Origin: Escherichia phage AV122
Sequence record: OR352952.1
DNA length: 64,000 nt
Reading direction: 5' to 3' (one strand)
Part shown: positions 1 to 64,000 of the stretch, piece by piece
How the letters are laid out: each line of letters starts with the position of its first letter
Numbering within the stretch: the first letter of the stretch is position 1
Notes under the pieces: generated by a model
What the model saw: the letters and a program-made list of their open reading frames with translations, nothing else
Databases searched by the model: none
What the model was told of the DNA's origin: nothing
Made by a program: the position numbers and the translations under genes

Positions 1-92
1 AGCAATTCATTATCTTTATTCTTTTCAAGAATTGCTTGCTTCTGCTTAGTTGAACCAATAGATGCTATTTCGTTCAGAATTTTAAGAATCAT
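1..92 (-). CDS. 30: DNA ligase (gene 30), N-terminal fragment; rest of gene lies beyond window start
   Basis: Minus-strand ATG at 92-90 followed by codons reading MILKILNEIASIGSTKQKQAILEKNKDNEL, matching my recollection of T4 DNA ligase N-terminus; ATGA overlap with stop of upstream ORF. Confidence 0.8.
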   Translation of the reverse strand, partial: MILKILNEIASIGSTKQKQAILEKNKDNEL

Positions 93-358
93 TGTTCATC
101 CTTTAGAGTTTGGTTTACAGCTCTATTATAAATCAATTCATCATTAAGCTCAGTCAAAGACCTGTGGTACGTTGTTCTAACTTTATTTCCTTGCATCCAG
201 TGCTTGACGTAAATGAAACCTTGCTCTACACATTTTTTAAAAATTCGTTCGTCTTTTTGAGCTCGGAATTCTGGATTGCATCTAAAAAATTGATTTACGT
301 GACCGTAATCACGTGTAGTATTACCTTCATTTTCATAAATAGTGTGAACGACAAACAT
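89..358 (-). CDS. hypothetical protein (T4 30.1 position)
   Basis: 89-aa ORF, stop overlaps gene 30 start; first of nine ORFs between 30 and rIII as in T4. Confidence 0.6.
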   Translation of the reverse strand: MFVVHTIYENEGNTTRDYGHVNQFFRCNPEFRAQKDERIFKKCVEQGFIYVKHWMQGNKVRTTYHRSLTELNDELIYNRAVNQTLKDEQ

Positions 359-1197
359 TAGAATGCTCCTTGGAAAATATTATCACCACTAGTAGGTCTA
401 TTATACAAATACTCTATGCCACCAGGTTTAATATAGTTCCATGTCTGAAACGGATGTGTCTGATATGGATGATATAGATGATTATAAGGATTAAATCCAG
501 GAGTTCTCCAGGTAGTGTTCCAAGGAAAAGAATCGTTTTTGATCATCTTCTCAATTACATCTTTTATAAATTTTTCACTATCAAAACTTTCTTTATTTTC
601 CTTCGATGGAAAAAGCTTATTCTCTACATCATTCCATGTATAAACTCGCTGTGCAGTTTTTGGAATACTGTCACGCTCTCCTCGAGCCATCCAATAAACT
701 GGAACATTTAATATTTCACTCGCATGATCGCAGTGGTGAGCGAGATCGTCAATATAACAAATTACGTTATATTTCTCTTTTGCCTTTTTGAACAACTCTT
801 CTTTTGAAGAATCATGACCACACATCAATATTTCTGAGAAGGCACCAGGAAAAAGAGCATTCAAATTAAATTGACGATTCAGCAAAGCATCAATAGAATC
901 ACCCAATGCTGTAACAGCTACAAAATTATAATCTTCTTTTAATTTGTTAATTACACACAGGGCATCTTTATATGGAGACAAGTAACGAATAAAATCTGAA
1001 CGATTGTATTTTTCAATTAACTTGACGCCAAGTTCTTCATCACAATTAAAGAGTTTACCAGGAGAAATAAATTTCTCATCTTGGATCATTTTTAAAATAT
1101 GTTCTAACGGAAGATTATATTTCTGAGCAAAATAAGGAAGGCCTGATTGCCAGCTTAAACATACTCCATCAATATCAGTCAAAATAGTAGGCTTCAT
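358..1197 (-). CDS. hypothetical protein with HAD-like hydrolase motifs (T4 30.2 position)
   Basis: 279 aa; N-terminal DIDGV and later YIDD motifs typical of HAD phosphatases; aromatic/Pro-rich C-terminal tail. Confidence 0.65.
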   Translation of the reverse strand: MKPTILTDIDGVCLSWQSGLPYFAQKYNLPLEHILKMIQDEKFISPGKLFNCDEELGVKLIEKYNRSDFIRYLSPYKDALCVINKLKEDYNFVAVTALGDSIDALLNRQFNLNALFPGAFSEILMCGHDSSKEELFKKAKEKYNVICYIDDLAHHCDHASEILNVPVYWMARGERDSIPKTAQRVYTWNDVENKLFPSKENKESFDSEKFIKDVIEKMIKNDSFPWNTTWRTPGFNPYNHLYHPYQTHPFQTWNYIKPGGIEYLYNRPTSGDNIFQGAF

Positions 1198-1658
1198 AGA
1201 GAGTCTCTTAATAGGTTTAACACATCAATAAATTCAGCTTCGGTTAGTATTGTATCATCTTTTGTTAGATCACTAGCCATGCTGTGCTTCAAAACTTTTC
1301 CTTTCGAGGCTTGTAATGCATCACGAAAGCCCTTGTTTTGGATCGCTGCTTCAAAATATGCATTTGTGTATAATTCTTTCCACGCCGGGGAGTATCTTGA
1401 AAACGGAACTCCAAGCCAGAAGAGGGTCCCACGGTCCTGAGCTCTAGCATAAGACCTTCCAGCTTGTTGGGCGGCAAGCCCGGATAACCCAAATATACGA
1501 CGTTGTTGTTCAACATTTTTCACCTTGCATCCTTGGAGGAATCCTTCAAGACCTCCAAATTGAATACCATCCATGACGAAAGGCCATTGGGCGAAATTAC
1601 TTAATGCACATGATGGCCACCTAAAATTGCTTCTAATCTCTAACTCAGACATTTTCAA
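1194..1658 (-). CDS. NADAR/YbiA-like domain protein (T4 30.3 position)
   Basis: 154 aa; motifs LSNFAQWPF and G..F.Q..K resemble YbiA/NADAR family signature. Confidence 0.7.
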   Translation of the reverse strand: MKMSELEIRSNFRWPSCALSNFAQWPFVMDGIQFGGLEGFLQGCKVKNVEQQRRIFGLSGLAAQQAGRSYARAQDRGTLFWLGVPFSRYSPAWKELYTNAYFEAAIQNKGFRDALQASKGKVLKHSMASDLTKDDTILTEAEFIDVLNLLRDSL

Positions 1659-1851
1659 TGCTTATAATTTCAACATCAGCCCAATGACCATAGCAAGGAA
1701 GACGAAATTCAACTGGCCAGTTAGGGTCCTTTTCTAATATAATAGACTTAACTTGTGGTTCTTCATGTTCATCAGTATATGGATTTTTATCTGTTACTTT
1801 ATATGTGACCTTAATGTACTGAATTCCAAAAATCTTATTAATTATATTCAT
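1645..1851 (-). CDS. hypothetical protein
   Basis: 68-aa ORF in operon context, overlaps neighbours by a few nt. Confidence 0.5.
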   Translation of the reverse strand: MNIINKIFGIQYIKVTYKVTDKNPYTDEHEEPQVKSIILEKDPNWPVEFRLPCYGHWADVEIISIENV

Positions 1852-2045
1852 ACTAGTTCCTTTAATCCGTAAATAGGAGATAATTCATCACCCATACGAA
1901 GGTCTTCATTTCCATCTACCCAGGAAACAATATAAGCCTCTTTTATTTGAACACCACTCCATTTAAATGGAGGTAGAACCTTAGAAATTAATCCAGGTAT
2001 ACCAACTCCCTTTAATTCAACAGTTTGACCTAAAAAGAATTTCAT
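1848..2045 (-). CDS. hypothetical protein
   Basis: 65-aa ORF, ATGA-type junctions with neighbours. Confidence 0.5.
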   Translation of the reverse strand: MKFFLGQTVELKGVGIPGLISKVLPPFKWSGVQIKEAYIVSWVDGNEDLRMGDELSPIYGLKELV

Positions 2046-2332
2046 TAGAACCTCATCTGAAAACCGTGCGATTTAACATTACCGCCACCAATATCAGAAA
2101 TGTTAATTTCACTCGCAATTGAAGGGTCAATGTCAATTTCACGATTGAGTTTAGTGATAGCTAAAGTATCGCGCCCATTTACAGTACGAAACTCTAAAGG
2201 ACAAACCACATCAACGTAGTTTTTAATCGATTCACTGGTAGGTTGCAAATGAGCAGGAAGGCCTTTGGGCGCCTTTGAGAAAACCACTTCGCAGAAGTTT
2301 TTACGGGTATCAAAATAAGTAGTCATAAACAT
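2045..2332 (-). CDS. hypothetical protein (start trimmed to ATG after intercistronic hairpin)
   Basis: ORF track start is TTG inside upstream gene; ATG at 2332 has GAGGA SD 7 nt upstream and follows hairpin at 2350-2363. Confidence 0.55.
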   Translation of the reverse strand: MFMTTYFDTRKNFCEVVFSKAPKGLPAHLQPTSESIKNYVDVVCPLEFRTVNGRDTLAITKLNREIDIDPSIASEINISDIGGGNVKSHGFQMRF

Positions 2333-2372
2333 AACATTTTCCTCAGTAAGGGGCCAAAGCCCCTCATTTATT

Positions 2373-2738
2373 TTAAATATCAAATTCGTTAAGAACTACA
2401 TCAAAGATTGCTTCAAGATGCTCAGGTTTAGCTCTGTTACTCAGAATATGACGAATCCAAGTTTTAACCAAAAGCTTGCGATTATCACCATTCCAGCAAG
2501 GATGAGTCCCTAAATCGCGTTGACGAAAATCATCATCCAGAGCGATTTTAAAGTTGGAACCTTCCATTGTGATTGAAACCGTGATGCCATTTTCAAATCG
2601 CATATAAACATAGTTAGGAGTCATATACTGTTCAATTTCGCATACTGAACCATTTTGATGTTTCCAGAGGCAAATAGTATCAATAGAACCTGCAATACCA
2701 TTAGAAACATATTTACGTTCAAAGTTGATGTAGTTCAT
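2373..2738 (-). CDS. hypothetical protein
   Basis: 121-aa ORF in 30.x cluster. Confidence 0.6.
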   Translation of the reverse strand: MNYINFERKYVSNGIAGSIDTICLWKHQNGSVCEIEQYMTPNYVYMRFENGITVSITMEGSNFKIALDDDFRQRDLGTHPCWNGDNRKLLVKTWIRHILSNRAKPEHLEAIFDVVLNEFDI

Positions 2739-2806
2739 TTTTATTCTCCGAGATGTTTAATTGCGGTACAGGTATATAATATCATATCCTGTACCAAAGT
2801 AAACAA

Positions 2807-3139
2807 TTATTTTACTACTTTCCAATGTTGCATGTCAAGTTTACCAACTTTTTTCATCTTCTCAATCAAACGTTCGGCACGTTGGCGAGCTGTAACATAA
2901 TACCATTCACCTAATTCATTTTGTTCAATTTTTCCAACGATTACTGTATTCAATTCATAAATCCAACCAGTAAAGAAATTATGAACTTGAATTGTAAAGG
3001 TGAAATCTGTTCCCATACCTTCTGTTGTTTCTACTTCAATAATATCACCTTCAACTGCCATTAAGAACCACATAGTTTCATCATATTTACCATTGAAGCA
3101 TTTAGTTTTAACTGTAGCGTTCAGATTAATCGTTTTCAT
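2807..3139 (-). CDS. hypothetical protein
   Basis: 110-aa ORF with early promoter at 3167-3196 upstream. Confidence 0.6.
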   Translation of the reverse strand: MKTINLNATVKTKCFNGKYDETMWFLMAVEGDIIEVETTEGMGTDFTFTIQVHNFFTGWIYELNTVIVGKIEQNELGEWYYVTARQRAERLIEKMKKVGKLDMQHWKVVK

Positions 3140-3166
3140 TTTATTCTCCTTTGTTTGTATAAGATA

Positions 3167-3196
3167 ATACTATCACAAAGGAGCTATACTGTAAAC
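3167..3196 (-). promoter_or_regulatory. early promoter (sigma70-type)
   Basis: GTTTACA, 17 nt, TAGTAT on minus strand upstream of ORF ending 3139. Confidence 0.55.
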
Positions 3197-3215
3197 AACT
3201 TTATGCAATCTTTGG

Positions 3216-3244
3216 AAAATAAAAAAGGACTCCCGAAGGAGTCC
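3216..3244 (-). terminator. rho-independent terminator
   Basis: Hairpin GGACUCC-UUCG-GGAGUCC followed by U-run on minus-strand transcript. Confidence 0.55.
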
Positions 3245-3249
3245 TCAAC

Positions 3250-3468
3250 TTATGCTTTCTGCTTACCAAAACGAGAAGCATCATCTCGAAGAACCGCACG
3301 TGCTCGGCGCATGATCTTCTCAACAGTTTGATTGATACGAGAGTTCGACCCACGCTTGTAGCCAGCGCGTTTAGAATCACCAACTTTCTTTTCAACTGCT
3401 TTCTTTGCTTTAACTTGTTTTGCCATTATAAATTCTCTTTTAAATGAAAATGCAGGACTTATTGGCAT
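3250..3468 (-). CDS. small basic protein (alternative ATG at 3426)
   Basis: 72-aa ORF, Lys/Arg-rich; followed by terminator hairpin 3216-3244. Confidence 0.5.
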   Translation of the reverse strand: MPISPAFSFKREFIMAKQVKAKKAVEKKVGDSKRAGYKRGSNSRINQTVEKIMRRARAVLRDDASRFGKQKA

Positions 3469-3714
3469 TGCCTGCGCAAGCCCTCAAGGGGTACTTAGGT
3501 TTTGAATATTTACCGACAGGATAACCATAAACCTCGTCAACATACCACCAAGACTTACACAGATAACACTTTTCTGACGCATGATAGTAACATTCAAGAG
3601 GTACACCATAAAACTGCCGGGGTCTTAAAACTATAATGATTCGCAAATCATTAATCAGACAGTTCGACGGCTCCTCGATTTTAGCTCACACTAAGGCAGT
3701 GAATCTCCAATAAA

Positions 3715-3963
3715 TTACTTCAGTGTTACCACAAAGTGACGAACTGCTTTTCGTGCAGCAGAAGCCAGAGGCTTAGCATATTTAAGTTCATCTTTTTCCT
3801 GAAGCTCAGCAGCTAATGCAGTTTGAGCAGGATTCAGATGTTTGAAATAACGCAGGATTTCAAGAGCTTCGGCTTCAACATCAATAGATGCGCCATAGTT
3901 TTCGTGACCATTATTCCATGCGTTTCGTTGCAGTTCAAGAGCGTGTTGTAATTGTTTAATCAT
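3715..3963 (-). CDS. rIII: rIII lysis-inhibition accessory protein (by size and position)
   Basis: 82 aa, located between 30.x cluster and gene 31 as in T4. Confidence 0.7.
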   Translation of the reverse strand: MIKQLQHALELQRNAWNNGHENYGASIDVEAEALEILRYFKHLNPAQTALAAELQEKDELKYAKPLASAARKAVRHFVVTLK

Positions 3964-4110
3964 TTAAAAATTCTCGTTAGAGATTAAAACTCGGTAGTCA
4001 CGTTCTTCTGAATTTCATCTTCTTTCGACAGATCTCTCAGTTGTAGACTACCACATAGAATTGTTCGGTTAACTTATTATTCCGACACCCAATTCATATT
4101 ATTATTTATA

Positions 4111-4446
4111 TCACTTATAAAGACACGGAATAGCTTTATAGTGACAGGTAACGAATTTTTGCTTAATTTCTTTTGGCTGCTTAAGACCCAGAGCTACAAA
4201 AGGATGTGGAACGTTTCGAATTTGACCAACTGGAAGAGAAGTCAAATCACCAACTTCACAGAAACCTTCAGGAACATCAGGACCAACAGAGTGAATTACA
4301 CACAGTTCAGGAACTTCACCTTGAACACGTTTACCGATAATAAGTCCTGATTCTGTAACTTCTTCATCACCGGCTTGTGCAGGTTCAGAAACTAAAATAA
4401 CATATTCACCGACAGCACGAATTGGTAGCTGTTGTACTTCAGACAT
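4111..4446 (-). CDS. 31: gp31 co-chaperonin (GroES-like)
   Basis: 111 aa; sequence [19 protein letters not shown] recognised as T4 gp31. Confidence 0.9.
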
Positions 4447-4502
4447 CGTTTTTCCTTTTTGTTAACAGATGAATTAATAATAACAAATAATTCTTAAAGC
4501 AT

Positions 4503-4811
4503 TTATTTACCAATAAATTGGAGTAAATGCTCAACTTTCATACCATTAACAGAAATCAATTTGTCAATAGAAAAACCTCGCCACTCGCCAAGCTCAACAT
4601 CAAATACTGGAATCATGTCAGTAGATTCTTTCCGAGTAGATTCAGTCAATTTACCGGTTTGCATGGTTGGCATAAAGTCTGCATCACGAGTACCTTTCAT
4701 AGTACGAATAGTACCATCAGACTTTTCAAAAACTATGTTTGAAACACCCATGGACAATTTAGTTTTCAAAATTTCACGAACTGCTACTTTCTGCTCAGTT
4801 GTCAGTTTCAT
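4503..4811 (-). CDS. hypothetical protein (31.1 position)
   Basis: 102-aa ORF. Confidence 0.6.
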   Translation of the reverse strand: MKLTTEQKVAVREILKTKLSMGVSNIVFEKSDGTIRTMKGTRDADFMPTMQTGKLTESTRKESTDMIPVFDVELGEWRGFSIDKLISVNGMKVEHLLQFIGK

Positions 4812-5048
4812 TTATTTACCTATCACAGTTTTAATATGAGTTGTTCCACGTTCTTTAAGGGTGGAAAGTAATTTTTGGCATTTTTCTAAATCAGATTTCC
4901 AACTATATGGTCTATCAATACTAGTCCAATCAGTTTTATAATACTGTTTCCATTTAGAGAAAAAATATTTCTTATACTCTACAGCAAATGAAATGTTCTC
5001 GTTAGAATAAGAACTAATTGCTGTGAGCTTTACCAAACGAAATTTCAT
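4812..5048 (-). CDS. hypothetical protein (31.2 position)
   Basis: 78-aa ORF abutting cd. Confidence 0.55.
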   Translation of the reverse strand: MKFRLVKLTAISSYSNENISFAVEYKKYFFSKWKQYYKTDWTSIDRPYSWKSDLEKCQKLLSTLKERGTTHIKTVIGK

Positions 5049-5629
5049 TATTCACCACAGAATTCGTTGATATTTTCCCAGTTTAACTTATTCAAGTTTT
5101 TCTTAGGAACATTAAACACTTCAATACCTGCATTTCGCAGAATATCATCCCAGCCAGGTTTATTTTTATCATATGTTTCGCAATAAACCAGCTTTTTAAT
5201 TCCAGATTGGGCTATCGCTTTTGCACAATCTGGGCAAGGAGAAAGTGTTACATACATAGTAGCACCTTCAATTGAAGAACCGTTTCGTGCAGCAAACAAA
5301 ATTGCATTTAGTTCAGCATGAATTTCATTTTTAGACGACCATTCAGAGTGAGCGCTACGGTGTTCTTTCGCCAAGACAAAACGATCAGTTGAACCAAACG
5401 ATACACATTCAGGCTTATGACCTTGAATGATAGTATGTTTAGGTTTATTCAACAACCAACCTTGCTCGGCAGCATAATCGCAGCAGTTCACACCCCCGGC
5501 AGGTGAACCATTATATCCGGTAGAAATAATACGTCCATTCTTTTCAATTACTGCTCCTACCTTCCAGGAGCAACATTTTGATTCTTGTGATACTAAATAT
5601 GCAATTTGAAGTACTGTACTCGCTTTCAT
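5048..5629 (-). CDS. cd: dCMP deaminase
   Basis: 193 aa; zinc-binding HAE and PCxxC motifs (HAELNA, SPCPDC); matches T4 Cd. Confidence 0.9.
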   Translation of the reverse strand: MKASTVLQIAYLVSQESKCCSWKVGAVIEKNGRIISTGYNGSPAGGVNCCDYAAEQGWLLNKPKHTIIQGHKPECVSFGSTDRFVLAKEHRSAHSEWSSKNEIHAELNAILFAARNGSSIEGATMYVTLSPCPDCAKAIAQSGIKKLVYCETYDKNKPGWDDILRNAGIEVFNVPKKNLNKLNWENINEFCGE

Positions 5630-5964
5630 TTCATAATCACCAGATAAGCAGATTTAGCAGTTTCAACACGATAAATTTCGTGACGAAGTTTAGTTATACT
5701 TTTAATAACAGAACTAATTATATTCTGCCCATCTTTAAAGCGGTTTTTCTTATCAATAAAAATTGCGCCAACAATCTTTTTGTGAAGCTCAACTGGATAC
5801 TTCGTCACAATAATAGCATCATACACAGAAGGATGAATACTATTCACTAAAGTATCATTCATTAAAGTTATTCTAATGAACTGTGCTGTTTCAGAGTCAA
5901 GCGCTCTATGATCGCCAGTATCATTTTCAAGACAATTATCAATTATATCAGTTAAATTCATCAT
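5626..5964 (-). CDS. hypothetical protein (cd.x cluster)
   Basis: 112-aa ORF. Confidence 0.6.
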   Translation of the reverse strand: MMNLTDIIDNCLENDTGDHRALDSETAQFIRITLMNDTLVNSIHPSVYDAIIVTKYPVELHKKIVGAIFIDKKNRFKDGQNIISSVIKSITKLRHEIYRVETAKSAYLVIMK

Positions 5965-6197
5965 AGTACGCCATACACCCTTTGTGCTTCAACTAATCCA
6001 TCAAAATCCAATTTGAGATGTGTTATTTGGTCACCATCACCTGGATTCACAATTACTAATACTGAACGAGGAGTTTCGGTAATAACGCGAACCGATGTTT
6101 CTGGAAATCGTTCAGAAACCTTATTTACCAATTCCTGAGCAAATAGTTTAACTTTTTCTTGGAATTCTTTAACAGTAATTGGTTTTTCACTTAGCAT
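5961..6197 (-). CDS. hypothetical protein (cd.x cluster)
   Basis: 78-aa ORF. Confidence 0.55.
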   Translation of the reverse strand: MLSEKPITVKEFQEKVKLFAQELVNKVSERFPETSVRVITETPRSVLVIVNPGDGDQITHLKLDFDGLVEAQRVYGVL

Positions 6198-6718
6198 GTT
6201 AATCCCAGCTCCTTACTTTCAACGTTTTTAACTAATTTGACAGAAACTAATTCGGCATCTTGGGTAATCATTACCGGGCCTTCTTCATACTCTTCAAGAT
6301 ATTCTAGAGCTTTCTTTTTAGCTTCTTCCTTCGTATCAGTTTGAGCATAGATATAAAACATGCAACCAGTAATACCTACTACTTTCCACTTAATTTCTTT
6401 ATCAGTTTTAATTTCAAATTTACTGACAGAATCATCTTTTTGAACTTCTTCGAAAAAATAATATTCTGACATATAAGTAATTGAAAATAGCGGGCTATCT
6501 TTGTAGCATTCGCCCATTACATCAACAGCTTTATACCAGCAGTCATCAATTTCGCGTTTAATGCTAATAACATTTTTCGCAGGATCTATTTTTACTTTAA
6601 ATGAATTTTCCCCAATAAATTGAGCAATTCGTTTATTAGCCCCACAAGTTTCATTAAAAATATCTTTATATCCAGCTTTAAAGCGATAAACCTTATCTTC
6701 TTCAAACCATTCGCTCAT
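6191..6718 (-). CDS. hypothetical protein (cd.x cluster)
   Basis: 175-aa ORF with early promoter 6750-6779 upstream. Confidence 0.6.
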   Translation of the reverse strand: MSEWFEEDKVYRFKAGYKDIFNETCGANKRIAQFIGENSFKVKIDPAKNVISIKREIDDCWYKAVDVMGECYKDSPLFSITYMSEYYFFEEVQKDDSVSKFEIKTDKEIKWKVVGITGCMFYIYAQTDTKEEAKKKALEYLEEYEEGPVMITQDAELVSVKLVKNVESKELGLTC

Positions 6719-6749
6719 TTCAATTTCCTCATTTGTTTTTGGTAGAGCT

Positions 6750-6779
6750 ATAATATCACAACTCTACCGTAAAGTAAAC
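6750..6779 (-). promoter_or_regulatory. early promoter
   Basis: GTTTACT, 17 nt, TATTAT. Confidence 0.55.
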
Positions 6780-6781
6780 TA

Positions 6782-7057
6782 TTAAATTGCTTTGAATTCT
6801 GATGTCTGCGATTCAAAACGAATATCGCCTTTGATGACTAGCTCAGCATCAAGACCGAATACGACAATGATATGCGCTGAACCTGGATACAGCGTAATGG
6901 CAATAGAATCCACCTGGTCTGGAAGCAAAGTGTTCAACACATGAGTCACTTGAGCATGAATTCGAAGCTCAGCTGCGTTATCAAGTTTTTCAAACATATT
7001 ATTAGCAATAATTTGACTAAACACTACTTCTACGATTTTAGAATAAGTCGGAAACAT
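6782..7057 (-). CDS. hypothetical protein (cd.x cluster)
   Basis: 91-aa ORF. Confidence 0.55.
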   Translation of the reverse strand: MFPTYSKIVEVVFSQIIANNMFEKLDNAAELRIHAQVTHVLNTLLPDQVDSIAITLYPGSAHIIVVFGLDAELVIKGDIRFESQTSEFKAI

Positions 7058-7059
7058 AT

Positions 7060-7252
7060 TTACCTCACATAATTTTCTTCAAGCCAATTAATAACATCCA
7101 ACGCATTGTCAAAAGTTGAACCATCTACTTTATCTTCTGTTTCATAATCAAGAACATCTAAGCCTACTCTTCCATCAACAATAGGCCATAAACAAAATAG
7201 ATATTTCTTTTCTTTTTCAATTTTATCACAAAGTCGATAAATCTTTTCTATG

Positions 7253-7260
<8 letters not shown>
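7060..7260 (-). CDS. hypothetical protein (cd.x cluster)
   Basis: 66-aa ORF. Confidence 0.5.
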
Positions 7261-8675
<1,415 letters not shown>

Positions 8676-8678
8676 TTA

Positions 8679-8909
8679 TTATTTCTCAACCAATGATTGA
8701 ATATAATCATGTAGGTCTTTAGATGCTTTACCCCACTTATTTTGGTATTCATTTTTAAGATTAGCACGTGATTGAGCTAATAAAACATCATTAGTTGGAG
8801 GTAAAGATTCTAACCGCTGAATCTGGCGTCCGTAAATCATTGCAGCCATCTCGGATTCATAAATCAATCCTTTGAGATGTTCAAATTGATGCCATGAAAT
8901 CATTTGCAT
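8679..8909 (-). CDS. hypothetical protein (pseT.x cluster)
   Basis: 76-aa ORF. Confidence 0.5.
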   Translation of the reverse strand: MQMISWHQFEHLKGLIYESEMAAMIYGRQIQRLESLPPTNDVLLAQSRANLKNEYQNKWGKASKDLHDYIQSLVEK

Positions 8910-9199
8910 TTATCCTCTTTTAACTCTTGGCGATAATAACATATCATAGTTTTCTGATCATGTACATATCGTTTTACATCATTAAGCCAAATACGAAATT
9001 CCTGGGAATCTTCGAATGGCATACCGACCCAAGCTTTACCATCAATAACTTTAACTTGCCAGGATAGTTTAGCTTCATCGTATGACTTTATTTGTACTGG
9101 CCAATTAGGATGAACTGTTTCTTTCTTTACTTCTAGAGGCTTTGTCGAACAACCAACTAGAAGACCAATAGATAATATTACTGCTGATAGTTTAATCAT
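8900..9199 (-). CDS. putative lipoprotein
   Basis: 99 aa; signal peptide with lipobox LLVGCS. Confidence 0.6.
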   Translation of the reverse strand: MIKLSAVILSIGLLVGCSTKPLEVKKETVHPNWPVQIKSYDEAKLSWQVKVIDGKAWVGMPFEDSQEFRIWLNDVKRYVHDQKTMICYYRQELKEDKCK

Positions 9200-9549
9200 T
9201 TAGAAAGGTCCTGGATGTCTTCTGCAAACTTGATGAAGGAGTTGTTGATTTGTTTTTCAACCAATCCTGGCTTATGAGCCACCACATCCGCCTTCTTTGC
9301 ATCTTTGCGCAGTTTTTCATTTTCACGCTCAATAGCAGCAATTGCCTCACGATTTTTATTATTCATCGCATCAATATAATTATACTGAATTCGCAAATTA
9401 TTTAATGCTAAAGCGTTTTCATTGGCCGTTTTTGTAATTTCTACAACAGACGTTTCTAATCTTTCAATTTTATTTTTTAAAATTAAAGAAGTTCCGCCCA
9501 ATGCAATTACAATTAATAGCAAGCCTGCTGTCGTATTACTTAATTGCAT
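9196..9549 (-). CDS. membrane-anchored coiled-coil protein
   Basis: 117 aa; N-terminal hydrophobic segment then charged helical region. Confidence 0.6.
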   Translation of the reverse strand: MQLSNTTAGLLLIVIALGGTSLILKNKIERLETSVVEITKTANENALALNNLRIQYNYIDAMNNKNREAIAAIERENEKLRKDAKKADVVAHKPGLVEKQINNSFIKFAEDIQDLSK

Positions 9550-10043
9550 AAAGTTTTAATAACCTCTATAATATCGTCTTGAGAAAGACCGTTAATTAAA
9601 ATATGATGTTCAGCAGGAGATTTAGAAATTTTAAAGCATGCCTCAACATCTTCTGCCATATCCGATGCACTACGATTTGGATTACTAATACCAAGGCGGT
9701 GTTTTCCTGTCAAAGGATTAACGATAATATAGCATTTACAGCTATTGATATGAACATTAGGTTGAGTCTGATTAATGAACACTTCACAATCATACTTAGC
9801 GAGTTGATTTTCTAAAAAGACTTTCATCTCTTCAACCGCATCAGGAAGCATATCACGGGCTTGCTCAAGACGACGATTTCGATATTCTTTAATGGTCGTT
9901 TTCCGCTTGACTTGCTTAGCTAAATCTTTCTTAAGATCGGTGATATATCCAACTCGACGATTTCCTTTAAATACAGAAATCCCATCTGTAGTATCACCGT
10001 ATGCTTCAACGACCATTTCAGTAGTAATAAGCTGCAAATCCAT
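9540..10043 (-). CDS. alc: Alc transcription-termination factor (by size and position)
   Basis: 167 aa from second Met; located between pseT.x and rnlA; early promoter 10075-10104 upstream. Confidence 0.7.
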   Translation of the reverse strand: MDLQLITTEMVVEAYGDTTDGISVFKGNRRVGYITDLKKDLAKQVKRKTTIKEYRNRRLEQARDMLPDAVEEMKVFLENQLAKYDCEVFINQTQPNVHINSCKCYIIVNPLTGKHRLGISNPNRSASDMAEDVEACFKISKSPAEHHILINGLSQDDIIEVIKTLCN

Positions 10044-10074
10044 CATAAAGTCCTCATGTTATGTCAGTAAGACT

Positions 10075-10104
10075 ACTATAACACAACACGAGGGACTTGT
10101 AAAC
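10075..10104 (-). promoter_or_regulatory. early promoter upstream of alc
   Basis: GTTTACA, 17 nt, TATAGT. Confidence 0.55.
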
Positions 10105-10107
10105 AGC

Positions 10108-11695
<1,588 letters not shown>

Positions 11696-11722
11696 AATAA
11701 AATGGGCCTTGCGGCCCACTCC

Positions 11723-12901
11723 TTAAAAATATTTTTTAAAACTCATCATAACTTTATCATCAACATCATTATCAATCTGTGCAACAAGGTAAGATGACAG
11801 TTCTACTTCTTGTGGCGCGGATTGAACATTATCAGAATTAAGATATTCACGAATCCAAGGATATGGATGTTTAACCGGAGCATCGGTAATTGGGCATGGA
11901 AGACCACACTGTTTCATACGAGATACGGTTAAGTAATCAATAAAGCTCCACATGCTATTTGTATTTAATCCAGGAACATCGCCATCTTTAAATAAATGAA
12001 CTGCCCAATCTTTTTCTTGGCGGTTAACTTCCATGAAAATATCAACTGCTTCTTGTTCACACTCTTGAGCAATTTTAACCCATTCATCGCCGTCAGTGCC
12101 AAGTTGAAGTTGACGAATAATATATTGGGTGCCTTTAAGGTGAAGCTGTTCATCGCGTGCAATGAACTTCATAATCTTGGCATTACCTTCCATGATTTCC
12201 ATGTTCTTATGGAAGTTAAAGGTACATGCGAAAGATACATAAAAACGAATAGCTTCCAATGCGTTGATTACATGAAGGCAAAGGTAAAGGGATTTCATTA
12301 GCTCACGCTTCCAATACATCTCATGCTCAATAGCATCTTCAATATCGTCTTCGTCTGCATTAATTTCTTTTTGGTATTCGATATCAGCTTTAGCATTCTG
12401 CCAATAGCGAGTTTTCTCAATAACGTCGTCGTAATAACGACCGATAGATTCAGCACGTTTCATGATAGCGTCATCTAACAGAATTTCATCAAATACCTTA
12501 GATGGGTCTGTATAGAGGTTACGCATGATATGGGTATATGAACGAGAGTGGATAGTCTCACTAAAAGTCCATGTAGCAACCCATGTATCAAGACTTGGGT
12601 CTGAAATTAATGACATAAGTGCAGAAGACGGTGCACGACCCTGAATGCTATCTAGAAGTGATTGATACTTCAGGTTATTAGTAAAAATATCTTGCTGATA
12701 CTGAGGAAGCTTGTTAAATTGCGCAGCATCCATCATTAAGTTTACTTCTTCAGGACGCCAGAAAAATGACAACTGCTTTTCGGTTAAATCTTCAAAAACT
12801 TTATGGCGTTGAATATCATAACGCGCAATACCAAGACCTGAACCGAAGAACATAGGTTCTTTTAAAACATCAACTGGATTTGTATTAAAAACTGTGCTCA
12901 T
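11723..12901 (-). CDS. nrdB: ribonucleotide reductase small subunit, uninterrupted
   Basis: 392-aa continuous ORF with di-iron ligand-rich helical sequence; no intron gap. Confidence 0.9.
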   Translation of the reverse strand: MSTVFNTNPVDVLKEPMFFGSGLGIARYDIQRHKVFEDLTEKQLSFFWRPEEVNLMMDAAQFNKLPQYQQDIFTNNLKYQSLLDSIQGRAPSSALMSLISDPSLDTWVATWTFSETIHSRSYTHIMRNLYTDPSKVFDEILLDDAIMKRAESIGRYYDDVIEKTRYWQNAKADIEYQKEINADEDDIEDAIEHEMYWKRELMKSLYLCLHVINALEAIRFYVSFACTFNFHKNMEIMEGNAKIMKFIARDEQLHLKGTQYIIRQLQLGTDGDEWVKIAQECEQEAVDIFMEVNRQEKDWAVHLFKDGDVPGLNTNSMWSFIDYLTVSRMKQCGLPCPITDAPVKHPYPWIREYLNSDNVQSAPQEVELSSYLVAQIDNDVDDKVMMSFKKYF

Positions 12902-12952
12902 AAATTTTCCGCTTAGTTAATAGATAGTGACTCGTCCGTGAGTCAAATTATA

Positions 12953-15217
12953 TCATAATTTACAGGATGAACAATCTTCAGCTTTTGGAGTTTCTATTTC
13001 ATAATCATCAGTACCGGAACCGTCGCGGGTATTATGATAATAGAAATTTTTTCCGCCAAAATACCAAAAATACAAAAGGTCATCAATCATTATTGACATT
13101 GGAACCTTTCCTTTTGGAAAAATCTGCGGGTCATAATATGTATTCGCTGAAGCTGATTGACATACCCATTTAAGCATAATAGCTACCTGCGTAAGATAAG
13201 GTTTATTACCTTTCTTAGCTAATTTCCACGTATAATCATACAGGTCTATGTTATGCTCAATATTGGGCACGACTTGATTAAAGGAACCCTCTTTTGATTC
13301 TTTAACAGAGACTGGTCCACGTGGAGGCTCGATACCGTTTGTACTGTTAGAAACTTGGGAAGATGACTCACATGGCATAAGTGCTGATAATGTGCTATTA
13401 CGGATGCCAAAGAGCTTAAGGTCTTCCCGCAGCGACGACCAGTCACAAACGTATTTTGGAGCTGCGATTTGGTCAATCTTTTTATTGTACCAGTCGATAG
13501 GTAATTCGCCTCGAGACCAACGAGTGTCTGAATAATATTCGCAAGGTCCTTTTTCTTTGGCGAGCTTAATGGATGCTTTAATGAGTCCATACTGTAATCT
13601 CTCAAATAGTTCATGTGTTAAATCGTTAGCATCTTCATAAGAAGCAAAATTACTTGCCAGCCAAGCTGCATAGTTAGTAACACCGACGCCAAGGTTTCGA
13701 CGCTTTTTAGCTTTTTCTGCTTCAGGAACTGGATATCCTTGGTAATCCAAAAGATTATCAAGAGCGCGTACTTGAACTTCTGCTAATTCATTAATTTTAT
13801 CTTGGTCTTGCCAATCGAAGTTATCCAACACAAACGCAGATAATGTACACAATCCAATTTCAGCATCAGGACTATTCACGTCATTTGTTGGAATAGCAAT
13901 TTCACAACACAAGTTACTCTGACGAATAGGTGCCTTTTCACGAATAAACGGAGTATAGTTATTCGTATTATCAATGAACTGTACATAAATCCTTGCTGTT
14001 CCTGAGCGTTCAGTCATGAGTAATTCAAACAGTTCACGCGCTTTAATACGCTTTTTACGAATATTAGGGTCTTTTTCTGCGGCTTCGTACAATTCACGGA
14101 AACGGTCTTGGTCTTTAAAATAAGAATAATAAAGTTCGCCACCCATTTCATGTGGACTGAACAAAGTAATGTAGTCGTTCTTTCCAAAACGTTCCATCAT
14201 CAAATCATTCAGCTGGACGCCATAATCCATATGACGGATACGGTTTTCTTCTACACCTTTGTTATTTTTCAAAACGAGAAGATTTTCAACTTCCAAATGC
14301 CAAATAGGATAATAAGCAGTAGCAGCGCCGCCACGAATTCCGCCTTGTGAACATGATTTAACTGCAGTCTGAAAATGTTTCCAAAAAGGAATAACACCAG
14401 TATGACGTACTTCACCCATGCCAATCTTAGAACCTTCGGCACGAATCATACCAACATTAATACCAATTCCAGCGCGTTTAGAGATATATTCAACAATTGA
14501 AGCGGAAGCCTTATTGATAGACTTCAATGAATCACCTGCCTCAATAACAACACATGAACTAAACTGTCGAGTCGGAGTACGACAACCAGCCATAATAGGA
14601 GTTGGCAATGAAATCTGTCGAGTAGATACTGCTTCATAAAAACGGATAACATGTTTTAATCTATCAACAGGTTCATCTTGATGCAGTGCCATTCCAATAG
14701 TCATAAATGCAAACTGCGGAGTTTCATAAATTTGACCGGTGGTTTTATCTTTGACTAGATATTTTTCTTTTAATTGCATCGCTCCGGAATAAGTAAATTC
14801 CATATCCCGCTCGTGCTTAATTTTTGATTCTAAAAATGTAATTTCTTCCGCAGAATATTTTGACAATAATTCAGGGTCATATTTCCCTTCATTTACGCAA
14901 TAAGAAATATGGTCAATAAATGAACGCGGTTCATACTGCCCGTAAACATGCTTACGAAGAGCAAACATTAAACAGCGTGCAGCTACATATTGATAATCAG
15001 GCTCTTCAACCGAAATAGAATTCGCAGCAGCCTTAATGACAATAGTCTGAATATCATCAGTTGTCATTCCATCACGGAGATAAGATTTAATATTTTCATA
15101 TAATTCATAAGGATCTACTGATGTTCCTTCAGCTGCCCAAGATAAAACTTTAATAATTTTTTGTGGGTCGAAGCTCTGAGAAACACCACTACTTTTGATA
15201 ACATTAATTAATTGCAT
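12953..15217 (-). CDS. nrdA: ribonucleotide reductase large subunit
   Basis: 754 aa; class Ia RNR catalytic motifs incl. NLCCEI and C-terminal CxxC. Confidence 0.93.
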   Translation of the reverse strand: MQLINVIKSSGVSQSFDPQKIIKVLSWAAEGTSVDPYELYENIKSYLRDGMTTDDIQTIVIKAAANSISVEEPDYQYVAARCLMFALRKHVYGQYEPRSFIDHISYCVNEGKYDPELLSKYSAEEITFLESKIKHERDMEFTYSGAMQLKEKYLVKDKTTGQIYETPQFAFMTIGMALHQDEPVDRLKHVIRFYEAVSTRQISLPTPIMAGCRTPTRQFSSCVVIEAGDSLKSINKASASIVEYISKRAGIGINVGMIRAEGSKIGMGEVRHTGVIPFWKHFQTAVKSCSQGGIRGGAATAYYPIWHLEVENLLVLKNNKGVEENRIRHMDYGVQLNDLMMERFGKNDYITLFSPHEMGGELYYSYFKDQDRFRELYEAAEKDPNIRKKRIKARELFELLMTERSGTARIYVQFIDNTNNYTPFIREKAPIRQSNLCCEIAIPTNDVNSPDAEIGLCTLSAFVLDNFDWQDQDKINELAEVQVRALDNLLDYQGYPVPEAEKAKKRRNLGVGVTNYAAWLASNFASYEDANDLTHELFERLQYGLIKASIKLAKEKGPCEYYSDTRWSRGELPIDWYNKKIDQIAAPKYVCDWSSLREDLKLFGIRNSTLSALMPCESSSQVSNSTNGIEPPRGPVSVKESKEGSFNQVVPNIEHNIDLYDYTWKLAKKGNKPYLTQVAIMLKWVCQSASANTYYDPQIFPKGKVPMSIMIDDLLYFWYFGGKNFYYHNTRDGSGTDDYEIETPKAEDCSSCKL

Positions 15218-15534
15218 AAGTCCTCAACTTGAAAATCGTCTTTAAACACTCGGTTAACTATATGAGCTATTATATCACCATGACACGGCTTTGGTTTACA
15301 TGTGCATCCTAGCCTCATTCCACGTAAAGGCTCTAAATGTGCTTTAGTTATTTCTCCGGATTTAATTCGACGTATAAAATCTTTTTTGAATAATTCAATG
15401 GCAGCCTCCCGGCTGCCAGCATCTTTACCGACGTAATTTCCCCAAAATGTACCGCGGTGAATATTAACATCAAAGTCGGATTTGTATTTATTCACTACCC
15501 GGCATAGACGGCCCACGCTGGAATAATTCGTCAT
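15208..15534 (-). CDS. hypothetical protein (nrdA.1 position)
   Basis: 108-aa ORF. Confidence 0.55.
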
Positions 15535-15751
15535 ATTGTTTTTCCGTTAAAACAGTAATATCGTAGTAACAGTCAGAAGAAGTTTTAACTGTGGAAATTT
15601 TATTATCAAAATACTCACGAGTCATTTTATGAGTATAGTATTTTTTACCATAAATGGTAATAGGCTGTTCTGGTCCTGGAACTTCTAACTCGCTTGGGTT
15701 AGGAAGTGTAAAAAGAACAACGCCAGAAGTATCTTTAAATCGTAAAATCAT
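15488..15751 (-). CDS. hypothetical protein (nrdA.2 position)
   Basis: 87-aa ORF. Confidence 0.5.
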
Positions 15752-16608
15752 ATTGCCATTTTCCCTTTAATTGCTGGATGCGATTCATAATTTTCAAGGA
15801 TAAAATCTTTCGGTTTCATGTATTCAGTTAACCAGTAAAGCTGTGTTTCGGTGTCACAATTTCCAAACTCTATAGGCCAATCAATTTTAAGTTCACATAG
15901 TTCTTTAGGCTCACGACGTAAAATTTCTTTACATTGCTCAGTATGATTCATATAGATGTGAGTATTACCACCAGAAAATATCAAATCTCCTGGGATAAGA
16001 TTACACATCTTAGCCACAATATGCGTCAAGGCAGCGTACGAGGCAATGTTGAATGGCAATCCCAAGAAAACATCTACACTTCTTTGGTACCATTGTAAAT
16101 CAAGATAACCATTACGCACATTAAACTGATAGAACATATGACAGGGCGGTAATGCCATTTGATTGATTTCAGCTGGATTCCATGCTGAAACGATTTGACG
16201 TCGATCAGTTGGTAATTTTTTAATACGATCAATAGTTTCAACTAATTGATCCACACCGCCGAAATCACGCCATTGTTTACCGTATATAGGACCAAGTTCA
16301 CCACTATGATATCCTAGGTCTTTAGCCTGGTTTTCATAGTTATCGTCCCAAATAGTTTTACCTTGAATAAGACTACCATGTGTGCGAAGACGTAAATCAT
16401 TAACATTGGTAGAACCGGAAATAAACCATAGAAGCTCAGCAATGCATGCATTCCACGCAAGCTTCTTAGTTGTTACCGCAGGAAAACCTTTAGTTAAATC
16501 CCAACGTAATTTAGTACCGAACAAAGCAATTGTTCCTGTGCCTGTTCGGTCATCGGTTTCATAGCCATTTTCAAAAATGTCTTTAATTAAATCTTGGTAT
16601 TGTTTCAT
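15748..16608 (-). CDS. td: thymidylate synthase, uninterrupted
   Basis: 286-aa continuous ORF; ThyA active-site region PCH and folate-binding motifs. Confidence 0.93.
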
Positions 16609-16653
16609 TTAGTACCTTATATAAATTATAATACATTTTATGAAGCTAAATAA

Positions 16654-17001
16654 TCAATACGGTTTAGCATCAAATTTTCTCTCAATTTCAGGCGTGAAAT
16701 ATAATTCTTTACCGCGTTTGGAAAAGCGACCAATAATATGATAATTATTCTCATCAAACGTGATATTACCAATATCCATAGCTTTCAACCAAATATCGAT
16801 ATTTCTATCCAGCTTTATGTCAAAATTCCAATACGCAGAACTATTACCGAAAATACTGCAAGCGGATTCAGTGAAACAACTGCTATAAATCTTGTCTTTA
16901 GGAACTACTAATTGATATACACCTTTAATAAACTGAGGACCCTGCCACTTTGGTTGTTTCTCATCTTTTTCTAATAGAATAGGGTAATAATTAAAATTCA
17001 T
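16654..17001 (-). CDS. hypothetical protein inserted between frd and td
   Basis: 115-aa ORF; no recognisable motif. Confidence 0.55.
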   Translation of the reverse strand: MNFNYYPILLEKDEKQPKWQGPQFIKGVYQLVVPKDKIYSSCFTESACSIFGNSSAYWNFDIKLDRNIDIWLKAMDIGNITFDENNYHIIGRFSKRGKELYFTPEIERKFDAKPY

Positions 17002-17020
17002 ATTTCCGCCACGCGTTATT

Positions 17021-17847
<827 letters not shown>

Positions 17848-17858
17848 ATTATCTCCTA

Positions 17859-18191
17859 TTAAAAAGGATCAGGAACATATCCGCTAGCTTTAATCATTTT
17901 AATTAACGTTACCATTCCTTTGTTAACTGCTCGTGAGATTTCATCAAAAACTTCATCACTAAAAAGTTCTAACACGCCCTTCTGAACTTTTAATTTACAG
18001 CCAACAATTTCTTCATCGCCTATAGTAAATTCATTACCACCAATTCCACCGAAAAACTTAATTACACCAGTTAACTGTCTTCCACGAGAATATGGGTCGT
18101 GTGATAAAGTAATATGAGTCACCCCGGGTACAGTTTTAAATTGGCAGCGAATATTTACTTGTGAAATTCCAGTTACATGAATGTCAGACAT
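17859..18191 (-). CDS. hypothetical protein (frd.x cluster)
   Basis: 110-aa ORF. Confidence 0.6.
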   Translation of the reverse strand: MSDIHVTGISQVNIRCQFKTVPGVTHITLSHDPYSRGRQLTGVIKFFGGIGGNEFTIGDEEIVGCKLKVQKGVLELFSDEVFDEISRAVNKGMVTLIKMIKASGYVPDPF

Positions 18192-18201
18192 AATATTTTC
18201 C

Positions 18202-18444
18202 TCAAATAGACTTTTTCACAATTTTCCAATCAGCTTTAAACTGATCGACGTCAGAATGATAAATCCAGAATCCTGCGCTTTCTCCATCTTCATAAAGCGG
18301 ACACCCATCACATTCATCTTCCCATCCCATGCCACGTAAAAGGTGTTCAGCTTTTTCAACAAGTTCAGAATCTTTACCGATGATATTAAAATACCATTTA
18401 CCTCTAACTTCTGAATCTTTGATGCTCTGGCGTTGTAATCTCAT
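18202..18444 (-). CDS. hypothetical protein (frd.x cluster)
   Basis: 80-aa ORF; early promoter 18473-18502 upstream. Confidence 0.55.
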   Translation of the reverse strand: MRLQRQSIKDSEVRGKWYFNIIGKDSELVEKAEHLLRGMGWEDECDGCPLYEDGESAGFWIYHSDVDQFKADWKIVKKSI

Positions 18445-18472
18445 TTTATTCTCCTCGGTAGTTGATAGGGTA

Positions 18473-18502
18473 ATAGTATCACACTACTACCCTTCTGTAA
18501 AC
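18473..18502 (-). promoter_or_regulatory. early promoter
   Basis: GTTTACA, 17 nt, TACTAT. Confidence 0.55.
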
Positions 18503-18882
18503 TACTTTTTGAAAGTTTTTCGCAAAAGTTCAATGATTTCATCTACATTGTTTTCGTCAACAATGCAGTGAATTTTTGTTACGCCAGAAACCTTGTCTTT
18601 GACTTCATCTTCTTCAGAAGTCGGTTCTTTATACTCACGAAAACAATGAAATTCATCTTCGCAAATTTCTAAAAGTCTATCTTTGAGGTAAAAATGCTTT
18701 CCATTTGCGCATTCAATGTGTTTTACTGCTTTATATCCATTAGCAACGGAAACTTCTTTAACTTCAAACCATCCGCCATTATCTCGAATAGCTTTAACGA
18801 TTGATGAATTAGAACGTGGGCTATAATTAATAAATGTATCAATAAGTCTTGGAACAAGTTCATACTTTTTACCAGTATACAT
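18502..18882 (-). CDS. hypothetical protein
   Basis: 126-aa ORF. Confidence 0.6.
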   Translation of the reverse strand: MYTGKKYELVPRLIDTFINYSPRSNSSIVKAIRDNGGWFEVKEVSVANGYKAVKHIECANGKHFYLKDRLLEICEDEFHCFREYKEPTSEEDEVKDKVSGVTKIHCIVDENNVDEIIELLRKTFKK

Positions 18883-18925
18883 TACGTTTCCTCATTTTGA
18901 TAGGGGCTTGATAGCCCCTTGATAA

Positions 18926-19156
18926 TTATTGTTCAATCAGTCCCATGTAAAATTCTGCGTCTTCAGAATCCATACCATCACAATATTCATTAGCCATAAA
19001 GCGGGTGAGGTCTTCAAGAGGACCTTCAATGACAATAGAAAAATTGCAATAATTGGGATCATCATGAATACTTGTGATACTAAGTTCAGGATAACGATTA
19101 CGAATAATCTCTTCAATATATTCAAAATCAACGATGTCAATATCAACTTTAGCCAT
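18926..19156 (-). CDS. hypothetical acidic protein (start trimmed)
   Basis: ATG at 19156 with AAAGAGGA SD; early promoter 19200-19229 upstream. Confidence 0.5.
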
Positions 19157-19199
19157 ATCATTTTCCTCTTTAATCATCAGCAGTATTGCCGATAGTTGT

Positions 19200-19229
19200 A
19201 TAGTACCATAAAGCTTTATGCTTGTAAAC
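19200..19229 (-). promoter_or_regulatory. early promoter
   Basis: GTTTACA, 17 nt, TACTAT. Confidence 0.55.
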
Positions 19230-19249
19230 TGTTTTGTGAAAAAATTTTT

Positions 19250-19279
19250 GAAATAAAAAAGGGGACCTCTAGGGTCCCC
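19250..19279 (-). terminator. rho-independent terminator after gene 32
   Basis: Hairpin GGGGACC-CUAGA-GGUCCCC then UUUUUUAUUU. Confidence 0.6.
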
Positions 19280-19301
19280 AATTAATTAGTAATATAATCT
19301 A

Positions 19302-20210
19302 TTAAAGGTCATTCAAAAGGTCATCCAGGTCCGTGTCATCAGCACTAGATGAACTGCCAGAGCTTGAGCTCATAAAATCATCTTCAGTTTTTGTATTGAA
19401 GTCATCAACATTGAATGCATCCAAATCATCAGCAACTTTATCAGCTTTCTTAGCAGCAGTTGCAGCGGCACCGCCCATCACAGCAGTTCCCATAACTTGA
19501 CCGAATTTAGTATTCAGTTCTTCAAACGATTTGAATTTATCTTTAGAAGTCATTTCAGAAAGGTCAACCATTTGTTCGAACAGTTCTTTCTGGAAAGATT
19601 CATCGTCAATGTTTGGAATCGCAGATTGATTCAGGAATTTAGATTCATCGTAGTTACTAAATCCAGAAACCTGTTTAACTTTCAGTACAAAGTTAGCGCC
19701 TTCCCACGGACAAGTTACATCAACCGGAGTTTCACCCATTTCAACATCAACCGCAATCATCGCGTTGATTTTATCCCAGATTTTCTTACCGAAACGATAT
19801 TTAAATACTTTACCTTCATTTTCTGGAGCAGCTGGGTCTTTTACTACAAGAATGTTAGCCCAGTAAGAAGTTTTACGTTTAACAAGACTGTACTCTTTAT
19901 TGTCAGTGTTGTACAAATCATTTTTACTGATGTACTGACATACTGGACAAGAATCGTAATCACCGTGGGTAGATGAGCAATTTTCGATATACCATTTACC
20001 GTTTTTCTTGAAACCGTGATTTACAAGAATTGCGAATGGTGCTTGTTCATCATTTTTAGACGGAAGAAAACGAATTACTGCTTGACCGTTACCCGCATTG
20101 TCGAGTTTCAGTTTCCACTCGCCTTTATCTTCAGAAGAAAAACCACCTTTATTTCCAGCCAGTTTAGCCATTTGTGCAGCGAGTTCAGCAGTAGATTTAC
20201 GTTTAAACAT
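19302..20210 (-). CDS. 32: single-stranded DNA-binding protein gp32
   Basis: 302 aa; [24 protein letters not shown]-terminus and acidic C-terminal tail recognised as gp32; terminator immediately downstream. Confidence 0.95.
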
Positions 20211-20293
20211 TTTTATTTCCTTTTTAATTTAATTAACAGTTGGTGCTATGACGATGTATGACCTCATAGCTGGTCAGTGAGATAATTATAATC

Positions 20294-20301
20294 TATTTAT
20301 A
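20294..20301 (-). promoter_or_regulatory. late promoter box upstream of gene 32
   Basis: TATAAATA on minus strand about 85 nt upstream of gene 32 ATG. Confidence 0.45.
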
Positions 20302-20309
20302 ATAAGCAA

Positions 20310-20963
20310 TTAATACTTGCAAGATTTCACAGTTTCAATGAAAACATTTTTAGCTTTCTGTGAATCAATATTTAAAATTTTTCTATAAGCCTTTAACTTT
20401 ATAGAATAATTATTCCAGACTAAATTATCAGTCTGTTCATCATGTTTATCAATTATATTTAAAAATGAATCAAGCAAGATAAACGTTTCAAACGAAATTA
20501 TGTTCGACTGAAGCAGTTTAAAAATATAACTTGATTGAACTTTTGAATTATATTCAAAGATTTCTTTAAAAGCAGAAACTTCAACTTTTTTACTAAAATA
20601 ATAAATGTTGCGAATATCTTCTTCAAACTTAAATTTAATTTGCTTTAAGCGTCCGATATATTCACGATAAAACACAAGTGCATCAGCGTCAGAGATGTCA
20701 CCAATCCAAGCATCTTGGTTAGCAACCAAATTACTTATAAAGATTAAAGCAAGTTCCTTTAATTTATATTTTTCTGATAACTTCTGGAAAAAATACTTAT
20801 CCCTTCGCTTTTGATAAGCGGCATCAGACACCCGCATGCACCAATTATACTTAATTACATCATACTTTCCATTCATATGCTGTTTTATCATTAAGTATAA
20901 TTTATAAACTGATTTACCATCAATGTATCTTTCACCACCAGCAGGCATGCGGAGTTTAATCAT
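20310..20963 (-). CDS. 59: helicase loader gp59
   Basis: 217 aa; position between 33 and 32. Confidence 0.85.
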   Translation of the reverse strand: MIKLRMPAGGERYIDGKSVYKLYLMIKQHMNGKYDVIKYNWCMRVSDAAYQKRRDKYFFQKLSEKYKLKELALIFISNLVANQDAWIGDISDADALVFYREYIGRLKQIKFKFEEDIRNIYYFSKKVEVSAFKEIFEYNSKVQSSYIFKLLQSNIISFETFILLDSFLNIIDKHDEQTDNLVWNNYSIKLKAYRKILNIDSQKAKNVFIETVKSCKY

Positions 20964-21298
20964 AGCAGAAAATCTAATGTATTAGTTTTTTCACAACGAA
21001 CAACAGAAGGACGTAAAAGATTTTCGTCAATAGCTTCTGACTGAATTTTTTCAATTATACCCGAAGGAATAAATTTAGCAAATTGAGTTTCAGGAATAGA
21101 GTTTTCTTCCAAGAATGCTGTCGTAGCTTCAAGATAACTCATTCCAAATTCTTCTACCATCTTTTCAATAATAAATCCATTTTCTTGACGATCAAGAAGC
21201 TTTGCTATTTCATCCTTTTCTTTCTTAATTGAAAGTTCTTTTTCTGAAAGCCCGGCCTCATCGACCGGGCGAATATCATTTAGAGAAAACTGTGTCAT
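20960..21298 (-). CDS. 33: late transcription co-activator gp33
   Basis: 112 aa from ATG at 21298 (MTQFSLNDIRPVDE); track start is TTG. Confidence 0.85.
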   Translation of the reverse strand: MTQFSLNDIRPVDEAGLSEKELSIKKEKDEIAKLLDRQENGFIIEKMVEEFGMSYLEATTAFLEENSIPETQFAKFIPSGIIEKIQSEAIDENLLRPSVVRCEKTNTLDFLL

Positions 21299-21545
21299 AA
21301 AGTTCAACTACCTCTTCAGTTTCAGCTTCAAACACATCACGGTTATCTTTATGATACAAAGCTAATAGACGATTAAACATCTTACCATCAACACCAAGTT
21401 CATCTTTGGCACGAATTCGAATATCTTTAATCAGTTCATTATAACCGGAAATTTTCAGTTTATGATCAGATGCTTCTTTAATAAATTTAGCCAAGTCTTC
21501 GCCGTGGATAGCTTCATCAAATTCAACCATTTCTTTTTTAGCCAT
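21276..21545 (-). CDS. dsbA: dsDNA-binding protein DsbA
   Basis: 89 aa; position between rnh and 33. Confidence 0.8.
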   Translation of the reverse strand: MAKKEMVEFDEAIHGEDLAKFIKEASDHKLKISGYNELIKDIRIRAKDELGVDGKMFNRLLALYHKDNRDVFEAETEEVVELYDTVFSK

Positions 21546-21553
21546 TATTCACC

Positions 21554-22471
21554 TCAAAATTCATTAATGCTATTAGTTAATTTAGAAAGACCCGCTTTTA
21601 CAAAATATGAATAAATTTTGCCACGCGGTGGTAATTTATATGAATTATAGTAATTCACAATGTTTGAAGCAATATTATCAGGAATATAATCAAAATCAAT
21701 TAGAACTAAATTTTCTTTATAACGATTATATTCAGATTCTGTGAGAAGCACCTTAGCTTGCTCACGGTCATTAGCAATAGCTTCAACGATTGAAGTTTTC
21801 ATTGAAGGAGTTCGTTCACCTTCAACTCTGGTAAACCAAAAGTCAGATCGTACTTTAACTGAAGCAACGTTATCCTTTTTGTCGCCTTTAAGGATTTTAG
21901 TCATACAGTCAATTTCAGCAGAACCGCTTTTAATTTTAACCCATTTCTTATGCATTGGTGACCATTGCTTAACATTTGGGTATTTATGAAGCTGTGTAAA
22001 GTCACCATCCGATGAAATGATTAAAATCTTATGTCCTTCTAAAGAGAACTTTTTAACAAGAACAGCAATGTGGTCATCTGCTTCATACTTATCAATATCC
22101 ATAACAATGTATGGCATATAAGCTTTCAATTCATCTATAACTTTATGACTAGATTCAAAATAACCTTCCCAGTCCCAAGTCGATTCTTCTCGTGCTTTTC
22201 CACGGTTTTTCTTATAATAATAAGCGAAATCACGACGCCAGTATCCAGATTTCGCGTTATCAATACACAGTACAATTTTAGTGTATCCAAGCGTTTTTGC
22301 TTTTTTGACATTAAACTTAATTGAGTTCAATATCAAATGACGAACCATTGATAAATTAATTTTTTCTTTATCTGGGAAGTTTACTAAAGCAGTTGAAAGC
22401 GCAATTTGACTAAAGTCAATAAAGCAAATTCCTTCTTTGTAATCTTCATCCAGCATCATTTCTAAATCCAT
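21554..22471 (-). CDS. rnh: RNase H (5'-3' exonuclease/flap endonuclease)
   Basis: 305 aa from ATG at 22471 (MDLEMMLDEDYKEG); track start is TTG inside promoter. Confidence 0.9.
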   Translation of the reverse strand: MDLEMMLDEDYKEGICFIDFSQIALSTALVNFPDKEKINLSMVRHLILNSIKFNVKKAKTLGYTKIVLCIDNAKSGYWRRDFAYYYKKNRGKAREESTWDWEGYFESSHKVIDELKAYMPYIVMDIDKYEADDHIAVLVKKFSLEGHKILIISSDGDFTQLHKYPNVKQWSPMHKKWVKIKSGSAEIDCMTKILKGDKKDNVASVKVRSDFWFTRVEGERTPSMKTSIVEAIANDREQAKVLLTESEYNRYKENLVLIDFDYIPDNIASNIVNYYNSYKLPPRGKIYSYFVKAGLSKLTNSINEF

Positions 22472-22500
22472 ATGAACCTCGTTCAATTAGTGAGATTTCT

Positions 22501-22530
22501 ATTATATACCATCCAAATCTTAAAGTAAAC
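22501..22530 (-). promoter_or_regulatory. early promoter upstream of rnh
   Basis: GTTTACT, 17 nt, TATAAT; back to back with gene 34 late promoter. Confidence 0.55.
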
Positions 22531-22533
22531 AAG

Positions 22534-22541
22534 TATAAATA
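22534..22541 (+). promoter_or_regulatory. late promoter box for gene 34
   Basis: TATAAATA 35 nt upstream of ATG. Confidence 0.65.
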
Positions 22542-22575
22542 CTTATTATTGAAAACACAATAGGAGCCCGGGAGA

Positions 22576-25500
22576 ATGGCCGAGATTAAAAGAAAGTTCA
22601 GAGCAGAAGACGGTCTGGACGCAGGTGGTGATAAAATAATCAACGTAGCTTTAGCTGATCGTACCGTAGGAACTGACGGTGTTAACGTTGATTACTTAAT
22701 TCAAGAAAACACAGTTCAACAATACGATCCAACTCGTGGATATTTAAAAGATTTTGTAATCATTTATGATAACCGCTTTTGGGCTGCTATAAATGATATT
22801 CCAAAACCGGCAGGAGCTTTTAATAGCGGACGCTGGAGAGCATTACGTACCGATGCTAACTGGATTACGGTTTCATCTGGTTCATATCAATTAAAATCTG
22901 GTGAAGCTATTTCAGTTAACACCGCAGCTGGTAATGATATTACATTTACTTTACCATCTACCCCAATTGATGGTGATACTATCGTTCTCCAAGATATTGG
23001 AGGAAAACCTGGAGTTAACCAAGTTTTAATTGTAGCTCCAGTGCAAAGTATTGTAAACTTTAGAGGTGAACAGGTACGTTCAGTACTAATGACTCATCCA
23101 AAGTCACAGCTAGTTTTAATTTTTAGTAATCGTCTGTGGCAAATGTATGTTGCTGATTATAGTAGAGAAGCTATAGTTGTAACACCAGCGAATACTTATC
23201 AAGCGCAATCCAACGATTTTATCGTGCGTAGATTTACTTCTGCCGCACCGATAAATATTAAACTTCCAAGATTTGCTAATCATGGAGATATTATTAATTT
23301 CGTCGATTTAGATAAACTAAATCCACTTTATCATACAATTGTTACTACATACGATGAAACGACTTCAGTACAAGAAGTTGGAACTCATTCCATTGAAGGC
23401 CGTACATCGATTGACGGTTTCTTGATGTTTGATGATAATGAGAAATTGTGGAGACTGTTTGACGGGGATAGTAAAGCGCGTTTACGTATCATAACGACTA
23501 ATTCAAACATTCGTCCAAATGAAGAAGTTATGGTATTTGGTGCGAATAACGGAACAACTCAGACAATTGAGCTTCAGCTTCCGACTGATATTTCTGTTGG
23601 TGATACTGTTAAAATTTCCATGAATTACATGAGAAAAGGACAAACAGTTAAAATCAAAGCTGCCGGTGAAGATAAAATTGCTTCTTCAGTTCAATTGCTG
23701 CAATTCCCAAAACGCTCAGAATATCCACCTGAAGCTGAATGGGTTACAGTTCAAGAATTAGTTTTTAACGGTGAAACTAATTATGTTCCAGTTTTACAAC
23801 TTGCTTATATAGAAGATTCTGATGGAAAATACTGGGTTGTACAGCAAAACGTTCCAACTGTAGAAAGAGTTGATTCTTTAAATGATTCTACTAGAGCAAG
23901 ATTAGGCGTAATTGCTTTAGCTACACAAGCTCAAGCTAATGTCGATTTAGAAAATTCTCCACAAAAAGAATTAGCAATTACTCCAGAAACATTAGCTAAT
24001 CGTACTGCTACTGAAACTCGTAGAGGTATCGCAAGAATAGCAACTACTGCTCAAGTAAATCAGAACACCACATTCTCTTTTGCAGATGACCTTATCATTA
24101 CTCCTAAAAAGCTGAATGAAAGAACTGCTACAGAAACTCGTAGAGGTGTTGCTGAAATTGCTACGCAGCAAGAAACTAATACAGGTACTGATGATACTAC
24201 AATCATCACTCCTAAAAAGCTTCAAGCTCGCCAAGGTTCTGAATCATTATCTGGTATTGTAACTTTTGTATCTACTGCAGGTGCTACTCCAGCTTCTAGC
24301 CGTGAATTAAATGGTACGAATGTTTATAATAAAAACACTAATAATTTAGTTGTTTCACCTAAAGCTTTGGATCAGTATAAAGCTACTCCAACGCAGCAAG
24401 GTGCAGTAATTTTAGCAGTTGAAAGTGAAGTAATTGCTGGACAAAGTCAGGAAGGATGGGCAAATGCTGTTGTAACGCCAGAAACGTTACATAAAAAGAC
24501 ATCAACCGATGGAAGAATTGGTTTAATTGAAATTGCTACGCAAAGTGAAGTTAATACAGGAACTGATTATACTCGTGCAGTCACTCCTAAAACTTTAAAT
24601 GACCGTAGAGCAACTGAAAGTTTAAGTGGTATAGCTGAAATTGCTACACAAGTTGAATTCGACGCAGGCGTCGACGATACTCGTATCTCTACACCATTAA
24701 AAATTAAAACCAGATTTAATAGTACTGATCGTACTTCTGTTGTTGCTCTATCTGGATTAGTTGAATCAGGAACTCTCTGGGACCATTATACCCTTAATAT
24801 TCTTGAAGCAAATGAGACGCAACGTGGTACACTTCGTGTAGCTACACAGGTTGAAGCTGCTGCAGGAACATTAGATAATGTTTTAATAACTCCTAAAAAG
24901 CTTTTAGGTACTAAATCTACCGAATCGCAAGAAGGTGTTATTAAAGTTGCAACTCAGTCTGAAACTGTGACTGGAACGTCAGCAAATACTGCTGTATCTC
25001 CAAAAAATTTAAAATGGATTGTGCAGAGTGAATCTACTTGGGCAGCTACTACTGCAATAAGAGGTTTTGTTAAAACTTCATCTGGTTCAATTACATTCGT
25101 TGGTAATGATACAGTCGGTTCTACTCAAGATTTAGAACTGTATGAGAAAAATAGCTATGCGGTATCACCATATGAATTAAACCGTGTATTAGCAAATTAT
25201 TTACCGTTAAAAGCAAAAGCTGCTGATACAAATTTATTGGATGGTCTAGATTCATCTCAGTTCATTCGTAGGGATATTGCACAGACGGTTAATGGTTCAC
25301 TAACCTTAACCCAACAAACGAATCTGAGTGCCCCTCTTGTATCATCTAGTACTGCTACGTTTGGTGGTTCAGTTTCGGCAAATAGTACATTAACTATTTC
25401 TAATACTGGAACTGCAACTCGTCTGATTTTTGAGAAAGGACCTCAAACTGGAACTAACCCAGCACAGACGATGACTATTAGAGTTTGGGGAAATCAGTTT

Positions 25501-26445
25501 GGCGGCGGTTCAGATACAACACGTTCTACTGTATTTGAAGTTGGTGATGAAACGTCTAATCACTTTTATTCTCAACGTAATAAAGCTGGGAATATAACGT
25601 TTAGTATCAATGGTACTGTAATGCCAATAAACATTAATGCTTCCGGTTTGATGAATGTTAATGGCGTTGCAACATTTGGTCGTTCAGTCACAGCCAATGG
25701 TGAATTCATTAGCAAGTCTGCAAATGCTTTCAGAGCAATTAGCGGTGATTACGGATTCTTTATTCGTAATGATGCTGCTAATACCTATTTTATGCTTACT
25801 GCATCCGGTGATCAGACTGGCGGATTTAATGGATTACGTCCTTTAGCTATTAATAATGCATCTGGCCAAGTAACGATTGGTGAAAGCTTAATCATTGCCA
25901 AAGGTGCTACTATAAATTCAGGTGGTTTAACTGTTAACTCGAGAATTCGTTCTCAGGGTACTAAAGCATCTGATTTATATACCCGTGCTCCAACATCTGA
26001 TACTGTAGGATTCTGGTCAATTGATATTAACGATTCAGCCACTTATAACCAGTTCCCGGGTTATTTTAAAATGGTTGAAAAAACTAATGAAGTGACTGGA
26101 CTTCCGTACTTAGAACGTGGCGAAGAAGTTAAATCTCCTGGTACACTGACACAGTTTGGTAACACACTTGATTCGCTTTACCAAGATTGGATTACTTATC
26201 CAACGACACCAGAAGCGCGTACCACTCGCTGGACACGTACATGGCAGAAAACCAAAAACTCTTGGTCAAGTTTTGTTCAGGTATTTGATGGAGGTAACCC
26301 TCCTCAGCCGTCTGATATCGGTGCTTTGCCATCTGATAATGCTACAATGGGGAATCTTACTATTCGTGATTTCTTACGAATTGGTAATGTTCGCATTATT
26401 CCTGACCCAGTGAATAAATCTGTTAAATTTGAATGGATTGAATAA
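22576..26445 (+). CDS. 34: long tail fibre proximal subunit gp34
   Basis: 1289 aa; TATAAATA late promoter 22534-22541; repeated beta-rich fibre sequence. Confidence 0.95.
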   Translation: MAEIKRKFRAEDGLDAGGDKIINVALADRTVGTDGVNVDYLIQENTVQQYDPTRGYLKDFVIIYDNRFWAAINDIPKPAGAFNSGRWRALRTDANWITVSSGSYQLKSGEAISVNTAAGNDITFTLPSTPIDGDTIVLQDIGGKPGVNQVLIVAPVQSIVNFRGEQVRSVLMTHPKSQLVLIFSNRLWQMYVADYSREAIVVTPANTYQAQSNDFIVRRFTSAAPINIKLPRFANHGDIINFVDLDKLNPLYHTIVTTYDETTSVQEVGTHSIEGRTSIDGFLMFDDNEKLWRLFDGDSKARLRIITTNSNIRPNEEVMVFGANNGTTQTIELQLPTDISVGDTVKISMNYMRKGQTVKIKAAGEDKIASSVQLLQFPKRSEYPPEAEWVTVQELVFNGETNYVPVLQLAYIEDSDGKYWVVQQNVPTVERVDSLNDSTRARLGVIALATQAQANVDLENSPQKELAITPETLANRTATETRRGIARIATTAQVNQNTTFSFADDLIITPKKLNERTATETRRGVAEIATQQETNTGTDDTTIITPKKLQARQGSESLSGIVTFVSTAGATPASSRELNGTNVYNKNTNNLVVSPKALDQYKATPTQQGAVILAVESEVIAGQSQEGWANAVVTPETLHKKTSTDGRIGLIEIATQSEVNTGTDYTRAVTPKTLNDRRATESLSGIAEIATQVEFDAGVDDTRISTPLKIKTRFNSTDRTSVVALSGLVESGTLWDHYTLNILEANETQRGTLRVATQVEAAAGTLDNVLITPKKLLGTKSTESQEGVIKVATQSETVTGTSANTAVSPKNLKWIVQSESTWAATTAIRGFVKTSSGSITFVGNDTVGSTQDLELYEKNSYAVSPYELNRVLANYLPLKAKAADTNLLDGLDSSQFIRRDIAQTVNGSLTLTQQTNLSAPLVSSSTATFGGSVSANSTLTISNTGTATRLIFEKGPQTGTNPAQTMTIRVWGNQFGGGSDTTRSTVFEVGDETSNHFYSQRNKAGNITFSINGTVMPININASGLMNVNGVATFGRSVTANGEFISKSANAFRAISGDYGFFIRNDAANTYFMLTASGDQTGGFNGLRPLAINNASGQVTIGESLIIAKGATINSGGLTVNSRIRSQGTKASDLYTRAPTSDTVGFWSIDINDSATYNQFPGYFKMVEKTNEVTGLPYLERGEEVKSPGTLTQFGNTLDSLYQDWITYPTTPEARTTRWTRTWQKTKNSWSSFVQVFDGGNPPQPSDIGALPSDNATMGNLTIRDFLRIGNVRIIPDPVNKSVKFEWIE

Positions 26446-26453
26446 GAGGTATT

Positions 26454-27569
26454 ATGGAAAAATTTATGGCAGAGTTTGGACAAGGATATGTCCAAACGCC
26501 ATTTTTATCGGAAAGTAATTCAGTAAGATATAAAATAAGTATAGCGGGTTCTTGCCCGCTTTCTACTGCAGGACCATACGTTAAATTTCAAGATAATCCT
26601 GTTGGAAGTCAAACATTTAGCGCAGGTCTTCATCTAAGAGTTTTTGACCCTTCCACCGGAGCATTAGTTGATAGTAAGTCATATGCTTTTTCTACTTCAA
26701 ATGATACTACATCAGCTGCTTTTGTTAGTTTCATGAATTCTTTGACGAATAATCGAATTGTCGCTATATTAACTAGTGGAAAGGTTAATTTTCCTCCTGA
26801 AGTAGTATCTTGGCTAAGAACTGCAGGAACGTCTGCTTTTCCATCTGATTCTATATTGTCAAGATTCGACGTATCATATGCTGCTTTTTATACTTCTTCT
26901 AAAAGAGCTATCGCATTAGAGCATGTTAAATTAAGTAATAGAAAAAGCACAGATGATTATCAAACTATTTTAGATGTTGTATTTGACAGTTTAGAGGACG
27001 TTGGAGCCACAGGATTTCCTAAAAGAACATACGAAAGCGTTGAGCAATTTATGTCGGCGGTTGGAGGAACTAATAACGAAATTGCACGTCTACCAACTTC
27101 AGCTGCTATAAGTAAACTCTCTGATTATAATTTAATTCCTGGTGACGTTCTTTATCTTAAAGCCCAGTTATATGCCGATGCTGATTTACTTGCGCTTGGA
27201 ACTACAAATATATCTATCCGTTTTTATAATGCATCTAATGGATATATTTCCTCGACACAAGCTGAGTTTACTGGACAGGCTGGGTCTTGGGAATTAAAGG
27301 AAGACTATGTAGTTGTTCCAGAAAATGCAGTTGGATTTACGATATATGCACAAAGAACTGCTCAAGCTGGACAAGGCGGTATGCGAAATTTAAGCTTTTC
27401 TGAAGTATCAAGAAACGGCGGCATTTCAAAACCTGCTGAATTTGGTGTCAATGGTATTCGTGTTAATTATATCTGTGAATCTGCTTCACCTCCGGATATA
27501 ATGGTACTTCCTACGCAAGCATCGTCTAAAACTGGTAAAGTGTTTGGGCAAGAATTTAGAGAAGTATAA
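26454..27569 (+). CDS. 35: long tail fibre hinge protein gp35
   Basis: 371 aa; operon position after 34. Confidence 0.9.
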   Translation: MEKFMAEFGQGYVQTPFLSESNSVRYKISIAGSCPLSTAGPYVKFQDNPVGSQTFSAGLHLRVFDPSTGALVDSKSYAFSTSNDTTSAAFVSFMNSLTNNRIVAILTSGKVNFPPEVVSWLRTAGTSAFPSDSILSRFDVSYAAFYTSSKRAIALEHVKLSNRKSTDDYQTILDVVFDSLEDVGATGFPKRTYESVEQFMSAVGGTNNEIARLPTSAAISKLSDYNLIPGDVLYLKAQLYADADLLALGTTNISIRFYNASNGYISSTQAEFTGQAGSWELKEDYVVVPENAVGFTIYAQRTAQAGQGGMRNLSFSEVSRNGGISKPAEFGVNGIRVNYICESASPPDIMVLPTQASSKTGKVFGQEFREV

Positions 27570-27574
27570 ATTGA

Positions 27575-27598
27575 GGGAGCCTTCGGGTTCCCTTTTTC
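27575..27598 (+). terminator. rho-independent terminator after gene 35
   Basis: Hairpin GGGAGCC-UUCG-GGUUCCC then UUUUU. Confidence 0.6.
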
Positions 27599-27600
27599 TT

Positions 27601-27608
27601 TATAAATA
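27601..27608 (+). promoter_or_regulatory. late promoter box for gene 36
   Basis: TATAAATA 24 nt upstream of ATG. Confidence 0.65.
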
Positions 27609-27631
27609 CTATTAAAATAAAGGGGCATACA

Positions 27632-28297
27632 ATGGCTGATTTAAAAGTAGGTTCAACAACCGGAGGCTCTGTCATTTGGCATCAAGGAAATTTTCCATTG
27701 AATCCAGCCGGTGACGATGTACTCTATAAATCATTTAAAATATATTCAGAATATAATAAACCACAGGCAGCTGATAACGATTTCGTTTCTAAAGCTAATG
27801 GTGGTACTTATGCATCAAAGGTAACATTTAACGGCGGCGTCCAAGTCCCGTATGCTGTAAACAACACAAACCCATGCGGTATTTATCCAGGTAACGGTGA
27901 TAATGCTACTTTTGCTGTAGCAAATATTGATATTGTTTCGTGGAATGGTATTGGTTTTAAATCATCGCAAGGTTCAGCAGCCCGAACTGTTGTAATTAAT
28001 GCACGTAATGGTGATATTAATACAAAAGGTGTTGTGTCTGCGGCAGGTCAAGTAAGAAGTGATGCAGCTGCTCCTATAGCAGCGAACGACCTTACTAGAA
28101 AGGACTATGTTGATGGAGCAATAAATACTGTTACAGCAAATGCGAACTCTAGAGTGTTGCGTTCTGGCGACACTATGATAGGTAATTTAACCGCGCCAAA
28201 CTTTTTCTCACAGAATCCTGCGTCTCAACCTTCACATGTTCCACGATTTGACCAAATCGTAATTAAGGATTCTGTTCAAGATTTCGGCTATTATTAA
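27632..28297 (+). CDS. 36: long tail fibre distal connector gp36
   Basis: 221 aa; own late promoter 27601-27608. Confidence 0.9.
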
Positions 28298-28305
28298 GAG
28301 GACTT

Positions 28306-31300
28306 ATGGCTACTTTAAAACAAATACAATTTAAAAGAAGCAAAACTGCAGGTCAACGTCCTGCTGCTTCAGTATTAGCCGAAGGTGAATTGGCTATAAA
28401 CTTAAAAGACCGTACTCTTTTTACTAAAGATGACTCGGGAAATATTATTGATTTAAGCATTACCGCTGGCGGTAATATTAGTGGAAATATCACTCAAACT
28501 GGCGATTATACACAGACTGGAAAATTTAATTTAATTGGTCCGCAAATTGTAGCAAGCGGTGGATATATTGAGTTTAATTATCGTACTACTGGAAGTGGGG
28601 CTTGGTCCGGTCAACACACTGCAAAAGCTCCAATTTTTGTAGATTTAAGCTCAGCTACTTCCACATCTGAATATAATCCTATAATTAAACAGCGCTTTAA
28701 AGATGGTACTTTTTCATTAGGTACTTTAGTTTCTGAAGGTTCGTTGAAGATTCATTATATCAATGAATCTGGCGATTCGAAATATTGGACGTTTCGACGT
28801 GACGGCGGATTTACTGTTGACGGTGGAGGTTTAGCAGTATCAGGAGGTAGTATAACTACAACCGGAAATATTGCAGCTCTCGGAAATATTACTTCGCCTC
28901 AGATTAATACTAAAAATATTATTTTAGATACAAAAGCATTTGGACAATACGACAGTCAGTCTTTAGTTAATTACGTATACCCGGGCACCGGTGAAGAAAA
29001 TGGTATAAACTATCTTCGTAAAGTTCGGTCTAAATCAGGTGGAACTATTTACCATGAAATTTGTACAGCTCAGACTGGGCTAGCTGATGAAGTTTCTTGG
29101 TGGACTGGTAATACACCGTTATTTAAACTATACGGTATTCGTAACGACGGTAGAATGATTATTCGCAATAGCTTGGCCATCGGGACCGTGACTGAAGGAT
29201 ACCCGTCAAGCGATTATGGAAATACCGGGGTAATGGGAGATAGGTATTTAGCTATTGGCGATAATGCTTCTGGACTTAAATGGGTTCGTACTGGCGTTTA
29301 TGACCTGATGGCTAATGGTATTTCATCTGCTACCATTTTGAACAACGGTATTAACAGCACCAAGAAATTGATGGTTGGTTATAGTCGAGATTCCGGTTCT
29401 ACTTGGGATTTTCCAAATAACAACCAGGCAATGTTTACTGCGCGTACCGATGTTGATGGTAATAATAACGGTGATGGGCAAACTCATATCGGTTATAACA
29501 GTAATTCTAAAATGTATCACTATTTCCGTGGTGCAGGTCGTATGTCCGTTAGTATGGGCGATGGACTTCTTGTTGAGCCGGGTATTTTAGACATTAAAAC
29601 TGGGTCTAATAGAGTTGCTATTAGAGCAGATGGTACATTTGACTCAACCCAACGTATTTCTATGCGTACGGGCTTGTTTTTAAATGGTGATGATAATACT
29701 AATGCTTTATCGTTTAAAGCTCCTACCGGTGTTGACGGAACCAAAACCATTAACTGGGATGCAGGCACTCGTAACGGACAGAATAAAAATACTGTTTCAA
29801 TTAAAGCATGGGGTAATGCCTTTAACTCAGTTCCCGGTATTAGAGAAACTGTATTTGAAGTATATGATTCACAAGGTTATTATTTTTATTCACAACGCCA
29901 GCGCCCAGAAGGTTCTGAAACTGTTGGGCCCGTTGTAACCCAGTTCAATGGACCAGTTAATGCTAACGGCTCTATTAGCACTGCAGGAAATCTTAAAGTT
30001 GATGGTTTAAGCACTTTAAACGGTAATGTTACAATGAAGAACGGCTTGTTTGTCCAAGGTGGTTCTTCTATTACTGGGCAAGTTAAAATCGGCGGAACAA
30101 CAAATGCATTAAGAATTTGGAATGCCGAATATGGCGCTATTTTCCGTCGTTCAGAAAGTAACTTTTATATTATTCCAACCAATAAAAATGAAGGCGAAAG
30201 TGGAGACATTCACAGCTCTTTAAGACCTGTGAGAATAGGATTAAACGATGGCATGGTTGGGTTAGGAAGAGATTCTTTTATAGTAGATCAAAATAATGCT
30301 TTAACTACTATAAACAGTAACTCTCGCATTAATGCCAACTTTAGAATGCAATTAGGACAAAATGCTTATATAGATATTGAGGCTTCTGATGGAGTTCGCC
30401 CAACAGGTTGTGGTTCCTTTGCATCTCAGAATGACGTAAACGTCAGAGCTCCAATTTATATGAATATAGAGCGTACTGCTACTTCTGAATACATTCCTAT
30501 TGTTAAACAACGGTATGTAAAGGGTGATAGTACTTATTCTATTGGTACCTTGATTTCTCAGGGAGACTTCCGCGTCCATTATCACCAGGGAACTAGCACC
30601 AATGGCGTAGATTTGAGTTGGGAATTCCGTCGCACAGGCGATTTCCGCGCGCCAGGTAAAATTATTGCCGGTGCTGCTACTCTTGGCACGGATGGTAATA
30701 TTACTGGCGGTTCTGGTAACTTTGCTAACTTGAACACAACTATCGAATCATTAAAAACCGATATTGTTTCAAGTTACCCAATCGGTGCTCCTATTCCATG
30801 GCCAACGGATACTCCTCCTGACGGTTACGCTATTATGGAAGGCCAGACCTTTGATAAGTCTGCATACCCAAAATTGGCTATGGCTTACCCATCTGGCGTA
30901 ATTCCAGATATGCGCGGGCAAACTATCAAGGGTAAACCAAGTGGTCGTGATGTATTAAGTGCAGAAGCTGATGGTATTAAGGCTCATAGCCATAGTGCAT
31001 CGGCTTCAAGTACTGACTTAGGTACTAAAACCACGTCAAGTTTTGATTATGGTACTAAAACATCTTCAAGTTTTGATTATGGTACGAAGAACACTAATAG
31101 TACTGGTGGTCATACTCACTCTGTAAGTGGTACAACAAGTGCTGCTGGTGAGCATGCTCACCACTTAGGTCTGTTATTAGTTAACGGTGGTGATGCTTTG
31201 TACGGGTATACAACCGTTGGTAACAGCCTCCCTAGAACACTTGACTGGCTTGACAGAAGAGACAATAAATTCCCCAACACTAACACAACTGGTAACCATA

Positions 31301-31509
31301 CACATACATGGTCTGGCACTACAAGCAATGCTGGTGCTCATACACATACTGTAGGTATTGGTGCTCATACACATACTGTAGGTATTGGTGCTCATACTCA
31401 CTCGGTAGCAATTGGTTCGCATGGTCATACTATCACTGTAAATAGTACAGGTAATACAGAAAACACGGTTAAAAACATTGCTTTTAACTATATCGTTCGT
31501 TTAGCATAA
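28306..31509 (+). CDS. 37: long tail fibre distal subunit gp37 (receptor-binding tip)
   Basis: 1067 aa; C-terminal His-rich GxHxH repeats; tandem coding repeats. Confidence 0.92.
31021..31090 (+). repeat. tandem 30-nt coding repeat in gene 37
   Basis: GGTACTAAAA..AGTTTTGATTAT repeated 2.3 times, encoding GTKT[TS]SSFDY. Confidence 0.8.
31333..31440 (+). repeat. tandem 27-nt coding repeat in gene 37 (His-rich)
   Basis: GGTGCTCATACACATACTGTAGGTATT x2 exact plus two diverged copies, encoding GAHTHTVGI. Confidence 0.8.
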
Positions 31510-31539
31510 GGAGAGGGGCTTTGGCCCCTTCTAAATATG
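31508..31539 (+). promoter_or_regulatory. gene 38 translation initiation region with hairpin between SD and AUG
   Basis: AAGGAG at 31508-31513, stem-loop GGGGC-UUUG-GCCCC at 31515-31528, AUG at 31537. Confidence 0.5.
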
Positions 31540-32088
31540 AAAATATATCATTATTATTTTGACACTAAAGAATTTTACAAAGAAGAAAATTACAAACCGG
31601 TTAAAGGCCTCGGTCTTCCTGCTCATTCAACAATTAAAAAACCTTTAGAACCTAAAGAAGGATATGCAGTTGTATTTGATGAACGTACTCAGGATTGGAT
31701 TTATGAAGAAGACCATCGCGGAAAACGAGCATGGACTTTTAATAAAGAAGAAATTTTTATAAGTGAAATTGGAAGCCCGGTTGGTATAACTTTTGATGAG
31801 CCTGGCGAATTTGATATATGGACTGATGACGGTTGGAAAGAAGACGAAACATATAAGCGAGTTTTAATTCGTAATAGAAAAATTGAAGAATTATATAAAG
31901 AGTTCCAAGTTTTAAATAATATGATTGAAGCTTCTGTCGCCAATAAAAAGGAAAAATTTTATTATAAAAACCTTAAGCGGTTCTTTGCTCTTTTAGAAAA
32001 ACATGAGCATTTAGGTGGTGAATTCCCTGCATGGCCTGAAAAAGAACAGAAGCCTTGGTATAAGCGTTTATTCAAGCATTACGTATAA
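31537..32088 (+). CDS. 38: tail fibre assembly chaperone gp38
   Basis: 183 aa, MKIYHYYFDTKEFYKEENYKP recognised as T4-type gp38. Confidence 0.9.
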   Translation: MKIYHYYFDTKEFYKEENYKPVKGLGLPAHSTIKKPLEPKEGYAVVFDERTQDWIYEEDHRGKRAWTFNKEEIFISEIGSPVGITFDEPGEFDIWTDDGWKEDETYKRVLIRNRKIEELYKEFQVLNNMIEASVANKKEKFYYKNLKRFFALLEKHEHLGGEFPAWPEKEQKPWYKRLFKHYV

Positions 32089-32091
32089 ATA
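32084..32091 (+). promoter_or_regulatory. late promoter box for holin t
   Basis: TATAAATA inside 3' end of gene 38, 18 nt upstream of t ATG. Confidence 0.65.
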
Positions 32092-32108
32092 TCTTAAAAG
32101 GAGGGTCT

Positions 32109-32765
32109 ATGGCAGCACCTAGAATATCATTTTCGCCCTCTGATATTCTATTTGGTGTTCTAGATCGCTTGTTCAAAGATAACGCTACCGGGAAAGTTCT
32201 TGCTTCCCGGGTAGCTGTCGTAATTCTTTTATTTATGATGGCGATTGTTTGGTATAGGGGAGATAGTTTCTTTGAGTACTATAAGCAATCAAAGTATGAA
32301 ACATACAGTGAAATTATTGAAAAGGAAAGAAATGCACGCTTTGAATCTGTCGCCCTGGAACAACTCCAGATAGTTCATATATCATCTGAGGCAGACTTTA
32401 GTGCGGTGTATTCTTTCCGCCCTAAAAACTTAAACTATTTTGTTGATATTATAGCATACGAAGGAAGATTACCTTCAACAATAACTGAAAAATCACTTGG
32501 AGGATATCCTGTTGATAAAACTATGGATGAATATATAGTTCATTTAAATGGACGTCATTATTATTCTGACTCAAAATTTGCTTTTTTACCAACTAAAAAG
32601 CCTACTCCCGAAATAAACTACATGTACAGTTGTCCATATTTTAATTTGGATAATATCTATGCTGGAACGATAACCATGTACTGGTATAGAAATGATCATA
32701 TAAGTAATGACCGCCTTGAATCAATATGCGCTCAGGCGGCCAGAATATTAGGAAGGGCTAAATAA
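32109..32765 (+). CDS. t: holin T
   Basis: 218 aa; single N-terminal TM segment, large periplasmic domain; late promoter 32084-32091. Confidence 0.92.
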   Translation: MAAPRISFSPSDILFGVLDRLFKDNATGKVLASRVAVVILLFMMAIVWYRGDSFFEYYKQSKYETYSEIIEKERNARFESVALEQLQIVHISSEADFSAVYSFRPKNLNYFVDIIAYEGRLPSTITEKSLGGYPVDKTMDEYIVHLNGRHYYSDSKFAFLPTKKPTPEINYMYSCPYFNLDNIYAGTITMYWYRNDHISNDRLESICAQAARILGRAK

Positions 32766-33038
32766 TTATTTGTTCGTATACATCTCTAGATATCGATATA
32801 CACCCTCAAAACCCTCGTTGAATTCGTCGATGAGGGTTTTCTTATCTTCTTGAGTTAATTCAGAAACAATTTTACGGAATGAATTCTGATTTAATTTTCT
32901 ACCTTCATGCGTTACTCCAATCTCATTCAGAAATGCAATAAAATTAGCACGATTTTCAACAATATCTTCTCTGGAAAATTTAATCAAAATAGACGCAACA
33001 GTAATAATTTCACGAACTGTATCAATGTTTTTATTCAT
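32766..33038 (-). CDS. asiA: anti-sigma70 factor AsiA
   Basis: 90 aa; MNKNIDTVREIITVASILIKFSREDIVENRANFIAFLNEIG recognised; early promoter 33070-33099. Confidence 0.93.
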   Translation of the reverse strand: MNKNIDTVREIITVASILIKFSREDIVENRANFIAFLNEIGVTHEGRKLNQNSFRKIVSELTQEDKKTLIDEFNEGFEGVYRYLEMYTNK

Positions 33039-33050
33039 TAACTATACCAC

Positions 33051-33203
33051 TCAATTAGTTGACTTTGTTATAATATCATCAGACGCTTGATTTGTAAACT
33101 GGTCTGTGTTATTTTCTTCAAAAATTTTTTCTACGAATTCCTTGAACGACTTACGTTCCTGAGCTACATTATGCTCGATTACCTTTTCAAGATTATGACT
33201 CAT
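33051..33203 (-). CDS. small ORF between arn and asiA
   Basis: 50-aa ORF found by manual translation, ATGA overlap with arn stop; contains asiA promoter. Confidence 0.3.
   Translation of the reverse strand: MSHNLEKVIEHNVAQERKSFKEFVEKIFEENNTDQFTNQASDDIITKSTN
33070..33099 (-). promoter_or_regulatory. early promoter upstream of asiA
   Basis: GTTTACA, 17 nt, TATTAT. Confidence 0.55.
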
Positions 33204-33478
33204 TCGAAATAATCTTCAATTTCATAATCATGGACATAAATCATTATAGTTTTTAATACATCATCAATACTTTTTCCTGGAGCTGGAATTACGTAAAAAT
33301 ACCCTGCTTTTGAGAGGTCTTTATAAGTTCCAATCAAGAAATCATTATTCTCAAGATGTAGTTCTTCAACTAATTCATTAACAATTGAATGGTATAGGTT
33401 TGGTAGAAACTTATATAGCTTTTCTAGAATATCAATTTTGATTGTGTATTGAACCACAGACTGAGAATCAATAATCAT
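33200..33478 (-). CDS. arn: Arn anti-restriction protein (by size and position)
   Basis: 92 aa, acidic; first ORF upstream of asiA as in T4. Confidence 0.65.
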   Translation of the reverse strand: MIIDSQSVVQYTIKIDILEKLYKFLPNLYHSIVNELVEELHLENNDFLIGTYKDLSKAGYFYVIPAPGKSIDDVLKTIMIYVHDYEIEDYFE

Positions 33479-33561
33479 AGACCTTCCCCTTATGTTTCTG
33501 TTTGCGATTAGATTCTTTAAACGCTTTCTTCTTATCCTTATGAACAGAAGCTTTATTAAAA

Positions 33562-33780
33562 TTATGTTTTGCGACTAAATTGTTCATAGTGCTGAATTAC
33601 CTCTCTCAAACATTTGCATGTGAATGAAAACTTTTTAGCTACACCACATTCAAATATATGTTCTCTTAAATCACGTGTATCGGTATATCCCATCTCAACG
33701 ATAAAATGCCGTATTAGATTTTTATCTTTATCATTGAGAGAATTAAAATAATCGGATTTTGAATTAATTTCCCTGGCCAA
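33562..33780 (-). CDS. hypothetical protein (arn.x cluster)
   Basis: 72-aa ORF with several Cys. Confidence 0.5.
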   Translation of the reverse strand: MAREINSKSDYFNSLNDKDKNLIRHFIVEMGYTDTRDLREHIFECGVAKKFSFTCKCLREVIQHYEQFSRKT

Positions 33781-34060
33781 ATTGAATCACCTTCAGTTGA
33801 CGTTTTAATTCTTTTATCATCTCTTCGTTCATCGCAATATAAAGATCGCGTAAAGCAGGTTTTAACATTCCATTTACTGGAGAACTAAATGGACATACAT
33901 AATCTTTTCCTACGAGCTTTTTAGTGAATTCAATATTACAGAACTGAAATGCCGGCTCATTGGTATAAATTCCCCAATTAGTTGACATCATTTTATTGGC
34001 ATATTCCAGTGCCTGGATTTGATTCATAATTCCATCAATTTGAAACTGTTTAATATTCAT
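33764..34060 (-). CDS. hypothetical protein (arn.x cluster)
   Basis: 98-aa ORF. Confidence 0.55.
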   Translation of the reverse strand: MNIKQFQIDGIMNQIQALEYANKMMSTNWGIYTNEPAFQFCNIEFTKKLVGKDYVCPFSSPVNGMLKPALRDLYIAMNEEMIKELKRQLKVIQFGQGN

Positions 34061-34521
34061 TAGTAAAGGTCCTCAGAATAAAGTTCTTTTTCACTACCAC
34101 CACGTTCAATACGTACTTGTCCAGCGTAAGTTGCAATAATCATTGCTTCTTCACGTGTCCAATAATTACTATATTGGTCAATAAACCCTTGGTCATCATC
34201 ACAAACTTGTTGAGTAACTAATTGAGGTTTAACTACATCTAAAACTTCTGCCATATCTTTAGAATAATGACGAGCACCTGGAATAATAAGAGTTCGTCCA
34301 TCTTTTAATTTAAAACGATTAGCTGCACAGACAATTCGTCGTTGATACTTTTGGTTTTCATCCCAATACAGAGTCTGCCAACAGATTTCAGGAACTTCAT
34401 CTAAAACATTTTGTTCTGTATATTCACCACCGTAAGAAGCTAATTTAGCAGCCAGACTTTCCGGAGTCTCACGAGATAAAGCTTTATCTAACAGAGCTAA
34501 ACGTTCTTTAAAAGTTTTCAT
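34060..34521 (-). CDS. hypothetical protein (arn.x cluster)
   Basis: 153-aa ORF. Confidence 0.6.
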
Positions 34522-34847
34522 TTAAACCATCCTTTAATACGCTGCCACAAAGTTTTCTGTTGAGCTTTGTTGACGCCAATTGAGCGAATAACTGGTTGAG
34601 ATTCCTGGAATTCTTTATAATCAGCAAGGTAAATTTCGTAAGCTGCATCCGTAAATGAACTTATAGCTGCCATAAAATTATTGCGAATACCTACTGGAGC
34701 ATCTTTACTTTCACGAATAATCATGTATTTACCAGTCTTAATCTTTACAATAGTTCCAAGATAAGCTCCATGGTACCAAATATCCCAACCCTCTTGAGTA
34801 GGTTCTGCACAACGACGAAGTTCATTGACAATTTCTAACTTGTTCAT
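34518..34847 (-). CDS. hypothetical protein (motA.1 position)
   Basis: 109-aa ORF. Confidence 0.6.
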
Positions 34848-34857
34848 TATTTATTCC

Positions 34858-35493
34858 TCACAGTTCAGATGCTACAGTGATTACAGCTTCAATGTTTTCT
34901 ACCGAGCGTTTAATGTCAAGATACACATTACCGTTTTTAGCGATTTTACATGACATTCCGATATCAGTAAATTTCTGAATATGATGTTCCATCATTTTGT
35001 ATCCAAAAATTCGCATATTTCCATTGTTGTTAATTTCAAAATTGCGAATTCCGTGAGTGCGTTTTTCTAAAATAGCGAGATAGTTACTGCGATAAGTTTC
35101 AACCTTTTTAAGAACAAATCCATTTTCATCTAAAAGTTTTAACATGAAGTCTTTATCTTCTTCCATATCAGAAGTAATCTCACGAGCTTTACGAGTTGCT
35201 CGTTTTTTCAGCAGTTCCGGAGCATTTTCTTGTGCGTATAAAGTTGCTGCATTTGAAATAATATCCTGAGCTTCACCAGTAATGATTAATCCATCACCAG
35301 ATTTCTCCACCAGGCCTTTTTTAATCAATACCCCAATATTACTATTAACTACTGCGTTACCTAAATCTGGATGCACCTCACGAACTTCTGCAGCTGTAAT
35401 GAAATCTTTCTTAGCAATAGTAATTAAAATCGCAGCAGTTTTTTCATTCAGAACATCGTTAGAAGCTTTGATGATGTAAGTTACTTTAGACAT
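34858..35493 (-). CDS. motA: middle transcription activator MotA
   Basis: 211 aa; sequence recognised as T4 MotA; early promoter 35535-35564. Confidence 0.93.
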   Translation of the reverse strand: MSKVTYIIKASNDVLNEKTAAILITIAKKDFITAAEVREVHPDLGNAVVNSNIGVLIKKGLVEKSGDGLIITGEAQDIISNAATLYAQENAPELLKKRATRKAREITSDMEEDKDFMLKLLDENGFVLKKVETYRSNYLAILEKRTHGIRNFEINNNGNMRIFGYKMMEHHIQKFTDIGMSCKIAKNGNVYLDIKRSVENIEAVITVASEL

Positions 35494-35534
35494 TTTCTAA
35501 TCTCCGTAATTCTGTATCAGTAGTTGATAGTTGT

Positions 35535-35564
35535 ATAGTACCACAGTATGCTTTGGTTGTAAAC
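35535..35564 (-). promoter_or_regulatory. early promoter upstream of motA
   Basis: GTTTACA, 17 nt, TACTAT. Confidence 0.55.
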
Positions 35565-35583
35565 CGTTTTGTGAAAAAATTTT

Positions 35584-35614
35584 AAAATAAAAAAGGGAGA
35601 GCCGAGGCTCTCCC
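35584..35614 (-). terminator. rho-independent terminator downstream of gene 52 operon
   Basis: Hairpin GGGAGAGCC-UCG-GCUCUCCC then U-run. Confidence 0.6.
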
Positions 35615-35619
35615 TAAAA

Positions 35620-35769
35620 TTACTGCATGAATGTGATAACTATCATGATAACACGTTGAATTCCGAACGCAAGAAGACCTCCTGCTACGGCTGGAACAAC
35701 GCCTAAACCCGCCAGTAAAATGCTACCAGATACTAATGCAGCGCTTGTAATACCAATGAATGGACTCAT
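35620..35769 (-). CDS. small hydrophobic protein downstream of gene 52
   Basis: 49-aa ORF from manual translation, ATGA overlap with gene 52 stop; followed by terminator. Confidence 0.35.
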   Translation of the reverse strand: MSPFIGITSAALVSGSILLAGLGVVPAVAGGLLAFGIQRVIMIVITFMQ

Positions 35770-37094
35770 TTGATTTCCTCTAAATCTTTGGTGTATTCGG
35801 TAACTACATCAGTAGTTTTCCAATATTCGTTTTCTTCTTTTTTAGCTTTAGCTTCTTCATCAAGTTTCTTTGCTTCATCGGAAGTCATATGAAAAATATT
35901 CATTCCAACTAGTTTATCAACATAAGAAGAATACATCTCAATTTTAGAAAGTTCTTCAGTCAGTTCTTTACGAGTTTTACCCTGTACAACAATTTCACCT
36001 GAAATTACTTTCTTAATGAAATGCGCCTTGGCAAAGGCTAAACGAAATGCTGATTCAGTTTCTTTGATTTTGTTATCAATTCGTTTTTGGACATAAGTTT
36101 TACGAACTTCAACGAAGTCTTTGATTAAATCAACTACGTTATCGTAAACTTGCAGCTTTCCTTTCTCATTAATAACAGTAATATTCTGTGAACGACGCTC
36201 AATCAACCCGAAGTCTTTCATAATTTTAGCGTGACGTTCTTCTTCATTATCGCTCAAAGAGTATTCTTTGCGGAATTTAACTTTGAAGCCAAAACCATGC
36301 TCACCACAAGCATCATCCCACGTAATGAAGCCTTTATCTTCAAGCGGGTCTAAGATTTTACTCACATAAGTTTCACGATCATACTTATACGGAATCTCAG
36401 TGATATGCATTTGAGTTCGTGAAGTAAACTTATATGTTCCACGAATTTCATACTGCCCATCAATTTCAACAACTTCACCACGAAATTCTGGGAATTCTAC
36501 CTTCGGTTTAGTTACTTTCTTTCCTTGAAGAGCTTGTAATACAGCTTTCCTGACAGAAGAAACACTATGAGGAAGAATGTAAGTTGCATAACCAGTTGCA
36601 ATACCGGAAACACCATTAAGAAGAACAGTAGGAATAATAGGCAAATAGAAAGCAGGCGGAATGTGTTCTTTATCTTGATGTACCGGAGCATATTCAGTAT
36701 CTTTATATACGTTATAGAAATTTTTACTTACACGAGCAAAAATATAACGACTTGCGGCTGCCTTTTGGACAGTACGAGAACCGAAGTTTCCTTGGCCATC
36801 TAACAGAGGAAAGTTATTATTCCAAGTATTAGCCATCAAAGCACCTGCGTCTTGCGCAGAGTTTTCACCATGATGATATCCAAGGTCCGCTACACCACCT
36901 GCAATAGAAGCGAGTTTGTGAAACTTATCTTTATTTCCTCGTGCCAAATCAAGAGCTCGAGCAATAACAAATCGTTGAACTGGCTTAAATCCGTCAATCA
37001 TATTTGGGATAGCACGATTTTCAACCGTGTACATAGCATAAGCCAATGCTTCATTATCAATGATACTTTTTAAATCGCGATTATTCAGTTGCAT
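35766..37094 (-). CDS. 52: DNA topoisomerase II medium subunit gp52
   Basis: 442 aa; GyrA-like catalytic region, recognised as T4 gp52. Confidence 0.95.
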   Translation of the reverse strand: MQLNNRDLKSIIDNEALAYAMYTVENRAIPNMIDGFKPVQRFVIARALDLARGNKDKFHKLASIAGGVADLGYHHGENSAQDAGALMANTWNNNFPLLDGQGNFGSRTVQKAAASRYIFARVSKNFYNVYKDTEYAPVHQDKEHIPPAFYLPIIPTVLLNGVSGIATGYATYILPHSVSSVRKAVLQALQGKKVTKPKVEFPEFRGEVVEIDGQYEIRGTYKFTSRTQMHITEIPYKYDRETYVSKILDPLEDKGFITWDDACGEHGFGFKVKFRKEYSLSDNEEERHAKIMKDFGLIERRSQNITVINEKGKLQVYDNVVDLIKDFVEVRKTYVQKRIDNKIKETESAFRLAFAKAHFIKKVISGEIVVQGKTRKELTEELSKIEMYSSYVDKLVGMNIFHMTSDEAKKLDEEAKAKKEENEYWKTTDVVTEYTKDLEEIK

Positions 37095-37098
37095 AAAT

Positions 37099-37239
37099 TT
37101 ACCATACTAGTGAATGTAGTGCCATAATAACATCAGAAATGAAAAGCACGACTTGAATTAATCCGAACATTATTCCGTAATATAATGCTATCAATAAAAT
37201 AGCAAGGGCTAATGAATAGCCCAAGATTTTCTTAATCAT
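37099..37239 (-). CDS. small membrane protein (52.1 position)
   Basis: 46-aa hydrophobic ORF, manual translation. Confidence 0.35.
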   Translation of the reverse strand: MIKKILGYSLALAILLIALYYGIMFGLIQVVLFISDVIMALHSLVW

Positions 37240-37390
37240 TAGTAGATAACAACACAAATGTTAAATATGCACACATACCCTGAGCTAAAGCTTGCGAAAA
37301 CACACTGCTGGCATCAATACAGATAGTTAAAACACATGCTACTATCCAACAAATAAATGAAATAACTCCTAATAATTTTGCAATATTCAT
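37232..37390 (-). CDS. small membrane protein (ac position, possible acridine-resistance determinant)
   Basis: 52-aa hydrophobic ORF between 52.1-like ORF and stp. Confidence 0.4.
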   Translation of the reverse strand: MNIAKLLGVISFICWIVACVLTICIDASSVFSQALAQGMCAYLTFVLLSTND

Positions 37391-37397
37391 ATTTTCC

Positions 37398-37478
37398 TCA
37401 CTGGCGTCCGAAGACGCCTTTGGTTTTAAGATTGTTACGATAGAACTGCATCACGTGTTCGTTGTGGAAATTACTCAT
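37398..37478 (-). CDS. stp: Stp peptide (26 aa)
   Basis: Manual translation gives [26 protein letters not shown], matching my recollection of T4 Stp; ATG overlaps ndd stop (TAATG). Confidence 0.8.
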
Positions 37479-37933
37479 TAATATGCCTGCAAAACAAATT
37501 TAAAGTTATCAGCCAACATACGGTTCATTTCTTCAAGTGTTTGATACTCAGAATGATGATTACGAGTAAACGCTAAAGCTAACTGACCTTTACCAAATCC
37601 CGTCGTCAGAGGTTTCATCTTAGAAGCAGGCAGATAAAATACTGTGTATGGAACATTGTTATTTGCAATAGTACGCGCAAGCTGAGACCGACGCTGACGA
37701 ATATGACTTAGAACCGCACTGAATCCTTGCTTAGAACGCTGATTACCTACATAAAATCGTGCAGACACGCACGGATTACTAAATGGACGACCATCTAATT
37801 TACACACTAAAAAGTAAAATCCAGGTTTAGATAAAATATCTTTATGTGGAACTCCCAAAAACCATTCACCGTTCTTGATTGTACCAATAACGGTAGCGCC
37901 TGCGTTGTTCAGATCAGTAACAGTCATATATTT
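37478..37933 (-). CDS. ndd: nucleoid disruption protein Ndd
   Basis: 151 aa from ATG at 37933 ([13 protein letters not shown]); track start is upstream extension. Confidence 0.9.
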
Positions 37934-37996
37934 CATATTAATTTCCTCTAAATTATTTTCTACTCCAAGGCCGCATGAATACACACGGCCATTAAA

Positions 37997-38212
37997 TTAA
38001 TCGTCGCAGTCGACGCTCAATTCCCAGAATTCTTCTACGGTATAAGTTTCAGTATCATTTTCAATACAGAAACGTTCATTACTATTATTTGCTAAAGTAG
38101 CATTAACTGTCGGTTTCTCGCTAGTGCTCTTAAGAGGTGAAATACGAATTAACTGATCACCGTTATCTAAACAAAAAATTTCACCAACTTTTACATCTTT
38201 AAAACTTTTCAT
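37997..38212 (-). CDS. hypothetical protein (ndd.x cluster)
   Basis: 71-aa ORF. Confidence 0.5.
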   Translation of the reverse strand: MKSFKDVKVGEIFCLDNGDQLIRISPLKSTSEKPTVNATLANNSNERFCIENDTETYTVEEFWELSVDCDD

Positions 38213-38327
38213 AATTCACCTCAAGGAGTATAAAATCCAAATGCAGTTGTTGACCATCCCATCCAATATGGGAAATTTGCACCAATGTAAAACATAAGAA
38301 TATAAAACCAAATGCTTAGTAAATTCA

Positions 38328-38546
38328 TCATTTTACACCATTCCAAATTGTTTCAACCACAGATTTTAAACCATTTTGATGAATATCAATTCCGACTACT
38401 GTCATCAAATAGATTCCAACTACAACTGAACCTAAGGCAAAAATCAGCATGAAAATGAATAAAGCCGGAAAAATATTATCGAAAAACCATTCAATAAATG
38501 TAAAAGCACTGCGTTTACGTTTCATATTTTCCTCACATAAATCCAA
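38328..38546 (-). CDS. small membrane protein (ndd.x cluster)
   Basis: 72 aa with hydrophobic core. Confidence 0.5.
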   Translation of the reverse strand: MDLCEENMKRKRSAFTFIEWFFDNIFPALFIFMLIFALGSVVVGIYLMTVVGIDIHQNGLKSVVETIWNGVK

Positions 38547-38646
38547 AGTAAGCGTTTAATACATCAATCATTAAAACGATTGGGAATATACTCAAAACTA
38601 CTAGTATTATAACTACATTCCATATAGCTTTAACAATCTTTTTCAT
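38533..38646 (-). CDS. small membrane protein (start trimmed)
   Basis: 37 aa from ATG 38646; track extension overlaps promoter 38675-38704. Confidence 0.35.
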   Translation of the reverse strand: MKKIVKAIWNVVIILVVLSIFPIVLMIDVLNAYFGFM

Positions 38647-38674
38647 TTTCTGTTCCTCCGTAGTTGATAGGGTA

Positions 38675-38704
38675 ATAGTACCACGGAAGAACAGTCTTGT
38701 AAAC
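38675..38704 (-). promoter_or_regulatory. early promoter
   Basis: GTTTACA, 17 nt, TACTAT. Confidence 0.55.
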
Positions 38705-38889
38705 AACTTTTTTAAAAATATTCGTAATAAATGTGAATACCAACTACTACCGCTGAAACCTGTGCAACCCACCACGCACAAGCAATAAGTACAGAATTCA
38801 AAATTTTCATAATAACCTCATCACAAAAGTAAATGTTAAACAAATTAATGGAATACTAATTAACCAAACAAAACACCACCATAATGAAC

Positions 38890-39153
38890 TCATAGTTCAA
38901 TCTCAATGATTTCCAGGTGTTTTTGTTTTATTGCCTTTTTAACACAATCATGGACTAAATATGACCATGAATCATTATATTCTCCATTAACTAATCGTTG
39001 GAGATCTTCACGTGATGATAAGTAAGGTTGATCTGATTCCCATTTTGATAAAAATACTGCAGTAAAAATATCTCCTTCACCTGTAGTTGAAGTCGTAAAT
39101 GCAATAAATTCACCGGTAATTTTATGTTTAGCGTAATAAAATTTAAATTTCAT
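38890..39153 (-). CDS. hypothetical protein (start trimmed)
   Basis: 87 aa from ATG 39153; promoter 39181-39210 lies inside track extension. Confidence 0.5.
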   Translation of the reverse strand: MKFKFYYAKHKITGEFIAFTTSTTGEGDIFTAVFLSKWESDQPYLSSREDLQRLVNGEYNDSWSYLVHDCVKKAIKQKHLEIIEIEL

Positions 39154-39180
39154 TTTTACTCCTCCGTAGCTGATAGTTGT

Positions 39181-39210
39181 ATAGTACCACGGTCCTTGTG
39201 GTATGTAAAC
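39181..39210 (-). promoter_or_regulatory. early promoter
   Basis: GTTTACA, 17 nt, TACTAT. Confidence 0.55.
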
Positions 39211-39228
39211 CATTTTGTGAAATTTTTT

Positions 39229-39786
39229 TTAAATGGAAAGATACCATCCGTTGTAGTTGCTTTTTCTTACAACCTTACGAAGGTCTTCTCTGTCACCGAT
39301 GAACTTCGGAGTGTACTGGATGACACCTGGATGAATTTCTTTAGTGTTGAATATAATTATACAGTCAGCGACTTGATGATTTAGAATGGGCCCTAGATTT
39401 ATTCCAGAACCGTATGGATACTCTCCGCTGCATCCTGTTGTTACAGAAATCCAACGTGAGTCAGTTTGATGTGTTTTGACTTCTACACGAAGCCCGCAGT
39501 ATCTTGGATGCGCCAATACATCCCATGCGTATGTATACGGGTCATTAACATCCTCTTGGCCTTTATTAACATACCCGCTTAACCAATCTGCTACAAAAAA
39601 TTCTGCGTACACAGCGATACGACATCTTTCAATAACTTCTGCTTTATCCTGGTTCGGGTTTTGTTTTAAAGAGTATCTTGCTGTATCAGCAATTTTGACC
39701 TTCATTTCACTAGTCAAGTCACTGTTCGATAGGGTAAATGTCGGAATCTGAAATAGTCTCTGTAAACCCGGATTCGTTTTCTGCAT
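39229..39786 (-). CDS. denB: endonuclease IV (by size and position)
   Basis: 185 aa; located between ndd.x cluster and rIIB as in T4. Confidence 0.7.
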   Translation of the reverse strand: MQKTNPGLQRLFQIPTFTLSNSDLTSEMKVKIADTARYSLKQNPNQDKAEVIERCRIAVYAEFFVADWLSGYVNKGQEDVNDPYTYAWDVLAHPRYCGLRVEVKTHQTDSRWISVTTGCSGEYPYGSGINLGPILNHQVADCIIIFNTKEIHPGVIQYTPKFIGDREDLRKVVRKSNYNGWYLSI

Positions 39787-39840
39787 TTAGACTTTCCTTT
39801 ATGTTGGAATCACTGATATTCATATAAATCATAATTTCTC

Positions 39841-39865
39841 TTAAAACAAAAGGGCCGAAGCCCTT
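39841..39865 (-). terminator. rho-independent terminator
   Basis: Hairpin AGGGC-UUCG-GCCCU followed by UUUUGUUUU. Confidence 0.5.
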
Positions 39866-39868
39866 ATT

Positions 39869-40063
39869 TTATTTGAATTGTGCAATTCTTTTCTCTAAAC
39901 ATTCAGCATAAGATTTCATTGAGATAAACTGCGAAAGTAGCAGTTCTTGCTCAACTGCGTTAACTGTTAGAAACTTTGCGCTTTCTAAAAATTTACTCAG
40001 TGCATTAATTTTGAGCATTAATTGATCGTATTCTTCTTTTACTCGTGCTTGATAACCTAACAT
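39869..40063 (-). CDS. hypothetical protein (denB.1 position)
   Basis: 64-aa coiled-coil-like ORF; hairpin before SD and terminator after. Confidence 0.5.
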   Translation of the reverse strand: MLGYQARVKEEYDQLMLKINALSKFLESAKFLTVNAVEQELLLSQFISMKSYAECLEKRIAQFK

Positions 40064-40095
40064 AATTTTCCTTAATGTGATAAGGGCCGAAGCCC

Positions 40096-41034
40096 TTATT
40101 TAAATTGTTCTGTAACGTCTTCAACTACTTCGTATTGGCAGGTACGCATTTTAGCATCGTTGTAATCAATCGGAATTGATACTACATCGCGAGGATGAAC
40201 TTTAACTTTTACAACTCGGCTGGTTGAACTGCCAAAGTGACGAATATAAGATTTAGAACACACATGCAGACCGCGAGAACAAGTTTGTGTATCATCGTCA
40301 TTCACACGAGTACGTGGCATTTTAACTACTTTACCCGGACTGTTATCAAAGGTGTTTGAGTGACAGTCAAAGTAATTGCTGCGAACTACTTTCCAAGCAT
40401 AGAAGTAACCATCTTCGGTGATTTCAATATCGTTTGCTACCAAGAAATCAAAGAGTCGAGATACCGCTTTTTGGCTTGGGTTTTCCAGCAGATTTTCCAA
40501 GAACGGAAAATAAAATTCAAAGTTTTCACCTTTTTCCATCGAGTCAAGAATACGATCAACCAAACCAGACCGCAATTCAATATTTTGATAGAACAAGCTT
40601 CCACCTTCAATTCGAACATCGCCGGAAATATATTTTTCAACAGCACGACGAACATTAATTTTTTGTGCCGCTTCTTCCAGCTTATCCGCTACAAGCAGAT
40701 TAAGAATTTCCTGGAAGTTTGAATGAGTATTAGGAGTTGCGTTATAAGTTACACCGTCAACAGTAATTGAAATGAATTTTTTAGATGCATTCCAAATAAT
40801 GTCAGATTTAGCAACTGGAGCAATAACTGCATCGCTATTAACTTTAACTGTAATGTCACCGCTAATAGTAACTTTAGGGCGTTTAGCTTCTTCAGCATTT
40901 TTCAAAACACGACGGATTGTGTCAACCGATACATCCTTCCAATAAGCCAATTCCTGTTGAGTGTAATTACCGCTTGAATACAGTTTAACAATTTCAGCTT
41001 GTTCGTTTTTGGTCAGGCATTTAATATTGTACAT
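40096..41034 (-). CDS. rIIB: rIIB protein
   Basis: 312 aa; MYNIKCLTKNEQAEIVKLYSSGNYTQQELA recognised. Confidence 0.93.
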   Translation of the reverse strand: MYNIKCLTKNEQAEIVKLYSSGNYTQQELAYWKDVSVDTIRRVLKNAEEAKRPKVTISGDITVKVNSDAVIAPVAKSDIIWNASKKFISITVDGVTYNATPNTHSNFQEILNLLVADKLEEAAQKINVRRAVEKYISGDVRIEGGSLFYQNIELRSGLVDRILDSMEKGENFEFYFPFLENLLENPSQKAVSRLFDFLVANDIEITEDGYFYAWKVVRSNYFDCHSNTFDNSPGKVVKMPRTRVNDDDTQTCSRGLHVCSKSYIRHFGSSTSRVVKVKVHPRDVVSIPIDYNDAKMRTCQYEVVEDVTEQFK

Positions 41035-41045
41035 AATTTTCCTTA

Positions 41046-43223
41046 TTAGGCCGCAAGGGCCTTCATAGTTTTAGCGATTTGGGAAACTTCATCATCACTT
41101 AAAGAGTTGCGATAACCGATGAAGTCGGAAACAATACGGAATTTCTTGGTAAACTCAGCAACCATTTTATCACTATTTTTTGAAGCATTACGTGATAATT
41201 CATCAAAGAGATTAGTTACTGTCCAGATGTCATGACCGATGGTATCTTTTCCACCATTAAAATATACACCCTGTAATGAACTAACCATATTAGCGAGTCG
41301 TGTATATTCTTCAGAAACTTCATCTACACTGAAGTACTTCATCATAAAATCTAGCTCAGGATACTTGATAATTTTATCAATATATCGTTTAGCTGAACTT
41401 GAATAACCTACATACTTATCATAATCTACATCATCAAAAGCATCTACATATAAATCACGCAAAGCTTCAAAAATACATTGGCACTGACCGAGCTCTTTTA
41501 CCTTTTTCTGTAAAAGCGGACGAATAACATAAAATTCATTAATGCCAATAAGATTAGCCATACGAATCAAAATATTCATAGATGGATGACAAAGAGATGT
41601 AGTACCATCCATAGAGAAAATATCAGAACGATGCATATACGCTACATAACCAGTAATTTCATCTGCTTCTGATGTGAGCGTAAATAGTTCCTCTTTTTCC
41701 CAACGTCCGTCTTTAATTTCAAACTTAAATGCTGTAGCAGCTTTAGGACGAGGAGCTTTACTTTTAACTACCTTTGGAATATAACTTTTAACTAAAGCTT
41801 CAATTTCTGACAAATAATGAATGTTAACTTCATCACTTTCAAACATCGCCATAATATCAGGGAGTAAATCAATCTGCGATTCTACTTCTGGATTAATAAA
41901 CAGAAGACGCTCATTATGATGAATATTCAAAGTGTTATTAAATTCACTATCATCTAACGCACGTGCTAATCCACGAACAATATTAACACGATTTTTAATA
42001 TTATCAATAACGATATTAATTTTTGTTGTATTAATACCAAACAGACGATAACTTGATGCAACGGCTGAAGTTTCATGACTTTGCTTAATTCGCTTCAGTC
42101 GAGGGTCAAGATTTACTTCATACACAACTCCTGCATTACATAACTTACTGTCAGGCTCAAACATGCTCTGCATCTTTTTATATGACAGATTTTTAGTCGT
42201 GAATTTGACTGAATTACTAATCATATAATCTCGAGCAGAATATCCCATCTTCATCAATTCACGATATGTGTGACGAGGAGATGTAGATTCTTTAAATCGT
42301 TTTACATCTTCATTAAATGCTTTCTCACTGAGTTCTTTAACTCGTTCAATGATATTTTTACGAGTGCGATCATCTAATGAAAGAGCCTCGCGAGATGGAG
42401 CAATATCCAGTGAACCCATTGGAAACTTAATGTAATTCACTTCATTGCGAATGCTTAGCCAGTTACGGTCTCTAATAACACCATCGATAGGATAAACAAT
42501 ACCGCCATAGATAGCATATAATCCGCCGCGATCAGGCCAGTATCTTTCTGGATTTACACCGTAATAGTCATCAAAATCCGGAAAATAATCAATTTCGCGG
42601 TCAAGGCCATTAATGATAGCCAAATCTTTGAATGGTCGCATGATATAAGAAACTTCATAAGCAAAGTTTCTAAAGTCTTTTTCTTCAACTGGAACTACGA
42701 TTTCAATACCAGTTTTATCATCTGGACCCATTTCTTTTACGAATGTAGGTTTAATCTGTGGACCATCACCATCCATATAAGCTACATAACCACGAATTTC
42801 ACCTTTATGATACGAAGTAATACTAAATGTATCAGTATAACTAAACGGAGATTTAGAACCTAAACCAAATCCGCCAATGAAATCGTTAGATTCAGCCTTA
42901 GATGAACTAAAGTATGAATTATACAACCCAGGAGAATTATCATCACCTTGAATATCAAAATCGCTCATACCCGGACCAAAATCTCGACAAACAAATCGTG
43001 GATCTAAACGTCCAGGAACTTGTATGATAAATTTTTCAGGATTTCCATTGAGAGCATGGGCATCAATCATGTTGGTAATCAATTCACGGACTACTGCGCG
43101 AATTTTGTTTGTATACAAATCAGATGACAGAATTTTAAATACTTTAGGAGATGCTGTGATGCTAAATGCTTTTGATTTAGAACCATTACCAAGAATTGTT
43201 TCTTTTTCAGTGGTGATAATCAT
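41046..43223 (-). CDS. rIIA: rIIA protein
   Basis: 725 aa; GHKL-type ATPase-like N-terminal region; recognised as T4 rIIA. Confidence 0.95.
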
Positions 43224-43233
43224 AATTTCCTCA

Positions 43234-43437
43234 TTAATTCATATTACGCTTAATAACTTCAGCAACTTCTAGTAGTTCATCTTTAGTTGCAGTGTCGGAT
43301 TGAATTTTATCTCTAATATCCTTAAAGCGGTTTTTAAATTCTTCGGCTTCTCCCATATCGAAAAAGCGTTGAATGATTCTATATTCTCGATGAACTGCTT
43401 TATCAAAAAGTTCTAAATTTACTTTATATGATTTCAT
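43234..43437 (-). CDS. hypothetical protein (rIIA.1 position)
   Basis: 67-aa ORF; early promoter 43463-43492. Confidence 0.55.
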
Positions 43438-43462
43438 TTCAATATCCTCATTTGCCCAATTA

Positions 43463-43492
43463 ATTATACCACATCCTTGTGGTAAAGTAAAC
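43463..43492 (-). promoter_or_regulatory. early promoter upstream of rIIA.1/rIIA
   Basis: GTTTACT, 17 nt, TATAAT. Confidence 0.55.
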
Positions 43493-45309
43493 TACTGACT
43501 CATCCATTCTTTGCGAAGGTCAGCATTATCTCCCATGAGCATTTCAAAAAGCTCTTTCCAATTCTCAGGAAGTTTAACAACATCATATACTGGGTTTTGA
43601 ATCATCTCACGATATTCAGATTTTTCCAAAGAGCCAAGTCCCTTAATATAACGGATGCTATGTTTAGGTAGAGCATCTTTGGCACTCTCATATTCAGCGA
43701 CTGTATAAAACCATTCTTGTTTTTTACCGACCTGAGCGATGATTACAGGAGTTTTGACGAAACGAATTCTTCCTTGTTCAAACAGTTCTGGCCAATTACT
43801 AAAAAATCCGAGCAGAGAAGGATAAATGCTCCCTAGACCATCATGGTCAGCATCAGTCATAATAGCAATATTATGATAATTCAAGTTTTCAGCTTTTTCA
43901 CCAAGAACTAATCCAGTGATTGCGCAAATGTCAAACAGTTCTTTGTTTTTAAGCATATCGGCATATGACATACCCCAACTGTTGAGAACTTTACCACGCA
44001 ATGGATAACCACCATGAAGTTCTTTATCACGAACATCAATAAGATATCCGATAGCAGAATCACCCTCAGTCAAGAAAAGAGTAGTGTCAGCGTCTTTACC
44101 ACAAAGATTCGCTTTAATATGTTTATGAACCTTAGCTTTAGAAGCCTTTTTAGCTGCTTTAGTTTCTGCTGCTTTTTCTGCCGCCAATTTACGAGCCAAG
44201 GCAGCTTCAATAATTGGCATCAGAATTGCTTCATTATTTAGAATAGCGCGTGAAATCTTTTTAGCGTCAAGTTGAATATGACTACGAATTTCGCCAAATG
44301 GAGAAGTCAAACGCTCTTTAGTTTGAGAATCAAATCGCATGTTTTTCATATCACGAACAAACATAACGATAGTCAAACATTCTTTAACACGCGCTTTAGT
44401 TACATCAATTTTGAACTTACGTTTGATTTGTGGAATAAGGTCTTCACAAATATCATCCATAACACAGTCAATGTGATGGCCACCATTCTTAGTATGAATG
44501 TTATTGACGTATGTTAATTGACGAAAACCATCCGGTGAACGACCAACCGCAATAGAACAATTTTCTTGTTCTTGAACAATAGCATGCTCATCATATTGGC
44601 GTGCATATTTCTTAAAATTACCCTGAACCTTTTTACCATTAAAGGTAAATTGAATATCAGGATAAACTACTGCAAGTGTCTGGAGGCGATCTAATGTAAT
44701 GTCAAGATAAACTTGAGATAGCTCATTAGTTTCAAATGACATAAAATCAGGAATGAAAGTAACACGTGTTCCTTTCCATTTTCCAGGAATAGTTTCCCAT
44801 GATTTATTTTCCATGCCATTTGAACAACGAACTACAATATTATTTTGACCGTCGCCAGTTTCACCGACAAACATCACAGAAAAAATGTTTGTCAAACTAG
44901 AACCAACACCGTTCATACCGCCGGTGACGCGTTCTTTATCATCACCGAAGTTACCACCTGCTTTTGGAATAGTCCACGCAGCAACAGGACCAGGAATTTC
45001 TTCACCTGTAGGTGTTTTAACCATCGCCTGTGGAATACCACGACCGTTATCTTCAACTGTTACTTGATTGTTTTTAATAGTAACATTAATTTTATTTGCG
45101 AATTTAAACTTAGTACGAATACCTTCATCTACTGAGTTATCGATAATTTCATCAATAAGCTTAACAAGACCAGGTACATACTGAACACTTTCCCATTTAC
45201 CAAACAGAAAGCGCTCATGCATTTCATTAGCAGAAGAGCCAATGTACATGCCGCTACGCTTTTTGATATGTTCAATATCGCTCAGAATTTTAATTTCATT
45301 CTTAATCAT
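43492..45309 (-). CDS. 39: DNA topoisomerase II large subunit gp39, uninterrupted (includes region encoded by gene 60 in T4)
   Basis: 605 aa from second Met; GyrB-like ATPase and TOPRIM motifs; continuous through ...GLVLGEKAENLNYHNIAIMTDADHDG... Confidence 0.93.
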   Translation of the reverse strand: MIKNEIKILSDIEHIKKRSGMYIGSSANEMHERFLFGKWESVQYVPGLVKLIDEIIDNSVDEGIRTKFKFANKINVTIKNNQVTVEDNGRGIPQAMVKTPTGEEIPGPVAAWTIPKAGGNFGDDKERVTGGMNGVGSSLTNIFSVMFVGETGDGQNNIVVRCSNGMENKSWETIPGKWKGTRVTFIPDFMSFETNELSQVYLDITLDRLQTLAVVYPDIQFTFNGKKVQGNFKKYARQYDEHAIVQEQENCSIAVGRSPDGFRQLTYVNNIHTKNGGHHIDCVMDDICEDLIPQIKRKFKIDVTKARVKECLTIVMFVRDMKNMRFDSQTKERLTSPFGEIRSHIQLDAKKISRAILNNEAILMPIIEAALARKLAAEKAAETKAAKKASKAKVHKHIKANLCGKDADTTLFLTEGDSAIGYLIDVRDKELHGGYPLRGKVLNSWGMSYADMLKNKELFDICAITGLVLGEKAENLNYHNIAIMTDADHDGLGSIYPSLLGFFSNWPELFEQGRIRFVKTPVIIAQVGKKQEWFYTVAEYESAKDALPKHSIRYIKGLGSLEKSEYREMIQNPVYDVVKLPENWKELFEMLMGDNADLRKEWMSQ

Positions 45310-45336
45310 CACTTATCCTCGTTTGGTTTCGGGAAT

Positions 45337-45361
45337 ATTATACTCCAATAATCATAAAGCT
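45337..45361 (-). promoter_or_regulatory. possible middle-type promoter upstream of gene 39
   Basis: TATAAT with AGCTTTA (MotA-box-like) about 12 nt upstream. Confidence 0.3.
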
Positions 45362-45378
45362 AGAGGCCCGAAGGCCTT

Positions 45379-45648
45379 TTATTTAAAACGAATAGTCGAA
45401 TCCTTGAAGAATAGTCCAGAACATACTGTTCCTTCTACTTTCTGCCCAGTAGGTCCAATAGCACGAAATCCAGTATGCTGGAAATCATTTTCAGAGCAAC
45501 CGAACCAATTATATCCAGTGATTTCAATATTAGTAAAACCACTTGAAGACAAAACTTTGGTTGCATTATCAGCATCAGTACATCCTATTAAAGACACTGC
45601 TAATACTAATGCTGCAATAGAACGATTAATATATTTCATAATTTTCAC
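45379..45648 (-). CDS. putative lipoprotein (39.1 position)
   Basis: 89 aa; signal peptide with lipobox LIGC. Confidence 0.6.
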   Translation of the reverse strand: MKIMKYINRSIAALVLAVSLIGCTDADNATKVLSSSGFTNIEITGYNWFGCSENDFQHTGFRAIGPTGQKVEGTVCSGLFFKDSTIRFK

Positions 45649-46016
45649 TTAAATTTAATGGCTTGAAGAAGACTAATAATTCTTAAACGGCTTCTTTCAT
45701 CTTTAACTGTAAAGGAAAGAGGGTCGCCAGATTTCATGGTAATAGTGCATTCAAAATCAAAATCTTCTGTGACTTCTTCGAAGAAGTCAAATTCTTCAGC
45801 ATAAATTAGAACATTACTCTGACAACTATGAAGAATTTTTCCATCATTTCCAGATGCTGTACTAATCATTGTAACATTATGACCTTTCATATCTTCAACG
45901 ATAAATTCACTAGTCAATATTACAGCATTAATAGAACTATTCCTATTACTAGCAGAAAGTAGATATTTCTGTTCTTCACCTTCACGAATGCGATATTTCT
46001 TACCGATTTTAAACAT
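45645..46016 (-). CDS. hypothetical protein (39.2 position)
   Basis: 123-aa ORF. Confidence 0.6.
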   Translation of the reverse strand: MFKIGKKYRIREGEEQKYLLSASNRNSSINAVILTSEFIVEDMKGHNVTMISTASGNDGKILHSCQSNVLIYAEEFDFFEEVTEDFDFECTITMKSGDPLSFTVKDERSRLRIISLLQAIKFK

Positions 46017-46018
46017 AA

Positions 46019-46195
46019 TTACCCTTTAAGTAAGTCGTAAAATCCACCATTCACATGCTTAGGAGCAGAAGGCCGACGAGTAGACAAACGATGACATTTA
46101 GGGCAAACATCATTTTCTCGTTCAGAAATCTTTTTAATTTTTTCATATTCATGCCCGCAATCTTTAGATTGGCATTTATAATCATACATCGGCAT
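46019..46195 (-). CDS. small zinc-ribbon protein
   Basis: 58 aa by manual translation: MPMYDYKCQSKDCGHEYE...CPKCH, two CxxC pairs. Confidence 0.4.
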   Translation of the reverse strand: MPMYDYKCQSKDCGHEYEKIKKISERENDVCPKCHRLSTRRPSAPKHVNGGFYDLLKG

Positions 46196-46197
46196 AA

Positions 46198-46623
46198 TTA
46201 TTCCTTAAAATGTGCTTTCAACATCTGATACAAGGACCATGCCTGTTCATTATTTTCAATAGTAACTTTCATGACCGGGAATTCTGTGAAATCTTCTATC
46301 TGTTCTTGCTCTTTCTCTTCCTGCTCTTGCTCTTCGGCTGCCTGGTATGGATTTTCCACTTCATTAAAGAACTCAGCTTCGCTCGCTGAAAGCCAGATAA
46401 AATCTTCATCCAAAATATCTTTACCAGAAGATAACGCCAATTTTCCACTAGATGTCACAAGTTTAGTAGGACGACCAAGATAGTCAATATCTGTAACTCT
46501 AAAAGGTTCCATACCTAAACGTCGTGCATAAATTCCGTTTTCAGTATGATATTTAATAAATTTTTCTTGAGCTTGTTTATTTTTAAATTGATACCATTTA
46601 TTAACTTCAAATTTAATAGCCAT
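46198..46623 (-). CDS. goF: acidic protein at T4 goF (comC-alpha) position
   Basis: 141 aa; size and gene order match my recollection of T4 goF; no motif support. Confidence 0.5.
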
Positions 46624-46838
46624 TAATAAATTTCCTTCCAGTAAGTTGTTCCATCTTCAGTAATTTCACGAAATACACCGTAAATTGGTTGTTTATCACC
46701 GACTTTCTCATACACATAAACTGAAGTCAAGTGAGTAAACTTGACAGTGTGTTCCTTTTGAACTACTACCAAATTTGGATCAAATAATACATCTTCAAAT
46801 TCATCATTAGTGCAGTTCTGAACAATTTTACGTTTCAT
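46623..46838 (-). CDS. cef: protein at T4 cef position
   Basis: 71 aa; size and order match T4 cef; no motif support. Confidence 0.5.
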
Positions 46839-46851
46839 TACAATTTCCTCA

Positions 46852-47121
46852 TTAATTGAACAGTGGAGCGATGCGTTTCAGAAGAGTAGCAGCACCTTTG
46901 GCAAATTTTACATCATGAAAAACAGTTTCTTCTTCCGTTACAACACGAGCTTTAATGTTTTCACAATCCCAATTTTTGCGAACAATCTTCAAAAGCTGCA
47001 GTAAATCTTTACATTCAGCAATATCGATAACACATCCACGAGAATCTTCCATTATCGCACGATAACCGTAAGCCATACCATAATCATTGAAAGATTGCTC
47101 GATGATAATTAAATTTTCCAT
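46852..47121 (-). CDS. hypothetical protein (cef.1 position, start trimmed)
   Basis: ATG 47121 with GGAG SD; track TTG extension overlaps promoter. Confidence 0.5.
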   Translation of the reverse strand: MENLIIIEQSFNDYGMAYGYRAIMEDSRGCVIDIAECKDLLQLLKIVRKNWDCENIKARVVTEEETVFHDVKFAKGAATLLKRIAPLFN

Positions 47122-47162
47122 TTTATTCTCCAAGTTTTTCTGTATCAGTAGTTGATATTGAT

Positions 47163-47192
47163 ATAGTACCATAATCAACTACTGATGTATAT
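47163..47192 (-). promoter_or_regulatory. early promoter (weaker -35)
   Basis: TATACA, 17 nt, TACTAT. Confidence 0.4.
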
Positions 47193-47217
47193 AGTTTTAT
47201 GAAAAAAATTTTAAACT

Positions 47218-47709
47218 TTATGCATAGCGAGCTTTGCTGTAGTGTTTAATCCAACTTTCAGGAATGACTTTGTATGTTCCTAAAAATACCGCGTTGTATA
47301 ACTTAACGCCATCTTCTACCCATTGATCAGTAATGTATGCACACATAGCGCGAGTACGGTTAACAACACCTTCCTCACCTTCAGTAAATTCAAACTCATA
47401 AGGAGCAACGAACTTGATAGCTTGACCGAGTTTCCACTTAAAGTCTACACCTACATGCGAAGTATCAATCGTTTCAATTCCTTTAGCGGGAACAGCTTTT
47501 AAAAACGCAGACTCAAGAAATTTCGCACGAACATAGCCAAACTGGGGTTTAGACTTTCCATCTTTAGGAATGATACGCACTTTTACTTCAGAATCTTCAT
47601 CTTTAACACCGTGTTTAAGCTGAATGCTTACAACTTCAACCAATTTTCCTGCTGCTTTAGAACGGGATTTATCAGATACACGAGCAATTTCACCGATATT
47701 AATAATCAT
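47218..47709 (-). CDS. motB: MotB-position protein
   Basis: 163 aa; size/order match T4 motB; early promoter 47754-47783; shares C-terminal motif with next ORF. Confidence 0.6.
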   Translation of the reverse strand: MIINIGEIARVSDKSRSKAAGKLVEVVSIQLKHGVKDEDSEVKVRIIPKDGKSKPQFGYVRAKFLESAFLKAVPAKGIETIDTSHVGVDFKWKLGQAIKFVAPYEFEFTEGEEGVVNRTRAMCAYITDQWVEDGVKLYNAVFLGTYKVIPESWIKHYSKARYA

Positions 47710-47753
47710 AGTTATCTCTCACTTGTTAAAAAGATTTTATACTCCACGGGACC

Positions 47754-47783
47754 ATTATACTCTGGTCCCAAGAGTTTGTAAAC
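47754..47783 (-). promoter_or_regulatory. early promoter upstream of motB
   Basis: GTTTACA, 17 nt, TATAAT. Confidence 0.55.
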
Positions 47784-47785
47784 TA

Positions 47786-48328
47786 TTAATTCAAAATAGC
47801 TACCACTGCACTACGAGGTACTACGCTAAAATCACCTGCATGAACAACGTTCAGAAGTTCAACACCATCTTCAATCCACTGGTCTGTTACCCAACCACAG
47901 ACCGAAATAAATGGGGTCTTGATAGCTACTGCACGAGTCAAAAGGTCAGTAGGATCAACTTCTTGGAAGAGGATAATCTCTGCTTCAAAGACTATAGTTT
48001 TAATTACTTCATCATTATCTAAGCGATGTGCTCGAATCACGTAAGCTTTATTCTTATCATGCCAATTACTTTTTGAAAAACTTTTAACCACAAACTCACC
48101 TTCACCAAAAACACTGGTCAATGCTTTATAACCCAAATTTAGTTCAGTAGTTTTAATTTCAGTTTCAACCAGTTTGTAGGTTTTGCCAGTTTCGATGGTC
48201 CGAGCAGTCATAAATGTTTCCTTAATTTCTAATGGTTTAACAAGAGTGCCGTACATGCTTGCTATATCCATATCAAACGGTTTATCTACAGGATTCGGTG
48301 TGTATTCAGGATTATAATTAAATTTCAT
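47786..48328 (-). CDS. MotB paralog (motB.1 position)
   Basis: 180 aa; shares TDQW[IV]EDGV[EK]L motif with motB ORF. Confidence 0.6.
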   Translation of the reverse strand: MKFNYNPEYTPNPVDKPFDMDIASMYGTLVKPLEIKETFMTARTIETGKTYKLVETEIKTTELNLGYKALTSVFGEGEFVVKSFSKSNWHDKNKAYVIRAHRLDNDEVIKTIVFEAEIILFQEVDPTDLLTRAVAIKTPFISVCGWVTDQWIEDGVELLNVVHAGDFSVVPRSAVVAILN

Positions 48329-48330
48329 AA

Positions 48331-48843
48331 TTATCTCATTTCAATAAAATCTACAAGTTCAGCATGGGATTTACGGAACATTACTTGATGCCCACCAATG
48401 ATAACTTGGTCATCTGGCACTTCATAAATCGCAATGTACATTCCACGATCTTTTAAGTCTTCACGCTCTTCTCGGGTGAACCATCTCATCATATCATATT
48501 CAGTAGCGAAAGCAAAATGATATAATGCAATAAACCACAATGGAATATAATTTTCAATTCGTGAATAATCTTTATTCCATTTAGTTTTAATAGCATCATT
48601 AGCATTTTCAACTAATAACTTATCATCGTGCGGAATAGGAATACTTTCATGACTTTCATAATTATCGCTATGATGATGAAATGACGATGAATTAATACCG
48701 CAAAATTTTAGCCAAGTTCGAGTTTTCATAGAATCAAATCCACGATAAGGAGTTGATTGAACGCATAACTCTTGCCTAATTTTCATTATACCACTATCAT
48801 CATTTAATGCGCTAAACGATGATTCAACACGATAAATTTTCAT
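48331..48843 (-). CDS. hypothetical protein (motB.2 position, start trimmed)
   Basis: 170 aa from ATG 48843; promoter 48871-48900 inside track extension. Confidence 0.55.
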   Translation of the reverse strand: MKIYRVESSFSALNDDSGIMKIRQELCVQSTPYRGFDSMKTRTWLKFCGINSSSFHHHSDNYESHESIPIPHDDKLLVENANDAIKTKWNKDYSRIENYIPLWFIALYHFAFATEYDMMRWFTREEREDLKDRGMYIAIYEVPDDQVIIGGHQVMFRKSHAELVDFIEMR

Positions 48844-48870
48844 TTTATTATCCTCAGTAGCTATGGTGTT

Positions 48871-48900
48871 ATAATACCACAACTGACCGAGGAAGTAAAC
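48871..48900 (-). promoter_or_regulatory. early promoter
   Basis: GTTTACT, 17 nt, TATTAT. Confidence 0.55.
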
Positions 48901-48906
48901 AACTTT

Positions 48907-49590
48907 TTATCGTTTTGTTGGAAGAGATAGAGGATCGCACTCTTCCTCTGACGGAGCATCTTCAAGACCCATAGCATAGCGCAAAGCATACTTCATCATC
49001 AGGATGTCTTTCGCACAGTCATGAATAGAATCATGCGCAACGAATCCATCTAAGGTTCCCTTTGGAAGAGGACATGTTGTCATATCACGAACAAGCAGAA
49101 GTGCTTCAATTCTAGTACGAATATCACGCTGATTCCAGAATTTACATGGTTCTAACTTAAATGTATCAAGCTCATTCTCGGAAACGCCGTTAAGACGTTG
49201 AATATCGCGAATGAGATCGACTAAAATTGGAAAATCAAACGACATTCCACGGCACCAGCCTTGAGATTTCCAAGGATCGATATTATGCGCATTGATGTAA
49301 TCATTAAATTTTGCAATACCATCGATAGTGCTTACATCTTCATCGGATGGTGCAATATTTTTTCGAGCTTCAGGAGACTGATTTTTCCACCATTCGATAA
49401 TGCTTTTAGTAAAAAGACGATGTCCTTTTTGGCTTTTTAAATCAAATTTGATTTTAATGCCACGTGAAACTAGTTCATCGAATGATTCAACTACTTCTGG
49501 ATTAGGGTCAAAAGCAATTACAGCCAAATCAATAACAGCTGCTTTTTCACCGCTTCCCATTGTTTCAAAATCTATAATAAAATCAAACAT
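48907..49590 (-). CDS. dexA: exonuclease A (DEDDh family)
   Basis: 227 aa; DFET and H-x4-D exonuclease motifs. Confidence 0.85.
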   Translation of the reverse strand: MFDFIIDFETMGSGEKAAVIDLAVIAFDPNPEVVESFDELVSRGIKIKFDLKSQKGHRLFTKSIIEWWKNQSPEARKNIAPSDEDVSTIDGIAKFNDYINAHNIDPWKSQGWCRGMSFDFPILVDLIRDIQRLNGVSENELDTFKLEPCKFWNQRDIRTRIEALLLVRDMTTCPLPKGTLDGFVAHDSIHDCAKDILMMKYALRYAMGLEDAPSEEECDPLSLPTKR

Positions 49591-49847
49591 TAAATTTTCC
49601 TCGCTAAATCACGAATTTGGCCTACAGTATAGTCTTGAATATAAACTTTATTAATAGGCTCATCAATAAATTTTGCCATAGATTCAATATCTTTTTGCAT
49701 CTCTTCAAGACTGTATACTATCTTTAAAGCTTTTTCGCGAATAGTAACATTATCAGGTCCTGAATTTTCTTGAATGACAGCTTTAACATTTGCCATAAGA
49801 GATTTAAACTGGTACCAACTCAACTCAATCATTAATAATCGCCTCAT
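49590..49847 (-). CDS. hypothetical protein (dexA.x paralog 1)
   Basis: 85 aa. Confidence 0.55.
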   Translation of the reverse strand: MRRLLMIELSWYQFKSLMANVKAVIQENSGPDNVTIREKALKIVYSLEEMQKDIESMAKFIDEPINKVYIQDYTVGQIRDLARKI

Positions 49848-50085
49848 AAAGATAGCTAATTTCGCCTAAAACGTAATCATTGATTGTAACAGTTTTCACT
49901 TCACCACAAAAGAATTCTAACGCAATTAAATCTCGTTCAATTTCTTCTAATTGAAGCATCAACTTACTAGATTCAATTTTTACAGTTTCACGATTTTTAC
50001 CATGAGCAATTTCATAAATTTCGCTAACTTTATCCTGAAGAAGATAAAACTGATCTTTAGTTATTTCCACGAATAGCTTCCTCAA
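49825..50085 (-). CDS. hypothetical protein (dexA.x paralog 2)
   Basis: 86 aa; similar pattern to preceding ORF. Confidence 0.55.
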   Translation of the reverse strand: MRKLFVEITKDQFYLLQDKVSEIYEIAHGKNRETVKIESSKLMLQLEEIERDLIALEFFCGEVKTVTINDYVLGEISYLYEAIIND

Positions 50086-50317
50086 ATTTAATTAGTAATT
50101 TACAGACACTTTCATCTAGTGTAATTACCGTATCTGTATTACTGTGATATGATTGTTTTTCAATTCGTTTAATTGCTAATATAGTATCACTTATAAGATA
50201 AAGCTTGTGAAGGAGCTCAGCTCCTGTTACCATAACATCGAGATTATCTTGCTTATTAGTATGCTTCCTTATACCATCTATTAGACGATTTAAATATTTT
50301 GAATTGATGTTAATCAT
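50057..50317 (-). CDS. hypothetical protein (third small ORF between dexA and dda)
   Basis: 86 aa. Confidence 0.5.
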   Translation of the reverse strand: MININSKYLNRLIDGIRKHTNKQDNLDVMVTGAELLHKLYLISDTILAIKRIEKQSYHSNTDTVITLDESVCKLLIKFEEAIRGNN

Positions 50318-50323
50318 ATAGCC

Positions 50324-51643
50324 TCACACATAAAACACATCATAACGACCACGGGTAACACCAACATAAAGAAGTTGTTGGGCCAATTCAGCATCTGCAT
50401 AATGAATACAAGGCGTATAAATGAAAGCACGGTCTACAGACATACCCTGAGCTTTATGGAATGTTGATGCAGGAAGTGCTTTCACTTTACTAAACTGTGA
50501 TTTAGCATCCCAAAAATCACTCCACGGAGCTTTTCCGCCTTTGTTCCAATTTTTATAAGTTTCTGCCGTTTTACCTAAAAATAGGTTAAACTTATATAGC
50601 TCTTCATCAGATGAAATTATTTTAATCTTTTCACGATAATATTCATCATCGCCGTAAGTTTCTACTGTTAAATCCCAATGACGAATTAAGTATTCTCCAG
50701 GAACACCACGAGCTTTAACAAACGTTGATGTATACTCTGCTTCTATAATACGAACTAATTGTCCGTTATTAAAAATAATTTCTGACACAGGCTTTCCATC
50801 AATTTTATATGTTTTAATTAATGGTTCCTGCATTACAATAATTTCACCGACAATAAAATCTTTATCAGTTTCAAAAATCTTTTTACGAATAATGCTATTT
50901 AACTTGTCAACAGATTTATTCGTAAATGCCATTACGCGATTTTCAAACAAATCATCTAGTGATTTGACGATTGAAAAATAATTTACCATAAAATCGCGTA
51001 AAGCGGTATCACCAGTAAATCCACGTACTCCGTGCCCGTCAATGATTTTATCATAAATCCATTTACCATTACGAACATCAGTAGCTACATCAATAATAGG
51101 AGCATTACTGCGTTTAACTTCAGTAAGTTCACATTGATAAAAATCTTTATGTGTAAAGAATGGACTGATATAAGCAGTATTTTCTCCTGGATCAACAGGT
51201 CTAATTTGCTTATTATCACCTATTCCAATTATTGTGCACCACGGTGGAATAGTTGAAAGCAAAATTTTGAAGAGCTTTCTATCATACATTGACACTTCGT
51301 CGCAGATTAATACCCTGCATTTAGCTAAATCTGGTACTTCTTTTTGTTCAAAAAGAACGTTTTCTTCATACGTAACTGGGTTAATTTTAAGAATACTATG
51401 AATAGTACTTGCTTCTTTCCCTGATAGTTTTGAAAGAATCTTTTTAGCTGCATGAGTAGGAGCTGCTAAAATAATACCAGTTTCACCCGTAGATATTAAA
51501 GCTTCAATGATGAACTTAGTAAGAGTAGTCTTACCGGTACCGGCAGGTCCATTAATAGTTACATGGTGTTTCTTTTCTTTAATAGCCTTCATAACAATGT
51601 TAAAGGCATTTTTCTGGCCTTCGGTCAAATCATCAAATGTCAT
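50324..51643 (-). CDS. dda: Dda DNA helicase (SF1B)
   Basis: 439 aa; Walker A GPAGTGKT; recognised as T4 Dda. Confidence 0.95.
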   Translation of the reverse strand: MTFDDLTEGQKNAFNIVMKAIKEKKHHVTINGPAGTGKTTLTKFIIEALISTGETGIILAAPTHAAKKILSKLSGKEASTIHSILKINPVTYEENVLFEQKEVPDLAKCRVLICDEVSMYDRKLFKILLSTIPPWCTIIGIGDNKQIRPVDPGENTAYISPFFTHKDFYQCELTEVKRSNAPIIDVATDVRNGKWIYDKIIDGHGVRGFTGDTALRDFMVNYFSIVKSLDDLFENRVMAFTNKSVDKLNSIIRKKIFETDKDFIVGEIIVMQEPLIKTYKIDGKPVSEIIFNNGQLVRIIEAEYTSTFVKARGVPGEYLIRHWDLTVETYGDDEYYREKIKIISSDEELYKFNLFLGKTAETYKNWNKGGKAPWSDFWDAKSQFSKVKALPASTFHKAQGMSVDRAFIYTPCIHYADAELAQQLLYVGVTRGRYDVFYV

Positions 51644-51951
51644 CGTAAATTCCCTGCAATTGGTATACTAACAATACGCCCAGTATCTAGAATTCGTTGA
51701 TATAATCTTTGTGTATCTACATCAGGCTTAACATGTTTAACTTCTATTTTATTAAACCAAAACTTGCGTGGAGTCTCAACTAGTCTTGGAATTCCCATAC
51801 CTAAAGCTAGTTTATATTGGTCTTTGAGAGTAGTAAAAACTCTATCAGCAATCTCTCTTTCAAAAAACACAGCAGGACGATGTTCATCAAGTGGAACTGG
51901 CGCCGTAAATCCGTCTTTGTCTCGGTAAACTATCGCATATACATAAACCAT
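51640..51951 (-). CDS. hypothetical protein (dda.1 position)
   Basis: 103 aa. Confidence 0.6.
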   Translation of the reverse strand: MVYVYAIVYRDKDGFTAPVPLDEHRPAVFFEREIADRVFTTLKDQYKLALGMGIPRLVETPRKFWFNKIEVKHVKPDVDTQRLYQRILDTGRIVSIPIAGNLR

Positions 51952-51952
51952 A

Positions 51953-52708
51953 TTATCCTCGGATAAGTTTAAAAATTGAACAATTTAGCGGGTATCCTCT
52001 TTTCAGTTTAAGTTTATCAATAAAAGACAAATTTTGATACCGCTCTACACCTTGAATAATTTTATCACACATATCATATTGCATTTCTGCTTCTGACAGC
52101 TTTTTCACAATTTTCCAATCCGAGCCTTTAAGAAGAACGTTCAGTTTAACAACTTCAGCGCCTTCTGCTATGCGAGAACCATCAATACGAGCTTTAAGTG
52201 CTATAATCCTTAGCTTAATGTCAGAGGTCTGTTTTGATTTAGAAAGCTGAGAAATGTGTTCAATTCGATTTTCACGTTTTTTCTGTATAGCTTTAATTTG
52301 ATTATAAGTCTTTTTGATTTTAGCCCATTTCTTTTCATCTAAATTTAGTTTATGAACTTTTTTCGCAGATGAACGACCAATTCGCAAAGCAAATAAATCC
52401 CGTTTTTCAATCAACTCTTCTAAAGTATAATCAGAACGAAATGTATTATACTTTTTCTTTACTGCAATAACATTCCCTTTAATGTATCCAATGTTATTAT
52501 CAAAACGTTCTAATGATAATTTCTCTCCTTCAATACGATTATCAAAAGGTTCTCCTGAATAGGCACAAACTTTTTGATCTAAAATATTCTTAATGTAATT
52601 GAAGTCTAAGTTAAAATCTTTAGAACGTCTTTTTGCAGATGCCTGAGTATGCTCTAAACGACGTTTAATTTTACGAATTTGATTATTAGACATATTATGC
52701 AGTTTCAT
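51953..52708 (-). CDS. hypothetical basic protein with degenerate HNH-like motif
   Basis: 251 aa; CAYSGEPF...LSLERFDNNIGYIKGNVIAV resembles HNH core with substitutions; own early promoter 52744-52773. Confidence 0.6.
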   Translation of the reverse strand: MKLHNMSNNQIRKIKRRLEHTQASAKRRSKDFNLDFNYIKNILDQKVCAYSGEPFDNRIEGEKLSLERFDNNIGYIKGNVIAVKKKYNTFRSDYTLEELIEKRDLFALRIGRSSAKKVHKLNLDEKKWAKIKKTYNQIKAIQKKRENRIEHISQLSKSKQTSDIKLRIIALKARIDGSRIAEGAEVVKLNVLLKGSDWKIVKKLSEAEMQYDMCDKIIQGVERYQNLSFIDKLKLKRGYPLNCSIFKLIRG

Positions 52709-52743
52709 ATTTTTCTCACATCTTACGGACGATTGACTACTAT

Positions 52744-52773
52744 ACTATAACATTTTTACCTTGGCTTGTAAAC
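52744..52773 (-). promoter_or_regulatory. early promoter upstream of 251-aa ORF
   Basis: GTTTACA, 17 nt, TATAGT. Confidence 0.55.
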
Positions 52774-52829
52774 AATTTTATGAAAAATGCTTTAAAAATT
52801 TCATGGTATAATGAATCTAAGTCCTTCCA

Positions 52830-53432
52830 TTATAGATTAAATCCTTCAAAATCAAGAGTATAGATAGTGTATGTTGAATACTTTTTGTACTCATATCTAT
52901 CTGCAATTCTAAATACACTTCCAGCTGGTATCATTACTTCTTGTTCATCTGAAACTAATTCCATATTACGATAACGATGACTATCCGGAAACTTAAAGTT
53001 TGGATTGTATTCTTTACAGCGTAGAGCTTTTATAGCATACTCCTGGAAATTGAATACCATAGGAGCTTTGAATTCAAAAATAACCTGTGTGTTATACTCT
53101 AAACCGGAAGCAAAATGTAGAGCTATATTTTTATCATATGAAGCTGATACGACTTTATCAAATGTAATAATATCAATTCCTTGATTTAATACTTGCTTAG
53201 TCTCAGCTGGAACACCTCTCCAAAGAGGTTTATCGTTTGGAACCAAACGAGATTTGATTATTTCATTTAACCAAGTATGGTCATCTGGCTTATTAGTAAT
53301 ACAATGAATTAAAAGTTCAATTTCAGATAAATTAAACCCTTCAGAAAGTAATTCTTCACGAATAGAAGCACGCACCGATGCATCCATTGATTTTATTTTA
53401 AAATCTTTTAGTTGCATTACTGAGTATTTCAT
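52830..53432 (-). CDS. modA: ADP-ribosyltransferase ModA
   Basis: 200 aa; R (LWRG), STS-like (SAS) and EQE catalytic motifs. Confidence 0.8.
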   Translation of the reverse strand: MKYSVMQLKDFKIKSMDASVRASIREELLSEGFNLSEIELLIHCITNKPDDHTWLNEIIKSRLVPNDKPLWRGVPAETKQVLNQGIDIITFDKVVSASYDKNIALHFASGLEYNTQVIFEFKAPMVFNFQEYAIKALRCKEYNPNFKFPDSHRYRNMELVSDEQEVMIPAGSVFRIADRYEYKKYSTYTIYTLDFEGFNL

Positions 53433-54052
53433 TCAACTACCTCAATATCATAAACTTTAAATGTTCCAAATGAATCGTGTAATTTTTCTTTTGAAATAGA
53501 AGTTATTCTATACTTTCCAATTGGAATCATCCATTCTTGTTCATGTACAATCATCATTAAGTTATCAGTACGCTCTGAATCTAATCCATCAGTGTCTTCA
53601 TACGTGTACTTAAACTCAGTATTAGGAGAAGAAAGTATAATATCGCTGATATGGTCAGAGTAATTAAAAGCTTTATTAGTTTTTAAGCGAAGTATTATTT
53701 TAGTAAAATATTCAGCGTAAGAAAAAGAACACGCTGTATGCAAACTAGTAGTAAATGAATCTACCCTGTTCGTTGAAAACACTTCTCCAACTTGTAAATC
53801 TTTAATGAGTTCTTTTGTCGATTTTGATATACCACGATATAACTGATAAGGCGATTTAGTTAAATGCTTTTTAATGATTTTATTCAACTGTCTGTGAAGA
53901 GCTTCATTCTTTTTGGCTTCCATACATTGCCAAAGAACAGACTGCTCAAAGTCAGTAAATTTTTCACAGACTTTTTTATACATATCATATTGAAAATCAA
54001 CGCTTTCAGCTTTTATAGATAACTGTTCAACATCTGCAGGATTAATAATCAT
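53429..54052 (-). CDS. modB: ADP-ribosyltransferase ModB
   Basis: 207 aa; LYRG, FST, EQEWMIP motifs; tandem paralog of modA. Confidence 0.8.
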   Translation of the reverse strand: MIINPADVEQLSIKAESVDFQYDMYKKVCEKFTDFEQSVLWQCMEAKKNEALHRQLNKIIKKHLTKSPYQLYRGISKSTKELIKDLQVGEVFSTNRVDSFTTSLHTACSFSYAEYFTKIILRLKTNKAFNYSDHISDIILSSPNTEFKYTYEDTDGLDSERTDNLMMIVHEQEWMIPIGKYRITSISKEKLHDSFGTFKVYDIEVVE

Positions 54053-54119
54053 GATAGCCTCCGTATACTTCAGAAGCTATCATATCATCGTTAGAAAGGA
54101 AAGTAAACAACTTTTTGAA

Positions 54120-54302
54120 TTATTTTGCCCAGGGAGCCCAAGGCGGAGGGTCAAGATGGTATGAAGCTAGTTCTTCTAGAAGAGCATCTGGGGCTTCAAT
54201 TCCATAATTCTGTAATACTATACGGTACTCTTTCTTATAATCACTAGAATCATTCTGGATATTCGTAGAATGATTATCTTCTAACATCTCAAATAAATCC
54301 AT
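54120..54302 (-). CDS. hypothetical protein
   Basis: 60-aa ORF. Confidence 0.45.
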   Translation of the reverse strand: MDLFEMLEDNHSTNIQNDSSDYKKEYRIVLQNYGIEAPDALLEELASYHLDPPPWAPWAK

Positions 54303-54310
54303 ATTAATTC

Positions 54311-54781
54311 CTAGCGATAAAAACCAAATTGACGATTAGTTTCAATGATCTTTCTTTCTTCTTCGGACATTCTCCAGCGTAGTCCAACATCAAAATGAGC
54401 CCAGACCATCCTAACAAATGCATTTATATCTTTAATATCTTCAATAATGAATGTTTTACTTTTAGAAGGTTGACTCGCTAATTTAACTTTATCGTCTTCA
54501 AACATGTCAAAAAGACCATATTCATGAGCTCTTTTATAGCCTTTAATAGTTAAAGCTTCAGAAGAAGAAAATGGTGAATCTGTATTCTGCAAAATATCTT
54601 CAGTATGCTTTATAATTAGAATAACATTTTCTGGATATTTTCTTTCTTTTATATCTTTAATTAAAATATCCGGATTTTCTGCTAAAGGAATAATTAACGA
54701 GCATTTTTTATCAAGTGTATTTACTGATTTACCTTCTTTAGACATAAATCCTATTGAATACAGTTTTGCTACTTCAATCAT
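54311..54781 (-). CDS. hypothetical protein
   Basis: 156-aa ORF. Confidence 0.6.
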
Positions 54782-54934
54782 GTGATTTCCTCTTGCCTAC
54801 TAATGGACCATCAGGAATTTTGTTTTCCTGAATGTATTTCTCATTTTCTTCCATCATTTTACTACCGATTTTAAGAAGCAAATCTAAGGCTTCATTTGCT
54901 TTATCCTTAGCCTCTTCTAACGTCATATCTTTGG

Positions 54935-55138
54935 TCATGATTTATCACCATAGATGTCTCTCATCAATTTAAGCGCTGAGCGTTCTAATTTCTTTTCTTT
55001 CTCAGCACTAATCATTGATTTCATCCATTCTTCTGACTCGTTCTGTATTTCTTTATTTGCCTGTTCAACCCAACCATCATCAATATACATTGAGTTTGGT
55101 CTATTGAACCATTCAAGCATTTTCTTCAGAACTTTCAT
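54935..55138 (-). CDS. hypothetical protein
   Basis: 67-aa ORF. Confidence 0.45.
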
Positions 55139-55610
55139 TTGTTTTACCTAAAACGATAGTATGGACACCGTCAAATTCATGAATTTTTAGCAAATTTGGA
55201 TTTAAATTATTCCATAAAGAGGTAATAAAATATGATAGCGCACTTTCGTCCGTAATTATAAATTTATTTCCCTTATCAATTTTCCAGTCATATATTGAAT
55301 CATATGAATAGAAGGATAACGGTTTATTATTATAGTATGCTTCAGCAACATCAATATAGTTAGATTTAGTAAATGCTTGAATTGCCATAAATGGAGAATT
55401 TTGTACAGTTTCAATAATTCCGATCTTTTTAAGTTTTATTTCAACATCTTCTGGAACTGGCATTGAAATAAAATCTTCTACTAGATACATGTCATTGTCA
55501 TATCTTTTATCAATCATTACTGCTACTGTAATTGGAACATCCTTGACAAACGCCATACTAATACTATTGATAGACATTTCAAATAAAATCGCTTCCATAA
55601 TTTTCCTCAA
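55113..55610 (-). CDS. hypothetical protein
   Basis: 165-aa ORF. Confidence 0.55.
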
Positions 55611-55948
55611 TCACAAGATGTAGATGAACAGCCAGAATCACAAGAACTTCCACATGAATCACCTGCCCATACATGAACAGGAACATTGGTGTCATATGAA
55701 TCAGAACTAGACTGTGTATTCTGTGCATTAGATGATGTAGTAGGTACTGACCAGCGCCAAGGATTTTTATAATATTCTTGGGCTTCTTCATAAGTCATAG
55801 TAACTGCTTCTACTGTTCCATCTCCCATATAAACATACTCAACTACAGTTAAAGGAAGGTAGTCATTTGAAATAGGAACTACACCTTCTCCCGGAGTTGT
55901 AGAGAAAAAATCTGTAAAGAAATTTTTAAACCAATTAAAGATAAACAT
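55607..55948 (-). CDS. hypothetical protein with Cys/Ser-rich C-terminus
   Basis: 113 aa ending [18 protein letters not shown]. Confidence 0.55.
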
Positions 55949-56154
55949 TACAAAAAGCCTCTTTTGAATTCGACTTGCTTATCGCCATAATCATATCGAA
56001 TCTCTGCATTAAATTCGACAGAACCATCTGCGTACATCATAAATGAATGCACAACAACTTCTGTGGACCATGGCTGCAGTTCATATTTCTTCATTACATG
56101 CCGTGAAATGATAATATCTAAATCTTCATTTGGTTTAATCCAACGATTTAACAT
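55948..56154 (-). CDS. hypothetical protein
   Basis: 68-aa ORF; early promoter 56181-56210. Confidence 0.5.
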   Translation of the reverse strand: MLNRWIKPNEDLDIIISRHVMKKYELQPWSTEVVVHSFMMYADGSVEFNAEIRYDYGDKQVEFKRGFL

Positions 56155-56180
56155 AGTGCTCTCCTCTATAAGATAATTCT

Positions 56181-56210
56181 ATTATACCATACTCATTTTG
56201 ATATGTAAAC
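56181..56210 (-). promoter_or_regulatory. early promoter
   Basis: GTTTACA, 17 nt, TATAAT. Confidence 0.55.
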
Positions 56211-56213
56211 TGC

Positions 56214-56246
56214 AAAAACGAAAAAAGGAACCCCGAAGGATTCCTT
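56214..56246 (-). terminator. rho-independent terminator after soc
   Basis: Hairpin AAGGAAUCC-UUCGG-GGUUCCUU then U-run. Confidence 0.55.
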
Positions 56247-56251
56247 AAATT

Positions 56252-56509
56252 TTAACCACCAATACCTGGAGTTGGCGTAACAGTCCAAAGACCTTCATTA
56301 GCAGTGATCCATTCAGTACGCTGATTTTCTTCATATACTGTAGAATATGCTGCTTTTTCAGAAGGGAATGTCTGATAATGAGCACCAGAAATTTTGTGAA
56401 CATCAGAATAAAGAGGGAAAGCTACAGAAATTTCTTTACCCTGAATTGTACCACCATCAACTGCTTGGTCAAATGTTTTGATATTAACATAACCGCGAGT
56501 ACTAGCCAT
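56252..56509 (-). CDS. soc: small outer capsid protein Soc
   Basis: 85 aa; MASTRGYVNIKTF...ISVAFPLYSDVHKISGAHYQTFPSEKAAYSTVYEENQRTEW recognised; late promoter box 56540-56547; terminator downstream. Confidence 0.85.
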   Translation of the reverse strand: MASTRGYVNIKTFDQAVDGGTIQGKEISVAFPLYSDVHKISGAHYQTFPSEKAAYSTVYEENQRTEWITANEGLWTVTPTPGIGG

Positions 56510-56525
56510 GTAATTCTCCTTTTAT

Positions 56526-56735
56526 TTAAATTACATGATTATTTATAATAAATTCTCGCGGAACGTTAAAATATCCGATTTTAGTTAATATAACAACATC
56601 ACCGTTAATAATTACCGGAGAATAATCTTCTGGAGCATTAAATTTCCAATGGGCTCTAATATTATATCCATCAGAACCAAATGCTCGAGTAGCCGGTCTC
56701 CCGGCTTTTTGCCACGCGTAGAAATCAAATTTCAT
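56526..56735 (-). CDS. hypothetical protein (soc.1 position)
   Basis: 69 aa. Confidence 0.5.
   Translation of the reverse strand: MKFDFYAWQKAGRPATRAFGSDGYNIRAHWKFNAPEDYSPVIINGDVVILTKIGYFNVPREFIINNHVI
56540..56547 (-). promoter_or_regulatory. late promoter box for soc
   Basis: TATAAATA on minus strand 31 nt upstream of soc ATG. Confidence 0.6.
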
Positions 56736-56932
56736 TTTGAATGCTCTATAATTAATTTTAAGGCTTCTTCGCTGACAAAAATTTCGTCAGGACCTTCTTC
56801 TATAACCCAATCAACCATACGAAGTTGATTAGTTAAGAGCTCACATACGAGCTCCTTGTTATAATCTTTAAATAGCTGGTTAATACGTTTCTTATGGGCT
56901 TTCTTAAGCTGACGCTTATTTAAACGAGCCAT
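56732..56932 (-). CDS. hypothetical protein (soc.2 position)
   Basis: 66 aa. Confidence 0.5.
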   Translation of the reverse strand: MARLNKRQLKKAHKKRINQLFKDYNKELVCELLTNQLRMVDWVIEEGPDEIFVSEEALKLIIEHSK

Positions 56933-57450
56933 TAATAACCTCGGTCTTGACGAGCGAAGTTTTCAGCATTTTTCAGGTAATAAAGTTTAAAGATTTCTTC
57001 AGCTGACATTCCAAGAGCAATAAATTTATTCATGAAAAAGTGAAATTGGTCAATCAGTTCAAATTTAATTTCAAGCTGATCTTCGGGAGATAAATCTTGA
57101 ATTTTCTTGGATTGCATTTCAGAATAACGTTTCTTCCAAGGTTTCCATACAGCAGAAGCTTCTTTTTCACCATTACTCATACCACCAAGAGAAGTATATA
57201 GTTCGCGAGTTTCATCTGCGATATAATCGTCTTGGTTTCGCAACCAAGCAAGAACTTCTCCTGCGGTTTCAAGTGAATCAGGATGACGATTTGTTTCTGG
57301 TTTATCATTAGCCAAACGAATCTGTAAATGCCGCTGCATATCAAGCATAACCTGCAGTGGGTCAATATTGTGCATAATATTCTCAGCATATGCACGATTT
57401 GCTTTATCAACACCTTCGATCAAATGAGCACATTCATTAAAGTAAGCCAT
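56932..57450 (-). CDS. 56: dCTPase/dCTP pyrophosphatase gp56 (MazG-like)
   Basis: 172 aa from ATG 57450 (MAYFNECAHLIEGVDKA) with AAGGA SD; track start is GTG extension. Confidence 0.9.
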   Translation of the reverse strand: MAYFNECAHLIEGVDKANRAYAENIMHNIDPLQVMLDMQRHLQIRLANDKPETNRHPDSLETAGEVLAWLRNQDDYIADETRELYTSLGGMSNGEKEASAVWKPWKKRYSEMQSKKIQDLSPEDQLEIKFELIDQFHFFMNKFIALGMSAEEIFKLYYLKNAENFARQDRGY

Positions 57451-57521
57451 TATTTTTCCTTTCAATTCATGGGTTAGTAGATTAATTATACAATAAATAT
57501 ATAAAGCAATAAGGAGGACAT

Positions 57522-57722
57522 ATGGTACAAAAATTAATGGCACTTGTTAATGCCATAAAAGGTAATAAAAAACGTATAGCTTTTACTATTTCTGCTATGG
57601 TAGGAATTTTACTCTGGAACTTTATTCTATCACCTGTTGCAATTGCGCATGGTATTAATATTCCAGTAGTTACTCTTGATACATTTGTAGATTTAGCATT
57701 TGCTTTAGTTGGGTTGATTTAA
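57522..57722 (+). CDS. small hydrophobic protein on plus strand between 56 and 61
   Basis: 66 aa; strong SD AAGGAGG 4 nt before ATG; two predicted TM-like segments. Confidence 0.45.
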   Translation: MVQKLMALVNAIKGNKKRIAFTISAMVGILLWNFILSPVAIAHGINIPVVTLDTFVDLAFALVGLI

Positions 57723-58747
57723 ATCTTAGCATATTTAGATAGCCGCATTTTAGCCATCAACCCCTGGGCAATATTATTTTTCATATATTCCATAATTTGT
57801 TCAGGGGTTGCACCTTCCTTTCTAATCATATCATTGACATCTTTTGATTTCCAGGGAGATTTATCCCAAAACATAACCCTTTCTCCTGCATCAACTAATT
57901 TAGTCATTCGTTTGATAGTGTCAGGGTGACGAGGTTCATTATCTAAAACCCACACTCGTCTATCTTTAAATGGAACAACTTCTAGGTCTAATTGACCACC
58001 TGTAATAGCTATACCATTTTCAATAAAAAGTGAATCTATAGGTCCTTCTAGAACATATACATCACCATCTTTAACTCGTTCAACACCGTAAATTTTTGTT
58101 GCCTCAGGATAAGCTTTAATGGTGATATATTTTTGAGGAGCATCTTTCTTTAATGCACGTCCTTGAAAAGACTCAGCTTTTCCATTAGCATTATAAATTG
58201 GAATAACAAGACGAGGCTCAGAAATTTCCTTTTTGTATGTTCCCGGTGCTATGCTATTAACTAATTTAGGCCATTCGGTTGTAAACCAAAGATATTTCCA
58301 TTTATCCTTTGGAATACAACGAGCTTTTACATATTTTATAATTGGATGGTCTTCCGCCAGTTTATCTAATCTAACACATGACGGAAGAGATTTAATTATT
58401 TTCTTCTCAGGTTGCTTAGGAAGTTCTTTAGGTTTTTCTACTGGACGACTTTTACCTTTTTCTTTTCTTATTTCAAAGATATACTCACGATATAAATCGG
58501 GTTCAAACTCCTTTAAATATATTCCGATTGGTGCATGATAGTTACAGTTATAACAATGAATATTTCCTTCATTGTTATCACCATAATACCATCCACGAGC
58601 TTTATTCTGGTCGGTTTTTGAATCTCCACAAACAGGACATCTAAACCGCAATTTAAAAGTTGAACTATTATTTACTTGTGTGAATTTAGGTAAATGAGCT
58701 AATGCACGGTATGCAAACTCATTATCAATCCAAGGTATTGATGACAT
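57719..58747 (-). CDS. 61: DNA primase gp61
   Basis: 342 aa; zinc ribbon CPVC...CYNC and TOPRIM-like region; recognised as T4 gp61. Confidence 0.95.
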   Translation of the reverse strand: MSSIPWIDNEFAYRALAHLPKFTQVNNSSTFKLRFRCPVCGDSKTDQNKARGWYYGDNNEGNIHCYNCNYHAPIGIYLKEFEPDLYREYIFEIRKEKGKSRPVEKPKELPKQPEKKIIKSLPSCVRLDKLAEDHPIIKYVKARCIPKDKWKYLWFTTEWPKLVNSIAPGTYKKEISEPRLVIPIYNANGKAESFQGRALKKDAPQKYITIKAYPEATKIYGVERVKDGDVYVLEGPIDSLFIENGIAITGGQLDLEVVPFKDRRVWVLDNEPRHPDTIKRMTKLVDAGERVMFWDKSPWKSKDVNDMIRKEGATPEQIMEYMKNNIAQGLMAKMRLSKYAKI

Positions 58748-58749
58748 TT

Positions 58750-58914
58750 TTACTCTTCTTTTTCTTTAGATTCCTCTTTCTTCTTTTTAGGAATCTGTTC
58801 AGGACCTTTATTTACTACAGCACCTGACGTTGTTCCAGTAGAGATATTTTCAGGATTACCACCTGAATCTCCAGCGACCATATCTTCTTTAATAAATTCT
58901 TTATATGTTTTCAT
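58750..58914 (-). CDS. small Lys/Glu-rich protein (61.1 position)
   Basis: 54 aa by manual translation (MKTYKEFIKEDMVAGDSGG...). Confidence 0.4.
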   Translation of the reverse strand: MKTYKEFIKEDMVAGDSGGNPENISTGTTSGAVVNKGPEQIPKKKKEESKEKEE

Positions 58915-58960
58915 ATTAACCTCTATTCATAAAAGCATTAAAAATTTGGTCATCAATAGA
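58912..58960 (-). repeat. 49-nt repeat copy A at 3' end of 118-aa ORF
   Basis: Matches 59270-59318 with 3 mismatches. Confidence 0.75.
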
Positions 58961-59272
58961 TGGCGCAGTAATATTTTCTGCATCATTTAGCAAATCATTA
59001 ATTTCATCAGATAGCATAACACATGTACCTTTATTTCCTGTAATTGTTACTGCACAATTACGAACGTTTTCTTTATCAAATTTTAGGTTAATATTTTCGT
59101 AGTGAAAATCCTTTAATGCCGAATATATCTTTAAAATGAAATTGTCTTTTACTACAATAAACCCAACCTCACTATTAAAACGCGGTTCATGGAAACTGTA
59201 ATAAACCTTTTCATCTATAAAATCGTATGAAATTTTTTCCATTTTTAAATATGAAAATTCAGAACTATACAT
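58916..59272 (-). CDS. hypothetical protein, truncated paralog of next ORF
   Basis: 118 aa; C-terminus SIDDQIFNAFMNRG shared with 208-aa ORF. Confidence 0.55.
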   Translation of the reverse strand: MYSSEFSYLKMEKISYDFIDEKVYYSFHEPRFNSEVGFIVVKDNFILKIYSALKDFHYENINLKFDKENVRNCAVTITGNKGTCVMLSDEINDLLNDAENITAPSIDDQIFNAFMNRG

Positions 59273-59318
59273 ATTAACCTTTATTCATAAAAGCATTAAA
59301 AATTTGATCGTCAATAGA
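59270..59318 (-). repeat. 49-nt repeat copy B at 3' end of 208-aa ORF
   Basis: Matches 58912-58960 with 3 mismatches. Confidence 0.75.
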
Positions 59319-59900
59319 AACTTTTACTTTAGGCTGTTCTTCAAACGGTAATTCATATCCACATATTACAATTTTGTGATCGATACCAAAATACACAGAA
59401 GCAATATTATTAATATTATTTTCAGTGAAATCTAAATCAACATCAATATCTTTTTGACCACAGCCCAAAGGATAAATAATGCGAGTAATTCGATTATCTT
59501 TAACAAATATTCCACCGACATACTCTGTGCTGCGTTTAAAGTCTACACGCCGACGAAATGAAAAATATTCAGGCTCTTTATGAGCTCGGCTCATAGGACA
59601 CAACGAGTAACTAGAATAAGAGATGTCAAATCCTACACCTTCGATATGAGCCAAAGTGTCATGATTAAACCAATTATAATCGTACGCCAAATCCATTAGA
59701 TTATAATATGTAAAAGGCACCGGATTAACATCATTAGTCACAAGCATGTAATTAGCAACTGCTATAATTTCATTGTTTTTAACGAATACAAACCGTGATT
59801 GATGCGAATGACCTGGACCCGCGTTTTCACGATTAATGATATAACACTGGGCACCTTTATATTTGTATGTATCTTTGCACTTGTGCATTTGATAGAGCAT
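59274..59900 (-). CDS. hypothetical protein (T4 61.2 position)
   Basis: 208 aa; C-terminus SIDDQIFNAFMNKG. Confidence 0.6.
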   Translation of the reverse strand: MLYQMHKCKDTYKYKGAQCYIINRENAGPGHSHQSRFVFVKNNEIIAVANYMLVTNDVNPVPFTYYNLMDLAYDYNWFNHDTLAHIEGVGFDISYSSYSLCPMSRAHKEPEYFSFRRRVDFKRSTEYVGGIFVKDNRITRIIYPLGCGQKDIDVDLDFTENNINNIASVYFGIDHKIVICGYELPFEEQPKVKVSIDDQIFNAFMNKG

Positions 59901-60193
59901 TATTCACCTACCACTTCAGCGATGATATTTTTATTATTAAAGTTTTTATCGCAATACAGAACATAATTATACTGCATTACACCACCAGACTTAAGCTGTT
60001 TTTGCACTTCAGCTTTCATTTCAGGGCGATCGCGCTCAACGATATTCATAATATCTGCTTCAATTTGAGTTTCAACCTCAGTCTGATCAGCAGTCATAGA
60101 CCATTCGCACAAATCTTTATCATAACCTGCCATAGCAGGCTGAGCAGCACAAGAAGCTAAAGCAAAAATTGTGGCAAAGATAAATTTTTTCAT
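59900..60193 (-). CDS. sp: Spackle-like periplasmic protein (61.3 position)
   Basis: 97 aa; cleavable signal peptide ending AQPAMA; early promoter 60222-60251. Confidence 0.65.
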   Translation of the reverse strand: MKKFIFATIFALASCAAQPAMAGYDKDLCEWSMTADQTEVETQIEADIMNIVERDRPEMKAEVQKQLKSGGVMQYNYVLYCDKNFNNKNIIAEVVGE

Positions 60194-60221
60194 GATAATC
60201 TCCTCAGTAGTTTATGTTTAT

Positions 60222-60251
60222 ATAGTATCTCAATTTCCAACAAAAGTAAAC
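60222..60251 (-). promoter_or_regulatory. early promoter upstream of sp
   Basis: GTTTACT, 17 nt, TACTAT. Confidence 0.55.
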
Positions 60252-60253
60252 AG

Positions 60254-60511
60254 TTATTTTAAAACTTCTGCGTAATCACATGTTACAAACTGTTTCTCTA
60301 GCTTAACGATCTTACGAAAATACCTTTTACACTGACGAATCTGTCGCTTCGTAGGACGTACAGCAAACTTAATAAATTCCACTCGACCAAATGGAGGACT
60401 TTCTTCTGCTGGAATATCTAACACCAATTCCCACGTATCTGCAATAAGTGCTTTAAATTGTGTATTTTTCCTGACGTTATACGGAGTAGGTTTAAATAAA
60501 ACAATATGCAT
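60254..60511 (-). CDS. hypothetical protein (61.4 position, start trimmed)
   Basis: 85 aa from ATG 60511; track start overlaps dmd. Confidence 0.5.
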   Translation of the reverse strand: MHIVLFKPTPYNVRKNTQFKALIADTWELVLDIPAEESPPFGRVEFIKFAVRPTKRQIRQCKRYFRKIVKLEKQFVTCDYAEVLK

Positions 60512-60512
60512 A

Positions 60513-60695
60513 TTATCCTCGGCAATCCACTTCACATACTTTCTTGTCATCAATGAAAGCTTCAACTAATGCTTTATTAACTTCAGCATATTGAGTAGTA
60601 GCCCATTGAACGTCATCTTTCATCATTGTGATTTCTTTAGTAAACATGCTTTCATTCTTAAACCACCCCATAAAAACTACCTTTACCAATTCCAT
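60513..60695 (-). CDS. dmd: Dmd antitoxin-like protein (61.5 position)
   Basis: 60 aa immediately downstream of gene 41; early promoter 60725-60754. Confidence 0.65.
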   Translation of the reverse strand: MELVKVVFMGWFKNESMFTKEITMMKDDVQWATTQYAEVNKALVEAFIDDKKVCEVDCRG

Positions 60696-60724
60696 AACAA
60701 TCTCCTCATTTAACCAACAAGACT

Positions 60725-60754
60725 ACTATACCATAGTCTTGTCAGCTTGTAAAC
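60725..60754 (-). promoter_or_regulatory. early promoter upstream of dmd
   Basis: GTTTACA, 17 nt, TATAGT; overlaps gene 41 stop. Confidence 0.55.
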
Positions 60755-62181
60755 TAAAATTTTAATTCATTTGCCAAAGCATCTAACTGAGCTCGAGCTG
60801 ATTCGTTTCTTTGATAGCGATTCTGTTCAGCCTGAATCTGTTGTGAACCTGCTACTTCACTCACTTCAGTTGGAGTAGAATCTTGTTCAATTTCTACCCA
60901 TTTCTGATTTCCCTTTTGAACACCCATTAAAAACTTATTCCACTTATTCTTATCGCCATATCGTGATTTGATTTGCTTAATGAGTTGTTGTTCAGCAGCT
61001 GCTAGCTCCTCGGTTTCAATGACCGCAAGCATAAAATCAGCTGTTGCTGGAAGACCAGCAGATTCTGCAATATCGCTCATGTTAACATCGGAAGAGTCCC
61101 AAGCTTGTTTACCGACCTGTGCTGCAGTCCAAAGAACAGTTTCGGTTTCAACAGCCAGAGCACGCAATTCCTCTGCGATAGCTTTAACAGTTGTGTAACT
61201 ATTTTCTGAGTAAACTCTGATGCGGCAAGATTTACAAATACCTAGATAGTCGACAATAATGATTGTTGGAACAAAATTCTTCTTGAGCTTTAATTCATTT
61301 AAAAGTGATCGAAATGTATTAGCGTCTGCTCCACCAGTAGGATATTGCTTAACGATTAAACGACCAAGGGTAGATTTCTCACGCCATTTTTCCATTTTTC
61401 CTTTATATTCAGCGTAAGAAATATGCCCATCATCAATGTCATCAAGAGAAACATCAAGCATGTTAGCGTCAATACGCTTAGCACAGACTTCTTCTGCCAT
61501 TTCCATGGAAATGTAAAGAACATTATGTCCGAGCTGTAAATAATCTGCCGCTAATGAACACAATCCTAATGATTTACCAACGTTAACGCCAGCCATTAAA
61601 ACGTTCAGTGTTCCAGTCTCAGCTCCGCCTTTAGTAATTTTGTTTAGAATTCTGAGTTTAAATGGAACCTTACGAGCTTTATTCATATAAGATAGCCAAC
61701 GCGCTTCATAGTCATCCATCCAATCATGACCAACGTAGCTATCAAATGAAATTGATAATGCTTGGCGCATGATGTCAGGAATAGCACCTACATCTGGCAT
61801 TTTCTTATTTCGTTTTTCCGGAGGAAGCTCAGCATTAGTTTGAATTTCGATTATTTTAGACGTAGCATTAAACATCGCCCTTTGCTGAACATATTTTTCT
61901 GTTTCTTTTACTAACCAGCTGTGGTCTTCTGGAGAATCAGCCAGTTTTGAAATAAGTGTTTTTACACCAGAATATTCTGTTTCAGTAAATGAACTATTTT
62001 CTAATGCAACATTTAACGCATTAATAGATGGAACGCTATGATACTCATTAACATGAGATTTAATTAATTTGAACGTATTTTTAGCTGGACCACTTTCAAA
62101 ATATTCTGAATCCATATATGGCCAAACTTTTGAAAAATAAGCTTGATCAAATATAAGATGAGAAAGAATAATTTCTACCAC
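60754..62181 (-). CDS. 41: replicative DNA helicase gp41
   Basis: 475 aa; DnaB-like Walker A GVNVGKS; recognised as T4 gp41. Confidence 0.95.
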   Translation of the reverse strand: MVEIILSHLIFDQAYFSKVWPYMDSEYFESGPAKNTFKLIKSHVNEYHSVPSINALNVALENSSFTETEYSGVKTLISKLADSPEDHSWLVKETEKYVQQRAMFNATSKIIEIQTNAELPPEKRNKKMPDVGAIPDIMRQALSISFDSYVGHDWMDDYEARWLSYMNKARKVPFKLRILNKITKGGAETGTLNVLMAGVNVGKSLGLCSLAADYLQLGHNVLYISMEMAEEVCAKRIDANMLDVSLDDIDDGHISYAEYKGKMEKWREKSTLGRLIVKQYPTGGADANTFRSLLNELKLKKNFVPTIIIVDYLGICKSCRIRVYSENSYTTVKAIAEELRALAVETETVLWTAAQVGKQAWDSSDVNMSDIAESAGLPATADFMLAVIETEELAAAEQQLIKQIKSRYGDKNKWNKFLMGVQKGNQKWVEIEQDSTPTEVSEVAGSQQIQAEQNRYQRNESARAQLDALANELKF

Positions 62182-62190
62182 ACTTACTCC

Positions 62191-62547
62191 TTAAAAGAAT
62201 TTAAACTTTTTCTTTGATCTTTTATTAAATGCATCTTGTAGTTGCATTGTAATACATTTTTCTACATGAGGAGCTAACTCAGCTTTTCTTTCTTGGTCAA
62301 GAACAGCAAAGTCCATTACGACTTTTCCATCAACCCAATCTAATTTTGTCACATACACAATGTGTGTAGAACCATCTTCTAGTTTAATGACAATCTCCTG
62401 GATAACATTTTCCATGGCAGATTTAATTATCTTAAGAGATTCATTAAAAAGACGTTCTTTTCTTTCTTCTTCCCCCTCCGAAGAGGGGGATTCATCGATA
62501 ATTTCTAGATCTAAATCATCTTTATTCATTAAATTCTTCCATATCAC
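62191..62547 (-). CDS. 40: gp40-position protein
   Basis: 118 aa between uvsX and 41. Confidence 0.65.
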   Translation of the reverse strand: MIWKNLMNKDDLDLEIIDESPSSEGEEERKERLFNESLKIIKSAMENVIQEIVIKLEDGSTHIVYVTKLDWVDGKVVMDFAVLDQERKAELAPHVEKCITMQLQDAFNKRSKKKFKFF

Positions 62548-63703
62548 TTAGCTGATCTAGGTCAGTTTCTAAATCAGCAGCTGATTTACTTTTACTTTCT
62601 GGAGATTTAAATTTTTCAACTTTTGAGTTAATTAATTCATCAACTTCCGCTTCAACAATTTCATTACTATCAATAGCACCTAACTGATAAGCACGCTTAA
62701 TAGCATCACGGAATGGTTGATGCTTAAATAAAGGACCCCAGAATGTAGTGCAGTTGGTATCTTTTGCACGCCAAGATTTTTCTTCGCGAATCATCTCGCC
62801 GGTTTCTTCATCAAGAAATTCACGAGCATACCAACCATTTTTAGGTTTTACCACGAATCCTAATTCTAGAGCCATATCTAACAATCCAGAATAAGGATCG
62901 ATACCACCGTCAAATTTAACATCAATAAAGAATTTACTTTTTTCTTTAACGGTACGAGATTTTTCTACATTTAGAACAAATTGATACCCCTGAAGATCAG
63001 AACCATCTTTAATTTGACGTTTACCGATAATGAATACAGTATCAGCCGAATACATTACGCCTGTACCACCTGTCATCACGGTTTTACTAAACATTTCAAT
63101 TGTTTCAATTGTATGGTTAACCGCAACGCATGGAATATTTTTAATGCTAAAGTAAGGAGTAACAATACGGAATAATGACTTCAGCGATTTAGCACGAGTC
63201 ATATCTGCCACAGATTTTTCATTCAAGGCATCTTCAGTTTCTTTCTTAGAAGCCATATTACCGATTGAGTCGATGAATACAATAACTTTTTCACCGCGCT
63301 CAATAGCTTCAAGCTGATTCACCATATCAATTTTCAGCTGTTCAACTGACTGGATTGGCGTATGAATTACTCGTTCCGGGTCAACTCCCATGGATCGCAA
63401 ATAAGCTGGAGTAATACCAAATTCGCTATCATAGAATAGACAAACCGCGTCAGGATATTTGTTCAAATACGCCGCAACCATAGTCAAAGACATATTTGAT
63501 TTAAAGTGTTTAGAAGGACCTGCAAAAATAGTTAAACCAGACTGCATGCCGCCATCAATCGCACCAGAAATAGCAATATTAAGCATTGGAATTTTTGTAC
63601 GAATTACATCCTTTTCATTAAAGAATTTAGATGTAGTCAGTTCAGCAGTCATTTTAGAAGTGGAAGCTTTAATCAAACGGGATTTTAAATCTGCAATAGA
63701 CAT
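62522..63703 (-). CDS. uvsX: UvsX recombinase (RecA-like)
   Basis: 393 aa; Walker A GPSKHFKS; recognised as T4 UvsX. Confidence 0.95.
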   Translation of the reverse strand: MSIADLKSRLIKASTSKMTAELTTSKFFNEKDVIRTKIPMLNIAISGAIDGGMQSGLTIFAGPSKHFKSNMSLTMVAAYLNKYPDAVCLFYDSEFGITPAYLRSMGVDPERVIHTPIQSVEQLKIDMVNQLEAIERGEKVIVFIDSIGNMASKKETEDALNEKSVADMTRAKSLKSLFRIVTPYFSIKNIPCVAVNHTIETIEMFSKTVMTGGTGVMYSADTVFIIGKRQIKDGSDLQGYQFVLNVEKSRTVKEKSKFFIDVKFDGGIDPYSGLLDMALELGFVVKPKNGWYAREFLDEETGEMIREEKSWRAKDTNCTTFWGPLFKHQPFRDAIKRAYQLGAIDSNEIVEAEVDELINSKVEKFKSPESKSKSAADLETDLDQLSDMEEFNE

Positions 63704-63756
63704 TCATTTTTTCCATAGGCATCATTATATTTTCCTCACTGGTTAAAGATAGAGTA

Positions 63757-63780
63757 ATTATAACACAATAAATTTAGGCA
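63757..63780 (-). promoter_or_regulatory. possible middle-type promoter upstream of uvsX
   Basis: TATAAT with TGCCTAA (MotA-box-like) 11 nt upstream. Confidence 0.3.
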
Positions 63781-64000
63781 TTAATCAACTGCTATTGGAT
63801 GAATAGCATTAAACTTATGAAATGCTTCTGATTTTTCTTTACGCGAAACACACATGCGAAGAACCTTTAATGGCTCGTCTTCTTCACCCAACGATTTTCG
63901 TTTTTCAATATTCGACGTTTTCCAACGAGCTTGCTCTGGAAACTCTCTATTGATTTGCTCAAGCGCTCTATTATGTTTAGAATTACTACGAATTGAACTA
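63781..64000 (-). CDS. 3' end of unidentified ORF (5' part beyond window)
   Basis: Open frame on minus strand ending ...KSEAFHKFNAIHPIAVD with stop at 63781-63783. Confidence 0.4.
   Translation of the reverse strand, partial: SSIRSNSKHNRALEQINREFPEQARWKTSNIEKRKSLGEEDEPLKVLRMCVSRKEKSEAFHKFNAIHPIAVD

Follow-up and report, generated by a model that had tools for sequence, protein, structure and literature searches.

The stretch of Escherichia phage AV122 that was analysed (sequence record OR352952.1), hereafter called the window, comprises 64,000 nucleotides. The ORF listing of the window contains an uninterrupted reading frame at 1194..1658 on the minus strand, which begins with a TTG codon and has a length of 154 amino acids. 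In the T4 annotation, gene 30.3 starts at an ATG that lies two codons downstream of this TTG, which corresponds to position 1652 in the window and gives a product of 152 amino acids. Given that the published numbering of the residues E36 and K43 is compatible with the ATG start only, the coding sequence of adfN (gene 30.3) is placed at 1194..1652 on the minus strand (152 amino acids and the stop codon), and from its sequence the product is predicted to be a NADAR-fold DNA guanine-ADP-ribosylglycohydrolase. The reading frame on which the original prediction was built is real and uninterrupted, whereas the extent of 154 amino acids does not stand, because the mechanical ORF call includes two extra codons, TTG AAA (1653..1658, minus strand), which lie upstream of the T4-annotated ATG and are probably left untranslated.

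The sequence and the ORF coordinates show that adfN overlaps both of its neighbors on the minus strand. The start codon of adfN and the stop codon of gene 30.4 are contained in the 8 nt overlap ATGTCTGA (1645..1652), while the stop codon of adfN and the start codon of gene 30.2 are joined in ATGA (1194..1197). The ATGTCTGA overlap between 30.4 and adfN suggests translational coupling inside one early operon. A promoter and terminator scan of positions 1..5000 gave 17 promoter-like sites, versus 17.2 expected from shuffled sequences. Within adfN there is also an out-of-frame internal ORF of 75 amino acids, 30.3' (1289..1516, minus strand), with 97% identity to its T4 counterpart, which the T4 annotation describes as 'internal translation in a different reading frame'. 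The 30.3' frame is open in the window, in T4 and in Bas43. It was considered as a real overlapping gene and rejected, given that its ATG is changed to ATC in Dhakavirus PSD2002 and that the frame contains stops in Esco_phi_B-01; 30.3' is not conserved across a clade of approximately 86% identity.

Over its first 4 kb, the window shares 97.5-98% identity with many genomes of Tequatrovirus (T4-like phages). When the T4 proteins were compared with the window by tblastn, the T4 order 30, 30.1, 30.2, 30.3, 30.4, 30.5, 30.6, 30.7 was recovered at 96-100% identity, with the homologues of 30.2 and 30.4 that flank adfN showing 96-97% identity to T4, which bears out the placement of the gene at the 30.3 position. 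The adfN product is identical to T4 gp30.3 (NP_049816.1) in 150 of its 152 residues, the two differences being I125M and G128D, and it matches the protein of phage TadeuszReichstein (BASEL Bas43) at 100% identity. The gene is, therefore, the already characterised T4 gene 30.3 (adfN), the function of which has been published previously.

Homologues of gp30.3 were found by tblastn in 1510 phage records, with approximately 730 homologues having at least 60% identity, chiefly from Escherichia and Shigella phages, and approximately 780 falling below 60%, in phages of Klebsiella, Aeromonas, Acinetobacter, Vibrio, Rhizobium, Ralstonia and others. In the Karamvirus Klebsiella phage KaAlpha, the gp30.3 homologue (3001..3450 of the locus) is located within or beside a tRNA cluster and not by the DNA ligase gene, and in the Ackermannviridae Ralstonia phage RSP15 it is also found within or beside a tRNA gene cluster, away from DNA ligase. 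The Aeromonas Karamvirus phage PS49 has the same order of protein genes as KaAlpha, and its record annotates no tRNA genes. The gp30.3 gene has been relocated during the history of the large myoviruses.

The window protein matches the Pfam family PF08010 (Phage_30_3) over positions 1-138 of the 138 of the profile (E=2.7e-70; 235 bits versus a cut-off of 36), and this match together with the tblastn homologues in 1510 phage records means that the adfN ORF is not a product of chance. The original prediction had assigned the protein to the NADAR/YbiA-like enzymes and had proposed a search against PF08719 (NADAR) as a check, with the absence of a hit to be taken as refutation. No match of the window protein to PF08719 was obtained, even at E ≤ 10, and this outcome, if relied upon, would have led to the wrong rejection of the NADAR assignment, given that PF08719 misses AdfN because in Pfam gp30.3 has a family of its own, PF08010. 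The search of NCBIfam with AdfN was also empty, single-sequence phmmer of AdfN against the PDB found no NADAR and returned a chance match alone (E 0.66), and in PHROGs the protein belongs to phrog_652, 'unknown function'. Nonetheless, these empty library searches reflect the boundaries between families and, as the tests of profile and fold made clear, do not speak against homology.

These tests were based on an alignment of 85 full-length gp30.3 homologues (alignment A1). Thirteen of the 85 homologues match PF08719 individually, with a best E of 1.5e-7. When the profile of A1 was searched against the PDB with hmmsearch, the top match was E. coli YbiA (E 0.013), and the alignment of A1 to YbiA with hhalign reached a probability of 93.9% and an E of 1.6e-7 over 90 columns, a span that covers the SNFA motif, the helix with the Glu and Lys residues, and the last strand. 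The AlphaFold2 model obtained from A1 is confident (pLDDT 92.6, pTM 0.88), and the fold comparison, which included Foldseek, found in it the NADAR fold, that is, a helical core flanked by small beta-hairpins. The second check that had been proposed, by structure prediction, thus agrees with the hhalign result and with the conservation of E36, K43 and H123 described below in upholding the NADAR/YbiA-like assignment. More precisely, AdfN belongs to the phage clade of the NADAR superfamily, and it is a member of neither the YbiA family nor the DarG1 family. A filter based on the lack of a Pfam NADAR match would overlook the whole gp30.3 clade, and genome scans for ADP-ribose erasers should therefore also draw on PF08010, fold comparison or profile-profile comparison.

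Two sequence motifs had been put forward for this protein. LSNFAQWPF is present exactly, as residues 17-25 in T4 numbering, whereas the second, G..F.Q..K, does not occur literally: the sequence at residues 35-43 reads L-E-G-F-L-Q-G-C-K, so that the actual pattern is E-x-F-x-Q-x-x-K, and it aligns with S-E-H-Y-F-Q-A-Q-K of YbiA. The catalytic Glu36 (codon GAA, 1545..1547, minus strand) is invariant in the 85 homologues, is aligned to the Glu of this YbiA segment and is equivalent to E43 of PnNADAR and E88 of E. coli C7 NADAR. The catalytic Lys43 (codon AAG, 1524..1526, minus strand) is conserved in at least 90% of the homologues, is aligned to the YbiA Lys and is equivalent to PnNADAR K50 and C7 NADAR K95; the spacing of seven residues between E36 and K43 is the same as that of E43/K50 and E88/K95 in these two enzymes. 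In PnNADAR and C7 NADAR, hydrolysis requires the Glu and Lys, which make contacts with the distal ribose and the phosphate, with K95 of C7 NADAR coordinating phosphate (PMC11543638).

The third position is His123 (codon CAC, 1284..1286, minus strand), a last-strand residue that is the hallmark of the phage NADAR clade. It is invariant in 85 of 85 homologues and lies in the predicted strand 120-123; in the hhalign alignment K122 stands opposite V124 of YbiA, which places H123 opposite YbiA E125. This agrees with the published distribution of the third catalytic residue, which is His in the phage clade, Glu in YbiA and Asp in DarG1 (PMC11125620; PMC11543638).

The function of T4 AdfN is well documented. 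With RB69 recombinants, the resistance of T2 and T4 to DarTG1 was traced to the 3' portion of gene 30.3 (Johannesman et al., Nat Commun 2025, PMC11825919). RB69 itself is sensitive to DarTG1, and in its allele an inserted T at nt 411 costs the protein the last 15 residues (PMC11825919). T4 and T2 that lack adfN no longer form plaques on DarTG1 cells, and their plaquing on DarTG2 cells is unaffected, while plasmid-expressed adfN(T4) rescues RB69 (PMC11825919). [quoted passage not shown] In a T4 transposon screen, insertions in 30.3 were lost specifically on DarTG1 hosts (bioRxiv 10.1101/2025.11.20.689424), and published T4 data show the gene to be non-essential on plain K-12.

With regard to the chemistry, purified AdfN frees DarT1-modified DNA of ADP-ribose and the inactive control E36A fails to do so, while the variants E36A and K43A and the protein truncated at its C-terminus each have partial or reduced activity when the rescue of RB69 is assayed (PMC11825919). 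No interaction between AdfN and DarT1 was detected by two-hybrid (PMC11825919). In vitro, gp30.3 hydrolyses guanosine-ADPr and does not hydrolyse thymidine-ADPr (PMC11125620, Toxins 2024); G-ADPr in RNA is also a substrate of the T4 NADAR, which is slower there than DarG1 (PMC11833690). The removal of guanine-linked ADP-ribose from DNA, which the original prediction had raised for this family, is therefore published for a protein 99% identical to that of the window (PMC11125620; PMC11825919; 10.1101/2025.11.20.689424), and its further proposal that the enzyme could counter DarT-type defence holds for DarTG1, which modifies guanine, and fails for DarTG2, which modifies thymine (PMC11825919). 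The methods of the Toxins 2024 study give the T4 NADAR construct as 'gp30.3; residues 1-208', versus the 152 amino acids of T4 gp30.3 (PMC11125620). The construct may include tags or may derive from another phage source, which bears on the comparison of in vitro results.

The allele of the window is intact in the region that is lost in RB69. The C-terminal helix corresponds to residues 138-152 (1197..1241, minus strand), with the model showing a helix at 138-151; residues 129-152 are identical to T4, and the protein has its full 152 amino acids, without a frameshift of the RB69 type at nt 411. The substitutions I125M and G128D are found just beyond the last strand, in a stretch (residues 121-130) that is modelled with lower confidence (mean pLDDT 78), and the family consensus has no majority residue at position 125 or 128. 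Given that both substitutions fall on positions without a majority residue and that the C-terminal helix is intact, the allele should be active. We infer that I125M and G128D are of no consequence for the AdfN of this phage, given that Bas43, which has the identical protein, is among the BASEL Tevenvirinae Bas35-Bas47, all of which are reported to be resistant to DarTG1.

In several T4-like genomes the gp30.3 entries are just 86-109 amino acids long, or are fused to PF11097, PF06019 or PF06919; examples of short or fused entries are SV76, UGJNEcP4, vB_Eco_NR1 and RPN226. Together with the RB69 frameshift, these entries suggest several natural isolates with a disrupted or mis-called adfN, and phages with a disrupted adfN are predicted to be sensitive to DarTG1.

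The reading that best accounts for these data, to which we assign a probability of about 95%, is that adfN of this T4-like Tequatrovirus encodes a minimal single-domain N-glycosidase of the NADAR fold that acts as an orphan antitoxin and erases the guanine-ADPr marks made by DarT1. Upon infection of a host carrying DarTG1, the DarT1 toxin would ADP-ribosylate guanines of the phage DNA and block its replication. AdfN, as an 'orphan antitoxin', would then cleave the bond between guanine and ADP-ribose, giving clean DNA on which replication could resume, and would in this way counter DarT1 enzymatically and not by binding to it. Catalysis is expected to involve two residues of the conserved E-x-F-x-Q-x-x-K helix, Glu36 and Lys43, together with His123 of the last strand, with full activity presumably depending on the C-terminal helix. 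The identity with T4 AdfN, the fold, the catalytic residues and the intactness of the allele were observed in this analysis. Guanine-ADPr hydrolysis and the role against DarTG1 would be shared by this phage on the strength of the 99% sequence identity to the T4 protein. The presence of an intact adfN, which is not RB69-like, predicts that this phage is resistant to DarTG1. The discovery value of the locus is small, given that papers from 2023-2025 already describe the fold, the chemistry and the anti-defence role of a protein to which its product is identical except at 2 of 152 residues.

Hydrolase activity alone is not the full explanation of the function in vivo, because T4 AdfN does not neutralise DarT1 toxicity in uninfected E. 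coli (PMC11125620; PMC11825919) and rescues phages other than T-even ones weakly, with T5 and Bas25 barely rescued (PMC11825919). The DNA modifications of T4 are not the cause of this dependence, and the authors suggest a further T-even factor (PMC11825919). A T-even factor or context is thus needed for the full function of T4-type AdfN. The product of gene 30.2 (358..1197, minus strand, 279 amino acids), which begins MKPTILTDIDGVCLSW and whose ATG is the one that overlaps the adfN stop codon, could be such a partner, for example by processing the released ADP-ribose or by recruiting AdfN to replicating DNA. Its DIDGV (DxDGV) motif resembles motif I of HAD phosphatases, and its homologues have been labelled HAD-like (IPR023214) by other annotators; gp30.2 belongs to PHROG 420, 'unknown function', and sequence searches of Pfam, NCBIfam and the PDB (phmmer) with it returned nothing. 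The adjacency of 30.2 and 30.3 is kept in Tequatrovirus, Dhakavirus and the Acinetobacter phage Melin, and two Karamvirus phages, Schizotequatrovirus, one Rhizobium phage and one Ralstonia phage lack it; a tblastn search of six distant gp30.3 loci with gp30.2 was positive for Melin alone. Moreover, the text of the T4 transposon screen names 30.3 alone as DarTG1-conditional (10.1101/2025.11.20.689424). This patchy adjacency and the text of the screen are appreciable evidence against the partnership, and a requirement of AdfN for the translationally coupled gp30.2 is unlikely, with a small chance of being correct.

Other substrates have to be weighed against the erasure of DarT1 marks. ModA and ModB are ADP-ribosyltransferases with host proteins as targets, and both are encoded in the window (modA at 52833..53432 and modB at 53432..54052, minus strand, by tblastn), as the original prediction had pointed out in suggesting that the phage pairs writers with an eraser. 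In T4 and Bas43, Alt is encoded just upstream of the position that matches the start of the window. AdfN could, on these grounds, erase or proofread the phage's own Alt, ModA and ModB marks, whether these are protein ADP-ribosylation, RNAylation by ModB or collateral ADP-ribosylation of guanine. The presence of the two genes stands, but the pairing is unsupported, given that it comes down to co-presence with no positional or published functional link: adfN is 51 kb away from modA and modB, and in other clades the gp30.3 homologue is found in unrelated surroundings (in a tRNA cluster or beside a helicase). The published NADAR substrates are all base-linked ADPr (guanine, in DNA or RNA), thymidine-ADPr is not cleaved, and the available part of PMC12945103 groups the T4 NADAR among enzymes inactive on cytidine-ADPr. 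The phenotype of the adfN deletion is confined to DarTG1 hosts, and the gene is dispensable on plain K-12. With base-linked substrates and a DarTG1-conditional phenotype, a role of AdfN in erasing the phage's own marks is unsupported and very improbable.

The NADAR YbiA cleaves N-glycosidic bonds in small molecules (as cited in PMC11543638), and this precedent raises the question of whether the main substrate of AdfN could be a soluble ADPr derivative of low molecular weight, such as an immune signal, a toxin or a by-product of RNA repair. A substrate of this kind was predicted from context for phage NADARs in general by Iyer et al. 2022 (PMC9503650), and its cleavage could be an extra activity beside the known one. 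As the main activity it is, however, about as improbable as a role on the phage's own marks, because direct biochemistry and genetics point to guanine-ADPr in DNA and to DarTG1, at the catalytic position that tells the clades apart the gp30.3 clade has His where the YbiA family has Glu, and the published tree puts the gp30.3 clade nearest to the NADARs of the DarG1 type. The probability is close to negligible that adfN is an auxiliary metabolic gene for a housekeeping N-glycosidase of the YbiA type acting on reactive intermediates of the riboflavin pathway: the family-defining E125 of YbiA is His here and in 85 of 85 homologues, no riboflavin genes are found nearby, and the published phenotypes that were found all concern DarTG1.

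When compared with known systems, the closest is T4 gp30.3, which has the same length, the same position between 30.2 and 30.4, the residues E36, K43 and H123 and an intact C-terminal helix; the two substitutions that separate the window protein from it, I125M and G128D, are both shared with the DarTG1-resistant Bas43. E. coli YbiA (PDB 2B3W) has approximately 20% identity to AdfN, with E125 in place of H123, and is chromosomal (ybiA/dinG/ybiB region) with another physiological role, whereas AdfN is phage-borne. The NADAR of Phytophthora nicotianae (PDB 8BAU, ADP-ribose complex) is a eukaryotic protein of 189 amino acids with 19% identity and the Glu of the YbiA type.

Two other anti-DarT factors of T4 reach a similar end by different means. 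AdfM (T4 Tk.4) and the DarG2-like macrodomains of phages are analogous enzymatic erasers, but have the macrodomain fold and are directed at DarTG2, which modifies thymidine. AdfA (T4 gp61.2) is also an anti-DarT factor, the active R164H form of which, from RB69, associates directly with DarT1 and does not act as a hydrolase. The window contains an adfA (T4 61.2) homologue at 59274..59900 (minus strand) with 94% identity. Immediately downstream of 61.2 and before 61.1 there is an extra ORF of 118 amino acids (58916..59272, minus strand) that T4 does not have; its C-terminal half resembles that of AdfA at 35% identity (E 1e-6), and its last residues, SIDDQIFNAFMNRG, are the exact C-terminus of T4 gp61.2. 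From its sequence, this ORF looks like a tandem partial paralogue of adfA.

DarG1, represented by E. coli C7 NADAR and the Geobacter lovleyi NADAR (PDB 8BAT), is paired with DarT1, while AdfN is an orphan: its neighbors are 30.2 and 30.4, with no darT or ART domain among them, in line with published accounts. The third catalytic residue of DarG1 is Asp (PMC11543638), in contrast to His123 of AdfN, and DarG1 has an electropositive channel formed from extra N-terminal elements that AdfN does not have (PMC12945103). T4 AdfN is no substitute for DarG1 in uninfected cells. AdfN(Bas32), from a T5-like phage, and AdfN(Bas60), from a phage of the Vequintavirinae, are, like T4 AdfN, phage-encoded, directed against DarTG1 and specific for guanine, but they are found on other branches of the NADAR tree and were acquired independently of T4-type AdfN. 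Both neutralise DarT1 without infection and rescue unrelated phages, whereas the T4-type enzyme, to which the AdfN of this phage belongs, works fully in T-even infection only.

Follow-up and report, generated by a model that had tools for sequence, protein, structure and literature searches.

The 115-codon open reading frame (ORF) that lies between frd, the gene for dihydrofolate reductase (DHFR), and td, the gene for thymidylate synthase (TS), in Escherichia phage AV122 is best explained, with a probability that we put at about 0.75, as an ordinary functional accessory gene of T-even phages (PHROG 1928) that is ancestral in the Tevenvirinae and has been lost by T4; what its product might do is graded separately below. 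An earlier note on this DNA had stated that the frd stop and td start overlap in T4, and had described the ORF as an extra one, inserted between the two genes. The overlap agrees with the coordinates of T4 (NC_000866), in which frd occupies 145109-145690 and td ends at 145112, giving a 4-bp ATGA overlap. The description stands in its first half: the ORF is extra with respect to T4, but "inserted" has to be given up, since homologues are in place across genera and it is T4 that would carry a deletion. T4 is a poor reference at the frd–td junction, "extra relative to T4" should not imply "inserted", and the textbook overlap is probably a derived deletion, present in about 5% of sequenced relatives.

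By the window we mean the whole stretch of 64,000 nucleotides that was analysed. It comes from a Tequatrovirus (T4-type), shares no more than about 97% identity with any deposited genome, and is collinear with T4 from 127,117 through the end of that genome to 23,555. On the minus strand the genes run gene 32 (19302-20210), frd.2, frd.1 (18202-18444), two small ORFs, frd, the 115-aa ORF, td, nrdA.2, nrdA.1 and nrdA (12953-15217). The features of the junction are collected in Table 1. The gap between frd and td amounts to 412 bp (19-bp spacer, 348-bp ORF and 45-bp spacer), in keeping with the earlier estimate of about 410 bp containing a 115-aa ORF, and blastn against T4 leaves positions 16612-17015 unmatched.

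Table 1. Features of the frd–td junction in the window, in the order in which they are read on the minus strand.
Feature	Position	Strand	Basis or remark
frd (dihydrofolate reductase, 193 aa)	17021..17602	minus	Pfam DHFR_1, E=4e-19; boundaries match RB18 annotation
Direct repeat ATGAAA, left copy	17019..17024	minus	Sequence reading; overlaps frd stop; identical in T6 and RB18
416-bp segment absent from T4	16609..17024	minus	Junction comparison; placement 16603-17018 equally valid (6-bp repeat)
19-bp spacer between frd and 115-aa ORF	17002..17020	minus	Aligns with coding 3' tail of JoYop frd
115-aa ATG ORF, 348 bp, PHROG 1928 member (= RB32ORF229c)	16654..17001	minus	ORF listing and PHROG match
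45-bp spacer between 115-aa ORF and td	16609..16653	minus	Sequence reading; kept in T6 and RB18
Direct repeat ATGAAA, right copy (td codons 1-2)	16603..16608	minus	Sequence reading
td (thymidylate synthase, 286 aa), intronless	15748..16608	minus	Pfam Thymidylat_synt, E=7e-96, residues 2-286

Several details of this layout matter for what follows. A longer frd ORF (17021..17629) is open, and the start that reads MIKLVF, equivalent to that of T4, gives the tabulated gene, which is 96% identical to T4 frd at the DNA level and ends in a TGA at 17023-17021. The left copy of ATGAAA begins a vestigial mini-frame, ATG-AAA-TAA, and has its homologue, ...AACGAAATAG..., in the extended frd tail of JoYop. 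Within the 19-bp spacer, a weak Shine-Dalgarno-like GGCGGA stands 4 nt upstream of the ATG of the 115-aa ORF, and the 45-bp spacer, in place of which JoYop has 13 bp, holds the td ribosome-binding site (AAGG, 16618-16615). The same spacer holds a candidate MotA-box-like TTAGCTTCA (16649-16641, minus strand), followed at middle-promoter-like spacing by TATAAT (16630-16625) or TAATTT; this element (16625-16649 region) is kept in T6 and RB18 and missing from JoYop, and it could give td a promoter of its own in ORF-bearing phages. Promoter and terminator scans gave scores no higher than those of shuffled sequence, and the spacers have no Rfam match for a structured RNA. As for td itself, the group I intron with I-TevI that T4 carries (T4 143544-144564) has no counterpart between window positions 16056 and 16061. 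The part of td that corresponds to exon 1 (16061-16611) is 83.8% identical to T4, as against 96% for frd and about 90-93% downstream, making the frd–td junction a sharp mosaic boundary in identity to T4.

The ORF segment is one of 15 segments of the window that are without a T4 counterpart. Close by, between frd and frd.1, T4 has 71 bp and the window has two minus-strand ORFs without T4 counterpart, 17602-17847 (81 aa, phrog_3183) and 17859-18191 (110 aa, Pfam DUF7247, phrog_3566), both of which are annotated as hypothetical in RB18 and T6. Thirteen more segments of at least 100 bp have no T4 blastn match: 6197-6715, 8356-8668, 28456-28918, 29262-29717, 31059-31375, 38916-39162, 45642-46013, 46914-47111, 47899-48342, 50093-50323, 56548-56968, 58961-59269 and 63692-64000. 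Those at 28.4-31.4 kb lie in the divergent distal tail-fibre (gene 37/38) region, and the remainder are probably small accessory ORFs. Conversely, selfish elements of T4 are missing here, namely the nrdB intron with I-TevIII, nrdB.1 with mobE, segG and segF (junctions at about 12225/12228, 12901/12957, 20273/20309 and 56547/56969); the phage is poor in homing endonucleases relative to T4. A single 606-aa ORF (43492-45312, minus strand) spans the gene 39 and gene 60 that are split in T4, and 64 bp replace T4 2794-3910, a stretch that comprises the 50-nt translational-bypass region, the 5' part of gene 60, 60.1, mobA and the 3' end of gene 39; this phage therefore has an unsplit topoisomerase subunit and no bypass element.

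Is the 115-aa ORF a gene at all? Residues 4-111 of its product align with positions 2-125 of the 126-position PHROG 1928 profile at E=3.2e-36. All informative pairs of homologues give pairwise dN/dS of 0.01-0.09 at dS up to 0.4, and the window and JoYop copies, for example, differ by 19.5 synonymous and 3.5 non-synonymous changes; with dN/dS this low, the gene must be taken as functional. On this sequence evidence, it is a real and strongly conserved small phage gene. It is also a gene already known: hundreds of T-even records list its product as hypothetical, and the RefSeq annotation of RB18 calls it "hypothetical protein ... RB32ORF229c". In T4, the junction is fused by the ATGA, and a search of all 168,903 bp, translated in six frames, with the family profile yields no homologue (best E=1.4); the earlier note had named the same ORF in T4 as the observation that would overturn its claim, and the ORF is missing there. 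Six-frame searches with the same profile likewise found no paralogue elsewhere in the T4 genome or in the window.

By tblastn, 581 phage records encode the protein or a homologue, 362 of them at 90% identity or more (including T2, T6, RB18 and many phages of Escherichia, Shigella and Yersinia) and 219, from other genera of Tevenvirinae, at 26-46%. The junction itself was surveyed with a T4 query that runs from the 3' end of frd through td exon 1 into the intron, in a spread sample of 60 records. Among the Tequatrovirus records in that sample, 4 have the fused junction, about 14 have an additional 206 bp, about 37 have an additional 416 bp containing the 115-aa ORF, and 2 have an additional 387 bp in which the 115-aa ORF overlaps frd; the ORF is present in about 65% of them. 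A 40-nt probe that seeds solely on the fused junction found that junction in only 32 records, about half of which are T4 isolates and sequence records. The arrangement in the window is the majority state, and that of T4 is the rare one. Of the phages that the earlier note had proposed for a junction comparison (T4, T2, T6 and the RB phages), T2, T6 and RB18 carry the ORF; the segment measures 416 bp in the window and T6, 417 bp in RB18 and 0 in T4 and FL12. The +206-bp allele, seen in about a quarter of Tequatrovirus records, carries a 68-aa ORF (phrog_9550) that in Escherichia phage vB_EcoM_FT (locus positions 897-1103) is coupled to frd by ATGA and to td by TAATG. We considered whether this allele might be a truncated form of the 115-aa ORF, which is ruled out, as the two have no protein or DNA similarity.

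The related loci that were read include those of 15 genomes in IMG/VR, of three from other genera in GenBank and of two contigs from metagenomes; all of the loci have a family member directly 3' of frd and 5' of td. This synteny is kept even where frd is only 42-53% identical to that of the window (Jiaodavirus, Kanagawavirus, Moonvirus and other Tevenvirinae), and outside Tequatrovirus the start of the ORF overlaps the frd stop. A second, distantly related paralogue often comes next in tandem, and was confirmed in Moon (2787-3134), Entb_45 (2817-3176), and CBH8 and EcS1 (3380-3667; all in locus coordinates), the one in Moon matching PHROG 1928 at E=3e-37; similarly sized second ORFs occur in two more loci (L026, 4332-4673; L027, 3781-4137). 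Ancestrally there may have been two members in tandem between frd and td, one of which survives in Tequatrovirus and neither in T4.

Which way did the change go? The frd gene of JoYop is 12 codons longer than that of the window and overlaps the start of the ORF, as in other genera. This JoYop frd tail can be aligned with the 19-bp spacer found in the window, T6 and RB18, the two differing by a 2-bp indel that produces in the latter an earlier TGA and the string ATGAAATAA. Moreover, excising one ATGAAA together with the intervening DNA yields the T4 and FL12 junction base for base, although a 6-bp repeat would be expected by chance roughly 1 time in 10 in such AT-rich DNA. We take the ORF-bearing state as ancestral because of the position of the ORF across genera, the rarity of the fused junction and the homology of the spacer with the JoYop frd tail. 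That the ORF is ancestral to the frd–td operon of Tevenvirinae, with T4 as the derived exception, is well supported by these comparisons but not proven, the direction of the deletion resting on parsimony and junction homology. In the series of events that we propose, an ancestral overlap of frd and the ORF would have been followed, in one Tequatrovirus lineage, by a 2-bp indel that truncated the frd tail to ...AAATGAAATAA... and left the 19-bp spacer; the T4 lineage would then have lost the whole 416-bp cassette between that ATGAAA and the initial ATGAAA of td, and the outcome would be the well-known ATGA overlap of frd and td. Could the ORF instead have been lost by co-conversion with the td intron through I-TevI? 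Linkage of this kind fails, since ORF and intron occur together in T6, IME340 and others, are both missing from FL12, and are separated in T4 and F1, which carry just the intron.

The protein belongs to a small family. Scanned exhaustively with HMMER, 1.84 billion representative proteins yielded only 23 clusters, nearly all of 95-116 aa (two long representatives with repeated partial matches, P0021 and P0024, were excluded as probably spurious), and those clusters whose genomic source was examined all come from T4-like phages; a profile search among 5.8 billion proteins did not carry the family beyond these phages. Two motifs persist in full-length homologues as little as 26% identical, one close to the N-terminus (LLExDxxQ(K/P)KW) and one close to the C-terminus (IIGRFxKxG). 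Q16, W19, G27, G91, K95 and G97 are invariant, L9, Y29, N79, F93 and F102 nearly so, and the family alignment has no conserved acidic residue, His or Cys. That the protein has no recognisable motif, as had been remarked from the sequence, is upheld by sequence and profile searches, which found no significant match in Pfam, NCBIfam, PADLOC or the PDB; nor do the 24 family members have a consistent Pfam match even at E up to 10. A match to HlyIII (E=0.088) is noise, the protein being without a hydrophobic segment. It is predicted to be soluble and mildly basic (pI 7.7, family median 8.6).

From the 24-sequence alignment, AlphaFold2 gave a confident model (pLDDT 91.9, pTM 0.84) with the element order b(6-12), b(27-34), b(62-64), helix(68-77), b(80-82), b(86-96), b(99-104). 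A Foldseek search of the PDB with this model reached at best E=0.35, mostly with SSB and RPA, and a structure search of BFVD returned only uncharacterised proteins of other T4-like phages. The model has no significant structural neighbour, and its resemblance to an OB fold is weak. We read the product as a small beta-rich protein, possibly a very divergent OB-like barrel, and as non-enzymatic because there are no conserved catalytic residues. A literature search found no published mention of the ORF, and a review of T4 mobile elements is silent on it. Deep conservation, strong purifying selection and a confidently predicted orphan fold together make this gene a reasonable low-cost target among the unknown genes of T-even phages.

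What, then, might such a protein do? With low confidence, we suggest a dispensable, auxiliary, non-enzymatic binding factor of the phage nucleotide-precursor/replication machinery. The product would be a small, soluble, mildly basic protein built of a beta-barrel and a helix, with strands in an OB-like order (b1-b2-b3-helix-b4-b5). In the model, the b1-b2 loop and the b4-b5 hairpin carry the conserved Trp, Tyr, Phe, Lys and Arg residues, and the protein would work through a bound partner, whether nucleic acid or another protein. It would share its early/middle transcript with DHFR and TS, and in most genera its translation would be coupled to that of frd. Adjacency to frd and td and overlapping stop and start codons are weak evidence of a functional link, gene order in T4-like phages being generally conserved, and T4, F1 and FL12 manage without the gene.

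This dispensability, and the replacement of the gene by phrog_9550, would fit a host-interaction or anti-defence gene equally well. On that account, which we hold to be about as probable as the first, the evolutionary history would be the same, but the protein would have no link to DHFR or TS, and the junction would be a plastic cargo slot. The slot is indeed polymorphic in Tequatrovirus (empty, or holding either the 115-aa ORF or the unrelated 68-aa ORF), T4 and other phages can do without the gene, cargo of this kind is common, to judge from the 15 window segments that T4 lacks, and an orphan fold and sequence are typical of counter-defence proteins. Yet one fixed position across genera, combined with so low a dN/dS, is unusually stable for genes in an arms race and speaks somewhat against this account. 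The protein also has no PADLOC match at E up to 10, a weak test in that PADLOC covers defence and not anti-defence proteins, and neither a literature mention nor any other defence-related match was found.

A more specific version of the binding-factor proposal is also more speculative, and we think it rather improbable: PHROG 1928 might be a third, non-catalytic component of the thymidylate cycle, of unrecognised fold and made stoichiometrically with DHFR by way of the stop/start overlap, serving either as a scaffold or adaptor that joins DHFR and TS to the dNTP-synthetase/replisome complex or as an RNA-binding regulator of the frd-td message. If this were true, T4, the model phage in which the complex was defined, would have lost one of its components.

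Far less probable is a recent origin of the ORF as a free-standing homing endonuclease or selfish cassette inserted between frd and td. Such an origin would account for presence and absence among close relatives and for the short direct repeats at the boundaries; seg and mob endonucleases abound in T-even genomes, and several GenBank records from the BASEL collection in fact name the product a "putative homing endonuclease". However, no GIY-YIG, HNH, LAGLIDADG, PD-(D/E)xK, EDxHD or other nuclease domain is found in the 24 family members, none of the invariant residues is an Asp, Glu or His or a Tyr or Arg of the GIY-YIG kind, and at 115 aa the protein is far below the T4 seg and mob enzymes, which are mostly of about 140-265 aa. 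The position is fixed across genera whose frd genes are highly diverged, the left spacer derives from the frd tail, and presence of the ORF is independent of the td intron. The methods of the BASEL paper describe comparative annotation and nothing specific to this gene. The endonuclease label is largely refuted by these comparisons; we reject it as unsupported, and as it is spreading in GenBank, it should be dropped. Least of all is the ORF a frame left open by chance in a non-coding spacer, or a pseudogene in decay, a reading to which an AT-rich genome, a short ORF, a weak Shine-Dalgarno sequence and the lack of a domain match might lend some colour, but which is already refuted by the excess of synonymous changes, full-length homologues that share motifs down to 26% identity, and a confident fold prediction.

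The preferred reading, an ancestral T-even accessory gene lost by T4, can lastly be set beside known systems. The T4 free-standing endonucleases, Seg (GIY-YIG) and Mob (HNH), resemble the 115-aa ORF in being encoded by small intergenic ORFs that are patchy among T-even phages, but the ORF differs from them in having no nuclease motif or catalytic residues, in its much smaller size and in its synteny across genera. Among folds, we list the OB-fold nucleic-acid-binding domains of SSB, RPA14/32, S1, HIN, Teb1 and RecO for comparison; the model has an OB-like order of strands and helix and no significant structural match. The 68-aa ORF of vB_EcoM_FT-type phages sits in precisely the slot of the 115-aa ORF, with ...TATATAAATGA as its left and ATGAAACAATACC as its right boundary, but it is unrelated to the 115-aa ORF (BLASTP E=12), is coupled on both sides and makes a 206-bp insert. 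The homologues in Jiaodavirus KPV15, Kanagawavirus Entb_45, Moonvirus Moon, Serratia phage CBH8 and Escherichia phage EcS1 are 26-46% identical, of the same size and in the same place after frd; in these phages, frd stop and ORF start overlap, and td is preceded by another paralogue and sometimes by further small ORFs, whereas the window has a single copy with a spacer on either side. Closest of all is RB32ORF229c as it occurs in T2, T6, RB18 and most Tequatroviruses, 96-99% identical, 115 aa long and in the same position between frd and td, from which the window copy departs in no essential way, having two private substitutions, E14 (also in one metagenomic contig) and A56.

Follow-up and report, generated by a model that had tools for sequence, protein, structure and literature searches.

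The window analysed in this study, a 64-kb stretch of the genome of Escherichia phage AV122, is T4-like (Tequatrovirus) DNA. Over the first 25 kb, many phages of this kind share 96.5-96.9% identity with it, and genes 34, 35, 36, 37, 38 and t follow one another in the T4 order. The product of gene 37, gp37, is the distal subunit of the long tail fibre, and its database entry, WPK37121.1, forms a singleton cluster at 90% identity. A megablast search with the whole gene 37 against the phage collection, from which AV122 itself is absent, returned no record with coverage above 83%, and neither a tRNA scan nor an Rfam scan of the 64-kb window gave a match. The identification of the protein as gp37, proposed earlier from the nucleotide sequence, was borne out by the gene order, by alignment with T4 gp37, and by a match to 2XGF, the crystallised fragment of T4 gp37 (residues 785-1026). 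In this phmmer comparison, aa 797-1067 aligned with chain residues 2-242 (E 1.1e-102); large gaps were confined to the two repeat units and the head. The features of the locus are collected in Table 1.

Table 1. Features of gene 37 and its surroundings, in positions of the 64-kb window
Feature	Position	Strand	Extent in protein	Remarks
Gene 37 (gp37), distal long-tail-fibre subunit	28306..31509	+	1067 aa	Exact match to WPK37121.1, tail fiber, Escherichia phage AV122
Mosaic segment 1	28306..28980	+	aa 1-225	91-100% nt identity to SHBML-50-1 (sliding identity)
Mosaic segment 2	29053..30705	+	aa ~250-800	83-100% nt identity to vB_EcoM_FJ1
Collar (D10), first part	30769..30981	+	aa 822-892	Mapped from T4 residues 811-881; PF07484 and 2XGF alignment
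Ascending needle strand	30982..31161	+	aa 893-952	HxH at H894/H896, H936/H938 and H950/H952 (plus H953)
Array 1	31006..31095	+	aa 901-930	Three 30-nt units, no His
Head (receptor-binding tip)	31162..31296	+	aa 953-997	45 residues; T4 tip mapping from PMC6957217 and PMC5221442
Descending needle strand	31297..31455	+	aa 998-1050	HxH at 998/1000, 1012/1014, 1021/1023, 1030/1032 and 1039/1041
Array 2	31333..31440	+	aa 1010-1045	Four 27-nt GxHxHxVxI units
Collar (D10), second part	31456..31506	+	aa 1051-1067	Identical to T4 residues 1010-1026
g37-g38 intergenic region	31510..31536	+		GGAG at 31510-31513; hairpin GGGGC-TTTG-GCCCC at 31515-31528; gene 38 ATG at 31537
Gene 38, T4-type tail-fibre assembly chaperone	31537..32088	+	183 aa	181/183 identical to T4 gp38

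The hairpin between genes 37 and 38 (-15.4 kcal/mol, z -2.8) is conserved in T4, SHBML-50-1, and BYEP01. Because gp38 is nearly identical to the T4 chaperone, AV122 can be assigned to the T4 rather than the T2/T6 scheme, with the tip of gp37 as the adhesin; gp38 would thus act as a folding chaperone rather than as an adhesin. In T2/T6-type phages, the adhesin is gp38 itself, a protein of ~260 aa that contains hypervariable segments and glycine-rich motifs, and their gp37 has no HxH needle. A distal fibre of this type, with a gp38 adhesin capping gp37, was ruled out for AV122: gp38 is of the shorter T4 chaperone type, and gp37 has an HxH needle. AV122 (OR352952, 167,386 bp) is of wastewater origin and was isolated on ESBL83 (Vitt et al. 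2024, PMC10844046). In the same paper, AV122 was grouped with the phages that have gp37 plus a gp38 chaperone (T4-type), and the differences between its gp37 and that of T4 were found to be concentrated in the head. AV122 did not plate on waaC and waaR mutants of ECOR4 (PMC10844046), a result that implicates the LPS outer core as its receptor. This is a dependence of infection; the authors allow for an outer-membrane protein as an additional co-receptor, and binding by gp37 is putative.

The organisation of the tip can be read against that of T4. According to PMC6957217, the D10 collar of T4 gp37 comprises residues 811-881 and 1010-1026, the D11 needle and tip comprise residues 882-1009, and the needle holds seven Fe atoms coordinated by HxH motifs (Islam 2019). 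The residues that contact LPS and OmpC are placed within about 933-959 of the tip in PMC6957217 and PMC5221442. The T4 chain reverses at the head, so that three chains yield a six-stranded needle, as described in the Bas63 paper (PMC12609058); the length of the needle is reported there to scale with the number of di-His motifs. Both PMC6957217 and PMC12609058 agree with the original prediction that HxH motifs coordinate metal ions in the T4 needle, the metal being iron. A Pfam Collar domain (PF07484) covers aa 827-874 of the AV122 protein (43.9 bits, cut-off 24; E 2.3e-11). Array 1 occupies the stretch of ascending strand that separates the first HxH, H894/H896, from the second, H936/H938; array 2 makes up the HxH run of the descending strand, and the head is a separate segment between them. 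Therefore, the repeats belong to the shaft and not to the receptor surface. AlphaFold2 modelling of aa 797-1067 with a 37-sequence alignment produced a long beta-hairpin around the head in an unreliable monomer (pLDDT 54.5, pTM 0.21). This model was set aside, because a monomer had been folded whereas the protein is expected to be an intertwined trimer.

With Tandem Repeats Finder, 2.9 copies of a 30-nt unit were detected at 31006-31093 (84% matches) and 2.4 copies of a 27-nt unit at 31332-31397 (100% matches). Array 1 is in frame and encodes three units of 10 residues each, 30 residues in total; the unit type in the comparison with T4 is GTKTxSSFDY. The units of array 2 are GAHTHTVGI, GAHTHTVGI, GAHTHSVAI, and GSHGHTITV, the last two together forming a stretch of 18 residues, and units 1 and 2 are identical at all 27 bases. 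Two tandem coding arrays had been predicted within the last 150 aa of gp37; the arrays themselves were confirmed, but array 1 begins approximately 167 aa from the end. The multiple HxH motifs also stood up to counting: gp37 has eight of them, between aa 894 and 1041 and all within the last 174 aa, versus a mean of 1.45 when the last 187 aa were shuffled, and eight were reached in only 1 of 100000 shuffles. Histidine is likewise concentrated at this end, with 17 residues in the last 187 aa versus 8 in the first 880. Three HxH motifs are found on the ascending and five on the descending strand around the head, with spacings of 42,14 and 14,9,9,9, respectively.

AV122 gp37 is indeed longer than T4 gp37, as had been predicted; the difference is real because T4 gp37 (NC_000866) has 1026 aa. 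Full alignment distributes the 41 extra residues over one GTKTxSSFDY unit (+10), one GAHTHTVGI unit (+9), the head (+11), and a net gain of 11 upstream, where N-terminal and central indels (aa 60-200, plus small ones) are located. Repeats therefore make up 19 of the 41 residues. The unit of array 1 that T4 lacks appears as a gap at 31054-31083, whose position within the repeat is arbitrary, and the missing unit of array 2 as a gap at 31332-31358. The additional repeats relative to T4 expected by the original prediction were thus found in the alignment, as one more 10-aa unit and one more 9-aa HxH unit. T4 differs from AV122 in both length and repeat number, and the claimed difference therefore stands.

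A census of needle architectures was performed on 213 distinct complete C-termini drawn from 120 word-index matches, 150 representatives at 50% identity, 80 IMG/VR loci, and phage references. In these C-termini, the length of the first HxH-to-HxH spacer of the ascending strand follows from the count n of 9-aa steps in the descending strand as 12 + 10n (spacer/n pairs of 22/1, 32/2, 42/3, 52/4, 62/5, and 73/6), and both strands have the same number of 14-aa steps. Of the 213, 211 obey this rule as coded. A 212th sequence (P0212) fits by length only, because an HxH replaces an FDY motif inside its spacer, and there is one true exception, the metagenomic contig L007 (IMG/VR 3300030021_000020), in which two FDY units accompany two 9-aa steps. 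L007 may mean either that pairing is not absolute or that the contig is mis-assembled or non-functional. Five head clusters (>=70% identity) each occur with more than one needle length; the changes are always paired, and at least six independent paired changes are represented in these clusters.

The number of HxH motifs per chain ranges from 5 to 10 in the census and is 5-8 in 209 of the 213 sequences. Seven, the T4 count, is found in 64, and eight in 47 (22%). The architecture of AV122 (42,14; 14,9,9,9) is shared exactly by 42 sequences, among them lambda-Stf-like E. coli prophage fibres, and, with a spacer of 41 instead of 42, by three more. Thus, the 8-HxH state is an ordinary variant of the family and not a special expansion. 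The spacings also suggest that the two arrays are not independent, but are halves of one structural unit that vary together, and that the needle is a ladder of two rung types, in which AV122 would have one rung of the first type beyond T4. The sequence of gp37, its tip family, and its likely receptor class have been published before; the pairing rule (obeyed in ~99% of the 213 sequences) and the independence of needle length from the head may perhaps be unstated in print.

The best 120 word-index homologues included no full-length T4-like gp37 and none with the AV122 head; the head was found in other phages by tblastn against the phage collection. The same 45-aa head is carried by needles with six (Felixounavirus), seven (BYEP01, sutha), and eight (AV122, SHBML-50-1) HxH motifs, and repeat number is therefore uncoupled from the specificity module. 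The converse arrangement is seen in L089, a contig from an E. coli assembly containing a T4-like fragment that encodes a T4-type gp38: its collar and outer needle show 91-100% nt identity to AV122, and its head is unrelated. Against L089, LTH02, and BYEP01, identity to AV122 breaks off near nt 31080-31110 and 31330-31360, and these positions coincide with the two arrays. Downstream of the two mosaic segments in Table 1, aa ~800-1067 show 88-100% nt identity to SHBML-50-1. Breakpoints at these positions would fit a role for conserved motifs as recombination junctions at which adhesin modules are swapped. Such a role for conserved motifs was reportedly described by Tetart, Desplats and Krisch in 1998, and the Krisch laboratory is said to have regarded "His boxes" as recombination junctions of this kind.

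Based on the match to 2XGF, the paired spacings, and the distribution of the head, the open reading frame very probably encodes the receptor-binding tail-fibre protein gp37 of the T4-type (Tequatrovirus) phage AV122, with the arrays as the paired halves of one extra needle rung. The last ~270 aa of gp37 would form a collar-needle-head tip as in T4 (2XGF); each chain would ascend the needle, make the head, and descend again, and three chains would build the six-stranded needle. The arrays would represent the two sides of a repeated rung, with a 10-aa His-free unit on the ascending strand and a 9-aa GxHxHxVxI unit on the descending strand. One Fe(II) is expected per 9-aa unit, held by the two histidines that each of the three chains contributes. 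Homology and spacing arithmetic suggest an extra rung, an eighth Fe site, and a gain in length: three 9-aa steps in AV122 versus two in T4 predict eight metal sites versus seven, and the needle would be one rung, or roughly 2.5-3 nm, longer if the rise is ~3 A per residue. Specificity would reside in the head, which, with the adjoining 14-aa HxH rung, behaves as an interchangeable module whose borders are the two arrays. Unequal recombination within the arrays is the probable cause of changes in repeat number, and such a change seems to persist only if the other strand changes to match, since the hairpin has to keep register. In situ replication slippage from a T4-like 7-site ancestor was considered as the origin of the extra units and was not retained, as GAHTHTVGI differs from the GDHSHSVGI of T4 and BYEP01 at several codons. 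Given these codon differences and the similarity of the outer needle of L089, recombinational import or homogenisation is at least as likely as slippage.

It is an evenly balanced question whether repeat number has any function of its own. The arrays may simply be junctions for head swapping, with copy number drifting through out-of-register crossovers while the strands are kept matched. The breakpoints at both arrays are in line with this, as are the mosaic of SHBML-50-1-like and FJ1-like segments that extends over the whole gene and the complete identity of the first two units of array 2. Furthermore, a shared AGT in both SSFDY units of AV122, with AGC in both units of SHBML-50-1, hints at lineage-specific homogenisation, although this signal is a single site. 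Drift also leaves the dominance of certain lengths (the 5-8 HxH class) unexplained. It is compatible with the paired-rung explanation and does not replace it.

Needle length could also be a trait selected in its own right. A ladder of matched pairs (10/9 aa or 14/14 aa), varying separately from the head and giving 5-10 metal sites, would then set how deeply the head extends into the LPS, O-antigen, or capsule layer, and could in this way influence host range or adsorption efficiency alongside the head; this idea is fairly unlikely. A related explanation is that the expansion of the repeats itself changes host range, either through receptor contacts made by the needle or through a longer reach across LPS, O-antigen, or capsule. 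Tetart et al. 1996 reportedly linked an expanded host range to duplications of a small adhesin domain, and Bartual et al., as cited in PMC5221442, proposed an alternative docking in which needle and head both touch OmpC. The wide range of needle lengths in the census could also reflect selection. On the other hand, mutational mapping in T4 assigned contact with LPS and OmpC to the head, few parts of the tip are as conserved as the repeat units when phages with different receptors are compared, and the identical head on 6-, 7-, and 8-site needles comes from isolates of E. coli and Shigella sonnei with no visible host pattern. We therefore consider a host-range effect of the expansion itself to be unlikely. 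The alteration of host range suggested by the original prediction is unsupported, as the repeats lie in the shaft, the same head is carried on three needle lengths, and the 8-site state is common.

Tandem repeats are prone to mis-assembly, and the unmatched count of L007 may be an example, but the chance that the extra units of AV122 are an assembly or sequencing artefact is negligible: the reading frame is intact, the architecture recurs in the 42 distinct sequences and in the three one residue shorter, L089 has the same units, and the independently sequenced SHBML-50-1 genome has both arrays, with array 2 matching base for base.

In the preferred reading, in which the arrays are the two sides of a needle rung, the head and its adjoining 14-aa rung provide a natural cassette, bounded by the arrays, for the engineering of T4-type fibres. 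The same head would work on 6-, 7-, and 8-site needles, and the needle could be lengthened or shortened only by altering both strands at once. Should its length influence reach through surface polysaccharide, this would offer a second design parameter for host-range engineering. The significance for the AV122 window itself is small, since this is an annotated fibre with a structurally known tip family and a common repeat state.

Among known systems, T4 gp37 is homologous to AV122 gp37 over aa 797-1067. There is complete or almost complete identity in the collar and the last 17 aa, and HxH motifs occur on both strands. T4 gp37 differs in having 7 HxH motifs and one unit fewer in each array, and the AV122 head is 11 aa longer and essentially unrelated in sequence. 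The N-terminal aa 60-200 and other shaft segments also diverge, with an overall identity of 66%. A very similar tip is that of Shigella phage SHBML-50-1 (KX130864), which is included in the ShigActive and ShigaShield cocktails: its gp37 shares the head and both repeat numbers with AV122 and is 96% identical over the C-terminal 187 aa. In contrast, this gp37 has 1025 aa, and nt identity in the middle part (aa ~250-800) is 16-86%, so that the two are distant or unrelated there. In the Escherichia phages BYEP01, sutha, and N2, which are also Tequatrovirus, the head is 95-100% identical at the aa level and adjoins the same 14-aa rung, but the needle is of T4 length, without the additional 30-nt and 27-nt units. 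The head-coding region of N2 has a 1-nt deletion.

The same head extends beyond this genus. It is 100% identical in the long tail fibres of Felixounavirus phages (vB_EcoM-LTH02, Shigella phage Z31, ECML-1, LF110P4, and P54), and the region corresponding to aa ~917-1010 of AV122 is 81-96% identical at the nt level. These fibres differ in belonging to another genus, in having an unrelated shaft and a 6-HxH needle (22,14; 14,9), and in their collar and C-terminus; no T4-type gp38 is annotated downstream at these loci. The Felixounavirus Bas63 is also LPS-dependent. A wider relationship is found with lambda Stf and PhiNP ORF6, members of the "T4- and lambda-based RBP family", which have a C-terminal tip of the same ~215-aa family and an adjacent chaperone of the gp38/Tfa type (Magaziner and Salmond 2022, PMC9659904). 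Members of this family have other heads and other N-terminal shafts, occur in temperate siphovirus or myovirus contexts, and have chaperones that fall in a separate Tfa clade; many of the prophage members nevertheless have the 8-HxH architecture of AV122 (42,14; 14,9,9,9).

The gp37 gene is a three-part mosaic. Both ends of the protein (aa 1-225 and approximately 800-1067) resemble that of Shigella phage SHBML-50-1, and the middle (aa approximately 250-800) resembles that of vB_EcoM_FJ1; no record covering more than 83% of the gene was found in the phage collection searched. The protein also contains an internal domain repeat, the two copies of which share 39% identity (E 4e-20). The N-terminal copy, which is mostly lacking in T4 gp37, falls where the N-terminal insertions relative to T4 sit.

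Features of gene 37 and the gene 37-gene 38 junction (window coordinates)
Feature	Window position	Location
gp37, three-part mosaic	28306-31509	
Domain repeat, N-terminal copy	28591-28860	aa 96-185
Domain repeat, second copy	30400-30693	aa 699-796
SSFDY units	31036-31095	
GGAG, then GC hairpin GGGGC-TTTG-GCCCC	31510-31536	between gene 37 stop and gene 38 ATG

In the needle, both SSFDY units carry AGT as the second Ser codon, and both carry AGC in SHBML-50-1. That the two copies show the same synonymous difference is a hint, resting on this single site, that the array has been homogenised by gene conversion. The rule that 10-aa ascending units are matched by 9-aa HxH steps on the descending strand was broken by only one of the 213 sequences (L007, IMG/VR UViG 3300030021_000020, match 3001-3807), wherein two ascending SSFDY units stand against only two descending 9-aa steps. 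This unmatched needle may represent a true intermediate, or it may stem from a gene that is defective or a repeat that has been collapsed. A needle matching that of the window was found, with a head that does not match, in a 1443-nt contig of an E. coli genome assembly (GCA_050788865.1, contig ABZFLD010000211.1). The contig carries the coding sequence for the C-terminus of a T4-type gp37 and, after it, for a gp38 that is likewise of T4 type, and looks like DNA of a lytic T4-like phage inside a bacterial assembly rather than a prophage.

The GC hairpin before gene 38 has a predicted energy of -15.4 kcal/mol (z -2.8) and, together with the GGAG, is also kept in T4, SHBML-50-1 and BYEP01. It corresponds to the known gene 38 translation-initiation hairpin, which draws the Shine-Dalgarno sequence near the AUG.

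In Escherichia phage N2 (L005, ON645936), gp37 is frameshifted in the head by a 1-nt deletion (column 311 of alignment A3), so that the gene is a pseudogene unless the deletion is an error of sequencing; the record labels the gene merely 'similar to tail fiber protein'.

Several Felixounavirus phages (among them L087 and L088, each at 3001-3135) have long tail fibres whose head is 100% identical to the 45-aa head of the window gp37, which implies that the head cassette was recently exchanged between Tequatrovirus and Felixounavirus. The latter genus, with genomes of approximately 88 kb, is unrelated to Tequatrovirus.

Follow-up and report, generated by a model that had tools for sequence, protein, structure and literature searches.

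The split translation initiation region of T4 gene 38, and that of gene 25, was reportedly described by Gold in 1988 and by Nivinskas and co-workers in 1999, and the C(UUCG)G hairpins of T4 intercistronic regions, said to be 'extraordinarily stable', are credited to Tuerk and co-workers in 1988 (in PNAS 85:1364). At genes 38 and 25 of T4 the Shine-Dalgarno (SD) sequence is suboptimally spaced from the AUG, and an RNA structure in between brings the two to a workable distance (Uzan and Miller, 2010; PMC3014915), the gene 38 hairpin shortening the SD–AUG spacing from 22 to 5 nt (PMC3014915). Within this hairpin-bridged class destabilising mutations lower initiation (PMC3014915, which cites Nivinskas et al., 1999). 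CUUCGG hairpins are abundant in the intergenic regions of T4 and have varied functions there, including 5' stabilisation of gene 32 mRNA (PMC8948821, summarising Tuerk, 1988). A further described system is the PeSL cassette of T4-type phages, in which a terminator stem-loop is combined with an early promoter (Arbiol et al., 2010, PMC2839356; Comeau et al., 2014, PMC4122927).

The analysis reported here concerns two hairpins of Escherichia phage AV122 (record OR352952.1), one at the gene 37/38 junction on the + strand and one at the 30.7/30.6 junction on the − strand, both within the 64,000-nucleotide stretch of DNA that was analysed and that is called the window below. Both regions are near-identical to T4 and its relatives, in which gp37/gp38 and gp30.7/gp30.6 are annotated (the searches found 463 and 804 records of T4-like genomes), and the gene names used in the original prediction (37/38 and 30.7/30.6) agree with that annotation. 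The AV122 gene 38 hairpin is the known split translation initiation region of T4 gene 38 and as such is already published. Taking the two sites together, both hairpins probably (we would put it at about 0.8) belong to a stereotyped family of GC-rich UUCG-type tetraloop hairpins of T4-type phages and are used in different arrangements, the one at gene 38 as a bridge in a split site and the one at 30.7/30.6 as a generic element.

The split initiation region of gene 38

Gene 37 (28306–31509, + strand), taken from the list of open reading frames, encodes the distal long tail fibre subunit; its product carries Pfam Collar and Phage_fiber matches towards the C-terminus and is gp37 in public records. 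Its stop codon (TAA, 31507–31509) overlaps the SD of gene 38, AAGGAG at 31508–31513 (+), which is invariant in seven distinct junction sequences from four genera. The hairpin A-GGGGC-UUUG-GCCCC-U (31514–31529, +) has 6 bp and a tetraloop and lies entirely between the SD and the AUG: GGGGC occupies 31515–31519, the loop (TTTG in the DNA) 31520–31523 and GCCCC 31524–31528, with an extra pair between A31514 and T31529. From the folded stem a single-stranded spacer of 7 nt, UCUAAAU (31530–31536, +), leads to the AUG at 31537–31539, which opens an ORF of 183 aa (31537–32088, +) for the T4-type tail fibre assembly chaperone; the corresponding position in T4 records is annotated as 'gp38 distal long tail fiber assembly catalyst'. 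As neither gp38 nor gp30.6 had a Pfam match at E ≤ 0.001, the identity of both rests on the annotated T4 records. Gene 38 starts 27 nt after the gene 37 stop. Counted from the final G of the SD to the A of the AUG the gap is 23 nt, and it falls to 7 nt when the 6-bp stem is closed. The original prediction, in which AAGGAG stood 23 nt from the AUG with GGGGC-UUUG-GCCCC in between, was therefore right in its anatomy.

The same prediction held that the stem would be stable, and the folding check supported this with a predicted free energy of about −11.2 kcal/mol and a probability of 0.99 for the G-C pairs in a 181-nt context. In the nearest-neighbour model the UUCG and UUUG versions are equal, at −11.2 kcal/mol each. 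It should be noted that in the 181-nt fold part of the gene 38 SD and the region of the AUG are partly paired, the folded state not being predicted as fully open, and that the minimum free energy of the 91-nt junction segment as a whole is unremarkable (z = −1.04). Neither an alternative SD nor a purine-rich motif was found in the 7 nt (UCUAAAU) that precede the AUG. Gene 38 has the features of a split SD site, namely a distant SD (more than about 15 nt), no alternative SD and a residual spacer within about 5–11 nt, together with a structure that is kept in relatives with compensatory change. On linear RNA the only SD of gene 38, at 23 nt, would be too distant from the AUG; folding of the 6-bp stem-loop would leave the 7-nt spacer, with which a 30S subunit could engage SD and AUG together. 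That the hairpin would enhance initiation of gene 38 is adopted from the T4 literature, while its anatomy, its predicted stability and its conservation with covariation are demonstrated here for AV122.

Comparison of the gene 38 junction in Tequatro-, Dhaka-, Mosig- and Gaprivervirus showed that AAGGAG is invariant and that the spacer after the stem is held at 7–8 nt across the genera, even where the length of the stem differs. All seven distinct sequences have a stem that is 100% paired, and in three of them one G-C pair is replaced by a compensatory A-U pair; this covariation concerns a single pair in three sequences, possibly from one event, and gives modest support. The loop varies among relatives (UUCG, UUUG, UUAG and UUCU). 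The T4 sequence reads AAGGAG-A-GGGGC-UUCG-GCCCC-UUCUAAAU-AUG, and the sole change in AV122 is a U in place of C in the loop. Among the records seen the AV122 segment is 100% identical only to that of Shigella phage SHBML-50-1, which is also the only other phage in which a UUUG loop was seen at gene 38. The claim that folding brings the gene 38 SD to normal spacing is thus upheld by the 7 nt that are left, by conservation in four genera and by the published interpretation of the T4 site (PMC3014915).

A different account of this junction would have gene 38 translated mainly by termination–reinitiation coupling with gene 37, the hairpin being merely a 3' stabiliser of gene 37 mRNA. The overlap of the SD with the gene 37 stop and a stop–start gap of just 27 nt would suit such coupling, as would the homologous stf-tfa pair of lambda and phiNP, which is coupled by an overlapping TAATG junction, and gene 38 is without a promoter of its own. 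No match to the late promoter consensus TATAAATA was found from 27601, upstream of gene 36, to gene 38, so that gene 38 is read from a polycistronic late RNA (36-37-38). The stf-tfa junction of lambda and phiNP is, however, without a hairpin, which makes the SD-plus-hairpin segment specific to the T4 lineage, and a strong AAGGAG that does not vary, combined with a post-stem spacer fixed at 7–8 nt across genera, is the pattern expected from selection on the folded spacing. As the published interpretation for T4 is also that of a spacing bridge (PMC3014915), we consider coupling as the main route unlikely.

The hairpin between genes 30.7 and 30.6

An identical stem had also been pointed out on the minus-strand transcript at 2350–2363, between two 30.x ORFs, and this was confirmed, the ORFs being 30.7 and 30.6. 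Gene 30.7 (2373–2738, − strand) is an ORF with a match to Pfam PF06919 (Phage_T4_Gp30_7, E = 5e-53) and the corresponding T4 annotation, and it ends in a TAA stop at 2375–2373. On the early RNA the order is stop codon (2375–2373), 8 nt, hairpin A-GGGGC-UUUG-GCCCC-U (2364–2349; 2349–2364, −), 4 nt, the SD GAGG (2344–2341; 2341–2344, −), 8 nt and the AUG at 2332–2330 of gene 30.6 (2045–2332, −), whose in-frame ATG gives a protein of 95 aa and a reading frame of the same length as the T4 gp30.6 CDS (288 nt). The hairpin is predicted to form here as well (P = 0.95 for the G-C pairs, 181-nt context). Gene 30.6 has a canonical SD past the hairpin, at 8 nt from its AUG and within the sequence TGAGGAAA that is invariant in 14 relatives, and the split-SD arrangement was looked for at this junction and is absent. 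With a canonical SD downstream there is nothing to be bridged and the 30.7/30.6 hairpin cannot be a spacing bridge. That this second hairpin does not stand between an SD and an AUG is a point that the original prediction had not seen.

Conservation at this junction was judged from 14 distinct sequences of Tequatro-, Dhaka-, Gapriver-, Mosig-, Karam- and Marfavirus and of IMG/VR contigs; protein-seeded scans of IMG/VR had yielded two loci for gp38 and 13 for gp30.6, and further relatives came from a phage GenBank collection. Over the 14 sequences 97% of the cells of the five core stem pairs are paired and three of the five pairs show compensatory changes. The covariation score was reached by no shuffle, and in slid controls at most 71% of cells were paired. 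The loops of the relatives are UUCG, UUUG, UUCA (in T4), UACG, GAAA and CGAA. An outer helix between the end of 30.7 and the start region of 30.6, which appeared in a single-sequence fold (z = −2.9) and suggested translational coupling, was rejected: a consensus fold of 12 relatives lacks it, and its AU and GU pairs show no covariation.

Could either or both of the hairpins be rho-independent terminators? This is how they have been labelled, the gene 38 hairpin as a 'putative transcriptional terminator, -11.80' in the record of phage MM02 and the 30.7/30.6 hairpin as a 'rho-independent terminator' (WebGeSTer, TransTermHP) in that of phage SA21RB, and other hairpins of the family that are followed by U-runs, at 3225–3246 in the window and after T4 gene 23 at 106504, do resemble true terminators. 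The tails on the sense strand are nevertheless not U-rich, either at gene 38 (UCUAAAUA, 3/8 U) or at 30.7/30.6 (UACUGAGG, 2/8 U), nor are the tails in relatives, and a terminator consensus scan called neither hairpin on the sense strand. Moreover, the next start codons lie 7 and 16 nt past the hairpins with no promoter between, so that complete termination would leave gene 38 or 30.6 unexpressed. Given the tails, the scan and the close downstream starts, it is improbable that the two hairpins are terminators; a literature search for transcriptome or terminator maps of T4 gave nothing directly usable.

On the opposite strand the picture differs at one site, where the consensus scan calls AGGGGCCAAAGCCCCT followed by CATTTATTTT (+ strand, 2349–2364), and one could propose that the 30.7/30.6 hairpin is a + strand terminator of antisense or late transcription. 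T4, JS98-like phages and L003 are T-rich there too when read on the + strand. This T-rich tail is largely the complement of a stop codon plus an AT-rich spacer, however, and it is lost in Mosig-, Karam- and Marfavirus; nor is there a late promoter consensus upstream on the + strand within the window. Termination of antisense transcription was rejected as the main function of this hairpin, as the tail is not conserved and no late promoter lies upstream in the window, and we hold this proposal to be very improbable.

A generic intercistronic structural element on the early 30.8-30.7-30.6 mRNA is most likely what the 30.7/30.6 hairpin represents. As a stable clamp it would hold long-range pairing away from the ribosome site of 30.6, and, like other T4 CUUCGG hairpins, it could shield the flanking mRNA from exonucleolytic or 5'-end-dependent decay. 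This role as stabiliser or insulator is what we infer as most likely by analogy with those T4 hairpins; the same observations would also fit pausing or weak termination, a signal for processing, or a neutral scar of recombination.

Two identical copies and the hairpin family

The 14-mer GGGGC-UUUG-GCCCC is found at 31515–31528 (+) and at 2350–2363 (−), and with up to two mismatches allowed these are exactly two occurrences in the window, compared with 0.04 in shuffled sequences (0/100 shuffles reached two). The identity common to both sites extends over 18 nt, GAGGGGCTTTGGCCCCTT, with no similarity beyond, and it ends at the edges of the potential stem. A scan of IMG/VR with the 14-mer TTTAGCATAAGGAG returned chance matches only. 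The idea put forward in the original prediction was that of a reused RNA structural module, and its most literal form would be that one module was duplicated or gene-converted between the leaders of genes 38 and 30.6 and has the same translational function in both. An 18-nt identity (GAGGGGCTTTGGCCCCTT) that includes the unusual UUUG loop at both AV122 sites would be accounted for in this way, and the UGAGG just 5' of the 30.7/30.6 stem superficially recalls the upstream SD of gene 38. The position of the SD largely refutes it, as 30.6 has a canonical, invariant SD on the 3' side of the hairpin. Nor is the UGAGG conserved, its place being taken by ACAGGGGC in L005 and L007. The identity also stops exactly at the edges of the structure, the GGGGC stem occurs at three further sites in T4, the T4 loops differ between the two sites (UUCG and UUCA) and the sites diverge independently in other genera. 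A single module with one function at both junctions is accordingly highly unlikely.

AV122 is a mosaic Tequatrovirus: its 30.7/30.6 segment is identical to that of RB3, RB5, phiD1 and many others and differs from that of SHBML-50-1, the phage with the identical gene 38 segment. In T4 the loop is UUCG at gene 38 and UUCA at 30.7/30.6, and a UUUG loop is common at 30.7/30.6 among relatives. In PhiZZ6 and JLBYU31 the 131-nt 30.7/30.6 segment is 100% identical to that of AV122, and hence has UUUG, while the gene 38 segment has one mismatch, a combination that also speaks against a single duplicated module; we infer that, as in T4, it is the base in the loop that differs. Stems differ between the two sites in other genera, with GGGAC/GUCCC at gene 38 and GGGAGC-CGAA-GCUCCC at 30.7/30.6 in Mosigvirus, and GGGAC-UUCG-GUCCC at gene 38 and GGGGC-GAAA-GCCCC at 30.7/30.6 in Gaprivervirus, so that the exact identity in AV122 reduces to a preferred stem plus independent single-base polymorphisms of the loop. 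Each site would carry its own C-to-U variant of a UUCG-type loop, and the stem GGGGC/GCCCC would be a shared preference. That the copies match exactly is peculiar to the AV122 genome and is not the mark of a dedicated shared module.

The preference itself can be seen at the level of the genome. There are 19 perfect GC-rich tetraloop hairpins in the AV122 window compared with 1.96 ± 1.39 in dinucleotide shuffles, and six UUCG loops where 0.01 are expected, all six reading UUCG on the minus strand. T4 has 50 perfect GC-rich tetraloop hairpins, 22 of them with UUCG loops, and among the inner stems AGGGC recurs six times and GGGGC five times, the latter after regA, at e.6/e.5, after hoc, at 30.7/30.6 and at 37/38. 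The arrangements in T4 vary: 9 of 23 hairpins have U-rich tails and are terminator-like, some of these then being followed by early promoters and hence PeSL-like (PMC4122927), at least 7 of the 23 are directly followed by a canonical SD and an AUG, as at 30.7/30.6, and an SD upstream of the hairpin is found only at gene 38.

A similar variety is seen among further members of the family in the window, the five given here all lying on the − strand. The hairpin GAGGACUCC-UUCG-GGAGUCCUU (3225–3246; T4 counterpart at 130346) is followed by a U-run and an early-promoter-like site and is a cassette of the PeSL type, whereas GGCGUC-UUCG-GACGCC (37403–37418; T4 counterpart at 165512) is followed 3 nt later by GAGGAAAAUAUG and has the architecture of 30.7/30.6. 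The hairpin AAGGGC-UUCG-GCCCUU (39850–39865) has a U-rich tail and has a 16-nt core in common with AUAAGGGC-UUCG-GCCCUUAU (40080–40099), which is followed by AAGGAAAAUUAUG, and AGGCC-UUCG-GGCCU (45364–45377) is intercistronic. A scan of the whole window against Rfam at gathering thresholds returned no family. Reuse of a structural module therefore stands in a generic sense, given the GGGGC stem with a loop of UUCG type at five T4 sites and the 22 UUCG hairpins of that genome, but it does not extend to a common task, since at 30.7/30.6 the SD is downstream and the job of the hairpin differs.

Comparison with described hairpin systems

PeSL (promoter-early stem-loop) cassettes, defined by a stem-loop, a U-run and an early promoter (TTTACW-N17-TAYWAT), resemble the gene 38 and 30.7/30.6 hairpins in that all are GC-rich stem-loops at gene boundaries, and the 30.7/30.6 hairpin in addition lies at a mosaic boundary, the gene that follows it varying from genus to genus. 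These features of a PeSL are present in the window at 3225–3246 and 35594–35615. At gene 38 and 30.7/30.6, in contrast, the stems are followed by neither a U-run nor a promoter, none lying between hairpin and next start, and at 30.7/30.6 the SD is within 4 nt. In Mosig-, Karam- and Marfavirus gene 30.6 is replaced by unrelated genes and the hairpin–SD cassette is retained. It is conceivable, if rather doubtful, that the hairpin downstream of 30.7 and the invariant ribosome site UGAGGAAA form a promoter-less counterpart of the PeSL, a recombination joint for exchange of the downstream gene; the persistence of the hairpin–SD unit while the gene behind it is swapped is compatible with a PeSL-like role in recombination, a mildly new angle that it fits and does not prove. 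Such exchanges, or gene conversion, could be the source of recurrent stems such as GGGGC/GCCCC at several loci. Inversions of the loop were also seen, in p000y at 30.7/30.6 and at 35594–35615 of the window relative to T4. If the reading as a recombination joint were true, such inversions would be a footprint of hairpin activity at the level of DNA.

Intrinsic terminators share with both AV122 sites a GC-rich stem-loop right after a stop codon, but at the AV122 sites the sense strand has no U-tract, and the next cistron begins at once with no promoter before it. Automated annotation labels both hairpins as terminators despite the missing U-tracts and the position within operons. As to the C(UUCG)G class, both AV122 hairpins are intercistronic, with a short GC-rich stem, a C-G closing pair and a four-base U-rich loop, and both show the intercistronic location and over-representation that mark the class. 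The defining UUCG is not literally present in AV122, where both loops are UUUG; the orthologous sites carry UUCG in T4 (gene 38) and, at both sites, in many relatives. With regard to mosaicism in T4-type phages, a few stereotyped stems are reused at many junctions and a hairpin-plus-SD unit is kept as the neighbouring gene is swapped, a comparative picture that extends known ideas and opens no new question.

Among mRNA structures that promote translation instead of impeding it, the hairpin of gene 38 is a standard case, and to this case AV122 adds the natural loop variant UUUG and some support from covariation, and no new biology. The reading of gene 38 with which this work began is correct but already known, and the 'reused module' holds only in so far as both hairpins belong to a family known since 1988. 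Set against the split region of T4 gene 38, the AV122 locus is orthologous and has the same SD, stem, spacer and AUG, the one difference being a single loop base (UUUG in AV122, UUCG in T4), whereas the same arrangement is absent from the hairpin at 30.7/30.6.

Conservation and annotation of the intercistronic hairpins

The junction downstream of gene 30.7 (window 2326-2364, minus strand), which holds the site 2 hairpin (2349-2364) between the 30.7 stop codon and the canonical 30.6 SD, was compared with the corresponding loci of relatives (L147, L149, L150, L151, L148 and the contig L003), and is a mosaic boundary. The gene that follows 30.7 bears no relation to 30.6 in Mosigvirus p000y, Karamvirus myPSH1140 and Pet-CM3-4, and Marfavirus MY02, and despite this a GC-rich tetraloop hairpin and UUGAGGAAAU are kept in all four. 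Contig L003 carries an early-promoter-like sequence in place of gene 30.7 and retains the hairpin, and in JS10, where 30.7 is missing, no hairpin stands immediately 5' of the 30.6 SD. Across two public records (MK373784.1 and OL960580.1) this hairpin and that at site 1, between the gene 38 SD and AUG (31514-31529, plus strand), are annotated as rho-independent terminators by terminator-prediction software, although both lack a U-tract and both lie within operons.

Related hairpins elsewhere in the window

At 3167-3246 (minus strand), between 30.9 and 30.8, GAGGACUCC-UUCG-GGAGUCCUU stands ahead of UUUUAUUUU, after which comes an early-promoter-like TTTACA-17-TAGTAT; this arrangement is a terminator-plus-promoter cassette of the PeSL (promoter-early stem-loop) type. 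A similar cassette is present at 35594-35615, where the 4-nt loop of the 9-bp hairpin AGGGAGAGC/GCUCUCCCU is inverted relative to T4 (MT984581, 163706-163727), the plus-strand loop being CGAG in the window and CTCG in T4. The loop of the site 2 hairpin is likewise CGAA in phage p000y as against UUCG in relatives, and in both cases the loop of a perfect palindrome seems to have flipped. Two minus-strand hairpins 230 nt apart (39850-39865 and 40080-40099) have in common an identical 16-nt core, AAGGGCTTCGGCCCTT, followed in one by a U-rich tail and in the other by AAGGAAAAUUAUG; the pair is a further example of one stem used in differing contexts. An 8-bp UUCG hairpin, UCCCCCUC-UUCG-GAGGGGGA, lies within a coding region at 62471-62490 (minus strand), and its T4 counterpart (22315-22334) is inside the gene 40 coding sequence, about 45 nt past the start of that gene and a short way 3' of the stop codon of uvsX.

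The gene 37/38 junction

The UUUG loop variant at site 1 creates a UUG codon within the hairpin loop (31521-31523, plus strand), 7 nt past the SD, which is absent from T4, where the loop is UUCG. This codon is out of the gene 38 frame, starts an ORF of 13 codons ending at a TGA (31560-31562), and is probably irrelevant. Nucleotide homology of window 31329-31509 with lambda stf (orf-314; segment 21793-21973, locus L145) and with the phiNP tail fibre gene (locus L146) extends as far as the stop codon of gene 37. In lambda and phiNP a TAATG overlap joins the fibre gene to its assembly gene, whereas T4-type phages have at this position a 27-nt untranslated segment with an SD and the hairpin.

What the first reader, a model, noticed from the sequence alone, without database searches (positions are those of the whole stretch)
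37398..37478. Intact 26-codon stp ORF overlapping ndd stop, alongside pseT and rnlA
Manual translation of the minus strand gives [26 protein letters not shown], which I recognise as Stp, too short for the ORF track. In T4, Stp activates the host PrrC anticodon nuclease, and PNK (pseT, 7450-8355) with RNA ligase 1 (rnlA, 10108-11232) repair the cleaved tRNA. The full trigger-plus-repair set is present in this window.
Basis: partly seen in the sequence, partly recalled or inferred. Interest (0 to 1): 0.45.

Follow-up and report, generated by a model that had tools for sequence, protein, structure and literature searches.

The report
T4 stp gene, correctly spotted
The 26-codon reading frame is the well-known phage T4 gene stp, identical in protein sequence to T4's own, sitting in its usual place in a T4-like phage that also carries the two known tRNA-repair genes, so the finding is correct but ordinary.

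Summary
Confirmed and already known. Window 37398..37478 (minus strand) translates to [26 protein letters not shown]. That is 100% identical to T4 Stp (NP_049878); the DNA differs at two synonymous sites. It matches Pfam PF08133 (anticodon nuclease activator) at 75.3 bits against a cut-off of 25. It lies in the T4 gene order 52 / 52.1 / ac / stp / ndd, and its ATG shares one base with the ndd stop (TAATG).

pseT (7450..8355) is 96% identical to T4 polynucleotide kinase-phosphatase. rnlA (10108..11232) is 98% identical to T4 RNA ligase 1. The window is collinear with T4 127,117-168,903, so it is a Tequatrovirus.

Stp acts on the type IC restriction enzyme EcoprrI, which it inhibits. PrrC, which is bound to EcoprrI, senses this inhibition and cleaves tRNA-Lys. 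Pnkp and Rnl1 then repair the tRNA.

Side observations:
- stp is not annotated in most GenBank relatives.
- Its last codons form a conserved C(UUCG)G hairpin.
- Homologues occur in unrelated siphoviruses.

None of this is new biology. Interest is low.

The parts
37398..37478 (-). stp CDS, 26 codons plus TGA: [26 protein letters not shown]
   Evidence: Translation. Identical to T4 NP_049878. Two synonymous nucleotide differences, His5 CAC/CAT and Thr19 ACC/ACT. PF08133 at 75.3 bits against a cut-off of 25. PHROG 6763.
37478..37933 (-). ndd (nucleoid disruption protein), 151 aa. Its TAA stop overlaps the stp ATG by one base (TAATG), which suggests translational coupling. The only Shine-Dalgarno-like element for stp is a weak AGG 7 nt upstream of the ATG.
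   Evidence: PF06591 full length, E = 3.9e-94. Sequence. Same arrangement in T4, where ndd ends and stp starts at record position 165585.
37232..37390 (-). ac (acridine resistance, small membrane protein), immediately downstream of stp. Its SD GAGG overlaps the stp stop codon (CAG-TGA-GG).
   Evidence: Synteny with T4 ac. PHROG 2501, E = 3.7e-25. Alignment to T4 shows one extra codon.
37403..37418 (-). C(UUCG)G tetraloop hairpin GGCGUC-UUCG-GACGCC, embedded in stp codons 21-25 (G V F G R)
   Evidence: Present in both the MFE and centroid folds. Flagged as terminator-like on the + strand, where TTTGGTTTT follows it. Annotated as an ARNOLD terminator in phage D5505. Conserved in T4, RB68, Dhakavirus and Gaprivervirus; absent from T2-type stp and from the siphoviral homologues.
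7450..8355 (-). pseT, polynucleotide 5'-kinase / 3'-phosphatase (Pnkp), 301 aa
   Evidence: 96% identical to T4 PseT with no gaps. PF13671 P-loop kinase domain plus PF25109 HAD_PNKP phosphatase domain. GCPGSGKS P-loop and DVDGT motif are visible in the alignment.
10108..11232 (-). rnlA (gene 63), RNA ligase 1, 374 aa
   Evidence: 98% identical to T4 Rnl1 with no gaps. PF09511 plus PF20819. The lysine of the TKEDG motif (K99) is present.
35766..37094 (-). gene 52 (topoisomerase II medium subunit); synteny anchor downstream of 52.1, ac and stp
   Evidence: PF00521, E = 6.5e-77. T4 gene order.

Best explanation
This is the orthologue of phage T4 gene stp in a T4-like (Tequatrovirus) phage.

Expression (inferred). 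It is an early gene read on the minus strand, probably translated by coupling to the ndd stop, since the two codons overlap.

Mechanism (established for the identical T4 peptide, inferred here):
1. The 26-residue peptide binds the host type IC restriction-modification complex (EcoprrI, also EcoR124I) through its N-proximal 18 residues. It blocks restriction but not modification.
2. In the minority of E. coli strains whose type IC locus carries prrC, this inhibition unmasks the latent PrrC anticodon nuclease. Unmasking needs GTP hydrolysis, dTTP and unmodified EcoprrI DNA sites.
3. PrrC cuts tRNA-Lys 5' of the wobble base, leaving 2',3'-cyclic phosphate and 5'-OH ends.
4. The phage's Pnkp (pseT) heals the ends and Rnl1 (rnlA) seals them, so wild-type phage still grows.

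Shown here: the sequence, its identity to T4, its synteny, purifying selection on the peptide, and intact pseT and rnlA. Inferred from identity to T4 plus the literature: every biochemical step.
For: - The peptide is identical to T4 Stp, with only synonymous differences.
- PF08133 at 75.3 bits and PHROG 6763.
- The gene order 52 / 52.1 / ac / stp / ndd is as in T4. The window is collinear with T4 127,117-168,903 at about 93-98% identity in most blocks.
- Purifying selection acts on residues 1-18. There is no amino-acid change against T2 or TOPO13, while the C-terminal tail is replaced. Against Kagunavirus K1ind2, in a completely different genomic context, there are 10 synonymous and 0 non-synonymous changes. 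This matches the published finding that residues 4-14 carry the suppressor mutations and that the last 8 codons are largely dispensable (PMC3014915).
- pseT is 96% and rnlA 98% identical to T4, with both domains of each present.
- Mechanism taken from PMC3014915, PMC1484252, PMC12409349 and PMC12707154.
Against: Nothing in the sequence argues against it. Caveats:
- No experiment or host sequence is available, so whether this phage ever meets a prr+ host is unknown.
- How Stp inhibits EcoprrI at the molecular level is still described as unknown (PMC12707154). No chain in the PDB matches the peptide.
- From my own knowledge, T-even DNA carries glucosylated hydroxymethylcytosine and is generally refractory to type I restriction. 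The selective benefit of Stp to a T-even phage is therefore not self-evident.
Confidence: 0.95

Rival explanations
1. The 26-codon frame is a chance ORF in AT-rich DNA between ndd and ac, and is not translated.
For: Short ORFs are abundant here: 59 ORFs of at least 20 aa in 4 kb. stp has only a weak Shine-Dalgarno-like AGG upstream. Many GenBank relatives do not annotate it.
Against: - 100% identity to a genetically and biochemically characterised T4 peptide.
- Pfam E = 2e-21.
- All differences from T4 and from T2 in codons 1-18 are synonymous. Against K1ind2 there are 10 synonymous and 0 non-synonymous changes.
- The siphoviral homologues have their own strong SD sequences (GGAG, GAGG) in unrelated contexts.
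Confidence: 0.01
2. The sequence is conserved as an RNA or DNA element rather than for its peptide. The element would be the C(UUCG)G hairpin acting as an mRNA stabiliser, a regulator of ac translation, or a terminator of antisense transcription.
For: - A perfect 6-bp stem with a UUCG loop sits in codons 21-25, just upstream of the ac SD.
- It is conserved in three Tevenvirinae genera. TH22 has an A-to-G change that keeps a U.G pair.
- It reads as terminator-like on the + strand and is annotated as a terminator in D5505.
- CUUCGG hairpins are enriched in the window: 9 found against 0.8 expected.
Against: - The hairpin covers only 16 of the 81 nt. The functionally critical codons 1-18 lie outside it and are under clear protein-level selection.
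- K1ind2 and Rtp encode GVFGK with different codons and no hairpin, so that motif is also conserved as protein.
- T2-type phages lack the hairpin yet keep codons 1-18.
- There is no U-run after the hairpin on the sense strand.
- The 131-nt region as a whole folds no better than shuffles, z = -1.0.

At most the hairpin is an additional overlaid feature, not an alternative to the gene.
Confidence: 0.03
3. Stp in T-even phages is kept for a different, still unknown target. Both type IC inhibition and PrrC triggering would be side effects, because glucosyl-HMC DNA is already immune to type I enzymes.
For: - T-even DNA modification makes anti-type-I activity seem redundant (my own knowledge).
- The molecular mechanism of Stp is still called unknown (PMC12707154).
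- Residues 1-18 are near-invariant across hundreds of Tequatrovirus records: 422 of 817 matching records are at least 99% identical.
Against: - Inhibition of EcoprrI and EcoR124I by plasmid-expressed Stp is documented, and the same residues serve both activities (PMC3014915).
- The family also occurs in siphoviruses (Drexlerviridae, Kagunavirus). To my knowledge these are not reported to hypermodify their DNA, so an anti-restriction role would give them a direct benefit.
- No evidence for another target was found.
Confidence: 0.05

Closest known systems
Phage T4 Stp (gene stp, NP_049878; Pfam PF08133 'anticodon nuclease activator'; PHROG 6763)
   Same: Identical 26-residue sequence. Same position between ndd and ac. 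Same one-base TAATG overlap with the ndd stop. Same embedded C(UUCG)G hairpin.
   Different: Only two synonymous nucleotide substitutions. The surrounding genome is a different Tequatrovirus mosaic, with a best match of about 94-96% over 24 kb to any record in the phage collection.
T2-type Stp (T2, TOPO13): [27 protein letters not shown]
   Same: Residues 1-18 are identical, and so are the position and the overlap with ndd.
   Different: The C-terminal tail is different and there is no UUCG hairpin. The window carries the T4-type tail.
Siphoviral Stp homologues (Rtp rtp6, U136B_009, P818, K1ind2)
   Same: Same family by PF08133, at 35-67 bits. The core motif is conserved: S-N/S-x-H-N-x-H-V/I-M-Q-x-Y-R-x-x-L/I-K.
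   Different: Unrelated genomes (Drexlerviridae, Guernseyvirinae) with their own SD sequences and no ndd or ac neighbours. In Rtp and U136B a HAD_PNKP phosphatase-only protein lies nearby instead of a full Pnkp.
T4 tRNA repair pair Pnkp (pseT) and Rnl1 (rnlA, gene 63)
   Same: 96% and 98% identity, the same lengths and the same domain sets.
   Different: An extra 106-aa ORF of unknown function (8355..8675, PHROG 2364) lies between pseT and pseT.1 relative to T4.
Other 'guard' systems triggered by anti-restriction proteins (PARIS sensing Ocr; Ronin)
   Same: Same logic: a phage inhibitor of restriction is itself the trigger of an abortive-infection effector (PMC12409349; bioRxiv 10.1101/2023.04.06.535777).
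   Different: Different triggers and effectors. They are relevant only as an analogy, and nothing of them is encoded in this window.

Membership tests
Stp / PF08133 anticodon nuclease activator | Profile match above the curated threshold over the full length of a peptide of about 26 residues | tested here: met
   75.3 bits against a cut-off of 25, residues 1-26 on profile positions 1-26. PHROG 6763, E = 4.4e-21.
Stp / PF08133 anticodon nuclease activator | Intact N-proximal 18 residues, including positions 4-14 where loss-of-function suppressor mutations cluster | tested here: met
   Residues 1-26 are identical to T4. The positional information comes from PMC3014915.
Stp / PF08133 anticodon nuclease activator | Tevenvirinae synteny: between ndd and ac, upstream of 52.1 and 52 | tested here: met
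   The same order is seen in RB68, VR7, T2 and TOPO13.
Stp / PF08133 anticodon nuclease activator | Selection acting on the peptide (synonymous changes far exceeding non-synonymous ones) | tested here: met
   Codons 1-18, synonymous versus non-synonymous changes: T4 1/0, T2 2/0, K1ind2 10/0.
Stp / PF08133 anticodon nuclease activator | Inhibits type IC restriction (EcoprrI, EcoR124I) and activates latent PrrC | not testable with these tools
   Known for the identical T4 peptide (PMC3014915). It needs in vivo or in vitro assays.
T4 Pnkp (pseT) | N-terminal P-loop 5'-kinase domain plus C-terminal HAD (DxDxT) 3'-phosphatase domain | tested here: met
   PF13671 on residues 6-149 and PF25109 on 160-302. 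GCPGSGKS and DVDGT are present and identical to T4. All 12 substitutions lie outside these motifs.
T4 RNA ligase 1 (rnlA) | Nucleotidyltransferase domain with the adenylated lysine (K99 in TKEDG), plus the Rnl1-specific C-terminal domain | tested here: met
   PF09511 on residues 52-246 and PF20819 on 253-374. K99, E159, K240 and K242 are conserved. The 6 substitutions lie elsewhere. The list of essential residues is from my own knowledge of the Shuman-lab mutagenesis work.
Complete prr exclusion circuit (host side) | Host locus hsdM-hsdS-prrC-hsdR encoding EcoprrI and PrrC | not testable with these tools
   The window is phage DNA only and the host is unknown.

The most novel reading that the evidence does not exclude
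The last codons of stp (21-25, GVFGR) double as a conserved C(UUCG)G RNA hairpin that has a function of its own. Candidates are setting an mRNA 3' end or stabilising the transcript, modulating translation of the ac gene (whose SD begins 3 nt downstream), or terminating antisense (+ strand) transcription. This dual coding would explain why the T4-type tail is kept across Tequatrovirus, Dhakavirus and Gaprivervirus although the tail is nearly dispensable for Stp activity.
Probability: 0.2. Interest if true: 0.2.

Novelty: already known. Interest (0 to 1): 0.07.

Why it matters
It matters little as a discovery. The Stp / EcoprrI-PrrC / Pnkp-Rnl1 circuit has been textbook T4 biology since the 1980s and 1990s, and this window simply carries an identical copy.

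There are two practical points:
- stp is skipped by most automated annotations of T4-like genomes because it is only 26 codons long. That includes the closest relatives of this window. Defence and counter-defence inventories of phage collections will therefore under-count it.
- The peptide's molecular mode of action on type IC enzymes is still unsolved, so it remains a good target for structural work. That is true of T4 itself and not specific to this window.

Tried and rejected
- Chance ORF: rejected on identity to T4 and on the substitution pattern.
- A larger RNA structure across stp: the 131-nt fold is no more stable than shuffles (z = -1.0). Only the local tetraloop hairpin stands out.
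- The hairpin as a sense-strand intrinsic terminator: rejected, because no U-run follows it on the minus strand. The T-run is on the opposite strand.
- Promoter scan around stp: 13 sites against 11.2 expected from shuffles. This is uninformative, so no promoter is claimed.
- Solved structure containing Stp: none at E up to 10.
- An identical phage record: none found. The best match over 24 kb is 94-96% identity at 95-97% coverage, so the window is a further Tequatrovirus mosaic.
- Structure prediction was not attempted, because the peptide is below the tool's 30-residue minimum.
- The large protein-database and metagenome searches were not spent, because the phage collection already answered the question.
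- One literature search failed on a two-character term and was repeated.

Full report
**Observation.** The reverse complement of window 37398..37478 reads ATG AGT AAT TTC CAC AAC GAA CAC GTG ATG CAG TTC TAT CGT AAC AAT CTT AAA ACC AAA GGC GTC TTC GGA CGC CAG TGA. It translates to [26 protein letters not shown], and the mechanical ORF list contains it. Its ATG shares its A with the TAA stop of the upstream ORF (…TAT TAATG AGT…). That upstream ORF, from the ATG at 37933, is a full-length match to the T4 Ndd family (PF06591, E = 3.9e-94). The coordinates, the peptide and the "overlaps the ndd stop" statement are all correct.

An ORF of 26 codons is not evidence of a gene by itself. One search lists 59 ORFs of at least 20 aa in this 4-kb stretch.

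**What it is.** The phage collection places the window in Tequatrovirus. Region 36900-38300 matches 567 records, the best at 99.4% (slur03, slur14, Lutter). In the T4 reference record the gene order is 52, 52.1, ac, stp, ndd. stp lies at 165505-165585 and ndd starts its stop codon at 165585.

- Translation of the T4 stp CDS gives exactly the same 26 residues.
- The DNA alignment shows two differences inside the gene, both synonymous: His5 CAC/CAT and Thr19 ACC/ACT.
- The peptide matches Pfam PF08133 "anticodon nuclease activator family" end to end, at 75.3 bits against a gathering cut-off of 25.
- It also matches PHROG 6763 "activator of host PrrC lysyl-tRNA endonuclease".
- tblastn finds it in 817 phage records, 422 of them at 99% identity or more.

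**Selection on the peptide.** I extracted homologues from T2, TOPO13, VR7, TH22, RB68, two Dhakavirus phages, and the siphoviruses Rtp, U136B, P818 and K1ind2.

- Codons 1-18 carry only synonymous changes against T4 (1) and against T2 and TOPO13 (2 each).
- Against Kagunavirus K1ind2 there are 10 synonymous and 0 non-synonymous changed codons. That phage has an entirely unrelated genome, and the ORF there has its own GGAG ribosome-binding site.
- The C-terminal tail is variable. T4-type is [10 protein letters not shown]2-type is KNFGILGFKK, and U136B is unrelated after residue 18.

This matches the published genetics. Suppressor mutations cluster in residues 4-14, and deleting the last 8 codons only moderately lowers activity (PMC3014915). 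The chance-ORF rival and the "only an RNA element" rival are therefore rejected.

**The repair genes.**

| Gene | Window | Length | Identity to T4 | Domains and motifs |
|---|---|---|---|---|
| pseT (Pnkp) | 7450..8355 (-) | 301 aa | 96%, no gaps | P-loop kinase (GCPGSGKS) and HAD phosphatase (DVDGT), both intact |
| rnlA (Rnl1) | 10108..11232 (-) | 374 aa | 98%, no gaps | PF09511 and PF20819; TKEDG lysine present |

The window is collinear with T4 127,117-168,903 over window positions 1-41,034.

**How it works.** This is established for the identical T4 peptide and inferred here.

1. Stp, expressed as a delayed-early product, inhibits the restriction activity of the type IC enzyme EcoprrI, and of EcoR124I. 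It does not inhibit modification, and it has no effect on type IA enzymes.
2. In prr+ hosts the anticodon nuclease PrrC is held latent by association with EcoprrI. Stp binding unmasks it. Unmasking needs GTP hydrolysis, dTTP and unmodified EcoprrI DNA sites.
3. PrrC cleaves tRNA-Lys 5' of the wobble base.
4. T4 Pnkp and Rnl1 heal and seal the break.

These steps are taken from PMC3014915, PMC1484252, PMC12409349 and PMC12707154. Stp's direct target is the restriction enzyme, not PrrC. And triggering is the host's counter-measure, not the phage's purpose.

The molecular mechanism of inhibition is still described as unknown, and no PDB chain matches the peptide. The weak SD (AGG, 7 nt upstream of the ATG) together with the TAATG overlap suggests translational coupling to ndd. 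That is my inference from the sequence.

**Things noticed.**

(a) Codons 21-25 form a perfect C(UUCG)G tetraloop hairpin, GGCGUC-UUCG-GACGCC, at 37403..37418. The ac SD begins 3 nt downstream of it.
- It is kept in T4, RB68, Dhakavirus and Gaprivervirus. VR7 has loop UUUG, and TH22 has a synonymous A-to-G change that gives a U.G pair.
- It is absent from T2-type stp.
- It is also absent from the siphoviral homologues, which nevertheless encode GVFGK. The peptide motif is therefore conserved independently of the hairpin.
- On the + strand a T-rich run follows it, so it scores as terminator-like. The D5505 record annotates it as a terminator.
- CUUCGG hairpins are enriched in the window, 9 against 0.8 in shuffles. 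This fits the known abundance of such hairpins in T4 mRNA (PMC4371310).

(b) stp is not annotated in the closest relatives Lutter and D5505. Only 2 of the 28 sampled 100%-identical, full-length hits carry an stp annotation, and about 20 show only ndd under the match.

(c) In Rtp and U136B the "polynucleotide kinase" genes near stp contain only the HAD_PNKP phosphatase domain.

(d) Relative to T4 the window lacks the nrdB and td introns with their endonucleases, and also mobE and segG. It has several extra small ORFs of unknown function.

**Verdict.** This is an already known gene in its known context. Interest is low. The only mildly open points are the overlaid hairpin and the systematic under-annotation of stp.

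Noticed in passing
window 37403-37418 (minus strand): A C(UUCG)G tetraloop hairpin (GGCGUC-UUCG-GACGCC) lies inside stp codons 21-25, with the ac Shine-Dalgarno starting 3 nt downstream. It is conserved in T4, RB68, Dhakavirus and Gaprivervirus. It is absent from T2-type stp and from the siphoviral homologues. On the + strand TTTGGTTTT follows it, making it terminator-like, and phage D5505 annotates it as a terminator.
   Followed up: partly
window, whole: 3225-3246, 3864-3875, 27573-27594, 39850-39865, 40080-40099, 45364-45377, 56225-56246, 62471-62490: CUUCGG-loop hairpins with stems of 4-9 bp are about ten-fold enriched: 9 found against 0.8 in mononucleotide shuffles. This fits the classic T4 UUCG hairpins.
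   Followed up: partly
L007 (K1ind2) 2501-2578; L006 (Rtp) 2432-2524; L008 (U136B) 2393-2473; L015 (P818) 2501-2578: Stp-family peptides occur in unrelated siphoviruses (Kagunavirus, Drexlerviridae). No CDS is annotated at the K1ind2 or P818 copies. K1ind2 codons 1-18 differ from the window by 10 synonymous and 0 non-synonymous changes.
   Followed up: partly
L006 1444-1983 (rtp4); L008 3043-3606 (U136B_012): The genes annotated 'polynucleotide kinase' close to stp in these T1-like phages match only the HAD_PNKP phosphatase domain, with no P-loop kinase domain. Whether they take part in tRNA repair is unclear.
   Followed up: no
L003 and L004 1501-1587, compared with window 37398-37424: Two alternative Stp C-terminal tails circulate within Tequatrovirus: T4-type KTKGVFGRQ (this window) and T2-type KNFGILGFKK / KNFGILGSKNS. 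Residues 1-18 are identical in both.
   Followed up: partly
L009 (Lutter) 791-879; L010 (D5505) 791-879; hits H31-H58: stp is left unannotated in the nearest GenBank relatives. Only 2 of the 28 sampled hits with 100% identical, full-length Stp carry an stp annotation.
   Followed up: partly
window 12225-12228, 12901-12957, 16056-16061, 20273-20309: Relative to T4 the window lacks the nrdB intron with I-TevIII, mobE, the td intron with I-TevI, and segG. These are clean junctions in the collinearity map.
   Followed up: partly
window 6191-6718, 8355-8675, 16654-17001, 17602-18191, 38890-39213 (all minus strand): There are extra small ORFs absent from T4 at these positions. One is a 106-aa ORF inserted between pseT and pseT.1. 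All match PHROGs of unknown function.
   Followed up: partly
window 28455-31376: The distal long-tail-fibre gene 37 region is only 75-79% identical to T4, or unalignable, while its flanks are 95-98% identical. This is the usual host-range mosaicism.
   Followed up: no
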